This document shows, one piece after another, positions 1 through 64,000 of a stretch of DNA of 64,000 bases (positions within the stretch are counted from its first letter, which is position 1; every line of letters starts with the position of its first letter). The position numbers were made by a program, and so were the translations under genes. The DNA comes from an uncultured Nitrososphaerota archaeon (GTDB lineage Archaea; Asgardarchaeota; Njordarchaeia; Njordarchaeales; Njordarchaeaceae): positions 1 to 64,000 of the forward strand of contig CAZFGR010000001.1 in the NCBI GenBank assembly GCA_964518475.1. The letters run 5' to 3'. Below the pieces are notes generated by a model, which ran no database searches, had not been told where the DNA came from, and saw nothing but the letters and a program-made list of their open reading frames with translations.

Positions 1-221
1 AGCCATTAACCGGCAAGAACTAGGCTGAGAAAAGAGATAAATTTGAAACAAAGCCAAACATTTTGAAATAAAATCCGCTAATCTCTTTCTAGTATCGCAA
101 TATTTTGCTAATATTTTCCAAACCATTCTTCATTTTCATAATTTTATTAACGAAAAAATTAAAAGCACGATAATACCTATTCTATATGCCTTCATACCCA
201 ATTCATTAGGGTATACTATTC

Positions 222-2069
222 TTGGAGATGAGATCTTTGCCCGGCGGATACATGGGGAAAATTTTGAGAGTTAATTTGAGCAAGAAAAAGATTAAGGTGG
301 AGTCCCTTCCAGGAGAAAGCGTTCTTAGAAAGTGGATTGGTGGTCGAGGCCTAGGCGTATACTATCTTCTTGAGGAATTAAACCCTAAAGTTGATCCCTT
401 TAGCCCTGATAACAAGATCCTAATTCTTACTGGCCCAGTTACTGGTACTGGTGCTCCCGCTAGTGGAAGATGGTGTTCCGTAACTAAGTCCCCATTAACA
501 AATACTGTTCACGACAGCCATGCAGGAGGTCATTTTGGTCCCGAACTTAAATTTGCCGGATTCGATGGAATTATAATCGAGGGCAGAGCGGAGGAGCCCG
601 TCTATTTATGGATTCATGATGGTACAGCTGAGCTAAGAGATGCTAAGCACTTATGGGGAAGAACAACTTATGAAACAACAGATATGATTCGCGAAGAACT
701 TGGGGATAAAGAGATTAAAACAATCACTATTGGCCCTGCAGGAGAAAATCTCTCAAGAATTGCGGCACTGATCACTGATAAAACAAGAGCTGCTGGTAGA
801 GGAGGGCATGGCGCCGTATTCGGTAGTAAGAAACTTAAAGCTATAGCTGTTAGGGGTCACCAGAAAGTTCCGATAGCTAATGAGGAGAAGTTCAAAGAAG
901 CTTTAGCGGATGCTATGGATAAAATAAAGAAGAGCCCCGTCACGGCTGAGTCACTACCCAAATATGGAACAGCAGTACTAGTAAACATCATAAATGAACA
1001 TGGAATATTCCCAACAAGAAACTTCCAAACTGGTGTTTTCGAAAAGGCTGCTGAGATAAGTGGTGAAAAAATCGCTGAAACTATATTGGTAGATCGTGAT
1101 ATCTGTTGGGGCTGTCCGATCGGATGCGGTCGTTATACAAAGATCAAAGACCCACCATTCGGACCCGATGAAGGCGGTGGTCCAGAATATGAAACGATCT
1201 GGGCATTTGGTGCAGATTGTGGTGTAGGCGATTTGAACGCTGTTACGAAAGCTAACTACTTGTGCAACGAACTAGGTCTCGACACAATTTCTATGGGTGC
1301 TACAATAGCGACTTTCATGGAGCTTTACGAGAAAGGTAAGGTACCAAAACACAAAGTAATGGGCATACCAGAGCCAAGATTCGGTAATGCTGGTGCACTA
1401 GTGGAGCTCGTATGGAGAACAGCTTACAGATCGGGCATCGGCAACGACCTAGCAGAAGGAGCAACAAGACTTGCAGAGAAATACGGTGCACCAGAACTAG
1501 CCATGGCTGTTAGGATGCAAGAACTGCCAGCTTATGACCCAAGAGGAGCTAAGGGCCATGGTCTAGCCTATGCTACAAGTAATAGAGGAGGCTGTCACTT
1601 AAGAGCTTACCTAATTTCACCAGAGGTATTAGGTGTACCAGAACTAATTGATAGATTCTCCATTGAAGGTAAGGGTAAATGGGTTAAGACATTCCAGGAC
1701 ATGCTCGCCGCACTAGATAGCATGGTTGTATGCAAGTTCGTAACATTCGCTTACGGAGCAGATGAGCTAGCTGCTCAAGTAGCTGCAGTAACGGGCTGGG
1801 ATATAACGGCAGAGGAGTTCCTAAGAATTGGTGAGAGAATCTATAATGCGGAGAGACTCTTTAACTACAAAGCGTTTGGAGATGGAAAAGAGTATGATAC
1901 CTTACCTACCAGACTTCTAAAAGAACCGATGCCAGAGGGCGCAGCTAAGGGCCACGTAGTCGAGCTAGAGCCAATGCTTGAAGAGTATTACAAGGAGAGA
2001 AAATGGAAAGACGGGAGACCAACACCAGAAATTCTGAAAGAACTAGATCTAGAGAAATACGCCAGATAG
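222..2069 (+). CDS. aor: Tungsten-containing aldehyde:ferredoxin oxidoreductase
   Basis: GGRGLG, AGRGGHGAVFGSKKLKAI, CWGCPIGC, EYET, DTIS and RGGCH motifs; start may be the ATG at 228. Confidence 0.93.
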   Translation: MEMRSLPGGYMGKILRVNLSKKKIKVESLPGESVLRKWIGGRGLGVYYLLEELNPKVDPFSPDNKILILTGPVTGTGAPASGRWCSVTKSPLTNTVHDSHAGGHFGPELKFAGFDGIIIEGRAEEPVYLWIHDGTAELRDAKHLWGRTTYETTDMIREELGDKEIKTITIGPAGENLSRIAALITDKTRAAGRGGHGAVFGSKKLKAIAVRGHQKVPIANEEKFKEALADAMDKIKKSPVTAESLPKYGTAVLVNIINEHGIFPTRNFQTGVFEKAAEISGEKIAETILVDRDICWGCPIGCGRYTKIKDPPFGPDEGGGPEYETIWAFGADCGVGDLNAVTKANYLCNELGLDTISMGATIATFMELYEKGKVPKHKVMGIPEPRFGNAGALVELVWRTAYRSGIGNDLAEGATRLAEKYGAPELAMAVRMQELPAYDPRGAKGHGLAYATSNRGGCHLRAYLISPEVLGVPELIDRFSIEGKGKWVKTFQDMLAALDSMVVCKFVTFAYGADELAAQVAAVTGWDITAEEFLRIGERIYNAERLFNYKAFGDGKEYDTLPTRLLKEPMPEGAAKGHVVELEPMLEEYYKERKWKDGRPTPEILKELDLEKYAR

Positions 2070-2200
2070 CTCCTAACTTCATGTGAAGGTTTTTATTTTT
2101 ATTTTATTCTATCTCTTCTACTTTTTGGTTAGTTATTGCTACCTATTTTTATACAGAACCGCATCTACTTTTCAGATTCACATTACGATGTTCATTTATA

Positions 2201-3376
2201 ATGGATGTGTTGACTGTGACTAGTAACGATTTAGAGAGTTATTTGTTACAACTCAAGGCAAAGTTCCCAACAATAATTATTGAGAAATATGACAGCACAT
2301 ACGTGATCCTAAAGGAAAAAGCTGGGCCTAGGATATTATATATCGAGCCAACACTTAACTGTAATTTAAACTGTATTATGTGTTTTCGTCGCAGTGTAAA
2401 GGAACCATTTGGTTCTATGAAGAAGGAGCTTTTCGAAAAGATTATTGATGATGCCAAAAAATGCGGTGTGAAATTTATCTGGTTTGGTGGGTGGGGAGAG
2501 CCGCTCACCCATCCCGAAATATTTGAATTTATTGCTTTAGCACGGGATGCAAATATTGATGTCGGCATAAATACTAATGGAACCCTCTTAACTCCCGAGA
2601 TTGCTGAGAAGTTGCTCGAGCTTGAAGTTGAAACTATTGTTGTGTCCAGCGATGCTGCTACCCATGAAACATATGCTAGAATTCGCGGAACGAAGTATTC
2701 GCGGATACTAGAGGCTCTCAAGACTATTCAAAAAGCTAAGGAAAAACATGGTATGACTAGACCAAAGGTTTCTTTCTTATTCACCGCGATGGCGAATAAT
2801 GTGAGTGAATTGATAGATTTACCAAAAATAGCTAGGGAGTACGGTGTCTCTCAGATAATAGTATCTAATGTGATTCCTGTTTACCCAGAAATGGAGAAAA
2901 TGGTTGTGTATAATGGACGTTTATCCGATAATGAAATTCGAGAACTAGCAAGTAAATTGGCTTTAGAAACATATCAAACGGGTGTACGATTAATCTTACC
3001 TAATTTTAAATTGAGAACCGAAAGACGTTGTCTATTTATTGAGAATAATACAGCTACCATAACTTGGGATGGGAAAGTGGTTCCGTGCTATAATTTTATA
3101 CATACTTACAAGTCATACATCTTTGGGTTAGAAAAGGTGGTAAAGCAAATATCTTTCGGCGACATTAGCAAGGAATCCCTTCGGGAAATATGGTTAAAAC
3201 CTGAATATGTGAAGTTCAGACATAAGGTGAAGCGTTTCGAGTTTCCTTCTTGTCCAGATTGTCCTCTTCGAGAATACTGTTCGCTTAGAAAAACTAATGA
3301 AATGGACTGCTGGGGAAATAAACCGAGTTGTGCAGAATGTCTTTATGGGCGAGAAATCGTACAATGCATGGTCTAG
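2201..3376 (+). CDS. Radical SAM/SPASM protein, tungsten-oxidoreductase maturase type
   Basis: CNLNCIMC and GGWGEP motifs, Cys-rich C-terminus (CPDC..C..DCWGNKPSCAEC); directly follows aor. Confidence 0.85.
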   Translation: MDVLTVTSNDLESYLLQLKAKFPTIIIEKYDSTYVILKEKAGPRILYIEPTLNCNLNCIMCFRRSVKEPFGSMKKELFEKIIDDAKKCGVKFIWFGGWGEPLTHPEIFEFIALARDANIDVGINTNGTLLTPEIAEKLLELEVETIVVSSDAATHETYARIRGTKYSRILEALKTIQKAKEKHGMTRPKVSFLFTAMANNVSELIDLPKIAREYGVSQIIVSNVIPVYPEMEKMVVYNGRLSDNEIRELASKLALETYQTGVRLILPNFKLRTERRCLFIENNTATITWDGKVVPCYNFIHTYKSYIFGLEKVVKQISFGDISKESLREIWLKPEYVKFRHKVKRFEFPSCPDCPLREYCSLRKTNEMDCWGNKPSCAECLYGREIVQCMV

Positions 3377-3443
3377 AAATTCCACTATTACCCATTCTTT
3401 TAAAACAGTAATTTTTAGGGAAAAGTTATTTTATTTCACAGTT

Positions 3444-4310
3444 TTAGAGAAATCTTTCACGTAATAGTTCCTCAATTTTCTTTAATGCCCATTCTCGATA
3501 ATTAGGATTTTTCTCGTAATGAATAATCACTAGAAGCCTTCTAACTACATAAAAGAGGTATCTTATAGATCCAATATCATATCCCTTCTTTGCAAGAAGG
3601 TCTTCGATCCCTGGAAATCCCCGTTTCTGACACTCTACAGAGAATATACCAGCATCTTTGTATTTATCAGCACCATCCGATATTCCCTCAAGATCAATCA
3701 TATAGATAACATCATCCGAGACAATCAGGTTCTGTGGTCTATAATCCCCATGAATAAGAACATAATCTATCTTCTCCTCTGTATAAGCCTGCGCCAAATC
3801 AAGGATTTTTTTAATGAGTTTATCTGGGATATCTACACGTTGGAGATAGTAGAGGAGCCTCTCTGATTCTACTTTTTTATAATTTGGGACAAAAGGTTTT
3901 TTTCGATGATGCCTCGCATCATTATGTAATTTATGCATTAAGTTAATTGCTTCACGAATATTTTCTTCGGTAGCTGTTTCGCATAGCGGTCTTCCTTCTA
4001 TATATTTATAAACTAGTATTCCTCGATATCTTCCCATTCTACCATAAGCCCACCTATCATTGTAAACATCTCCAACAGGATAGAAGTTAATTGGTTGAGG
4101 CACCGGATAACCTTCTAGCCTTAGAAGTTTCATGTAAGTGTATTCATAAAATCCCCACCCTTTTATCGAGTCCTTAAGAATATATTTTCTTCCCATATAA
4201 TCTACTAGAACAACGATATTGTCTTTACGCCATACATTAATGATCTTTACTTTTTCTCTATTGTCTCTAAACATATCAACATGATCAATTATTTTCCATA
4301 TATCTTCCAT
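3444..4310 (-). CDS. Aminoglycoside phosphotransferase/choline kinase-like kinase
   Basis: HGDYRPQN catalytic loop and IDLE motif. Confidence 0.75.
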   Translation of the reverse strand: MEDIWKIIDHVDMFRDNREKVKIINVWRKDNIVVLVDYMGRKYILKDSIKGWGFYEYTYMKLLRLEGYPVPQPINFYPVGDVYNDRWAYGRMGRYRGILVYKYIEGRPLCETATEENIREAINLMHKLHNDARHHRKKPFVPNYKKVESERLLYYLQRVDIPDKLIKKILDLAQAYTEEKIDYVLIHGDYRPQNLIVSDDVIYMIDLEGISDGADKYKDAGIFSVECQKRGFPGIEDLLAKKGYDIGSIRYLFYVVRRLLVIIHYEKNPNYREWALKKIEELLRERFL

Positions 4311-4428
4311 TAAAAACCCTCGATTATGTAAGGAACCTCTTTGGTACTAGTCTGACAATAATACGAAAATAGGCAATTCTTAGAGAACGTAGGTATTTTA
4401 TTCCTGAGGGACTATTTATTATTTTTGC

Positions 4429-5385
4429 TCATGATGAGGGTAGGTCGGGTCTGATTAGTGATGAAGCAACTCCCCACTGATTCTTTACTAATTGTTCTCT
4501 CCTTAGCCATCTCTTAAATGCTATTTTTAGATCTCTTATTACTTCGTTAACGGTAACGTTTCTTGTTGCTTGGAAGCCACCGACATTCTTTCTTCCACCA
4601 GCATTATAGCCCAATTGTCTGAGAATATGAAAGATTTCCCTCAAATCTAGTTGATTATCAAATGTAGCTATTGTTCCCGTGACAAACGTATTATCTTTTG
4701 TCCCTAAAGAAACCACAATTCTGTGTCGTGTTTCTAGTTTTAGAAGAGCTAGGCGTCGCGGACCGTCTTCTATTTTTACTCTGTATTCAAAGAAAACTAT
4801 GTCTTCTCCCTCAATCAGATTTTTAGCCTTACTAATGAGTTTCTCGGCTCTAGATATTAGATCACTTGCTTTTTTACTCTTAGTTTTTGCCCATTCTATG
4901 ACCCAGTTTTCGTCACCGTTTACTAATTTGTATGTGATTTCCAATCTTGGGAACCGCCCTGGATCCAGTTGAAAGGCTAAAAATAACGTCTTTGTCAACT
5001 CGTCCCGATCCCAGAAACCTTGGTCTATATTAGAAACCGCCTCCATAAACTCCTTACTTAATCTCTCACCAGTAACCTTACTTACAAGCTCAGCAACGCT
5101 TCTTGCATTCTCATCAAAAATCCACTTATTCCCGAATCCCTCGACTTTTTCGTGGTGATCAATTATTATTGAGTTACTTATCCATGTTTTTGTTGGAGTT
5201 ATCTCCACAGCCACAACGTTTTCGAATTGTTTATTTTTAAGATCCATGGGGTGGGGATACTCTACCACGGATTCTATTCCATGCTTCTTAGCGTACCTTA
5301 TTAGAAGTGCTGTGGCAACCACGCCGTCCCAATCACCGTCAGAGACTATGTGTTTTATTTTTTTAAGTAATTCTTCGAGTATCAT
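4429..5385 (-). CDS. DHH-family phosphoesterase
   Basis: DGDWDG, IIDHH, C-terminal GGRKNVGGF. Confidence 0.75.
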   Translation of the reverse strand: MILEELLKKIKHIVSDGDWDGVVATALLIRYAKKHGIESVVEYPHPMDLKNKQFENVVAVEITPTKTWISNSIIIDHHEKVEGFGNKWIFDENARSVAELVSKVTGERLSKEFMEAVSNIDQGFWDRDELTKTLFLAFQLDPGRFPRLEITYKLVNGDENWVIEWAKTKSKKASDLISRAEKLISKAKNLIEGEDIVFFEYRVKIEDGPRRLALLKLETRHRIVVSLGTKDNTFVTGTIATFDNQLDLREIFHILRQLGYNAGGRKNVGGFQATRNVTVNEVIRDLKIAFKRWLRREQLVKNQWGVASSLIRPDLPSS

Positions 5386-6635
5386 TAGACTCCCTCTAAA
5401 AAGAATTTACAAAATCTTTCTAACTGTTTAACTCCTTCTTTAGTGGTTTTGTAGAAGAATTTTCTGAAAGGTACTTGAAAATATATGTTTCTGAGTCTAT
5501 CATTGATAAAAAGAAAGAGATCTGTGACACCTTCTCTCCATAGTTGCTGTAGTTTCTCTAGTTTTCGCTTATGATACTCTGCTGTCCAAAATCCTATGAC
5601 CTCGACATATACTTCTTTATTCCCCTTTCTAATCGTGAAGTCTGGTAGAAATATCCTACCATTACTTAAAGTGATTAAAGAAGTTTCTCTTTCAACGGTA
5701 ATATTTCGGCCTTCACAGACTCTCCTTATTATGTTGAATATCATCTTCTCCTCTTTACTATCGAATCTCCTCAGTTGCGGCTTTTCTTTGGCATCAATTA
5801 TCCATAACGGAACGAAATCTGGTGCCCAGTAACTCTCACTAGAAATTTTGATCCTAAAATTTCTCTTCCTAATCCTTATCACAAATTCTGTTTTCCAAGG
5901 TTTAAATTTCCATAATGAGTTTATCACTATGAATGATAAGGCTCGTTGATAGTGATATGGAATCGATGTACCAAAAATGCTTAAAGGCCCCTCATAGGTA
6001 CATATAAGTTGATCCTTTGTCAAGTCAAAACTCGCTAAAATGCCCGCTTGCTTAACCCGCCACACACTTTTTTTAAGAACAGCTCCAGCAATTCGTTTCG
6101 GGAAAAATATTTTCACATACTCACTCATGCTTATTATCTTCTCCAAGATCAAAAAATTGCATATCTTAAGAAGCTTATCTGGGTCTAAATGCTTCTTCTC
6201 CTCAAAATAAAATAAGCGGATGTTGTCATATATTAGCGCCTTCGCTAGATCTTCTCTTGGTATTTCTAATTGATGAGATAAATGATCCATTGCTTTTTTC
6301 CGTGACTCTAAAGCAATAAATCCATGATAGTTCTCCTGGACAAGCTCAAAGAATTTTAAAAGAATGCTATGGTTGATACCGCATAGTTGTTTGGTTGCGA
6401 GAAAATATTTGAGTCCGTGAAGCACTAGTCTTGCCTTTCTTAGGTCTCCGAGAAACTTGTATAGTTTGCTTAATATAAAAAATTGCGAAACAGCTCTATC
6501 TCTTAATTCCTCTTTCACGAACTTAATAGCTCGCTTGAGATTCTCGTAATCCTTATCCTTTCTTAAAAAATCTATTACTAATCGGTCACCGTAGATTTCA
6601 TACGGTAGAGCTCTCAGAGGAATCAAGAAAATCAC
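5385..6635 (-). CDS. DUF790/Bax1-like PD-(D/E)xK endonuclease
   Basis: FDSKEEK...PDF...YVEVIGFWTAEYHKRKLEKL signature. Confidence 0.75.
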   Translation of the reverse strand: MIFLIPLRALPYEIYGDRLVIDFLRKDKDYENLKRAIKFVKEELRDRAVSQFFILSKLYKFLGDLRKARLVLHGLKYFLATKQLCGINHSILLKFFELVQENYHGFIALESRKKAMDHLSHQLEIPREDLAKALIYDNIRLFYFEEKKHLDPDKLLKICNFLILEKIISMSEYVKIFFPKRIAGAVLKKSVWRVKQAGILASFDLTKDQLICTYEGPLSIFGTSIPYHYQRALSFIVINSLWKFKPWKTEFVIRIRKRNFRIKISSESYWAPDFVPLWIIDAKEKPQLRRFDSKEEKMIFNIIRRVCEGRNITVERETSLITLSNGRIFLPDFTIRKGNKEVYVEVIGFWTAEYHKRKLEKLQQLWREGVTDLFLFINDRLRNIYFQVPFRKFFYKTTKEGVKQLERFCKFFLEGV

Positions 6636-6640
6636 TTATC

Positions 6641-7108
6641 TTACTCTACCTCAGCAGCAATAACTAAAACACATCCACATTTTTTAACTTCATGCTCTAC
6701 CGAAAATATTTTATAGCGTAAAAGCTCTAGTCCCCGCACTTCCGCCATTCCCTTTAATCTTATATAAGCCTCCTTCTCAGCTTCCTCCCTCGTCATATTC
6801 TTAGCCACGAACTCGGCAACCAGCGTTGGTCCATTACCAGTCCATCCAATCGCTATAGCTCCAGCAATTTTTTCCCCTGGTTTATCGGATGCGACGTAAG
6901 CATAAATAGAGGGTACATTACAGCCCAAGGGGAGAAGAGGAGGATTCCGAACTAGTTGAATATTCGGTGGAAGAATGCTTGTAACTTTTATTAAAGAAAC
7001 TTGCGGTAAACCTGCTTTAACCAAACAAGCATCAAAAGCATTTAATTCTGTTTCCCCTTCAGCACTAACAGCCGTAATATATACTTTCCGTGGTACTGTT
7101 ATCAACAT
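6641..7108 (-). CDS. pdaD: Pyruvoyl-dependent arginine decarboxylase
   Basis: EGETELNAFDACLVKAG..SLIKVTSILPP self-cleavage region; 155 aa. Confidence 0.85.
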   Translation of the reverse strand: MLITVPRKVYITAVSAEGETELNAFDACLVKAGLPQVSLIKVTSILPPNIQLVRNPPLLPLGCNVPSIYAYVASDKPGEKIAGAIAIGWTGNGPTLVAEFVAKNMTREEAEKEAYIRLKGMAEVRGLELLRYKIFSVEHEVKKCGCVLVIAAEVE

Positions 7109-7188
7109 TTTAAAACCCCTGAGAAAAGTGGGGATAACTACTTATAACTAGCTTTTGTTTAAAAATCTGTACCTCATATAATACCGTG

Positions 7189-7512
7189 TCAGCCGATAGA
7201 CTTCAGGCATGCGTTTTTAGCTACTGATCCCCCAGCTCCTGGCGGGAATATTGCTACTTCATCACCATCTTTTAGTGTAGTTTCGAGACCCTTCAATAAG
7301 CGAATATTCCTTCCATTCACTAAAATTAGCAAGGAACTTAACTGCTGGTATTTCTCCATGATTAGCTCAGCTAGTTCTTTATTAACTCTATCCCCCAAAG
7401 CTTTTATAACGTCTCTCACAGTTACTGAATCATCATTGAAGTCAAGCTCTACCTCTTTTCTACCCGCAAGCTCTCTAAACAGAGCAAAGAGTTTTATCTT
7501 AATCTTCACCAA
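7189..7512 (-). CDS. MoaD/SAMP ubiquitin-like protein with a 12-aa extension after GG
   Basis: IKIKLFALFRELAG...ILVNGRNI...LKDGDEVAIFPPGAGG|SVAKNACLKSIG. Confidence 0.88.
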   Translation of the reverse strand: MVKIKIKLFALFRELAGRKEVELDFNDDSVTVRDVIKALGDRVNKELAELIMEKYQQLSSLLILVNGRNIRLLKGLETTLKDGDEVAIFPPGAGGSVAKNACLKSIG

Positions 7513-7655
7513 AAAGCACCTCCTTAGTAACTCCTCACCAATATAAAGAACTCTGTTAAGAATAACTATTAGAATATATGTAGAGAATATATGTTAATGA
7601 ATGAGCAAAAATAGAGAAACGCTAACATAAAGAGACTAGAAACGAAATACGCGCG

Positions 7656-9047
7656 TCATTGTTTATAGAAAGTATGCTGTAGAGGGCTTCTCCATAATTT
7701 CTTTCTAGCCTCCATAATTATTTGCGTTGTTTTTTCATGCCATGCTGGTAAGTCTTGAGGATTTTCTGGATAATTCTGGAAATGCCCTCGTATTAGATAA
7801 TAGAGATCCCTAGCTTTTTTGAGACGGCCTAGTAACCTTATTTTTCTAGTAAGTATGATTCTAAGGATTTTTCTCCAAACAACTTCGCTCTCTTTCGAAG
7901 TAGATTCGATAGCTAGGAGTTCTTCTCCGCTTACTATTTTTTTCTCAATAATGAAGTTTATCTCTTTGTCAGTCATTCCTTGTAATAGAAGTCTAATGAT
8001 CTCTAGGGCAGCATTTTTGGCACCATCACTTCGCATGTATCTTACAGCGTATTCCCATAACTCCTCTTTTGTAAGTACTTTTTCTCCCTCTACATTGCTA
8101 CTAATTACCTCAGAAGCTATCTTAGCAGCAATCATTGCCTGTCCCATACCGCCCCCATGCAAGGGATTAGCTTGTGATGCAGCATCACCAACTAGTAATA
8201 AACCATTGCTTACTAGCTGAGATAGCGCCCTCCTCACGGGCACTACTCCACCTCCAGCATGTAGTACTTTGGAGACTTTGATATCCCAGAACCTCTTAAA
8301 TTTCTCCAAGAGAGCTACCGCTTTTGGAGCATCTGGCAACGGTTGTATACCCAATCCAATATTAGCTACGTTCTTTCCCTTAGGGAAAATCCAAGTATAG
8401 CCTCCCGGAGCAAATTTATGGCTGAGATAGATATATATTCTATCGGAAGGCCATGGATAATCATCATCAGACATCACTATTTCTCTATAGGCTGCTGCTA
8501 CGTCAAACCTTTCGATATCATTTTCTATCAACATACCTTCCGGTAATCTCTTTCTAATTACCGCTGCAAAGCCAGTAGCGTCGACAGTTACTTTGCCACG
8601 AATCTCTTTCTCCTCCCCGCTCTTTAGGTCTCTAACTCTGACTCCTCTGACCTCCTCACCCTCGACTAATGGTCCTATGACTAACATTGAATCTAATACA
8701 TGTGTTCCTTTCTTTTCTGCATCATTTACAAGTCTCTGATTAAGGTGCCATCGATCTATCGTGTACCCCAAGCCCTCAACAGTTAATATATGCTCTCTGT
8801 CAGGTGCTATGACTTCTGACGCATGTATAACGGACGCTAACTCGGGGCCACTCGGTTTTGGAATCCCTAACTTATCAAAATAACTGGCAGATATTCCGTC
8901 TCCACAGACCTTTTCCCCAATTTTCTCTCTGGGTTTCATATCGATTAAGGCAACACTCAATCCTTCTTTTGCAAGAAGAAGCGCCAGAGTTGATCCAGCT
9001 ATGCTAGCTCCTGCAATAACCACATCGTAATCGAATTTAGAAGTCAT
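7656..9047 (-). CDS. Digeranylgeranylglycerophospholipid reductase (GGR)
   Basis: N-terminal FAD motif, KVCGDG, PGGYTWIFP, GDAA..ANPLHGGG. Confidence 0.9.
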   Translation of the reverse strand: MTSKFDYDVVIAGASIAGSTLALLLAKEGLSVALIDMKPREKIGEKVCGDGISASYFDKLGIPKPSGPELASVIHASEVIAPDREHILTVEGLGYTIDRWHLNQRLVNDAEKKGTHVLDSMLVIGPLVEGEEVRGVRVRDLKSGEEKEIRGKVTVDATGFAAVIRKRLPEGMLIENDIERFDVAAAYREIVMSDDDYPWPSDRIYIYLSHKFAPGGYTWIFPKGKNVANIGLGIQPLPDAPKAVALLEKFKRFWDIKVSKVLHAGGGVVPVRRALSQLVSNGLLLVGDAASQANPLHGGGMGQAMIAAKIASEVISSNVEGEKVLTKEELWEYAVRYMRSDGAKNAALEIIRLLLQGMTDKEINFIIEKKIVSGEELLAIESTSKESEVVWRKILRIILTRKIRLLGRLKKARDLYYLIRGHFQNYPENPQDLPAWHEKTTQIIMEARKKLWRSPLQHTFYKQ

Positions 9048-9154
9048 AAACTACAACCCCAGTTTTCCATTCAATACATTTAGATTGATTTTCATCAAAT
9101 AAACTGTTCTAGGGTTTATAAAATGTTAGATGCTGATTATGCGGAAACATACTT

Positions 9155-10141
9155 CTAGAAACTTCTCTCTATGGTGAAGCGAGCTAGAGAAACAAGATAT
9201 TCCTTTGCCTTAGAATCGGGAATCGCATCTAAAGCTTTTATGGCTGCGTCCGCATACTTCTGAGCCATATCTTTAGTTGCTCTATCTGCTCCAGTCCTTT
9301 TAATTATTTCAATAGCTTCTTGCACCTCTTCTTCTTTTTTATCCCTTTTTGCAAGAATCTCCAAAAGTCTCGCTTTATCACTCTCATTAGCGTGCTGAAT
9401 GGCATATAGTATCGGATATGTTTTCTTGCTCTCTCTCACATCACTCCCAACAGGTTTTCCCGTTTTTTCTTCACTACCAAATAAGCCTAACCAGTCATCG
9501 ACCATTTGAAAGGCTATACCGATGTTCTCTCCATACTTAGTAAGAGCATCTACATAACTAGCCTCTGCTTCTGCTGAAAGAGCACCGAACCTGCAACTTA
9601 ACTTGAAGAGCCATGCTGTTTTCCTCTTTATCATATCTAAATACTCATCAAGAGTAACGTCCATTCTTTCCTCGAATGCCATGTCGAGTGCTTGACCCTC
9701 ACAAATTATTACGGCAGCTTCCGTGAATTCCGCTAATAATTGCTTTATAATAGATGTATCTAGCTCCGATTTCGCAACAAGTTCGTAAGATTTTGCATGC
9801 AATAAATCCCCCGCTAAGATAGCCATGGGGACGCCCCAGACTTTATGAACCGTTGGTACTCCTCTTCTCAGTTCGTCCTGATCCATGATATCATCATGAA
9901 TAAGCGTAAAGGTATGGAAAATCTCTATAGCCGCTGCTATGGGCAAGACTCGCTCCACATCATTCCTAAAGAGTTCGTAGCTAGTTAGTACAAGAAAGGG
10001 TCTTAATCTTTTTCCTCCAGCCTTTACTAGATGCTTACAGGCTTCATAAAGCTCTTTTATATCTCCTTCTAAATTCTGTAGGATATATTCGTCAACTTTC
10101 TTTGCTTTCTTCTTTGCCTCATTTAATAATTCATTAAACAC
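9155..10141 (-). CDS. Geranylgeranyl diphosphate synthase
   Basis: GGKRLRP, HDDIMDQDELRRG, GQALDM, FQMVDD motifs. Confidence 0.93.
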   Translation of the reverse strand: MFNELLNEAKKKAKKVDEYILQNLEGDIKELYEACKHLVKAGGKRLRPFLVLTSYELFRNDVERVLPIAAAIEIFHTFTLIHDDIMDQDELRRGVPTVHKVWGVPMAILAGDLLHAKSYELVAKSELDTSIIKQLLAEFTEAAVIICEGQALDMAFEERMDVTLDEYLDMIKRKTAWLFKLSCRFGALSAEAEASYVDALTKYGENIGIAFQMVDDWLGLFGSEEKTGKPVGSDVRESKKTYPILYAIQHANESDKARLLEILAKRDKKEEEVQEAIEIIKRTGADRATKDMAQKYADAAIKALDAIPDSKAKEYLVSLARFTIERSF

Positions 10142-11238
10142 TAAACTCCCCTCTTAATTTCTAATCCTCTATCAATTATCCAATACCTCAAAGGAGGAAG
10201 AATAACAAACTCGATATTCTTTAGATCATTAATAGTTTTCGCGCCACATAGAAACATTGCTATCCTTAATTCGTACATCATCTCTTCAATAACTTTTTTC
10301 ACATCATCAGCACTTTTCATAGCAGGCTCTAGTAAAGGTTTCGCAGCACCAGAAAAATTAGCACCTATTGCTAAAGCCTTCGCAATATCCAATCCGCTTC
10401 TAATTCCTCCACTAGCTATAATCTCCAGATCAGCACTTGCACCGTTTCGAGCCTCTATAATGCTTGCAGCTGTTGGTATACCCCAACTCCAAAAAATTTC
10501 TCCTAACCTAGTACGTAAATCATCTCTACTCTTACGTGCCCTATAATATTCCACCGCCGCCCAGCTGGTTCCTCCAACCCCTGCTACATCAATAGCTTTT
10601 ATTCCAGTATTGCTTAGTGATCTCGCAACCTCTTTAGAAATCCCGCTTCCCGTCTCCTTGACTATTAATGGAATATCAAAATAATCCGCTATCTCTGAAA
10701 TTTTCTCTAAAACTCCACGATAATTAGTGTCTCCTTCGGGTTGTATAACTTCTTGTAAAGGATTCAAGTGGATCGCTAAGGCATTAGCCTCTATCATAGA
10801 AACTATCTTTTCAAGATCATTAATAGAGAGTTCTGGTAGTTGAGGGGCACCTATATTAGCAATTAAGAAAATATCGGGAGCAGTTTTCCTAGCAATCTTA
10901 AATGTCCACTCAACCTCAGGATTCTTTAAAGCTACTCGTTGACTACCTACCATCATAGGTATATTAAGCTCCTCGGCGGCCTCTGCTAGATTCCTATTAA
11001 TATTAGCTCCTAACTCCGTTCCCCCAGTCATTCCCTCGATTAGAAAAGGATAAGAAAAAGTTTTACCAAGAAAAACTGTCTTTAATTGAATATTTTCTAA
11101 TGATAATTCGGGCAAGGCTTTATGAATTAACTTAATACATTCAAACCAAGTTGTTTCTTTATGAGCAACATCAGTATTTAATGTTAAGTAGATATGCTCG
11201 TCTTTCCTGTTGATGATCTTTTTATCCAAAAATGTCAC
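10141..11238 (-). CDS. fni: Type 2 isopentenyl-diphosphate isomerase
   Basis: RKDEHI, MTGG, GSQR, HLNPLQE..QPEGD, KETGSG, GGTSWA. Confidence 0.93.
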
Positions 11239-12320
11239 CTCAGAAGCTTCTGCCGCATTCGAGCATATAATGCATAGTCAACGTATTTCTTCTTTTCTAT
11301 CATTTCCCAAACTTTTGGTGCTTTTTCTCTCTTTTCCTCTATAGCATCATTAACTACGATGCTAAAAGCATCGCTTCCGCTACCAGAGCCATAAGAAACC
11401 ACGAGAATTCGACTTCCAGGTTTTGCCACATCAAGAGTGGCTGCTAAGCCCATTAAAGCTGATGCCGCGTATGTATTGCCAATTTTATGTACAACAATCC
11501 CTTGAACAACCTTTTCCATAGGGAACCCTAGCTGTTTAGCAACCGTGATTGGGAACTTATAGTTTGGTTGGTGAAAAACTGCGTAATCGAAATCATCAGG
11601 AGAATAACCCAGCTCCTCCATTAATCCCTTAGCTGCATTAATAATGTGCTTGAAATATGCCGGTGCTCCAGTGAAACGATAGAAATGTCTTGGGTATTTC
11701 TCTTCACTACGTCTCCAGAAATCTGGCGTATCAGAAACGTATGAGTAAGAGGCCTCTATTAAAGCCACAGATGATTCTTCTTTATAGGGACCCAAGATAT
11801 AAGCAGCAGCTCCACACGCTGCGGTATACTCTAGTTCATCAGCTGGTCGTCCTTGGGCTGTATCAGCACCTATCGCTAATCCATATTCAATCATCCCGCT
11901 TCCTACCAAACCAATCACAGTCTCTAGCGCTTCCGTTCCGGCTTTACAGGCGAATTCATAGGTAGCGGAGAGTATATGTTCAGATACCCCAAGAGCTCTG
12001 GCCACGGTGGCACCAATGGTTTTTACGGCATATGGGTTCGATTCTGTACCAACAAGCACTGTTCTTAATAGTTTAGGATCGATCCCCGCCCTCCTTAGAG
12101 CGTTTCTAGCAGCCTCAATAGCCATTGTAACTGTATCCTCATCTAGGTTAATTACCGATTTCTCCTCTATAGGTGTTGGAAACACACCGTTACCGTCTAT
12201 TACTCCTCCCTTCCATACTCTAGCTATCTCAACATTCTTTATCCTATACCGTGGGATATAAGCTCCCCATCCCTCAATACCAACTTTTCTACTCGGTTTC
12301 ATTACTTTACCAGTCATCAA
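11235..12320 (-). CDS. Hydroxymethylglutaryl-CoA synthase (archaeal type)
   Basis: [24 protein letters not shown] (catalytic Cys), [20 protein letters not shown]. Confidence 0.92.
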
Positions 12321-12441
12321 TAAGCCTCTTTAAAAGAACGCTTTACCAAAACTTCCAAAAGATTCGTGTGAAAGATCCGAGTAATCTCCCGATCCACTAA
12401 CTACCCGAAAACAGAATAAATTGAGAAATTTTAAAATTTAT

Positions 12442-13308
12442 TTATAAACCTGCAACAGGAATAACTCCTACTAAGAAGCCAACTAAACCAACAAATGCTC
12501 CTATTTTTGCATAGAAACTGGCTTTAGGGGCTCCTTCTTCGCCTTTAAGAGCGTATACTAGCGATAAAAATGCAGCTATGTCTCCGACAATCATGAAAGG
12601 AATAAACGTCCACGAAATCACTTTTATAAAGGGTAAGATCGTGAACGATATTATGGCTACTAGTAGGAAAAGAGCTGCTACTTTCGATGCAAACGGTATA
12701 CCTCTCGTTCTGGCCAATGTTTTCACATTCCTTAATGCATCCCCTTTCACATCTTCTATACCCTTTATGATTTCTCTCGCCACTAAAAGAGTAGTAGAAA
12801 CTATGAAGAACAGAAGAACTGTAATTATCTTCGCTAAATCCACTATCATTCCAGTTATTACCCACCCATAAATATAACCAATAGAGAAGGAGCAGCCAAC
12901 AGTTATGTTGCCTATGAAGCCGAGGAGTTTGAGTTTTGCAGAGTATAAAATGCCTATACCAGCAAATATTATCGCTATTAGGAGGGGCAATGGGTTCCCT
13001 ATGATATGTGATGACTTTGCGGCGGCTATTAAGCCGGTAATGACAAGGAGAATGTAGATAATTTTCGCTTCTTTTATAGATATTGCGCCGCTGGGCAAGG
13101 GTCTGTGAGGTTTGTTTATTTTATCTACTTCTATATCATAGATATCATTGATAACATTTCCAGCCGCCGCGAGTGCTATATACGCCACTACACCCCATCC
13201 AAGTACTACCAGATCCTTTGTAAAGAGAAGTCCACTGATAATTACTGTTAGTGCACCAAACACCGCATTATGTATTCTTAGGAGCGTTGGAATGGTAGAA
13301 AGTTTCAT
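12442..13308 (-). CDS. Digeranylgeranylglyceryl phosphate synthase (UbiA family)
   Basis: NDIYDIEVDKINKPHRPLPSG and REIIKGIEDVKGD; multiple TM helices. Confidence 0.9.
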   Translation of the reverse strand: MKLSTIPTLLRIHNAVFGALTVIISGLLFTKDLVVLGWGVVAYIALAAAGNVINDIYDIEVDKINKPHRPLPSGAISIKEAKIIYILLVITGLIAAAKSSHIIGNPLPLLIAIIFAGIGILYSAKLKLLGFIGNITVGCSFSIGYIYGWVITGMIVDLAKIITVLLFFIVSTTLLVAREIIKGIEDVKGDALRNVKTLARTRGIPFASKVAALFLLVAIISFTILPFIKVISWTFIPFMIVGDIAAFLSLVYALKGEEGAPKASFYAKIGAFVGLVGFLVGVIPVAGL

Positions 13309-13315
13309 TAAGAGC

Positions 13316-14107
13316 TCACCCTTTCTGCTTCGCTAGCTTCATAGCCTCTATAGTGCGTCGTATAATACCCTCTATTTTATCAAATTCACCTTTAACTAAG
13401 TACTCCTCATAACGTGTACCTTGGACAACTACCTTAGCACCAGCCGCTATCATGGTTGCTGCTTGCTCACTAGTTTTGATGCCACCACCAACTATAACTG
13501 GAATATCAACAAATCTCGCCACAGCCCCAACAACCTTGGGGGGTATCGGTTCGGGAGCCCCAGAGCCAGCTTCTAGATAAACCATGTCGAAACCAAATAA
13601 TTCCGCAGCTGTTGCAAAAGCAATAGCTATCTCTGGCTTATTTCTCGGTATAGGCTGTGCTTCGCAAACATATGCCGCTGTTCCTCCCGGTTCGAATAGC
13701 AAATATGCCAATGAGATAGTTTCTAATCCCCACTTCTTTATCGTTGGTGCAGCAATAGCTTGGGCTCTAATTATGTAATACGCATTTGTTGAATTGAATG
13801 GGGAGAGGAAAAATATTGCGTCAGCCTTCCTCGACACTCCGGCTATATTTCCAGGGAACAGAATAACAGGTTTCTCCGAAACCGATTTTATAGCGTCGAT
13901 AACTCCGTCCAGAAAATCTCTATCAAAAGCTGTTGAACCCCCTACCATGAAACCTGAAGTCCCACCCTTATCCAATGCTTCGACTAATTTAGGCAGTTTC
14001 TCGAGATCTACTTTGAAAGGATCTGGGTCTATAAGAGATAGATGCGCAAAACCCTCTTCTTCAAATAGATCACATAGGTATTTCTTAACTCTATCTGCAC
14101 ATTTCAC
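13316..14107 (-). CDS. Geranylgeranylglyceryl phosphate synthase
   Basis: LIDPD, MVGGST, ILFPG, YLEAGSGA, VGGGI motifs. Confidence 0.92.
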   Translation of the reverse strand: MKCADRVKKYLCDLFEEEGFAHLSLIDPDPFKVDLEKLPKLVEALDKGGTSGFMVGGSTAFDRDFLDGVIDAIKSVSEKPVILFPGNIAGVSRKADAIFFLSPFNSTNAYYIIRAQAIAAPTIKKWGLETISLAYLLFEPGGTAAYVCEAQPIPRNKPEIAIAFATAAELFGFDMVYLEAGSGAPEPIPPKVVGAVARFVDIPVIVGGGIKTSEQAATMIAAGAKVVVQGTRYEEYLVKGEFDKIEGIIRRTIEAMKLAKQKG

Positions 14108-14193
14108 GTTAAAAACCTCGCAACATCGTTCCGAATGTATTTTAAATATATCATAATATAATCCTTATCGTTACCATTATCGGGTGAGAAATA

Positions 14194-15261
14194 GTGATTA
14201 AAACTAATAATGCATTAAATCTTCAGCTACCTGTACAGCTAGAAGAAAGTTCCGAAGTTACAATAACTCCTACAGAAAATTTCATTAAAAAAATCGCCAG
14301 TAAAGAACGGGAACTCGTTCTCCAAGCAATAATATCTCAGGAGGCTTGGATAACAGAAAAAGCCTTAAGAATCTTTAGGAAAAAACTCTTCAGAAAAGTA
14401 GCTACGCTAGAAAAGACCATTAATATTGAGTTGGGCAAGGAGTTAAAAATCCCTCTCCCTCATGTAGAGAATTTACCCCTAATAAAGCTTGAAAGCAGAG
14501 AAAAGTTTAGAGGAAGAAAGTTTTTGGCAGAAATAATTAATAAGCTTGAATTAAAAATAATTGATCCAGAGACACAAGAAATCTTATGGCGGGACGTATT
14601 ACTTGTCAATCCACTAATGTCCCCCGAAGGCATCGATAAAATGGTTGAGCGTCTCCAACAATTTTCGCGTATTATGGGAATTGACAAGATCTGGATTGAG
14701 AAAAACAATGTAATGATCACACCCGCTGCATTTACCGATACAATTATAGAAATCCCGAAAATAATCAGCGTACAAGAAACCTCCTTCATAGATACTGTGT
14801 TTAGCAACACAACTAGGTTATTGTTGGGATATCTTAGAATAAGCATGACCAGCCAAAACTCTTTGTTTAATCAGTACCTTACAACCCTCTTATTCACCAA
14901 ACAGGGTTTCTATAGGTTTCTGTATTTATTAATAGTTTCAGAGAATGGAAGAACTATTGTTTATGAAACCACCATTGATGAAAGAATTCCTAGGAAAATT
15001 CCAATAGTGCCAGTAGTAAAAACTGTGGATAACCAGAGAATCCTAATGCTAACTGTTCCCATAACAATTTCTCGATATTTTCTAGCCAGCATATCTTTCG
15101 ACATTAGTAAGGACAAGATAGCGTTAGCTTTTCCTCAGCCCTTTTCTTATGTTGATGAAAAGGTACGCATCATCGGCACTTACGCCATAGAGTTAGCAAT
15201 GAAAGGAATGAAGCACCAGAAACTCACGATCCCCATTTTTATATACTTATCCCCAACATGA
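14194..15261 (+). CDS. Hypothetical protein
   Basis: 355-aa ORF filling the intergenic space; no motif recognised. Confidence 0.6.
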   Translation: MIKTNNALNLQLPVQLEESSEVTITPTENFIKKIASKERELVLQAIISQEAWITEKALRIFRKKLFRKVATLEKTINIELGKELKIPLPHVENLPLIKLESREKFRGRKFLAEIINKLELKIIDPETQEILWRDVLLVNPLMSPEGIDKMVERLQQFSRIMGIDKIWIEKNNVMITPAAFTDTIIEIPKIISVQETSFIDTVFSNTTRLLLGYLRISMTSQNSLFNQYLTTLLFTKQGFYRFLYLLIVSENGRTIVYETTIDERIPRKIPIVPVVKTVDNQRILMLTVPITISRYFLASISFDISKDKIALAFPQPFSYVDEKVRIIGTYAIELAMKGMKHQKLTIPIFIYLSPT

Positions 15262-15329
15262 CCACGATAAGTTTTTTAAACCCATAAGCCAGAAACATAT
15301 TCTACTATTATAGATAACCCATGTAAGAT

Positions 15330-15404
15330 GGACGGGTAGCTCAGTGGTAGAGCGCCGGCATGGCAAGCCGGAGGCCGCGGGTTCGAATCCCGCCCCGTCC
15401 ACCA
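15330..15404 (+). tRNA. tRNA-Ala(GGC), CCA encoded
   Basis: GGACGGG/CCCGTCC acceptor, GCTC/GAGC D-stem, CCGGC-ATGGCAA-GCCGG anticodon arm, GCGGG-TTCGAAT-CCCGC T arm, ACCA. Confidence 0.93.
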
Positions 15405-15409
15405 CTTCT

Positions 15410-16948
15410 CTAAGCATGTATCCTAATTGACCAAGGATACTTCCTTTGCATCCTCTCAAGAAGTTTCAATACCTTCTTTTCTTCATGACCTCCGTAATGA
15501 AGAATTATGACAAAACATCTTCTTCCTCGCTTAATTCGTTGGTACATTGTCTTCACTGTGCTTATAATATCATGAACTATGATTATTCCGACATCTGATA
15601 AATCAATGTCTCGTTCTCCTACTGGGGTCATTATGAGAATAGCTGGCTCGTTAATGTTTTTGAAGGAGGATAGAACCTCTCCCTTGTTAAAGGTTCTCCC
15701 CGTTATTAAAAAAACGTTTCCAAATCCTTCCTTAGTTATAGTCTCCCTAATTCTTTCCGCTACACGTATATAAGATGTCAGAATAACCACTTTCTCTCCT
15801 CGCGAAATCCAGTCCTTCATAATCTCTACAATCTTATTTATTTTACTGGATTCTTCAGGGATCAAATTTTCTAGCTTTTCACCAGTTATACGCTCTATTA
15901 TTCTCCTAATTCCCCTCCTATATAGGAATTTTCGATAATGAGAAGGAATACTTGCTTCGACAAATTTTCTAACTAGTGCGAGTCTCAGCATCTTTATCCT
16001 CAGTAAATCGTTTTCGGGTAGGATGGTTATTGCTTTCTCAACATTCTCAATATTTTTTTCTCGGAACGTATCTGGGTATCGTCCAATTATTTTCTCAGCC
16101 GTCTTATCGATCTCTTGAGTAAGAGCATCTAGTATCCTCTCAACCTTCTCATCAGAGACTTTTACCCGTTTTATCACCGTTAGGTTCCTTACTACATACA
16201 AGCCAGCATCTGTTCTTCTTATTAAATCATCCATTGTGATTATATCTAATTCCTTATTTTTTGGAAAGAAGTTCTCGATAATAGTATCTATCTCTGGTTT
16301 CAAAACTACTCCTTCTTTAGTTCTTATAAGATGTTGATCCCTAAGTGTACCACTCATCCCCACTATGCAAGCATCTTTAGGAAATAACTTACAAAGTTCG
16401 TTCCAAGGATAAGTTAATCTGAGTTTCCTTAATGCCTTTACTCTATCTGGCGAAAACGTTTTAGCACTCTCTAAAATAACTTCCTCACTTTCCTCTGCTT
16501 CCTCAGACACCCTTCTAACGACTTTATCTATCTCATTAATTATTATTAATTCGAAATTATTTATTAGGTGTGGATGTTTTCGAAGAACGTTGGCTAAAGA
16601 GATTGGGGTGGCTATAACTACTCTTTTCTTTTCTAAGATCTTTCTCCTCATAAAACTTGGTACTCCTGCTGTTATCCAACCAAGTTCATCCTTGTTTAGT
16701 CCTTCTGCCTTATAGAGTTCCAAGAAAGTGTTTACTGTATCCCTTAAAGATGCTTGTGAAGGTGTAATTATCAGTATTCTCTCGTTTCTCAGATGCTTGC
16801 TAAGGAGATACGATATTATTCTCTTTCCTAATCCAGCGTCTAGTTCCACAAGTAAATTACGATTATTTTTGAGAGCATAAGATATTGCTGCAACTATCCT
16901 TGCTTGATATAGCCTCTTTTCTATCGTCTTTGTCGGCGGAACAACCAT
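15410..16948 (-). CDS. SF2 (Hef/FANCM-like) helicase-domain protein with degenerate motifs
   Basis: RLYQ Q-motif, LDAGLGKR, VVIATP, IIINEID, GMSGT, YQRIKRGRR. Confidence 0.7.
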   Translation of the reverse strand: MVVPPTKTIEKRLYQARIVAAISYALKNNRNLLVELDAGLGKRIISYLLSKHLRNERILIITPSQASLRDTVNTFLELYKAEGLNKDELGWITAGVPSFMRRKILEKKRVVIATPISLANVLRKHPHLINNFELIIINEIDKVVRRVSEEAEESEEVILESAKTFSPDRVKALRKLRLTYPWNELCKLFPKDACIVGMSGTLRDQHLIRTKEGVVLKPEIDTIIENFFPKNKELDIITMDDLIRRTDAGLYVVRNLTVIKRVKVSDEKVERILDALTQEIDKTAEKIIGRYPDTFREKNIENVEKAITILPENDLLRIKMLRLALVRKFVEASIPSHYRKFLYRRGIRRIIERITGEKLENLIPEESSKINKIVEIMKDWISRGEKVVILTSYIRVAERIRETITKEGFGNVFLITGRTFNKGEVLSSFKNINEPAILIMTPVGERDIDLSDVGIIIVHDIISTVKTMYQRIKRGRRCFVIILHYGGHEEKKVLKLLERMQRKYPWSIRIHA

Positions 16949-16949
16949 C

Positions 16950-18785
16950 TCACATGCCCCATGTAATGTACTTAGTCTTCCTTTTTATTTTAAGGAATTC
17001 CTTGAATACTTCCTTAGCATCTGGGGGGAGATAATTTATCAATTTTCGATTAATTAATCGTGCCTCGTGCTCTGGAATATCTACGTAAAGAATCATTCCC
17101 TCCTTAATGTTTCTGTCAACCACTCCCTTATCGATAGAAATAGCCACTTCCATTCCTGCTGTTGCTTCGGAAATACTCTCACCCTCGCTTTGTATTTGGA
17201 GAATTGTACCTACTTCCTTTCCGTCTTCTCTAATTAAGCCATATCTTGGCTTAATCTTTCCACCAAGAACTCGAACGCCAACTATGGCTGGTTTACTTCT
17301 CCTAAATACGTATCCAGGGAGAATCATTATTTTTCCTGGATATGTTATTGACTCAAGCATCTCTCTCCTTATTTTTTCCTCATACTCATAGAGGTATTGA
17401 TTAAACTTCTCGAAAATCTTGTAAATCACATTATCTGAAATTACTGGGATCTCTTCCTTCTCGATAATTTCTTTTGCCTCTGGTAAGATGTTTACGTTAA
17501 AGGTTACTATTACGGCGTATTTAGGATCCTTCGTTTTAACAACAGTAGCGTGTACGGCATCTTCCTTATCTACATCCCCCACATCAGCTATCGCTACCGG
17601 CACATTTAGTTCTCTGAATTTACGCAATAATGCTTCAAGAGAACCAAGAGTATCCGCTTTGAGTATAATGCCTGTTTTATCTGTCCTGAAGATTAAGGCG
17701 CCTATATCTTCTAGAACAGCCTTCTTGTACCGCTCTATGATGGCTTGTGTTTCATCCTCAGGTAAATTACTCGGTACAGCATATAGTGGCGATCCCGCTA
17801 AAGCATCTTCTAACTCCGGTGCAATAATTCGAACTCCTGCAGCCGCTACAACTTCTTCAACACTATCAAATCTATCCCGAGGATCCCGTATCTCATCTAG
17901 AGGTTTAGGCAACAGTAAACCCCTGACTCTCGTTATAATAACCCCTCGTTTACCTCCAAGAATAATCCAATCCCCCTTTCTCAGGACTCCATCATATAGT
18001 ATGACGTCTAGAACAGTCCCCGCTCCTGGCATTCTTCTAACTTCTAATATGCTACCTTTGGCCTCACCAAGAGATAATTTTAAACGATCTTGCATAAATC
18101 TCTGGGTAACTCCTACCAAAACTAAGAAAAGATCTGCAATACCCTCCCCTGTCTTGGCACTAGTAGGTACTATCGCAACAGTTTTTCTAAAGTCTTTAAC
18201 CCTATCGTACCTATCAGCTTCAAAATTTAATTCATATAGGGATAGAATTATTCTATCAAGAGCTTCCTCAAGTACTCTTCGTGCAACAGGATCTTGTTTA
18301 TTTAGGGAGATTAGAAAAGGTGTGTCGGGGTAAGATTTCCAGCCAGGAAGTCTATCAATCTTATTAGCTGCTACTATAAACGGTGTTTTCGTAGCTTTTA
18401 ACAACTCAATACTCTCATAAGTCTGAGGTTGAAAACCTGATCGAATATCCACTACTAATATTGCAATATCTGCTACAGAGGATCCTCTTCGCCTAAGATT
18501 GGTGAAAGCTTCGTGACCCGGGGTATCTATAAAGAGCAACCCAGGAATCATAAACTTGGACTTGTCTACTGGAACTAAACCTAGCTTTGATAAGGGTTTA
18601 ATTATTTCAAAAATAGTATCCATTGGAATGAATGAGGCACCAATATGTTGAGTCATCCCTCCCGCTTCATGAAGCTGAACCGCAGTTCCTCGTACCTTAT
18701 CTAATAATGTTGTTTTTCCATGATCCACGTGTCCCAGTACCACTACTATAGGAGATCGTACCTTCTTCTCCGCCATCTTCAACAC
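16950..18785 (-). CDS. infB: Translation initiation factor aIF5B (IF-2)
   Basis: RSPIVVVLGHVDHGKTTLLD, TQHIGA, DTPGHEAF, NKID, KADTLGSLEAL. Confidence 0.97.
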   Translation of the reverse strand: MLKMAEKKVRSPIVVVLGHVDHGKTTLLDKVRGTAVQLHEAGGMTQHIGASFIPMDTIFEIIKPLSKLGLVPVDKSKFMIPGLLFIDTPGHEAFTNLRRRGSSVADIAILVVDIRSGFQPQTYESIELLKATKTPFIVAANKIDRLPGWKSYPDTPFLISLNKQDPVARRVLEEALDRIILSLYELNFEADRYDRVKDFRKTVAIVPTSAKTGEGIADLFLVLVGVTQRFMQDRLKLSLGEAKGSILEVRRMPGAGTVLDVILYDGVLRKGDWIILGGKRGVIITRVRGLLLPKPLDEIRDPRDRFDSVEEVVAAAGVRIIAPELEDALAGSPLYAVPSNLPEDETQAIIERYKKAVLEDIGALIFRTDKTGIILKADTLGSLEALLRKFRELNVPVAIADVGDVDKEDAVHATVVKTKDPKYAVIVTFNVNILPEAKEIIEKEEIPVISDNVIYKIFEKFNQYLYEYEEKIRREMLESITYPGKIMILPGYVFRRSKPAIVGVRVLGGKIKPRYGLIREDGKEVGTILQIQSEGESISEATAGMEVAISIDKGVVDRNIKEGMILYVDIPEHEARLINRKLINYLPPDAKEVFKEFLKIKRKTKYITWGM

Positions 18786-18852
18786 CCTATAGATAAAAAG
18801 AACTCATAGCAATTGTCTTAAAAAGAAAAGCTTTTCTATTGGACTCAATAGA

Positions 18853-20202
18853 TCATCGGGAGATAATCTCTTCCTCAATTCTCGATCTAATATTCGCTAT
18901 CTTATCTAGAATAGTATCGATATTTCTTAGTGCTAAGAATTCACCATTATTATATAACCATTTGCCTTTAACCATTACCTTCTCTACTATCCTCAGGTCT
19001 GCCGCATAAATTATCATGGAATAGATATCGTGGAAAGGAACTGTTTGCAGGATTTTTCTTAAGTTAAGTACTACTAGATCTGCTTGTTTACCAACCTCTA
19101 TAGACCCTATAAGGTTTTCTAGCCCAAGAGCTCTCGCTCCATCAATAGTGAGCATTCTTAATACTTTTTCTGCTGGGACAACCTGAGGATTTCTTGATAC
19201 TCCTTTGTGCAATAATGCTGTTAATCGCGCCTCCCAAAGAATATCAAGTCTGTTATTACTGGCTGCTCCATCAGTACCTATAAGTATCTTTACTCCCTCT
19301 TCAAGCATTTTAGTTATAGGAGCTATACCACTCCCCAGTTTCAGATTTGATGTAGGATTGTGAATAACTGTTACACCTCTTCTAGACAAGATCTTTATAT
19401 CGTTATCTGTTACCCACACTGCGTGCGCCATGAGCACATTAGAGTCTAAGAAACTTATAGAATCTAGATATTCCACAGGTGTTTTACCAGTAGTTTTCTG
19501 AATATCGCGAACCTCCTTGTTTGTTTCCGCAACATGGGTATTAATCCATACATAATTTAACTCATCTTTTAATTTCCTCGCAAGATCTCTTACTGCCATA
19601 AATAATTCTCTTGAACAAGTGTATGGAGCATGAGGACCAAGAGCAAAGAATAATCGATCTCGACTCTCGGGATTCCTTGCCCAAATCGATTTAAGAAAGT
19701 CTAAAAATCTCAGAGACTTATCAATCTCTGTTTCGGGCGTTCTGTCTTCTGGAGAATCGAGAATCCCTCTGGATAATATGGCGCGTATACCGCTTTCTAA
19801 TACTGCTTTAGCTATTTCTTCTTCAAAAAAGTACATATCGATAAAAAAGGTAGTACCGCACTCGATCATCTCAGCGATTCCTTGTAGAGCTCCGTAATAA
19901 ACATCAATGGGTTTTAGCTTGTCCTCAGCTGGAAAAATGTATTTGAAGAGCCAAGTATTTAGATCCACATCGTCCTTGAGACCTCTCAGAATTACCATCG
20001 GTATATGAGTATGCCCATTTATGAAGCCAGGTAAAACGATATGGTGGGGAAGATCTATTACTTCGTCATAACTCTCCTCTGGTTTTTTTCTACCCACGTA
20101 CTCTATTTTTCCAGTTTCCTCGTTTATCCCAATATAGGCATTTTCCAGAATTTCATTTCTCTCATTAAATGTCACGATGAATCTTGCTTTAAGAAGAATC
20201 AT
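18853..20202 (-). CDS. MTA/SAH deaminase-like amidohydrolase
   Basis: PGFINGHTH, GPHAPYTC, HVAET, HNPTSNLKLGSG, GTDGAASNN. Confidence 0.85.
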   Translation of the reverse strand: MILLKARFIVTFNERNEILENAYIGINEETGKIEYVGRKKPEESYDEVIDLPHHIVLPGFINGHTHIPMVILRGLKDDVDLNTWLFKYIFPAEDKLKPIDVYYGALQGIAEMIECGTTFFIDMYFFEEEIAKAVLESGIRAILSRGILDSPEDRTPETEIDKSLRFLDFLKSIWARNPESRDRLFFALGPHAPYTCSRELFMAVRDLARKLKDELNYVWINTHVAETNKEVRDIQKTTGKTPVEYLDSISFLDSNVLMAHAVWVTDNDIKILSRRGVTVIHNPTSNLKLGSGIAPITKMLEEGVKILIGTDGAASNNRLDILWEARLTALLHKGVSRNPQVVPAEKVLRMLTIDGARALGLENLIGSIEVGKQADLVVLNLRKILQTVPFHDIYSMIIYAADLRIVEKVMVKGKWLYNNGEFLALRNIDTILDKIANIRSRIEEEIISR

Positions 20203-20300
20203 TGTCTACACCTCATTTTCTAAGGAATAAGTTTTAATAATATCACTCAGATTAAATCTTCAAAATGTTGATTATTTGTAATAAGTAGAGGCGACCAAAA

Positions 20301-20504
20301 ATGCCTAAAGAGATTCATAGGTTAGAAGAACTGGATGAGATAATCCCAAGAACATTAGAGGTTAGAGTAAAAAAGCACAAAGATTTCGTAAAGGTTAAGT
20401 TCCGTACAAAATCATATCTCTATACGATAAAATTAAGCGAGAGGGAAGCGGAAAGCTTACTAGAGAAAATAAAAGAGTTAGAAATTCCAATAAAGTACTT
20501 CTAA
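20301..20504 (+). CDS. rpl38e: 50S ribosomal protein eL38
   Basis: MPKEI...VKVKFRTKSYLYTIK pattern; 67 aa. Confidence 0.85.
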   Translation: MPKEIHRLEELDEIIPRTLEVRVKKHKDFVKVKFRTKSYLYTIKLSEREAESLLEKIKELEIPIKYF

Positions 20505-20540
20505 AATATACTATGCTTCTATTTTTTCATGGTTTAAGAC

Positions 20541-21308
20541 TTATTTTATCCAACCGTGTTCCCTTAGCCACTCTATACTTCTTTGCAAGTCTTCATCGTT
20601 TGCTGGTTCTAATGTTATGATTAGGTCATTTCCGCAATTATTCTCCAGTTCTGTTAATACTTTAGACATATCAATATATCCGGAGCCTAAAGCAGCATGA
20701 ACATCCTTACCTTTTAGACTTTCGTGCAGATGTACTTCTCTTATGTAGGGAGATAATACTGTTATCCATTCGGAAATTTCTATATTAGAGTACGCGTAGG
20801 CATGACCAATATCTAGGCACATAAATATTTTGTCACTTCTTAATCGTTCGAAAAAATCTTTGAACACCTTCGGGTCATCTTCATATGTATTCTCTATATG
20901 AATTGGTACTGCCAGTTTTAATATCTGCTCGAACGAATTAACAGCATTGTTTAACCAGATTCTCCTAAGTCGCTCAGAAGAATATACCAGTGGAATATAA
21001 TTGAGGTGGAAAAGAACCCACTCTGCCCCAAGGCTTTGAGAAATCATTATAGTCTCGACGTATCGATCAATAGTAATCTCTCTGATATCTGGATCCATGG
21101 ATCCTATTATGAGATCTCTAAACGGACCATGTACTGAGAGGCCATTCAAGCCTTTAACGCTTTCTTTTAGTTTCTCAATATCATCTTCACGTAGATCAAG
21201 TAGTACATTTGTGACGAGAGACATCTCTAGACCTATCCCTAATTTTTTAGAGATCTCAATAGCTTCCATAGGTGCTCGTCTGAACAAGTGAGCAAACAAT
21301 CTTCTCAA
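20541..21308 (-). CDS. Sugar phosphate isomerase/AP endonuclease 2 family TIM barrel
   Basis: SVHGPF.DL, IENT, CLDIGHA, VHLHE..D.H, TLE motifs. Confidence 0.8.
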   Translation of the reverse strand: MRRLFAHLFRRAPMEAIEISKKLGIGLEMSLVTNVLLDLREDDIEKLKESVKGLNGLSVHGPFRDLIIGSMDPDIREITIDRYVETIMISQSLGAEWVLFHLNYIPLVYSSERLRRIWLNNAVNSFEQILKLAVPIHIENTYEDDPKVFKDFFERLRSDKIFMCLDIGHAYAYSNIEISEWITVLSPYIREVHLHESLKGKDVHAALGSGYIDMSKVLTELENNCGNDLIITLEPANDEDLQRSIEWLREHGWIK

Positions 21309-21445
21309 GAGTTTTCACCACCCAATCCAACGGAGATATTTTTAATAATTAATTCCAATAATTAATTCGTGATAATTCTGATTGATCTAACCGCTCATCT
21401 TATCATAAATGATTAAACTCGTTTATAAATCGCTGAGGGTTTCGC

Positions 21446-29712: not shown

Positions 29713-31059
29713 TTATGTAATTCCAGCCTCTTCCATGAGTCGGAGTCTAATTTCCTGAACTTTCTCTCTTATTTTATCGATATCTATGTTTGCGTATTCC
29801 CCATCTTTGTATACCCACTTCCCATCAACCATTACTGATTCGACATAGCTTTGGTCAAGAGCATATACAATCATAGCGTATGGATCGTGAATGGGCGTGC
29901 CATGAGGCCCCTTATGTATATTGATGACTACTAAATCAGCTTTTTTCCCAACTTCTATCGATCCAATCATTTTATCTAGTCCGAGGGCATTTGCACCATT
30001 AATTGTAGCCATTTCTAAGACTGTATGTGCTGGAACTATTTTAGGATCCCTGTTATATCCCTTATGAATAATCGCTGCTACGTGCATTTCACGAAACATA
30101 TCTAGGCGATTATTACTAGCGGGTCCATCCGTGGCTAATGCTACATTAATTCCTTCTGCTAACATTCTAGGTACTGGTGCGATTCCGCTTGCTAATTTTA
30201 GATTGGATATTGGATTATGCAAAACATTAACCCTTCTGCGTTTCAGTATGTCAAACTCTTTTTCCTCTACCCACACGACATGAGCTGCCATTACTTTCTC
30301 ATTTAGAAAACCTATGGATTCTAGATACTCTATTGGTGTGTATCCCGTATTCTCCTTTACTTGCTGAACTTCAGCTAATGTCTCTGCCAAGTGAATGTGG
30401 ATCCTATATCCAGTCTCTTTAGATTTCTCTTTGAAGATTTCTAGCAGCTCTTTTGTGCATCCATAGGGTGAGTGGGGTCCATAAGCGAAGAAAAGTCTAT
30501 CTTCAGCATTCCTTGTTTTAGCTAGATTTTCTAACTCAGTTCGAAAATTCTCAGCAATTTTAAATTCCTCGTCAGGAGATCTATTAAAGAAAACATCAGC
30601 GCTCCCGTATGATAACATAGCTCTGACTCCCGCGTCAGCTACCGCTTTCGCGATCTCTATCTCATGATAGTACATATCTAAAAACATCGTTATACCAGAA
30701 CAAAGCATTTCAGCAATACCGTACAAGGCTCCATAGTATACATCACTGGATTTAAGCCTCATCTCCATAGGTAAAATATATTTTTGAAGCCACTCCATCA
30801 AGTCGGCGTCGTCTTTTAAACCTCTTAAAAGCGTCATTGCGACATGCGTATGGGAATCAACGAAACCTGGGATTATTATCCTATTAGGCAGCTCTAATAC
30901 TTCTTCGGCATCTGTAGGCTTTTCTTTTCCTAAATATTTGATTACCCCCTCCTCAATTCCAATGAAATAATCGCGAAGAACTCTTCGCTGCTGATCCATA
31001 GTTAATATTATGGAAGGATGAAGTACTATCATAATCAACACCGAGACATATTCTAGCAA
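29713..31059 (-). CDS. mtaD: MTA/SAH deaminase-like amidohydrolase (paralog of 18853-20202)
   Basis: PGFVDSHTH, GPHSPYGC, HLAET, SNLKLASG, TDGPASNN; divergent from ahcY. Confidence 0.82.
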   Translation of the reverse strand: MLEYVSVLIMIVLHPSIILTMDQQRRVLRDYFIGIEEGVIKYLGKEKPTDAEEVLELPNRIIIPGFVDSHTHVAMTLLRGLKDDADLMEWLQKYILPMEMRLKSSDVYYGALYGIAEMLCSGITMFLDMYYHEIEIAKAVADAGVRAMLSYGSADVFFNRSPDEEFKIAENFRTELENLAKTRNAEDRLFFAYGPHSPYGCTKELLEIFKEKSKETGYRIHIHLAETLAEVQQVKENTGYTPIEYLESIGFLNEKVMAAHVVWVEEKEFDILKRRRVNVLHNPISNLKLASGIAPVPRMLAEGINVALATDGPASNNRLDMFREMHVAAIIHKGYNRDPKIVPAHTVLEMATINGANALGLDKMIGSIEVGKKADLVVINIHKGPHGTPIHDPYAMIVYALDQSYVESVMVDGKWVYKDGEYANIDIDKIREKVQEIRLRLMEEAGIT

Positions 31060-31166
31060 TTATATTCTCAAAATTTAACTGTTTTTTCAAAAGAAAAAGG
31101 TTTTTTATCAAAATCTTGCTTAGAGCCTATCAAGAAACAGATAAATCCTGAATATGGTGAATTTTC

Positions 31167-32441
31167 ATGGAAAGTATTGTTAGGGATCTTTCTCTTAAAG
31201 ATAAAGGATTGCTAAAAATAGAGTGGGCAGAAAATTTCATGCATGTTTTAGGAGAAATTCGTAAACGTTTCGAAGAAGAGAAACCTCTAAAAGGCGTAAC
31301 TATTGGTATGGCATTGCACTTAGAAGCTAAAACTGCTGTTCTTGTCAAAACATTAGTTGCTGGTGGAGCAAGAGTAGCTATAACAAGTTGCAATCCCGAA
31401 AGCACTCAGGATGACGTAGCTGCTGCTCTAACTAATTGGGCTAAAGTTTATGCATGGCGCGGGGAGACCGTTGAGGAATACTATGAGAATCTTAGACGCG
31501 TGCTTGATAATAATCCTCAAATAATCGTCGATGATGGTGCTGATTTGATAGTACTTTTGCATCGAGAGAGACCAGATTTATTAAAGGATATTATTGGAGG
31601 AACTGAAGAAACTACGACGGGGGTTATTAGACTTAAGAACATGGAGAGAGAAGGTGTATTAAAATTCCCCGTGATAGCTGTTAATAACGCCTACATGAAG
31701 TATCTCTTCGATAATAGATATGGAACTGGAGAATCTGCTATCTTCGGCATATTGAACGCGACGAATCTGACACTGGCTGGGAAAAATGTTGTTGTTTGCG
31801 GATATGGGTGGTGTGGTAGAGGAATCGCGATGAGAGCTAGAGGAATGGGAGCAAAAGTTATCGTTACAGAGGTAAATCCAATAAGAGCCGTTGAAGCTAT
31901 AATGGATGGATTCGAGGTCATGAAACTTATAGATGCTGTGAAAAAAGCCGACATCGTTATTACCGCGACTGGCGTCAAGAAAGTTGTACGAAAAGAACAC
32001 TTCTTGGTGGCAAAAGATAAATGTATATTTGCTAATGCTGGTCACTTTGATGTTGAAATATGGAAACCGGATTTAGAGGAGATATCTGTTTCTAAGAAGA
32101 AGACGAGATATTTCGGATTGCCCTGGGAAGATTATCTAGTTGAAGAATACACTCTGAAAAATGGGAAGAAGCTGTATTTATTGGCTAAGGGTCGATTAGT
32201 GAACCTTGTCGCTGGTCAGGGACATGCAACAGAGATAATGGATCTAAGTTTCTCCCTCCAAGCACTTTCGATAGAGCATCTAGTAAAAAAGGCAGGCACT
32301 CTAGAAAATAAAGTGTATAATGTTCCTAGAGAAATCGATGAAGAAGTTGCGAGACTCAAATTAAGGACTCTGGGGGTAGAAATAGATAGTTTAACAGAGG
32401 AACAAAAAGAGTATTTAAAGAGTTTTGAGCTAGGAACTTAA
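31167..32441 (+). CDS. ahcY: Adenosylhomocysteinase
   Basis: [46 protein letters not shown]. Confidence 0.97.
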
Positions 32442-32445
32442 GAGT

Positions 32446-33597
32446 TTATTCATGCGTATCCGTTAGTTCACCGGCTGCCCATGCTTTCTTAGCTTCTGGT
32501 CCAATTTTTCTCCAGCGATCCTTTAATTTTTCTAACACTTTTGGTAACGTAGTGTACTCCATCTCCTCTGCTGATAACCTATGAGGCTCGAATGGTCCAT
32601 GTCTACGGATATAGTCCGCGATTTCCATAGCTTTTCTTCTAGTATAATCAAATGCTGGATCGTCGAATAGATCAACAGGCCCTATTAAATGACCATCGCT
32701 TAACTGGAATCCAAGAGCAACTATTCTTGGAGGACCATCAAATCTTGTACATTGGGAATATTTCAGAGGCACAGGCATTAGAGGACCATGGTGACTACCT
32801 CGCATCCATCCTGCTACTAAGTGTGGGAAAGCAAAAGCTTCCAGAACCTCGCCGACTGCAGGTAATCCATGCTGGGCTCTCACGATGCACACAGGATCAT
32901 CTTTACCAACATATTTTCCAGCGATAAGGTTTAGCCTCTCAGTACTGATCGCTGCAGCAATGCCTATTTCCGGATCTTTTGAATATACATACTTTATAAC
33001 GAATCTTCCCGGTTGACCGATAAGTGCAAGAATATCGTACATTTCTTCGGGTGAACTTAGTTCTATTAATTTTCCCTCATACACGTCCATTATATCGAAT
33101 TTGAAGCCCTCATGCATCTTAGGATCAATTACTAGTCCCGCCGTATTGAAGGGATCAGCAAAGATTCTGAATATGGGTAAATTGAAGGCTCCAGGCTCTG
33201 TTTTATCAGCTGCAAAAACTATTATAGGTTCACTACGTCTCTCTTCAAATTCCATTTCAGCAACTCCAGGACCCATTCCTCTGACGTTTCCGCTGAAAGC
33301 TTCGCTTAGAAGATCCTGTCCAGCACCATATAGTTTTAATTTCTTGGCTTCTTGAGCAGCTTTAACGAAGGTATTCCATGCTAATTCATGAATTTTCGGA
33401 TTATCTACGCCATGAGTATGTGTCATTAATAGTTGTAAGTCGTCGCCAGCATTGAAGACATAATAATCGATTATCAATCCATCATTCTTGGCCTTCTCCA
33501 GCTCCTCCTTAGCAATTTCAATTAGCCTAGGATGAACCTTAACATGCCCAGGCCATCCACCAACATCAGCCTTGATTAATGAAACCGTTACTTTCAA
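32446..33597 (-). CDS. fbp: Fructose-1,6-bisphosphate aldolase/phosphatase
   Basis: KADVGGWPGH, GAGQDLL, DKTEPGAFN, YVGKDDP, GWMRGSH, EYTT. Confidence 0.97.
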   Translation of the reverse strand: MKVTVSLIKADVGGWPGHVKVHPRLIEIAKEELEKAKNDGLIIDYYVFNAGDDLQLLMTHTHGVDNPKIHELAWNTFVKAAQEAKKLKLYGAGQDLLSEAFSGNVRGMGPGVAEMEFEERRSEPIIVFAADKTEPGAFNLPIFRIFADPFNTAGLVIDPKMHEGFKFDIMDVYEGKLIELSSPEEMYDILALIGQPGRFVIKYVYSKDPEIGIAAAISTERLNLIAGKYVGKDDPVCIVRAQHGLPAVGEVLEAFAFPHLVAGWMRGSHHGPLMPVPLKYSQCTRFDGPPRIVALGFQLSDGHLIGPVDLFDDPAFDYTRRKAMEIADYIRRHGPFEPHRLSAEEMEYTTLPKVLEKLKDRWRKIGPEAKKAWAAGELTDTHE

Positions 33598-33742
33598 CGC
33601 GATTCACCAGTATTAGTTTTAGTTTTTATACCCAAATGTAAAACGGAAAGGGATACTATATAAATTGTCTTTGTCTATTCTTCGAAATCAGGGAAAGTTA
33701 TAAAATAGTTGACAATATATTCCTTAAAGATACTTAGGAGAA

Positions 33743-34095
33743 AGGGGGAGACGGGGAAGCGGCTGTCGGGCGCTTAGGCGCCCGAGGAAGTTCCCCCCTC
33801 CCTTAAAGCGCCGCGGCGTAAGCCGCCGGGGGGAGACCCCCGGCTCCGGGAACAGAAACGAAACGTCCCTACGTCAATGAAGATGAGGCGGAGAAGGGAG
33901 CTGGCAACGGCTCCCGAGCTAACCCGCTGATGAGGCGTAGGGAAACGTTGAAACGGCCCGTCGGCGCGGGAGCAAGCGAAGGCCGTCACCAATGAGATGA
34001 GGTGGCGGCTTAGCGCTTAGTAGAATGCCGCGACCGGATTGCCGCCATTAGGCGGCTCTGGGATACAGAAGGGGGGCTATCCCCGTCACCCCCCT
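33743..34095 (+). ncRNA. rnpB: Archaeal RNase P RNA
   Basis: GC-rich island with GAGGAAGTTCCCCCC, ACAGAAAC, GAAACGG, GGAGCAAG, AGAATG and ACAGAAGGGGGGCTAT conserved regions; terminal P1 pairing GACGGGGA/TCCCCGTC. Confidence 0.93.
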
Positions 34096-34125
34096 CTAAA
34101 TACTTCCCCGCACTGGTGCTAGTAG

Positions 34126-35187
34126 ATGGTCTCTGTTATTCTGAAAGTTCCAAGAGGTTTCGAAAAGATTGTTGCATCTCGTGTCTTGGAAATTTTTCCC
34201 GAAGCTAGTGTCATTCCTAGACCATATGGTTATGAGGGAATAGTCTTTGTTGATAGAGTAGAACCGGATTATGGAGCTAGAGTTATTCTCGAAAATATTC
34301 CTGAGGTGGAAAAGGCCTTACCAGTTCATGGGGAAAGCATCGCTGATCCAGACTCTATTGCTGAAACAGCTTTTGAATTAGCAAGGAAATATATTAATCC
34401 TGGAGAAAGTTTCGCCGTAAGAACGACTAGGAGAGGATCTCATGATTTCACAAGTATCGACATCAATGTGATAGTTGGTGCGAGAATAAAAGAGGGGTTA
34501 GGTAATCCTGTAAATTTGGAGGCGCCCGATAAAGTTGTTTGGGTTGAGATATTCAGAGATAGAGCCTATATCTCCATAACCAGAGAACAGGCTGTTAGAA
34601 AACCAAAAGGAGAGAATATTTTATTCCTCCTTTCAAAGATCTCTGTAATACAAATACCCTTTGTTAATGGTGATCCAGAAGGCGCTTATAGAATGGGTGT
34701 AAGAATAGGACGAGCAGCTCAAGCATTTGAGATTGGAGAACTAGTTATCGCTATTCATAGGCTTATCAATATCGAAGATTTTGAAGCATTTCTTAAAGGA
34801 GTATTAGAAGGTCGTGCATCCCGGTATGAGATACAAAGAAAAACATACGGTAGGAAAATTAGGCTCGTTCCCGTAAGAATCTACGAAATCTTCCAATTAG
34901 CTAGGGCTAGATATGGAGAATTATTCATTATAACAAGTGCTCGAGGAAAATGGTTAGATGAAGAAACCTGCAGAGAGTTAGGATCCATTCTCACTAAAGA
35001 AAAGAGAATAAACATATTTGCTGGCGCTAGAGAGGGGGTTCCAACAGGCCTTATGCGTTGGGCTAAGTATACAATTAATCTCTGCCCGGGGGTAACATTC
35101 GCCACAGAGCATACGATTCCAGCTGTGGTATCGACCCTAGTATTATGCTATAATAGTTTTAAGAAAAAGGAGGGAAATGAAAACTGA
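34126..35187 (+). CDS. THUMP-domain SPOUT RNA methyltransferase
   Basis: FAVRTTRRGSHDFTSIDINV..GA..VNLEAPD (THUMP); GAREGVP..TFATEH (SPOUT knot). Confidence 0.85.
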   Translation: MVSVILKVPRGFEKIVASRVLEIFPEASVIPRPYGYEGIVFVDRVEPDYGARVILENIPEVEKALPVHGESIADPDSIAETAFELARKYINPGESFAVRTTRRGSHDFTSIDINVIVGARIKEGLGNPVNLEAPDKVVWVEIFRDRAYISITREQAVRKPKGENILFLLSKISVIQIPFVNGDPEGAYRMGVRIGRAAQAFEIGELVIAIHRLINIEDFEAFLKGVLEGRASRYEIQRKTYGRKIRLVPVRIYEIFQLARARYGELFIITSARGKWLDEETCRELGSILTKEKRINIFAGAREGVPTGLMRWAKYTINLCPGVTFATEHTIPAVVSTLVLCYNSFKKKEGNEN

Positions 35188-35193
35188 GAAGTC

Positions 35194-35892
35194 CTAGCCC
35201 TTGAAAATCATTCTGAACATTATATGATCTCTAGCATACGGATCCAGTCTAATACCCTCTACTACCTCAAAACCACCCTCTTCAAGAATCTTTTTCTGTT
35301 CCTCAAAAATTTCTTCTGGAGGTCGAGTAACATCGATTGATCTTGCCTTTATAGCTATTAGGCCAGCTCCTCCCTTCCTAAGGAACATTTTTGCATTCTT
35401 AATGAAAATCTCTGCTTGAAACGGTTGTGCTAGGTCAGCGTAGAGCACATCTACACTCTCTCCAATATAGGCATACTCCTGGGGCAGCCTCGCATCCTTT
35501 AGTAACGGAATTATGTTCTTCCTAACTTCAGCAACCTTTACTAAATCTCTCAGAGGCCTCGGAGCGAATTCTACTCCATATATTATACCCCGCAGACCAA
35601 TAATGTCAGATATGTGGCTTGCAGTAGTCCCAGAAGCTATACCTAGGTACAATATCTTACTTCCTTCCTTTATAGGAACTTCTTTTAAGCCATTATGAAT
35701 AGCTGCTGCTAATTTGCTACGATAAGGACTCCATATTCTGTATTCCACACCTTGATAACGGACAAGTTTTTCATCATATACGGTATGCCCCGGAACAAGA
35801 TTCCTTGTAGCTAATGCCCGTCTTCCATCCTCAAACTCTACATAATATATGCCTGGAAAAACTTCCTCAACACCGACAACCTCAATAGGCAT
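35194..35892 (-). CDS. flpA: Fibrillarin, box C/D 2'-O-methyltransferase
   Basis: EYRIWSPYRSKLAAA, LYLGIASGTTASH, DARLP, KARSIDVT. Confidence 0.96.
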   Translation of the reverse strand: MPIEVVGVEEVFPGIYYVEFEDGRRALATRNLVPGHTVYDEKLVRYQGVEYRIWSPYRSKLAAAIHNGLKEVPIKEGSKILYLGIASGTTASHISDIIGLRGIIYGVEFAPRPLRDLVKVAEVRKNIIPLLKDARLPQEYAYIGESVDVLYADLAQPFQAEIFIKNAKMFLRKGGAGLIAIKARSIDVTRPPEEIFEEQKKILEEGGFEVVEGIRLDPYARDHIMFRMIFKG

Positions 35893-35903
35893 AGTTCCTC
35901 ACC

Positions 35904-37130
35904 TTATTTCTTACCTCTTTTTCTCTTAGGTTTCTTTCTAGGTTTACCAGGCTTACCAGGAGGACCTCTCTTCTTAACAGTAGGAGGCTTCGGATACTTT
36001 TTCTTAATTTCTTCAATTCTTCTCTCAAGTTCCGCTAATAGTTCGTCACCGATGTATTCTCCACTAAAGTAATCTACTCTAGCCGCTATTGCCAGCTTAC
36101 CAGCTAATGCGCGTGCAATTTTTCCTCTCTGCCACCAAGGGGCTCTGAATATTCTCGGATCTTGGAAAATTATTCCATGCTTTGGTGGTGTGCCTCTTCC
36201 CTGAAGAGCCCTGAATAAAGCTTTCTCAGCACCAAGGATCTGTATGGTACTAGCAGGCATTTTCGCTAGCTCAGCCAATCCACCAGCTTTTCGAATAAGT
36301 TTCGCACCAATAACTGAACCAACAAGAGCCCTAATATTTGGCGCCGTCTCCTTCATCAGATTATCTAGGTATTGAAGAATCCTAGCTTTCTGATCATAGA
36401 GATCAAGAGCTCTTCGAGCTACCTCTTGCATCATTCTTATATCTTCCTCGGTCACTCTGATACCTACTCTCTCTTCCTTTGCTTTAAGGATTTCACGAAT
36501 CAGTTTTTCACTCTTCACTATTTTACGCAGATTCTCCTCTGTGAAATTCTCTACGGAGCCGAGCTCAGCAATGAGTCTAAGATATAGAGGATGATCTTCC
36601 ACTACTTTCCCAAGTTCTGGCCAATAATATCCATACCACTCTCGAACATGTGAGACTAGAGTATTGATCATCTTTGTCAAGTCTTCAGATATTGTGACCG
36701 CCCTTATTATCATTAAATCTCTACGCTCTCCTGCTTCCTGCAGTTTCTCTTTTGCTAACTCTATACTGACCTTATTGACGAATTCTACATACTTCTCATA
36801 TCCGCCGAACAGTTCCTCCAAGTATTCTCGAATCTTATCCCTTATTTTTAAGATCTCGTCGCCTTCCATCACCATCTGTACTGGAATATCTGGGTACTCG
36901 CTTTTTATTATATCTACCAGGAACTCATTATCCGTTTTCAACGACACTTTGCCTATTTTTTCGATCACATCTTTTAATTCATCAATCGTTTGTCGCTTTT
37001 CAAGAGACAGGATCGCTTTAAAAGCCCTTTCTACATCTGGCTTATCATCACCGAATGGTCTAAATATTATGTCTTTTAGACCTTCAGAAATCGCAAATAT
37101 ACCAGGATACGTCACTAGTAACCACATCAT
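35904..37130 (-). CDS. nop5: Nop5 (Nop56/58) box C/D RNP protein
   Basis: REWYG..PEL, APN, PASTIQILGAEKALF, PKHGIIF, GKIARALAGK. Confidence 0.95.
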   Translation of the reverse strand: MMWLLVTYPGIFAISEGLKDIIFRPFGDDKPDVERAFKAILSLEKRQTIDELKDVIEKIGKVSLKTDNEFLVDIIKSEYPDIPVQMVMEGDEILKIRDKIREYLEELFGGYEKYVEFVNKVSIELAKEKLQEAGERRDLMIIRAVTISEDLTKMINTLVSHVREWYGYYWPELGKVVEDHPLYLRLIAELGSVENFTEENLRKIVKSEKLIREILKAKEERVGIRVTEEDIRMMQEVARRALDLYDQKARILQYLDNLMKETAPNIRALVGSVIGAKLIRKAGGLAELAKMPASTIQILGAEKALFRALQGRGTPPKHGIIFQDPRIFRAPWWQRGKIARALAGKLAIAARVDYFSGEYIGDELLAELERRIEEIKKKYPKPPTVKKRGPPGKPGKPRKKPKRKRGKK

Positions 37131-37141
37131 TGTTCACCATT

Positions 37142-37178
37142 AATACTCAGATCCTTATCTGAGTATTTGCCATACTCA
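37142..37178. promoter_or_regulatory. Inverted-repeat element upstream of nop5
   Basis: AATACTCAGAT-cctt-ATCTGAGTATT (11-bp perfect IR) plus a third ATACTCA copy at 37172-37178. Confidence 0.45.
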
Positions 37179-37263
37179 ATTATCATAGAGAGATAACCAG
37201 CAATATAAATAATGATTAGCAAACGAATGTTTTTTAAGCACATCTATCTGGGTCGAGATTACC

Positions 37264-37839
37264 ATGTTCGAAGTAGAAATGAAAGCACGAGTCACTAATC
37301 TCCACGCATTACACGAATTCCTTTCCTCAAATAATTTTGAAAAGAAGACCTATGAAACAATAGATTATTATTTTAAACATCCCTGCCGCGATTTTATTCC
37401 TAGAGACGAAGAACTCCGGGTAAGAATAGAGAAAGAGAATAATATCCCACGCATACTAGTTACTTATAAAGGCTCCTCATTAAGCAAAGATCGAAGTGCG
37501 AGGGAGGAGATAGAGATTCCCGTAACTAGTATAGGAATTATCAAACTCCTAATGGGACTCGGTTTTGAAATAGATCTGGTAAAAAGGAAAAAAGGTTTCA
37601 TTTTTTCAAAGAAAGACTTGAAAATCTCTGTATGTGAGGTTAGTGGGATTTTGCAAAGAAAACTGATTAATTTGGGACACTTCGTTGAGGTTGAAAAATT
37701 GGTGAAGAGAAAGGAAGATATTAATCATGCTAGAGAGGAAATCCTTAATATATTAAGGAGCCTTCCTGGAGTAGGAGGCATAGAGACCAAGTATTATACT
37801 GAATTGGTTAAGGAACTTGCTGAGAAGACTCATATTTGA
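37264..37839 (+). CDS. CYTH-domain protein (class IV adenylate cyclase-like)
   Basis: EVEMK, DYYF.HPCRDF, LRVR, TYKG, REEIE, LGHFVEVE. Confidence 0.85.
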   Translation: MFEVEMKARVTNLHALHEFLSSNNFEKKTYETIDYYFKHPCRDFIPRDEELRVRIEKENNIPRILVTYKGSSLSKDRSAREEIEIPVTSIGIIKLLMGLGFEIDLVKRKKGFIFSKKDLKISVCEVSGILQRKLINLGHFVEVEKLVKRKEDINHAREEILNILRSLPGVGGIETKYYTELVKELAEKTHI

Positions 37840-38303
37840 ATTCTTGCCGCCAATTTTTCAGCCCATCCCCTAATAATCGATCTAGCCTCGGTCAAAGCCT
37901 CCATTATTTTCCCTATAAACTCTATTAAAAATACCCTCATTGATTCATGCACTCTCTTCGACGCCACATCTGTAGCTTTTATGAGAAGAGAAATATCATA
38001 TCCCTCCTCTGGTTTGTCTAATATCAGCGGAAATCTTCTAGTAATAGCCTTCGCGACCTCCCTTATCAGTAGGCGATCTAATTCATCTCGGGCCGGTATC
38101 TTAACTGATAATATAGCTGAATTAACTGTTTTCTTTAAAAGAATCTCAGGCGGACCCGGGAATTTATATTCCCTATAACCAGCTCTCTCGCACTCTAAAC
38201 ACAGGACACAAGGATAATCGTAACCCTTCTTATCACAATTAAGTACCCTTAAATCTTTAAGAACATCCAGTAATTCATCTATCGAACGGAAAGTTGCCGC
38301 CAA
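37830..38303 (-). CDS. Arp2/3 complex subunit 4 (ARPC4)-like protein
   Basis: TVNSAILSVKIPARDELDRLL..KPEEGYDISLLI vs ARPC4 [33 protein letters not shown]; similar length. Confidence 0.8.
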   Translation of the reverse strand: MAATFRSIDELLDVLKDLRVLNCDKKGYDYPCVLCLECERAGYREYKFPGPPEILLKKTVNSAILSVKIPARDELDRLLIREVAKAITRRFPLILDKPEEGYDISLLIKATDVASKRVHESMRVFLIEFIGKIMEALTEARSIIRGWAEKLAARIQI

Positions 38304-38455
38304 GTGCCTCTCCCTTAAAGGTTTAGTAACTGTTTACTTCTCTAAGACATTTTTCTTAAACGTTTACCGAAATAAAATAAGGTTTCGACAACAATTCTTT
38401 AGCCGAATTATTCTTAAAAAGTTATCCATAATTATGTTGAAGCGGGATATTTGAC

Positions 38456-39553
38456 GTGATTCCTATGAGTGAAGTAAAAATTATAGATGGGTCAATGGGA
38501 GAAGGAGGAGGACAGATCTTTAGAACCGCTATTGCTTACGCAGCAGTTACTCGTTGCCCAGTAAAGATAATCAACATAAGAGCTAAAAGATCCAACCCAG
38601 GTCTACGCCCGCAACACCTTTCTGCATTAAGAGCCTTGGCAAAAATTACTCATGCAGAAGTCCGAGGAGATTATGTAGGGTCTACACAAGTATTTTTTAA
38701 TCCTAAAAAGATAGAAGGCGGAGAATTCGTTATTGATCCAGGCACTGCTGGAAGCATTACGTTAATTATTCAAGCAATTTTGCCCGCTCTAATATTTGCT
38801 GAAAAGAAAAGTATTGTGACAATAAAAGGCGGTACAGATGTACCATGGTCACCTCCTATAGATGCTGTTAGATACGTTCTCTTACCAGGTCTCAAAGATA
38901 TGGGTGTAGAGGCTAAACTAGAGCTTATAAGAAGAGGGCACTATCCAAGGGGAGGAGGATTAGTAAAGTTATATGTTGAGCCAATTACAGAACCATTAAA
39001 GCCTAAAATACTCAAGGAGCAGGGAATTATTGAGAGAATTAGAGGAATCTCGCATTGTGTAAGATTACCTAAGCACGTAGCTGAAAGACAAGCAAGATCA
39101 GCTACTGAAAAGTTAGAGAGCGCTGGATTTAAGAATATAGATATTGAACTAGAGTGGTATCCTCCCGATAAAGATCCTCACCTTGGTCCTGGATCTGGTA
39201 TAGTCTTGTGGGTCGAAACAAGTTCTAATGCTTTATTAGAATATGATAGCCTAGGAGCTAGAGGAAAACGTGCAGAGGTGGTAGGACAGGAAGCCGCGGA
39301 GGGTTTAATCAAACAAATAAGAAATTGTGGAGCAGTAGATGTCCACCATACTGACCAGCTAGTACCCTTCATGGCTCTAGCCAAAGGAGTCTCTGAAATA
39401 TACTCTTCAGAAATTTCCCTACACACATTGACAGCGATCCAAGTAGCACAAATGATAATAGGTGCTAAGTTTGAAGTAAAAGGCTCTCAAGGATCTCCTG
39501 GACTCATTAGAGCTGAAGGTATCGGACTAGAACCACATTGGCTCACATTCTAA
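38456..39553 (+). CDS. rtcA: RNA 3'-terminal phosphate cyclase
   Basis: DGSMGEGGGQIFRT, RSNPGLRPQH, GGTDVPWSP, RGHYPRGGG, H.TDQL. Confidence 0.95.
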   Translation: MIPMSEVKIIDGSMGEGGGQIFRTAIAYAAVTRCPVKIINIRAKRSNPGLRPQHLSALRALAKITHAEVRGDYVGSTQVFFNPKKIEGGEFVIDPGTAGSITLIIQAILPALIFAEKKSIVTIKGGTDVPWSPPIDAVRYVLLPGLKDMGVEAKLELIRRGHYPRGGGLVKLYVEPITEPLKPKILKEQGIIERIRGISHCVRLPKHVAERQARSATEKLESAGFKNIDIELEWYPPDKDPHLGPGSGIVLWVETSSNALLEYDSLGARGKRAEVVGQEAAEGLIKQIRNCGAVDVHHTDQLVPFMALAKGVSEIYSSEISLHTLTAIQVAQMIIGAKFEVKGSQGSPGLIRAEGIGLEPHWLTF

Positions 39554-39643
39554 AAGAGACAAAAAATGTATCTTATTGTCCTTCTTTAACCATATACTTG
39601 TATTTTTTATGCTAAATAATGTTAATGAATATTTGCTCTATGG

Positions 39644-41008
39644 TTGGATGATCTTTCTTTCCTAGGTGTTATTATGAAAGCTCCCAAGATTATTGTTCCC
39701 CCTCCCGGTCCTAAAGCTAGAGAAATTATTGAGAAGGGGGAAAAATACTTAGTCACCACTACTAGAGAACCCTATTTAGTAATTGCTAGGATGGAAAATG
39801 ATCTAATTGAGGATGTTGACGGAAATGTCTATATCGATTTCGCAGCTGGTATCGCTGTAGCTAACGCTGGTCACAGAAATAAAGCGGTAGTAGAGGCTAT
39901 TAAGGCTCAGTTAGAGAAATACATCCACTCAGCCCCTCATGATTTTTATGATGATCTCCAGTACAAGGTTGCAGAGAAATTAGCAGAAATAACTCCTGGA
40001 AATTTTGATAAGAAGGTATTCTTTGGTAACAGTGGAACAGAGGCTGTTGAGGCTGCGATAAAAATCGCTAAAGTAGCCACGGGAAGAAAAAGATTTATAG
40101 CATTTATTGGGGCCTTCCACGGAAGAACACATGGTAGCTTATCACTTACCGCTAGTAAACCGGTTCACCAAAGAGGACTATTCCCAACAATGCCCGGAGT
40201 CGAACACGTTCCCTACGCCTATTGTTACCGATGCCCATATAGGTTAAACCCCGACGACTGTGACCTCTGGTGTGCCAAGTTTATAGATGAAGTGCTCTTC
40301 CAGACATATGTACCGCCTGACGAAGTTGCGGCTATTTTTGTGGAGCCTATTCAGGGAGAAGGCGGATATATTGTTCCACGCGATGGTTTTATCCAGGAAT
40401 TAAGAAAAATCGCGGACAAGTATGGAATCTTATTAGTTGCGGACGAAGTTCAATCCGGTTTTGGCCGCTCTGGTAAAATGTTCGCCGTAGAGCACTTTAA
40501 TACAATACCCGATATCATCACAACAGCTAAATCTATAGCGAATGGCGTACCCCTCGGAGCCACTATCATTAGAGCAGATCTTGATTTCAAAGAACCAGGC
40601 ACTCATAGCTCAACGTTCGGCGGTAATGCTCTCGCGCTAGCAGCAGCTTTAGCCAACATCGATTTCATAATAAAGGAGAAATTACCAGAAAGAGCTGCTA
40701 GATTAGGAGAGATTGCTCTTAAGAGGCTAAAGGAGGCCATGGATGAAATCGAGATCATAGGAGATGTGCGTGGAAAAGGCTTAATGATAGGTGTGGAGAT
40801 TGTCAAGAAGAAAGAAACTAAAGAACCCTATCCTGAGGGTCGTAACAAGATAGCAGAAATAGCCCTAAGAAAAGGTCTAGTCCTATTACCTGCGGGTAGA
40901 ACCGCTATAAGAGTAGCACCACCACTCACAATCACCGAAGAACACTTAGAAACAGGCCTAGAAATCCTTATAGAATCAATAAAAGAAGTATCAAAAGAAA
41001 CCTCCTAA
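39644..41008 (+). CDS. Class III PLP aminotransferase (GABA/ornithine type)
   Basis: NSGTEAVE, FHGRT, EPIQGEGG, DEVQSGFGRSG, TAKS, STFGGN. Confidence 0.9.
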   Translation: MDDLSFLGVIMKAPKIIVPPPGPKAREIIEKGEKYLVTTTREPYLVIARMENDLIEDVDGNVYIDFAAGIAVANAGHRNKAVVEAIKAQLEKYIHSAPHDFYDDLQYKVAEKLAEITPGNFDKKVFFGNSGTEAVEAAIKIAKVATGRKRFIAFIGAFHGRTHGSLSLTASKPVHQRGLFPTMPGVEHVPYAYCYRCPYRLNPDDCDLWCAKFIDEVLFQTYVPPDEVAAIFVEPIQGEGGYIVPRDGFIQELRKIADKYGILLVADEVQSGFGRSGKMFAVEHFNTIPDIITTAKSIANGVPLGATIIRADLDFKEPGTHSSTFGGNALALAAALANIDFIIKEKLPERAARLGEIALKRLKEAMDEIEIIGDVRGKGLMIGVEIVKKKETKEPYPEGRNKIAEIALRKGLVLLPAGRTAIRVAPPLTITEEHLETGLEILIESIKEVSKETS

Positions 41009-41028
41009 ACACCTTTTTCTTTAACTAT

Positions 41029-41056
41029 TTTATGTCTTCCTCTTTATGTCTTCCTC
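41029..41056 (+). repeat. 14-bp tandem duplication in a convergent intergenic region
   Basis: TTTATGTCTTCCTC x2. Confidence 0.6.
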
Positions 41057-41138
41057 CACCCTAAGTTTTCTCAGCACTGAGATTAGGAGAAATAAATATT
41101 AAGAATTGAAACATTATGAGATAACTAGTATCTGCTCT

Positions 41139-41897
41139 TCATGCGGTATATTTAAGAATTTGAAGGAGCATTAATGATATATTCCTCTCTCTCGCCAAGC
41201 TATCTAATTTCTCATTAGAAACCTGCTTGATATCCTTCTCTAGCTTATCTATTAATTCTTTCTGAGAAGCATATTCGACTAGCTTTTTATGCAATTCCTT
41301 GAACCCCACTCCTAATTCATAGAATATTGTAATCGTAATTAGGCTTAGAACTATTTGCATGCCGAGCAATAATCCAAGGATAGAGTTAGATACAACGAGA
41401 CTAATAATGTTTAGGACTAATTCTACTGCTACGAGAATTACTAAGAGATTCCCAGCCAGAATAATTCTATCAATTTTGTTTTCCAAACCGAGTTTCCTTA
41501 AGCCAAATCCAATAAAAATGAAGCCTGAGCCGATTAACACACTAATAACAGTTCCTGAATAATTTATTATGGATTCCGTAACATAAGGGATTCCCATTCC
41601 TAGACTAGAGTAGCCGACATAAGCGATTAGGACGATAGATGCTAGAATACCAGTCCCAATTAGCTTAAAGCCATCGCTGATCTCTCCAATTTTAGCAATC
41701 TTGTTAATAAAGTAGAGCCCGTTGAAAAAAGCAATATAGTACATAACCAGTAGAATTAGTCCCGTTCCAGTAGCTAATCGATAAATGCCGGGTAGAGGCA
41801 GAAAAATCAAGACTATAAAGCCCAGTATAGCTAATTTAACTAAAGCATCACCAAACTTAAATATCTTCTCCAGAATTGAATCAATCGTTTCCTTCAT
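41139..41897 (-). CDS. Polytopic membrane protein
   Basis: About six hydrophobic helices and a charged C-terminus. Confidence 0.7.
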   Translation of the reverse strand: MKETIDSILEKIFKFGDALVKLAILGFIVLIFLPLPGIYRLATGTGLILLVMYYIAFFNGLYFINKIAKIGEISDGFKLIGTGILASIVLIAYVGYSSLGMGIPYVTESIINYSGTVISVLIGSGFIFIGFGLRKLGLENKIDRIILAGNLLVILVAVELVLNIISLVVSNSILGLLLGMQIVLSLITITIFYELGVGFKELHKKLVEYASQKELIDKLEKDIKQVSNEKLDSLARERNISLMLLQILKYTA

Positions 41898-42149
41898 TGA
41901 AACACCTTAGAAACTATAATTGTTAATTGGTTAAAAAAGAACAAACTTCATAGTACTATCAAAAAAAAACGTATAAAAATAATACATACGATTAATTCGG
42001 TTTTAAGATAATAGTGTTAAATATTGTATTAGAGGTCTAGCTAATGTTTCGTAACAATATTTTACAGAAGCAATTTCTAAGAGCTTTACATGAAAATACA
42101 GAAACAAATTAATGAGAAACAAAAGGTATGTGAAAATTTATCAGAGAGT

Positions 42150-45100
42150 TTATATTGCATCTTCTATGTTGAGCCGTACTCTTATAGCTAGACTCATAAG
42201 CTCGTTAACTAATAGTACGAAAGCGTACGGCATCTTTAATTTGTATACTTCGCCTCCATCGTCACAGAGTCTGCACTCCCACTTCTTCTTGTTCGGATTA
42301 TAGTATGCGAAGGAACCACACTTTCTGCAGACATAGACATCGATTCCATCAGAGCTTTCAACGAATCTTTCCTGTAGGAATCTAGCTACTCCATGGCCAA
42401 GTAATGCGTCTCGTTCCATCTCTCCCAATCGTAATCCGCCGCCACGTGCTTTTCCCTCTGTTGGTTGCATCGTCATCAGAGTAACCTTTCCCTGAGCTCT
42501 TGCGTGTATTTTATCTCTCGCTAGATGCTTTAATCTCTGGTAATACACAGGTCCCATGAGGACATGAGTCTTAAGCATTTTACCGGTTTTTCCATCAAAG
42601 AGAGTCTTCTCACCATAATAGTTTAGTCCTAATTTCTTAGCTTCTCTAACTAATTGTTCAAGCCAATTATCGCTCTCGAAAGCAGTACCATCATAAACCT
42701 TACCAGTCTTCGCAGCAATATCGCCAGCTAAACTTTCAAGTAACTGCCCAATCGTCATTCTGGAAGGAATCGAGTGGGGGTTTATAATAATGTCTGGTGT
42801 CATTCCATACTCGTCAAACGGCATATCTTCTTGCGGTACTATAAGTCCTATTACTCCCTTCTGACCATGCCTACTTGCGAATTTATCTCCTAGCTCTGGT
42901 TGTCTTGGTTGTCTTAATTTAACCCTCACGAATGCTGTTCCTTCTCTAGTCACTGTTAGATATACAGTATCAACAGCTCCCGCTTCTCCCTTTCTCACTT
43001 TTTCGCTAGTATCTCTAAGCATTCTTATTCCTCCACCGATGCTAACTCCAGGGACGCCGACGTCTGCAGGACTCACACGACCTACAATTACCTCATCCTC
43101 AGCGATATCAACCCCTGGCCATGCAATACCATCCTCTGCTATCTTCTCAAGTACTCTATGCGCTGATCCTGGTGCTTCTAGAGGAATCTTTATTTCATCC
43201 GTCATGCTGGCAATGTATCGTCTCTCTTCAACTTCGTATATTCGATAGAGATATCCTCTCATAAAGCCCCTTTCTATGGATGCTTTGTTTATAATGATGG
43301 CGTCTTCTATGTTGTATCCTTCGTAAGCAAGTACGGCGACGATAGCGTTTTGACCAAACCCTCTCTTATCTGCTCCTACTATTTCAACCGTTTTCGTCGT
43401 GACTAGGGGTCTCTGAGGATACTGTAGGATATACGTTGATGTTTCAGGCTTTAATCGATAGTTTGGTCTCGGAATGCTCATTGCTTGTTTAGCCATTGAT
43501 GTCTCATGAGTTACTTTAGGAGATTGGTCATGATTTGCGAATGGTATGATTCCAGCATTTACCCCTAACAATGCTGCTGGGGCTATTTCCAAATGTGTAT
43601 GGTCTGGGGTAAGATCTTTCTCCCATACAGCGATATAGGCGTCTTCTTCCTCCTCTGCGTCTAACATTTCTATGATACCGTTTCTTAGTAGATCAGAGAA
43701 TGTCCATTCTCCTCTCTTTAGCTTTTCTACATGCTCTGGTCTAAGCATTGGTTTTCCTTCACGAACAATTATCAGAGGTCTTAGAATTCGTCCTCCATCA
43801 GTATTAATATGGACTTCGCCATATTTCTCCCAGTACTTTATGGAGATTTGCCAGTGAATTCTTCCGCTCCTTCTTAACTCCCTAAAGTCTCTTACTAACT
43901 TCTCGGGATCGGGATGAACACCTACGTACTCACCATCCACAAATATTGGCGTGTTTGGATAATATGTCCAACCCACATGTACGGGCTCGCGCTTGACTCC
44001 AAGGCTTGGCAATATATCATTGATTAATTTGTCTCGCTCTTCAGAAGGCAGTGGAGTGGTTACATAAGCCATTAGAGCAAGATGCTTTGTTAGTCCACAA
44101 AGTTCTCCTTCCGGGGTTTCGTTAGGACACATCCTGCCCCACTGAGTAGGGTGAAGGTCTCGCGCCTCTACTTTTCCTCTCTTAGCCTCAGCTGCTGTTC
44201 TTGTTAAGATATTCTTAACCCGTCTTAGATGGCTTAAATTGTCTAAATAGTTTAATCTGCCAAGAATCTCTGTCACACCTGTAACTCCTGTTGGCCACAT
44301 ACCTGTAGCTAAAGCTCTCATCATTATATCGTATAGCTTATCGGTTCGTAGAATACTTCTAATGGACTTTATCTCTTTGTACGTAGATACAACATTTACA
44401 ACTTTTCTACGAGTTTCCTCTATAAAGTTCCGCCAAGCAAATGCAAATAACTCCTCCAAAAAGTCGCCAACCATCTTTAATCGCTTATTCTTGTAATGGT
44501 CACGATCATCAGGAGTTATCTTGTTGAAATAAACGAGAACGACTCTTCTAACCATTCTTGCTAAGTAGTAACCCTTTAAGGGCCATGATTTCTCATCGGT
44601 TCCAATGTGGGGCATGAAATATAGGTTAAGTCTTCTTTTGACCTCTGCAATTATTCTTTCCCTGTTTCTTGGTGTAAGCGGTATTCTGAGGTCCGTTATG
44701 TACTTTGCAAGTTCTAGGAGAGCATTTTCCTGAGAAATCAAGACTTCGGGCTTTAAGCCCTCCATATTAAGTTGTAAAACCATAGTTATAAGCTCGCCCC
44801 AAGGGCTTTTACCCTCTATTTCATCGGGGGCAGCTAATAGTGAGAAATCACGAAGCGTGAATCCCAAAGCTCTAACAAGAACTAGTAATGGTATAGGCTC
44901 TTTATCACCCGCTTTAGTGAACTGTACATAAAGCTTCAAGTCCTGGCGTCCCATGTAGATAGTTACTCTGTTTCTGTATGTTCCGGGAGAGACAAGCCAA
45001 GCCATGACAGCATATTTCTTAGCCTCTGTAGAGACTCCCGAGATTTTTTCTGTAAGAATTCTCCCTCTAACCCCTTCTTCACGTGGTACAACGACTCGCT

Positions 45101-45671
45101 CGGATCCGTTAATGATTAGGTATCCTCCAGGATCCATTTCGTCTTCTCCAAGCATGATTAGCATATTCTTGTCTTTTTTGGCGTAAATGCTGAGATAGGG
45201 GTCATATTTAGAACCAACAACTAGGGGCATTATCAGTAGTCTAACACGTTCCCTCTTCACAACCTCGTCTGCTCTTCTATCTCCTTCATACCTAACTCTC
45301 TTTAAAGATACCCAGACATAAACTGGTATTCCATAAGTGACTCTTCTAATTCTACACTCTAATGGAGTTATATCGGGTAGAGGAGAACCGTCAAAATCAA
45401 AAATAAAGCTACGTGGTTCAATCTCAACCCTAACTCTCTCTTTATCATCGTCGTTCATCTTAACTCTGAAGTCAAAGTAAAATCCAACCTCTGCATCAAT
45501 TATTGGGTGTGCTTCGATGACTCGCCTTATTCTCTCTTCTAGAAAGTTATCATAGCTTCGTATGTGATGCGATGCGATCCCAAATTCCTCTATCATCTTC
45601 TGGATAACTAACCATCGGCTGTCCTTGGATAGTGTTACTTCTCTAGCATTACTTCCAGCGGAAGAGTTCAT
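42150..45671 (-). CDS. rpo2: DNA-directed RNA polymerase subunit B (Rpo2), unsplit
   Basis: GGYLIINGSERV, HPTQWGRMCPNETPEG, GYNIED, GDKFASRHGQKG, GGLRLGEMERD, C-terminal Zn finger. Confidence 0.97.
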   Translation of the reverse strand: MNSSAGSNAREVTLSKDSRWLVIQKMIEEFGIASHHIRSYDNFLEERIRRVIEAHPIIDAEVGFYFDFRVKMNDDDKERVRVEIEPRSFIFDFDGSPLPDITPLECRIRRVTYGIPVYVWVSLKRVRYEGDRRADEVVKRERVRLLIMPLVVGSKYDPYLSIYAKKDKNMLIMLGEDEMDPGGYLIINGSERVVVPREEGVRGRILTEKISGVSTEAKKYAVMAWLVSPGTYRNRVTIYMGRQDLKLYVQFTKAGDKEPIPLLVLVRALGFTLRDFSLLAAPDEIEGKSPWGELITMVLQLNMEGLKPEVLISQENALLELAKYITDLRIPLTPRNRERIIAEVKRRLNLYFMPHIGTDEKSWPLKGYYLARMVRRVVLVYFNKITPDDRDHYKNKRLKMVGDFLEELFAFAWRNFIEETRRKVVNVVSTYKEIKSIRSILRTDKLYDIMMRALATGMWPTGVTGVTEILGRLNYLDNLSHLRRVKNILTRTAAEAKRGKVEARDLHPTQWGRMCPNETPEGELCGLTKHLALMAYVTTPLPSEERDKLINDILPSLGVKREPVHVGWTYYPNTPIFVDGEYVGVHPDPEKLVRDFRELRRSGRIHWQISIKYWEKYGEVHINTDGGRILRPLIIVREGKPMLRPEHVEKLKRGEWTFSDLLRNGIIEMLDAEEEEDAYIAVWEKDLTPDHTHLEIAPAALLGVNAGIIPFANHDQSPKVTHETSMAKQAMSIPRPNYRLKPETSTYILQYPQRPLVTTKTVEIVGADKRGFGQNAIVAVLAYEGYNIEDAIIINKASIERGFMRGYLYRIYEVEERRYIASMTDEIKIPLEAPGSAHRVLEKIAEDGIAWPGVDIAEDEVIVGRVSPADVGVPGVSIGGGIRMLRDTSEKVRKGEAGAVDTVYLTVTREGTAFVRVKLRQPRQPELGDKFASRHGQKGVIGLIVPQEDMPFDEYGMTPDIIINPHSIPSRMTIGQLLESLAGDIAAKTGKVYDGTAFESDNWLEQLVREAKKLGLNYYGEKTLFDGKTGKMLKTHVLMGPVYYQRLKHLARDKIHARAQGKVTLMTMQPTEGKARGGGLRLGEMERDALLGHGVARFLQERFVESSDGIDVYVCRKCGSFAYYNPNKKKWECRLCDDGGEVYKLKMPYAFVLLVNELMSLAIRVRLNIEDAI

Positions 45672-45812
45672 TCTGATGCACCAATTAGAAGGAAGTAACT
45701 ACATATATCTAAGAGGTATAAATATAAGTTAGGTGACGAGTAAAAGTATTTAAGGATTATTCTCCACAACCAAGAAATTAAAAACTATAGCTAAAGATAT
45801 TACTAACTACTA

Positions 45813-45886
45813 GGGCCCGTAGCGCAGTTGGAAAGCGCGGCGGCCTTCGGAGCCGTCGGTCGCGGGTTCGAGTCCCGCCGGGCCCG
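45813..45886 (+). tRNA. tRNA-Arg(TCG), CCA not encoded
   Basis: GGGCCCG/CGGGCCC acceptor, GCGGC-CTTCGGA-GCCGT anticodon arm, TTCGAGT T-loop. Confidence 0.93.
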
Positions 45887-45918
45887 CTATCCACCTTAAA
45901 GATTTTTCTATCGGATTT

Positions 45919-46668
45919 TTACTCTATGAGATCCTCAATAGCACTTGCAAAGTCTTGAAGAACCGCGAATGGATCTTTAGCTTTTACTACGGCAGAAGCC
46001 ACTAAAACTCCTTTCGCTCCTAATTCAATAGCTCTTCTAACATCTTCTCCAGTAGTTATTCCTGCACCACATAACGGTATGACCTTTCCCATACTCGCTT
46101 TCTCTATCCTCTTTACGCTCTCCACTACCGCCTCTGGTTTAGCTTTACTGACGCTTATTCCCGTACCTATGAGCTCGGGTGGTTCGAAGGCTAGAAAATG
46201 AGGCAATAATCTAGCTATTTTTTCGCTCATTTCTGGAGATGACGCACAAACGCAGGTGACAAGCCCCACTTCATGAGCCCTCTTTATGGCTTTTTCTATA
46301 TCTTCCAGAGAAAGAGGACGTTCTGAGTGATTAATCAGAGTACCATGAGCTCCAGCTAATTTTACAACTTCTGGAGGAGTATGCCCCGTTTTCGCTCCTA
46401 GAGGCACAGGATCAATATGTTGAGAAAAAATATAGACCCTTCGCACTACTTGTGCTACCCGATAAATATCTGCTATCTGAGGAGCTATACCGAAGGTTAT
46501 TTTGCTGAAGTCCTCAGCTACATCCTCAACAATTTCAGTTAACCTAACAGCATTCTCCCCAATCGCACTCTCATAAGCCTTGTAATTTACCAGTATTATT
46601 GGCGGAGAAATCTTTAATTTCATTTCTTCGTGAGAGATTTGAGATAGCATCTTCATGCACCAGAACAT
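45919..46668 (-). CDS. tpiA: Triosephosphate isomerase (archaeal type)
   Basis: VNYKAY, QHID, NHSE, EPPELIGTG, CGAGI, GVLVAS. Confidence 0.95.
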   Translation of the reverse strand: MFWCMKMLSQISHEEMKLKISPPIILVNYKAYESAIGENAVRLTEIVEDVAEDFSKITFGIAPQIADIYRVAQVVRRVYIFSQHIDPVPLGAKTGHTPPEVVKLAGAHGTLINHSERPLSLEDIEKAIKRAHEVGLVTCVCASSPEMSEKIARLLPHFLAFEPPELIGTGISVSKAKPEAVVESVKRIEKASMGKVIPLCGAGITTGEDVRRAIELGAKGVLVASAVVKAKDPFAVLQDFASAIEDLIE

Positions 46669-46725
46669 TCTATACTCTCGAAATATAGTGGTACATTATT
46701 CAATTAAAATAACAAGTATGAGGTG

Positions 46726-46938
46726 CTAGAAAATTATCCATGCAGAGATTACAAGCAAGATAAATAACAGAGAGATCGCGGTGACTGCCCTTGGTCCTAC
46801 CTTTATGCCCATTTCTTCCTCTTCATAGAATCTTAAAAGTCCAGCCCCCGTAGGAGGCGTTGTTAATCGCCTCGATTTTCTTCTAGCTCTTTTTTCTTCT
46901 AATTCTTCCTCTTCATACTCCCAATAATCCTCTGACAT
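46726..46938 (-). CDS. secG: Preprotein translocase subunit Sec61beta
   Basis: GAGLLRFYEEE..GIKVGP followed by one C-terminal TM helix. Confidence 0.88.
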   Translation of the reverse strand: MSEDYWEYEEEELEEKRARRKSRRLTTPPTGAGLLRFYEEEEMGIKVGPRAVTAISLLFILLVISAWIIF

Positions 46939-46959
46939 ATATCATACACTTCCTCTAAA

Positions 46960-47271
46960 TCATCCAAGCATATCAGCAGAACTTATTTGGAACGAGACAA
47001 TGTTGTATTCACGAAGAATATCCCCAACCTTCTTACCAGCAAAGTATATTGGTTCTCCTCCACCAGTCAATCCTATCCTTCCGCTTTTTATGCCTAATTT
47101 TTCAGCTGCTTCAAGCACTACTCGCTCCATTGAATCATTTATTGTCGTTCTGATCGCTATTGTTTTTCTCAGATTATCCGCCCTCTGGAAATATAGTGTA
47201 ACTATTTCGGGCAATTCTTCGTGTTCCTCAGTTTGCTTAAGCTCAGCGATTTTTTTATCACGCGATTCCAT
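46960..47271 (-). CDS. Second UFM1-like modifier, ending in a free single Gly (…DMLG)
   Basis: Paralogous to 23799-24089 (VTLYF/VELYF; DSMERVVLEAAEKLG/DPISVVVAKAAKLLE; KKVGDILREY..SFQI..DMLG/KTVKEIVEKY..SFAI..DLLG). Confidence 0.72.
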   Translation of the reverse strand: MESRDKKIAELKQTEEHEELPEIVTLYFQRADNLRKTIAIRTTINDSMERVVLEAAEKLGIKSGRIGLTGGGEPIYFAGKKVGDILREYNIVSFQISSADMLG

Positions 47272-47377
47272 TCATTTCACCGCATTAAACACTAAAATCA
47301 ACCTAATACTTCTCAAGTCATTTAGCTTACTAAAATCTATCTTAAAATGCACCTCACAGGGAAAGCCCAATCATCGA

Positions 47378-47779
47378 CTATTTCAATATCTCGTCGAGAT
47401 GCTTCTTAGCCTTCTTTTTCAATTTTTCATCTTTCATCAGATTAGATTCTCTAATCTCAGCAAATTCGTCCTTAAGAGAATCCATGCTCACTTTGAGATC
47501 ACTAAGAATCTGTGCGAAAGAATCTAGTTTACCAACTAATTTACTAATACTTATGGACAATTTCAAGATATGATCCTCAATTCTCTTCATCATATTAACT
47601 AATTCAGAAGTATTCTCATTAATCGTTGATAAAACCTCATTCCAAGCCTCCACTAATGATTTTAGAGATTCGGCGCTTGGTACTGGTCCCCGGGGCGTCT
47701 CTATAACATCTATAACTATAACCTTTTCCTTCTTCTCTGATTCGCCCTTACTCAATACTCTCACTCCCACAATACTCAC
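47378..47779 (-). CDS. Coiled-coil hypothetical protein
   Basis: Heptad-rich helical sequence; overlaps the 3' end of the E1 gene. Confidence 0.6.
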   Translation of the reverse strand: MSIVGVRVLSKGESEKKEKVIVIDVIETPRGPVPSAESLKSLVEAWNEVLSTINENTSELVNMMKRIEDHILKLSISISKLVGKLDSFAQILSDLKVSMDSLKDEFAEIRESNLMKDEKLKKKAKKHLDEILK

Positions 47780-48515
47780 AGTTTCTCCTTCTCTTTACCT
47801 TATCGTCACTTAATACTGTAATACTATTGTTACGCAAGCTAATTATTATCCTAGGAGCCACGTCATTATTATGTAATATCTTTAATCCTTGATCTACCTG
47901 AATAGCCGCTATAATACTTATGGTTGTGGGTAATGAGGCGTCACAAGATCCGGATTCCTCCTCCCCTCCCAGCTCCACCAGAGTTCCCTCTCCAAAATAA
48001 CACCCTAGACAAGGTGTCTTATATGGAATAACCGTTATAACACGCCCCCCTAGACCATCAGTACTTGTTCCTCCATCGATAAGAGGCTTCCGAAGTTTTA
48101 CAATCCAGTAATTAATCTCTAGCCTAGCCTCTACATTATCAAAGCATGTAAAAACAAGATCGCACTTCTTTAAAATCTCTGGAAGCTTCTCCCAACCTAT
48201 AACATCGACATAGTACGTTTCTATATCTGGTGCAAAATTGCCTAGAATCTTCGATATCTTCGCCAGTTTATTAGCTAACGCATTTACTTTCGGTTTACCA
48301 ATATCCTCTACCTCAAAACCTAGTCTATTGAAGTTCTCCGGCCCGACAATATCACGATCCACAAGAATTAGCTTCCCAATACCTAACCTGCCCAGCATCT
48401 CAGCAACCAAAACTCCTAAACCTCCAACTCCTAAAACACATGCGACTTTACTATGCACCAGCTCTGGATCCACTCCCGCCCTTTTTACTCTCTCCAGCAT
48501 GGGGGGTAGAGCCAC
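47748..48515 (-). CDS. Second UBA5-like E1 activating enzyme
   Basis: GVGGLGVLVAEMLGRLGIGKL, NFNRLGF, TCFDNVEAR, PCLGC, GSCDASLPTT, C-terminal CEYC. Confidence 0.85.
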   Translation of the reverse strand: MALPPMLERVKRAGVDPELVHSKVACVLGVGGLGVLVAEMLGRLGIGKLILVDRDIVGPENFNRLGFEVEDIGKPKVNALANKLAKISKILGNFAPDIETYYVDVIGWEKLPEILKKCDLVFTCFDNVEARLEINYWIVKLRKPLIDGGTSTDGLGGRVITVIPYKTPCLGCYFGEGTLVELGGEEESGSCDASLPTTISIIAAIQVDQGLKILHNNDVAPRIIISLRNNSITVLSDDKVKRRRNCEYCGSESIE

Positions 48516-59234: not shown

Positions 59235-59975
59235 TCACTCACTCTCCTCCTCAAATATTTCAGGAGCTCGCACTTCTTCTAAAGCAAGCATGGCTTTTTT
59301 GGCTTCTTCCTCAACAACTTGTTTGAATTTCTCTATGTCCCCACCCACATGCTCTAAAGGCTTAACTGTTATCCTATCCGGTAGTTTAGCAGTCGGCTTA
59401 ACAATTGTTACTCTAACCCCAATAACACCAGTCTTTACTAGGATAGATGCTTTACCCACATCAACGTATTTGTAAGCGGGGTCGCCCGAGTGAACCAATA
59501 AGCCTTTAGCAAATCTATACTTCTTGGCACGTCTTTTCTGCAGTTTTCCCTTTACCCTTATTTCTACTCCGAGCGCTCCCTCTTGAAGAGCTTTGTTGAT
59601 AACGCTATAAGCTATTCTTCTTACAGAGACTCCTCTTCCGATAGCTCGAGCAATTTCTTCTGCTAGTAGCTGGGCATTCAAAGTCGCATCTTTTACCTGT
59701 TCCACATTAATCTTCACATTCTCAAGTTTAAACCTCTCGCTAATCTTCCTCATTAATTCACGTGCTCTCCTGCCACGGGGACCTATTACTATTCCTGGAT
59801 TCTTTGCATAGATAGTTATCTGATAACCACCTAGAGATAGGGGCGAAACATCTACTCCTACATACCCAGCAACTACCGGCAATTCTTCTTTAAGAAATTC
59901 ATGAAGCTGAAGTCTTAGCAACATTTGCTTCAGAACTCTTTTGTGGAGAGTACCCACAACGTGCGATATACTCAT
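59235..59975 (-). CDS. rps3: 30S ribosomal protein uS3
   Basis: KH domain PGIVIGPRG, GALGVEI..KGKL, GVIGVRV. Confidence 0.94.
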   Translation of the reverse strand: MSISHVVGTLHKRVLKQMLLRLQLHEFLKEELPVVAGYVGVDVSPLSLGGYQITIYAKNPGIVIGPRGRRARELMRKISERFKLENVKINVEQVKDATLNAQLLAEEIARAIGRGVSVRRIAYSVINKALQEGALGVEIRVKGKLQKRRAKKYRFAKGLLVHSGDPAYKYVDVGKASILVKTGVIGVRVTIVKPTAKLPDRITVKPLEHVGGDIEKFKQVVEEEAKKAMLALEEVRAPEIFEEESE

Positions 59976-60631
59976 TCTTCTTCACCTTCCTCCTCTTCTA
60001 AACCAGCTTCCCCCACCTCTTCTTCTTCACCGATTTCTTCCTCGGTTTCAGAAACTTCCTCTTCCACCTCTTCTTCAACACCCATTTCTTCCTCTCCTTC
60101 TTCGCTAACCATCTCCTCTGGAATCTCCATAACAACTACTTCCACATTAGTGCATCTCTTTATTTTCCATCCTCTGAGAAGACCTGGTCCCCTTCGATCA
60201 GGTCTCCTTCGAATAATCCTACCTTTATGTGCTACCATCCAAATTATTCTAAGACGCCTCTCATCCAGACCTTTATTTCTTGCATTATTAAGTGCATTCT
60301 CCAATACTTCGAGAATATATTTTGCTGCCTTGTATGGATATCTTCCAGCGGCCCATTTCCAGTCATGCAATTCTTTCCTGTGCCCGACATTCCCTTTAAA
60401 TCTCTTAAAAGGCACTGCTGCTTTCTGCTCCATTACCGCCCTTAAATACCTAATTGCTTCATGCAGATACATACCCCTCTCCATAATCGCGTTGCATATC
60501 TCCCTAGCGTGTTTCCACTTAATAGGGAGCTCGTGTCCTCTTGCAAGCGCTATCCTCGTGGTATCTGGGAGCTCATGAATAGGAAACGAGTAACCAGACC
60601 GTCCTTTAGCCATTTCAGTAAACCTCAACAC
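59972..60631 (-). CDS. rpl22: 50S ribosomal protein uL22 with acidic tail
   Basis: KHAREICNAI, VPFKRF..VGHR, GRYPYKAA, NALNNARNKGLD. Confidence 0.94.
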   Translation of the reverse strand: MLRFTEMAKGRSGYSFPIHELPDTTRIALARGHELPIKWKHAREICNAIMERGMYLHEAIRYLRAVMEQKAAVPFKRFKGNVGHRKELHDWKWAAGRYPYKAAKYILEVLENALNNARNKGLDERRLRIIWMVAHKGRIIRRRPDRRGPGLLRGWKIKRCTNVEVVVMEIPEEMVSEEGEEEMGVEEEVEEEVSETEEEIGEEEEVGEAGLEEEEGEEE

Positions 60632-60757
60632 TCACTCGTTAATGCATTATAAGTTAATCACTTGCAGTTTGGATGCTATTAAAAATTATTTCTCACAACT
60701 CACTCTTAATTCTTAATGAAAGTCATTAAGAACAGTTTTTCTCTACTTCATAACCAA

Positions 60758-61864
60758 TTATTTAAGCCACGGTATTATAAGTGTTGAGTGAAAATCAAAG
60801 TCGCCACCTACATATTTACCCAAGCCCCTAGGTATCATTGAAAAAAGAATATCAGTAAGTATTCCTAGGTTTGAAAAAGTAACCATAATTCGCTTCATAT
60901 GAAGCATTATCCTTAAATGATTACCAAGGATCCTTCTCCACACCCGTTCATAATTTTCGAGAGAAAATTCTCCCTCTGTAGATATGTAACGATCGATTAT
61001 TCCAGCCGCTATCTTAGCGCTTAAACCCCCCATAACTACTCCGCCCCCAGTAGTGGGCTTTGTTTGACCAGCGGCATCCCCTACCGCAATTATTTGCCCC
61101 CACACCATTCTTTTTAAAGGAGGCCCACTCACAACAATTCCTCCAAAAGTCTTTATTATTCGCATTTCTCCTAGTCTACGCTTAGCAAAACGTTTTATGA
61201 AATAGAGCATTCTATTTCCAAGAAAATTGCTGGCAACACCAACTCGATATGTTTGATTATCTAACGGAATTACCCATGAAAAGAAGTCTGGAACGTTAAA
61301 ATGAATTTCCACAAAATCGCTTTCTAGTTTTCTTCTACTTTTAACATCGATTTGTATTGCTGGTAATAGGCCCGCCAAGTAAACTCCAGGGAAATTTCTT
61401 ATAAGAGCTCTCCTCGCCCCTTCTGCATCCACCACTACTTGAGCCCTAAACTTTTCCAGTGACTTAGTAGCGACTAGTGTACCATCGGGATATATTTCGT
61501 TGATCCTGATACCAAGCCTACCAATTCCTCCCTCTGAGACAAACTCTGTATACAATAATTTATCGATGCCCTCTCTATCAATGACCCAAGCCACTGGTTT
61601 AGCATAGTGTATTTCAAAATATTTCCCTCTTTTCGAAAAAAACCTCGCTCCTCTAATCTCATTAATAACAAGTCCTTCTCTCAGTACCTTATTTCTAAGA
61701 CCTAATCGTTCTAGACCACTTATCCCCACTAATCCAGCACAATGCGGGGGAAAACCGATCTCTTTATGTTCCTCAAAAATCACTACCCTATATCCCTTCT
61801 TAGCTAGTTCAGATCCTACAAAATTTCCAACGAAACCAGCACCCACTATTGCCACATCAAACAT
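60758..61864 (-). CDS. Geranylgeranyl reductase-family flavoprotein
   Basis: DVAIVGAG, PPHCAGL, FSWVIP, GDAAGQTKPTTGGG. Confidence 0.85.
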   Translation of the reverse strand: MFDVAIVGAGFVGNFVGSELAKKGYRVVIFEEHKEIGFPPHCAGLVGISGLERLGLRNKVLREGLVINEIRGARFFSKRGKYFEIHYAKPVAWVIDREGIDKLLYTEFVSEGGIGRLGIRINEIYPDGTLVATKSLEKFRAQVVVDAEGARRALIRNFPGVYLAGLLPAIQIDVKSRRKLESDFVEIHFNVPDFFSWVIPLDNQTYRVGVASNFLGNRMLYFIKRFAKRRLGEMRIIKTFGGIVVSGPPLKRMVWGQIIAVGDAAGQTKPTTGGGVVMGGLSAKIAAGIIDRYISTEGEFSLENYERVWRRILGNHLRIMLHMKRIMVTFSNLGILTDILFSMIPRGLGKYVGGDFDFHSTLIIPWLK

Positions 61865-61954
61865 TCTCAGACTCCCAACTCACTTTAATCCATGTACCGT
61901 CCTCCAAACCAACAATCAGCAATAATTAATTAAAGTAAGTACCTCAACATCATA

Positions 61955-61969
61955 GAAAAGCTTTTATAT
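61955..61969 (+). promoter_or_regulatory. BRE-TATA promoter of the HTH gene
   Basis: GAAAAG-C-TTTTATAT about 50 bp upstream of the ATG at 62019. Confidence 0.55.
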
Positions 61970-61981
61970 GAGATTTCCTTG

Positions 61982-62001
61982 GTAAGCCTATGTAGGCTTA
62001 C
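61982..62001. promoter_or_regulatory. Palindromic operator
   Basis: GTAAGCCTA-tg-TAGGCTTAC, perfect 9-bp IR between the TATA box and the ATG. Confidence 0.6.
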
Positions 62002-62018
62002 TCAATACCGGTGTTGGC

Positions 62019-62483
62019 ATGTCCTTCATGCACGGCTACTTGACTCCTAGGCAAAGAGAACTATGGTCCTTGCTCATAAAGAAAATCAAGCAAAAAGATA
62101 TAGCTAGGATTCTTAACATTACGAAACAAACTGTCAGCAAAAGTGTTTTTATTATTGAGAAGAAAATAGCTAGGGCCCTATACGAAGCCGCTAAACTCAA
62201 TAGAATTATTATAAAAAGAATGGAACCTTTGAAAGGCATACTCCTAGGGTATAGTCCCGAATTCAAGACAGAAGTGATCATCTTTCTATCACCTAAATAT
62301 GGTTTACAGATTTGGTACAGAATCGAGCACTCCTGCAAAGATTGCTATTTCTACAACGAATGCAAAAAGATGCTCTTAGATGAAATCCAGCTACGGGGAA
62401 TAAAGCTTCGTGAAGAAGAAAAGTCACTGGAACCAAGCAAGCTAGCAGAGCTCTTATTTAACCATTTACTAGGAGAAGATTGA
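62019..62483 (+). CDS. HTH transcription regulator with a Cys cluster
   Basis: LTPRQRELW..QKDIARILNITKQTVSK (HTH); HSCKDCYFYNEC. Confidence 0.75.
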   Translation: MSFMHGYLTPRQRELWSLLIKKIKQKDIARILNITKQTVSKSVFIIEKKIARALYEAAKLNRIIIKRMEPLKGILLGYSPEFKTEVIIFLSPKYGLQIWYRIEHSCKDCYFYNECKKMLLDEIQLRGIKLREEEKSLEPSKLAELLFNHLLGED

Positions 62484-62562
62484 GATGTTTAGTAGTGTAT
62501 TATTAAGGAAAAATTACTGCAGATTATTCTATGTATTGAAAAGGATCAGTTATTTCCATAAC

Positions 62563-64000
62563 ATGTCTAAGCTAAAAAAGTTAATAACACTCTCACTCGT
62601 GTTGCTTATTTTCACCTTCTCCATATGCAGTGGGGCTAGGGGAGCAGCCCCAGATGTAAAAAGAATTGTAATAACTTACAAAGATATGACTGGAAATGGG
62701 TACTTAGTATATAAGGAGAATGGAAATCTCACACAAGAAATATGTTTATTTGATTCAAGAGACCCTTATTATGCAAATAGACTAGAAGGGCCAAAAGGAA
62801 CAGGATTATTACAATTCTTTAAGAATAGCAGTGGATTTTTCGTTGAGTTTAATGATCTAATCGAATTTGCGGGGTATACTGATCCCTTCCCTATAAATTC
62901 CACAGTATCTTTCAGTCTTAAGATAAAAATTCTGCAAGGTACTTCCGTTCTCTCCGTTACCATTGGTGAACATAAGCTAAATGTTTCTCTATCAGCCCAA
63001 GATAAACCAGATGAAAAAGTCATCAACCTAACTTTTTTCGAACCTAAAAGCGCCAGTGAGTACTTCTTTGAATTAAAACGATTTATTATTGTTTTAAAAA
63101 GCATAAGTGAGAAAACCAGAATATTTCTAGAGCAGGCAAGAGTATTTGCACATACATATACACCGTTGGTACCTATAAGATTCTCGTATTATGATGTATC
63201 GGGTATCCGGATTGTCGCTAACACAAGTACTGTGAGAAATAATACTCTATACCTGTTAGGAACTTTTGGTCTCTATCTACACCTAGATTATCGTTTAGAT
63301 AAACGTAAATCTTCTATTTACGTCATATATCCAGCAGACATTATTTACGTAGACCCTAACGGAATAATCAACAATATTTCTATCGGTATTGATGCATGGG
63401 CCTATCCCCCCGTATTAGCAATATCACAGCAAATAACTGTGCCTAGTGAGAGAGGGCTAATCATTGATGCGTATATTCCATTCTCAAAAATAGACCTATC
63501 TGTAGTTTATCTCAACCATTATCCAGCAGAAATAGAATGGCTCGATGCCGAGTATTATGATGAAATAAGCGTTCTAGGTTACGTAGCTAGGGAGATAATG
63601 ACTAGATATGATGAAAAAATCCTCCTATTATTGCCAGGGAAATACCGCATATATCTCCACACACCAACGAGTTTAGGAGGATCTCTTTCATGCACCTTTA
63701 CGGTAAACGTCGGGAATAAAAACATGGCGATCAGTATCGTGTTTAATGCGTTCTATATTAACGGTCTAGTTTTGCGTATAGAGGAATTCCTACCAATATT
63801 AGTTAGTATCCTATTGGGATGCTTTTTATTAGTAGCTCCTCTCGCATTTTCGGACACTAGAGAAATGTACTTACAAGTACTAAGAAGACCACTTTTTTAT
63901 GCCATAATATTCCTACTCGTGTCAAGTTTTCTACCCTCCATAGGCGCTACTTATTTTAATAAGTATATCTCGCAAACAGAAGAAATAATGATAGTCGATC
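62563..64000 (+). CDS. Secreted/membrane-anchored glycoprotein (partial, runs off the window)
   Basis: Frame open from 62485/62563 to the window end, absent from the ORF track; signal peptide MSKLKKLITLSLVLLIFTFSICSGARG; many N-x-S/T sequons; TM helices near 63790-63950. Confidence 0.8.
   Translation, partial: MSKLKKLITLSLVLLIFTFSICSGARGAAPDVKRIVITYKDMTGNGYLVYKENGNLTQEICLFDSRDPYYANRLEGPKGTGLLQFFKNSSGFFVEFNDLIEFAGYTDPFPINSTVSFSLKIKILQGTSVLSVTIGEHKLNVSLSAQDKPDEKVINLTFFEPKSASEYFFELKRFIIVLKSISEKTRIFLEQARVFAHTYTPLVPIRFSYYDVSGIRIVANTSTVRNNTLYLLGTFGLYLHLDYRLDKRKSSIYVIYPADIIYVDPNGIINNISIGIDAWAYPPVLAISQQITVPSERGLIIDAYIPFSKIDLSVVYLNHYPAEIEWLDAEYYDEISVLGYVAREIMTRYDEKILLLLPGKYRIYLHTPTSLGGSLSCTFTVNVGNKNMAISIVFNAFYINGLVLRIEEFLPILVSILLGCFLLVAPLAFSDTREMYLQVLRRPLFYAIIFLLVSSFLPSIGATYFNKYISQTEEIMIVD

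What the first reader, a model, noticed from the sequence alone, without database searches (positions are those of the whole stretch)
46726..48515. Second UBA5-like E1 and a mature UFM1-like gene lie directly upstream of Sec61beta
Seen: the UFM1-like paralog ends exactly in DMLG-stop, 21 bp before Sec61beta on the same strand, with the E1 paralog two genes upstream. Known: eukaryotic UFMylation of uL24/RPL26 releases 60S subunits from the SEC61 translocon. Inference: the gene neighbourhood hints that the UFM1-translocon link predates eukaryotes. Adjacency alone may be coincidence.
Basis: partly seen in the sequence, partly recalled or inferred. Interest (0 to 1): 0.85.

Follow-up and report, generated by a model that had tools for sequence, protein, structure and literature searches.

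The report
UFM1-like gene joined to Sec61beta
A Njordarchaeal (Asgard) archaeon encodes a UFM1-type ubiquitin-like protein and its UBA5-like activating enzyme directly in front of the translocon subunit Sec61beta; the pairing is an operon in this genus and a gene fusion in a sister species, but it was not found in the other Asgard lineages sampled, so it does not show that the UFM1-translocon link predates eukaryotes.

Summary
On the minus strand lie PriL, a UBA5-like E1 (E1b), a coiled-coil protein (CC133), a 103-aa ubiquitin-like protein ending DMLG-stop (Ubl2), a 21-nt spacer, then Sec61beta. The E1 clade matches UBA5 about 50 bits better than ThiF/MoeB. The Ubl2 model matches UFM1 structures best (Z 10.9-12.4), and a Pfam-level UFC1 E2 lies elsewhere on the contig.

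The adjacency is not unique to this genome. All five other genomes of the genus that carry Ubl2 keep Ubl2 before Sec61beta. Four have a JAMM protease gene between them whose stop overlaps or nearly abuts the Sec61beta start. In the closest sister species the two genes are fused in frame (178 aa, eight variants from several independent assemblies).

The link is young. In the sister family Sec61beta lies 4-9 kb away behind a TFB gene. In other Asgard lineages the homologous Ubl/E1 clusters have no Sec61beta nearby. No UFL1, DDRGK1 or UfSP homologue was found.

The gene neighbourhood is real and gives a testable hint. The claim that the UFM1-translocon link predates eukaryotes is not supported.

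The parts
46726..46938 (-). Sec61beta (archaeal SecG/Sbh1 type), 70 aa. It has an acidic then basic cytosolic N-terminus and a single C-terminal membrane helix (residues 51-70). It is the last gene of the Ubl2 unit.
   Evidence: Pfam PF03911 at 6.2e-13, 49 bits against a cut-off of 27. It is the only copy in the genome.
46939..46959 (-). 21-nt spacer between the Ubl2 stop and the Sec61beta ATG, with a GAGGA ribosome-binding-like core. There is no room for a separate archaeal promoter outside the Ubl2 coding sequence.
   Evidence: Sequence read directly. In the sister species G002 the stop and spacer are replaced by GCT CCA CCG (Ala-Pro-Pro), which fuses the two frames.
46960..47271 (-). Ubl2: a UFM1-like beta-grasp modifier of 103 aa. 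It has a disordered N-terminal 20 aa and ends exactly in Gly103 (DMLG-stop), so it needs no C-terminal processing.
   Evidence: AF2 model at pLDDT 82.9. The top nine PDB entries are all UFM1, Z 10.9-12.4. The highest Foldseek TM-scores also go to UFM1 chains. Orthologues occur in the genus and in the sister family, with an invariant C-terminal SA[DE]MLG. It is a distant paralogue of Ubl1 at 23799-24089.
47272..47377 (-). 106-nt intergenic spacer upstream of Ubl2. It is AT-rich, with a TTTTAAGATA TATA-like element and GGTGA before the ATG. It is the likely promoter of a Ubl2-Sec61beta transcript. This is inference only.
   Evidence: Sequence read directly. No RNA data were available.
47378..47779 (-). 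CC133: a 133-aa protein of no known family. A short beta-strand-like segment and an invariant IETPRGxVP motif precede a long coiled coil. It is always encoded right after E1b.
   Evidence: No Pfam family reaches its cut-off. The alignment across two families shows the invariant motif. It is linked to E1b in families f1, f2 and f3. The atlas search gave no informative hits.
47748..48515 (-). E1b: a UBA5-like activating enzyme of 255 aa (250 aa if it starts at Met6, coordinate 48500). It has the nucleotide loop GVGGLG, catalytic Cys191 (codon 47943-47945) and a zinc site at C169/C172/C246/C249. It lacks the C-terminal UFM1- and UFC1-binding tail of UBA5.
   Evidence: Pfam ThiF at 1.2e-39. PDB best hit is UBA5 at 3e-26 against ThiF at 1e-15. 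The profile scores 147.7 against 96.5 bits, with the catalytic Cys and CxxC aligned.
48451..49833 (-). PriL (DNA primase large subunit). Its reading frame overlaps the start of E1b. PriL-E1b-CC133 is the deepest conserved linkage of this module, seen across the order.
   Evidence: Pfam PF04104 at 8.5e-42. The same order with overlapping frames is found in families f1 and f2.
23799..26642 (-). Paralogous first module: a JAMM protease of 361 aa (25557-26642), E1a (24728-25546), the UFC1-like E2a of 175 aa (24208-24735), and Ubl1 (23799-24089), which ends LLG-DDF and so needs processing.
   Evidence: ORFs are. E1a is 50% identical to E1b. The E2a profile hits only UFC1 chains at E 1e-5 to 8e-4, ahead of canonical E2s. 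The same cluster is found in relatives and in other Asgard families.

Best explanation
The stretch encodes the order-wide UFM1-type conjugation module of Njordarchaeales, with Sec61beta riding as the last cistron of the modifier's transcription unit. The inferred mechanism follows the families involved. E1b adenylates the free C-terminal Gly103 of Ubl2 and takes it as a thioester on Cys191. It passes Ubl2 to a UFC1-like E2 encoded 131 kb away on the same contig (E2b, G000:C1:178890-179438), which transfers it to lysines of unknown targets. A JAMM protease reverses this: JAB2 in relatives, and only the paralogue at 25557-26642 in this genome. CC133 is a fixed but unexplained partner of E1b. The ancestral arrangement in the genus was two convergent units, PriL-E1b-CC133 and Ubl2-JAB2-Sec61beta. 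In the lineage of this genome and its closest sister the second unit was inverted and JAB2 was deleted, which put Ubl2 21 nt in front of Sec61beta. In the sister species a further deletion fused them. Shown here: the gene identities, the conservation pattern and the fusion. Inferred: co-transcription and the enzymology. My reading is that Sec61beta, a 70-codon housekeeping gene, was captured behind this operon in one genus, much as it sits behind TFB in the sister family. The adjacency by itself therefore records co-expression, not a demonstrated biochemical link to the translocon. It is a derived trait, not one ancestral to Asgard archaea and eukaryotes.
For: Gene identities are. Ubl2 before Sec61beta is kept in the window and in G001, G002, G004, G005 and G006. 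JAB2 lies between them in four of these, and its stop overlaps the Sec61beta ATG by 4 nt in two. Three further metagenome contigs show the same block. Flanks differ (TIM, CC133-E1b, an ARPC4-like gene, a transposase-like gene), so the block moved as a unit. JAB2 is missing from G000 and G002 only. In family f2, Ubl2-JAB2 is kept, Sec61beta lies 4-9 kb away in variable orientation in four of five genomes, and it sits directly behind TFB in the three loci examined. The Ubl2 profile matches only 16 of 400 Asgard genomes. The distant matches are Ubl-E2a-JAMM clusters without Sec61beta in the 1.5 kb held on each side. A Helarchaeal JAMM-E1 locus has no Sec61beta within 8 kb. In G037 the E1 and Sec61beta are 1.46 Mb apart. 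E2b co-occurs with the module across the order.
Against: A block that survives an inversion and several flank changes, and then fuses, is what selection for co-expression or a functional tie would produce. In the fusion species the only Ubl2 copy and the only Sec61beta copy are made as one polypeptide, while E1b, CC133 and E2b are retained. That is hard to reconcile with complete functional indifference. No transcript data exist to confirm co-transcription. Sampling outside the order looked at only a handful of loci.
Confidence: 0.55

Rival explanations
1. The link is functional. The Ubl2 pathway acts at the SecYE-beta translocon. Sec61beta, whose cytosolic N-terminus carries Lys16, Lys21 and Lys46, or the ribosome docked on it, is a target of Ubl2. 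The operon, and the fusion in the sister species, deliver modifier and target together. This would be an archaeal counterpart, parallel or ancestral, of ER-ribosome UFMylation.
For: The operon is kept through rearrangements, with translational coupling of JAB2 and Sec61beta. A natural in-frame Ubl2-APP-Sec61beta fusion exists in eight variants from NCBI, ENA, JGI and Logan assemblies on contigs up to 70 kb. Ubl2 is structurally UFM1-like, with a UBA5-like E1 and a UFC1-like E2. In eukaryotes UFM1 on uL24 releases 60S subunits from SEC61 (PMC10937380, abstract seen).
Against: The linkage is confined to one genus. The sister family, which has the same complete module, puts Sec61beta behind TFB. 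No UFL1, DDRGK1 or UfSP homologue was found. E1b is linked more deeply to PriL and an SMC-like string than Ubl2 is to Sec61beta. There is no biochemical or expression evidence.
Confidence: 0.25
2. Ubl2 serves Sec61beta in cis, as ubiquitin does in eukaryotic ubiquitin-ribosomal-protein fusion genes. Co-translation, or fusion followed by JAMM cleavage at MLG|APP, helps the synthesis, solubility or 1:1 dosing of the tail-anchored Sec61beta. The released Ubl2 then enters its ordinary conjugation pathway, which has nothing to do with the translocon.
For: In the fusion the Ubl is N-terminal and ends in the conserved MLG before a three-residue linker. Precursor-type C-terminal extensions after the Gly (DS, AS, ITGST) occur in three of five f2 orthologues and in all Ubl1 paralogues, so cleavage after the Gly is a normal step in this family. 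JAMM genes are fixed partners of both modules.
Against: The fusion species lacks JAB2 and keeps only the paralogous JAMM. Most species of the genus make the two proteins separately. The Ub-ribosomal-protein analogy rests on my own knowledge and was not tested here.
Confidence: 0.12
3. E1b and Ubl2 form a sulfur-carrier pair of the MoaD/ThiS/SAMP-MoeB type, used for cofactor or tRNA thiolation rather than protein modification. In that case the neighbourhood with Sec61beta is meaningless.
For: E1b belongs to the ThiF/MoeB superfamily and is annotated as HesA/MoeB/ThiF in public records. A separate, more MoeB-like ThiF gene also exists on contig C12.
Against: The profile prefers UBA5 over ThiF/MoeB by about 50 bits and keeps the UBA5 catalytic Cys motif. 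Ubl2 ends in a single Gly after Leu, not in Gly-Gly, and its fold matches UFM1 best. Dedicated UFC1-like E2s and JAMM proteases co-occur with it. No rhodanese or sulfurtransferase gene lies in the module.
Confidence: 0.05

Closest known systems
Eukaryotic UFM1 system (UFM1, UBA5, UFC1; the UFL1-DDRGK1-CDK5RAP3 ligase; UfSP proteases)
   Same: The modifier fold matches UFM1 best (Z up to 12.4) and has a single exposed C-terminal Gly. The E1 is UBA5-like, with its catalytic Cys inside the adenylation domain and a four-Cys zinc site. UFC1-family E2s are present.
   Different: Ubl2 has no detectable sequence similarity to UFM1. E1b lacks the UBA5 C-terminal UFM1- and UFC1-binding tail. The protease partners are JAMM metalloproteases, not UfSP cysteine proteases. 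No UFL1 or DDRGK1 was found. There are extra fixed partners: CC133 and a four-CxxC protein next to E2b. The targets are unknown.
Asgard archaeal Ufm1 homologues reported by structural modelling (Nat Microbiol 2026, PMC12962969), and the prokaryotic UBA5 and Asgard UFL1/DDRGK1 homologues of PMC10183829
   Same: These are Asgard-encoded, structure-level UFM1 relatives with UBA5 homologues in prokaryotes.
   Different: The main text of PMC12962969 does not mention Sec61, Njordarchaea, UBA5 or UFC1. The text of PMC10183829 was searched only for 'Asgard' and 'archaea', and it reports UFC1 as exclusively eukaryotic. I did not check whether the Njordarchaeal Ubl1/Ubl2 family is among the homologues in those papers.
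Ubiquitin-ribosomal protein fusion genes of eukaryotes (Ub-eL40, Ub-eS31); from my own knowledge
   Same: In the sister species the modifier is made as an N-terminal fusion to a small housekeeping protein of the translation and translocation machinery. It must be cleaved after the C-terminal Gly to become active.
   Different: The partner is a tail-anchored translocon subunit, not a ribosomal protein. The fusion is confined to one species-level cluster. Cleavage was not shown.
Caldiarchaeum subterraneum ubiquitin operon with an Rpn11-type JAMM protease (PMC6043591, PMC3082918)
   Same: Both are archaeal gene clusters that combine a beta-grasp modifier, an E1, an E2 and a JAMM protease that matures and removes the modifier.
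   Different: That system is ubiquitin-type (Gly-Gly end, Uba1-like E1, canonical E2, RING E3). This one is UFM1/UBA5/UFC1-type and is split over several loci.

Membership tests
UFM1 (ubiquitin-fold modifier 1) | Beta-grasp fold closer to UFM1 than to other ubiquitin-like proteins | tested here: met
   The AF2 model has pLDDT 82.9. On VIA re-alignment of Foldseek hits, ranks 1-9 are all UFM1 entries (Z 10.9-12.4, rmsd 1.6-2.2 over 74-81 residues for seven of them). The next family, the TBK1 ULD, scores 10.4 and ubiquitin-type entries score about 9.
UFM1 (ubiquitin-fold modifier 1) | Sequence membership (Pfam PF03671, or a profile match to UFM1 chains) | tested here: not met
   PF03671 finds nothing in the genome at E <= 10. 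Profiles of 11 and of 18 family members find no UFM1 chain in the PDB at E <= 10.
UFM1 (ubiquitin-fold modifier 1) | Single C-terminal Gly available for activation (mature UFM1 ends in Val-Gly) | tested here: met
   Ubl2 ends in Leu-Gly followed by a stop. SA[DE]MLG is invariant in 11 orthologues.
UFM1 (ubiquitin-fold modifier 1) | Covalent conjugation to lysines of target proteins through UBA5 and UFC1 | not testable with these tools
   This needs biochemistry. Only the presence of the enzyme genes is shown.
UBA5-type E1 | ThiF adenylation domain that scores best against UBA5 | tested here: met
   Pfam ThiF at 1.2e-39. The clade profile scores UBA5 at 2.8e-42 (147.7 bits) against ThiF at 1.1e-26 (96.5 bits) and MoeB at 1e-23.
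UBA5-type E1 | Catalytic Cys within the adenylation domain (human Cys250 in CAASLPTTM), plus a CxxC...CxxC zinc site | tested here: met
   Cys191 in SCDASLPTT aligns with the UBA5 motif. C169/C172 align with the UBA5 CxxC. C246/C249 are present.
UBA5-type E1 | C-terminal extension carrying the UFM1-interacting and UFC1-binding sequences | tested here: not met
   E1b ends six residues after the second CxxC, at 255 aa. Whether CC133 supplies this function is unknown. The complex prediction gave no verdict (see Tried and rejected).
UFC1-type E2 (partner required for a UFM1-type cascade) | Pfam PF08694 above its cut-off somewhere in the genome | tested here: met
   G000:C1:178890-179438 scores 30.1 bits against a cut-off of 25. 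It is present in 12 of 14 genomes of the order. The E2a profile hits only UFC1 chains at E <= 8e-4.
Sec61beta | Pfam PF03911 above its cut-off, with a tail-anchored topology | tested here: met
   49 bits against a cut-off of 27. There is a single hydrophobic stretch at residues 51-70, at the C-terminus.
Eukaryote-like ribosome/translocon UFMylation pathway (the UFL1-DDRGK1 ligase acting on uL24 at SEC61) | Presence of UFL1 (PF09743), DDRGK1 (PF09756) and a UfSP protease (PF07910) | tested here: inconclusive
   None reaches its cut-off in this genome, which is 91% complete. Divergent homologues could escape the Pfam models.
Conserved UFM1-like/Sec61beta gene neighbourhood | Adjacency on the same strand in relatives of the same genus | tested here: met
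   Found in six of six genomes that hold Ubl2. One is a fusion and four have JAB2 between the two genes. Three more metagenome contigs show it.
Conserved UFM1-like/Sec61beta gene neighbourhood | Adjacency in other families of the order and in other Asgard lineages, as an ancestral link would require | tested here: not met
   In f2 the genes are 4-9 kb apart or on another contig, with Sec61beta behind TFB. There is none in the f20, f26 and f27 loci, on the Helarchaeal contig, or in G037. None of eight long Sec61beta open frames elsewhere contains a Ubl.

The most novel reading that the evidence does not exclude
The Njordarchaeal UFM1-type system works at the protein-conducting channel. Ubl2 is attached to Sec61beta or to the ribosome docked on SecYE-beta. 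The natural Ubl2-Sec61beta fusion of the sister species is then a genetically hard-wired version of that conjugate or its precursor. UFM1-type modifiers would have been recruited to co-translational translocation in archaea, either independently of eukaryotes or before them.
Probability: 0.2. Interest if true: 0.85.

Novelty: new variant of a known kind. Interest (0 to 1): 0.5.

Why it matters
UFM1 is the least understood of the ubiquitin-like modifiers. Its best-established role is at ER-bound ribosomes on the SEC61 channel. Asgard UFM1 relatives have only just been reported, from structure predictions, with no context or function. This work defines a complete and compact archaeal UFM1-type module: the modifier, a UBA5-like E1, a UFC1-like E2, JAMM proteases and two unexplained fixed partners. 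It also shows that in one genus the modifier gene became an operon partner of Sec61beta, and in one species a fusion partner. That gives experimenters a concrete, cheap hypothesis to test with five small thermophile proteins. It also shows that gene order cannot be used to argue that the UFM1-translocon connection is ancestral.

Tried and rejected
- Complex prediction of E1b + Ubl2 + CC133, with CC133 as the scored partner, gave no verdict (score 0.00). It counts neither for nor against binding.
- Searches for RNA sequencing runs listed no RNA holder. Four DNA runs from sediment or vent metagenomes hold the stretch. Co-transcription therefore could not be checked, and read laying was not used.
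- Sequence routes to UFM1 all came back empty: Pfam Ufm1 on the genome, phmmer of Ubl2 against the PDB (only a weak ubiquitin hit at E 0.08), and profiles of 11 and 18 members against the PDB.
- BLASTP of Ubl2 against Ubl1 found nothing. Their relationship shows only with phmmer or profiles.
- The representative-based structural search (pdb_via_wide) listed generic ubiquitin-like domains at Z 9-10, and UFM1 was not among its 50 rows. The re-alignment of Foldseek hits is what resolves UFM1 as the best match.
- The atlas search for CC133 gave only coiled-coil look-alikes below 0.9.
- The sigma-70 promoter and intrinsic-terminator scan found no more than in shuffled sequence, and it does not model archaeal promoters.
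- I checked whether long open frames around Sec61beta in eight other Asgard genomes hide Ubl fusions. They do not.
- A phylum-wide Sec61beta search lists only 150 of its matches, so no exhaustive distance statistic between E1 or Ubl and Sec61beta was computed.
- I considered and rejected assembly error as the source of the fusion. Eight distinct 178-aa variants come from independent assemblies.
Full report
**What is there.** On the minus strand the window carries, in this order:
- an SMC-like gene (51135-54401) and two small genes;
- PriL (48451-49833);
- a ThiF-family E1 (E1b, 47748-48515);
- a 133-aa coiled-coil protein (CC133, 47378-47779);
- a 103-aa protein ending DMLG-stop (Ubl2, 46960-47271);
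- a 21-nt spacer;
- Sec61beta (46726-46938);
- triose-phosphate isomerase and RpoB.

The spacer reads TTTAGAGGAAGTGTATGATAT and holds a ribosome-binding-like GAGGA. A 106-nt AT-rich spacer with a TATA-like element precedes Ubl2.

**Organism.** Public records of the nearest relatives are named Candidatus Njordarchaeota or Njordarchaeales, and one is Ca. Njordarchaeum guaymaensis. The genome is a 2.33-Mb assembly, 91% complete.

**Is it a UFM1-type system?**
- *The E1.* E1b's best solved relative is UBA5, at 3e-26 against 1e-15 for ThiF. A profile of the Asgard clade scores UBA5 at 147.7 bits and ThiF at 96.5 bits. Cys191 and the first CxxC align with the UBA5 catalytic Cys motif and zinc site. 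E1b stops right after the second CxxC, so it lacks the UBA5 C-terminal tail.
- *The modifier.* Ubl2 has no sequence match to UFM1. Its AF2 model (pLDDT 82.9) is a beta-grasp. When Foldseek's hits are re-aligned, the nine best entries are all UFM1 (Z 10.9-12.4), about two Z units above the next family (TM-scores agree).
- *The E2s.* The genome has a Pfam-level UFC1 protein (E2b, C1:178890-179438, 30.1 bits against a cut-off of 25). A second E2, in the window's first cluster, has a profile that finds only UFC1 chains.
- *What differs.* The proteases are JAMM enzymes, not UfSP. UFL1, DDRGK1 and UfSP were not found.

The label 'UFM1/UBA5/UFC1-type' is therefore justified at the level of fold and enzyme family, but the system is not a copy of the eukaryotic pathway.

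**Two modules.**
- The window's first cluster (23799-26642) is JAMM-E1a-E2a-Ubl1. Ubl1 needs C-terminal processing.
- The second module is the older one in this order. Ubl2 with a JAMM gene (JAB2), E1b with CC133, and E2b occur in all five genomes of the sister family f2, which showed no Ubl1 match.
- E1b always follows PriL, with overlapping frames, and CC133 always follows E1b.
- CC133 has an invariant IETPRGxVP motif before its coiled coil. Its role is unknown.

**The link to Sec61beta.** Five other species of the genus carry Ubl2.
- In G001, G004, G005 and G006 the order is Ubl2-JAB2-Sec61beta on one strand.
  - In G004 and G006 the JAB2 stop overlaps the Sec61beta ATG by 4 nt.
  - In G001 they are 8 nt apart.
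- Three more metagenome contigs show the same block.
- The flanks differ between species. On the Ubl2 side lie TIM (divergent) or a transposase-like gene. On the Sec61beta side lie CC133-E1b-PriL (convergent) or an ARPC4-like gene.
- The window and its closest relative G002 (RpoB 91% identical) have the block inverted, so that everything from PriL to RpoB reads one way. Both have lost JAB2.
- In G002 the stop codon and spacer are replaced by Ala-Pro-Pro. This gives one 178-aa Ubl2-Sec61beta protein.
- The fusion is not an assembly error. Eight distinct 178-aa variants (99% identical) come from NCBI, ENA, JGI and Logan assemblies on contigs up to 70 kb. NCBI annotates them simply as Sec61beta.
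- The fused gene holds the only Sec61beta match in that genome and the only Ubl2 orthologue found there.

**How far the link reaches.**
- In family f2, Ubl2-JAB2 is kept, but Sec61beta lies 4-9 kb away in four genomes and on another contig in the fifth. Its orientation varies, and it sits directly behind a TFB gene in the three loci I examined.
- In f3 and f4, Sec61beta has unrelated neighbours.
- The Ubl2 profile matches 16 of 400 Asgard genomes. The distant matches, in families f20, f26 and f27, include Ubl-E2a-JAMM clusters with no Sec61beta in the 1.5 kb held on either side.
- A Helarchaeal JAMM-E1 locus has none within 8 kb.
- In the complete genome G037 the UBA5-like E1 and Sec61beta are 1.46 Mb apart.
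- Eight other Asgard Sec61beta genes with long upstream open frames contain no Ubl.

The linkage was therefore assembled inside one genus, from genes that already lay within a few kilobases of each other.

**Reading.** By simple chance, a given gene follows either of two Ubl genes in a genome of about 2,300 genes roughly once in a thousand. If any of about a hundred ribosome, SRP or translocon genes on either side would have been read as meaningful, the prior rises to about 15%. Both figures are my estimates. Persistence through an inversion, several changes of flank and a fusion argues for selection on co-expression.

Two facts argue that Sec61beta is a small gene that rides behind whatever operon is at hand. 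The sister family has the same module but places Sec61beta behind TFB. And E1b has a deeper tie to PriL than Ubl2 has to Sec61beta.

My odds are:
- about 55% for capture into the operon without a direct biochemical tie;
- 25% for a true functional link to the translocon;
- 12% for a cis-chaperone or precursor role of the Ub-ribosomal-protein kind;
- 5% for a sulfur-carrier role.

In none of these does the gene order bear on events before eukaryotes, because the arrangement is derived within Njordarchaeales.

**Literature.** Asgard Ufm1 homologues have been reported from structural modelling in nine clades (PMC12962969). UBA5 homologues in prokaryotes, and UFL1 and DDRGK1 of Asgard origin, have been reported too (PMC10183829). 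The main text of PMC12962969 does not mention Sec61, Njordarchaea, UBA5 or UFC1. PMC10183829 was searched only for 'Asgard' and 'archaea', and it reports UFC1 as exclusively eukaryotic. No paper in the library holds Asgard, Sec61 and UFMylation together. The operon, the fusion and the order-wide module with CC133 therefore appear to be undescribed.

**Not resolved.** Co-transcription could not be checked because no RNA run was listed. The targets of Ubl2 are unknown, as are the roles of CC133 and of the four-CxxC protein beside E2b. It is also unknown which protease cleaves the fusion. The complex prediction for CC133 gave no verdict.

Noticed in passing
G000:C1:178890-179820 (L069:1429-2360, minus strand), about 115 kb beyond the window end: The Pfam-level UFC1 E2 (E2b) is preceded by a 127-aa protein with four CxxC pairs, and the two genes overlap by 4 nt. 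The same pair occurs in G010 (L111) and G008 (L112), so it is conserved across three families. No Pfam family reaches its cut-off (DUF4428 scores 27.1 against 27.8 bits). It is a candidate zinc-binding E3 or adaptor of the Ubl2 pathway.
   Followed up: partly
window 37830-38303 (-): This is an ARPC4-like protein (ARP2/3 complex subunit 4, PF05856 at 2.3e-10), a eukaryotic signature protein. In G004, G006 and contig L107 its homologue lies directly behind Sec61beta.
   Followed up: no
L049:1740-2675 (-), L047:535-1419 (+), L043:1770-2702 (-) (family f2): In the sister family Sec61beta sits directly behind a TFB (TFIIB) gene, and in G010 the reading frames overlap. This is another unrelated operon partner for the tiny Sec61beta gene.
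   Followed up: partly
window 47378-47779 (-) and orthologues (alignment A4): CC133 carries an invariant IETPRGxVP motif after a short alternating hydrophobic strand, followed by a coiled coil. It is always encoded after the UBA5-like E1 and belongs to no known family. In G005 and L110 the corresponding reading frame is about 293-298 aa.
   Followed up: partly
window 48451-54401 (-): An SMC-like ATPase (1088 aa, SMC_N plus a weak hinge match), two small proteins with no family, then PriL and E1b form one tightly packed same-strand string. The string is also seen in G005, and PriL-E1b frames overlap across the order.
   Followed up: partly
window 46726-46938 (-) against other Asgard Sec61beta genes (L113-L120): Sec61beta of this genus starts with an acidic run (MSEDYWEYEEEELEE..., or MSWEWEEEEEEE in relatives) before the usual basic patch. 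The eight other Asgard Sec61beta sequences inspected start directly with the basic patch.
   Followed up: no
window 25557-26642 (-): The 361-aa JAMM protease of the first module has an HxH...SxxD motif in its N-terminal half. By eye, a beta-grasp-like segment and a coiled coil follow it. Homologues accompany the UBA5-like E1 in Helarchaeota and in other Asgard families.
   Followed up: no
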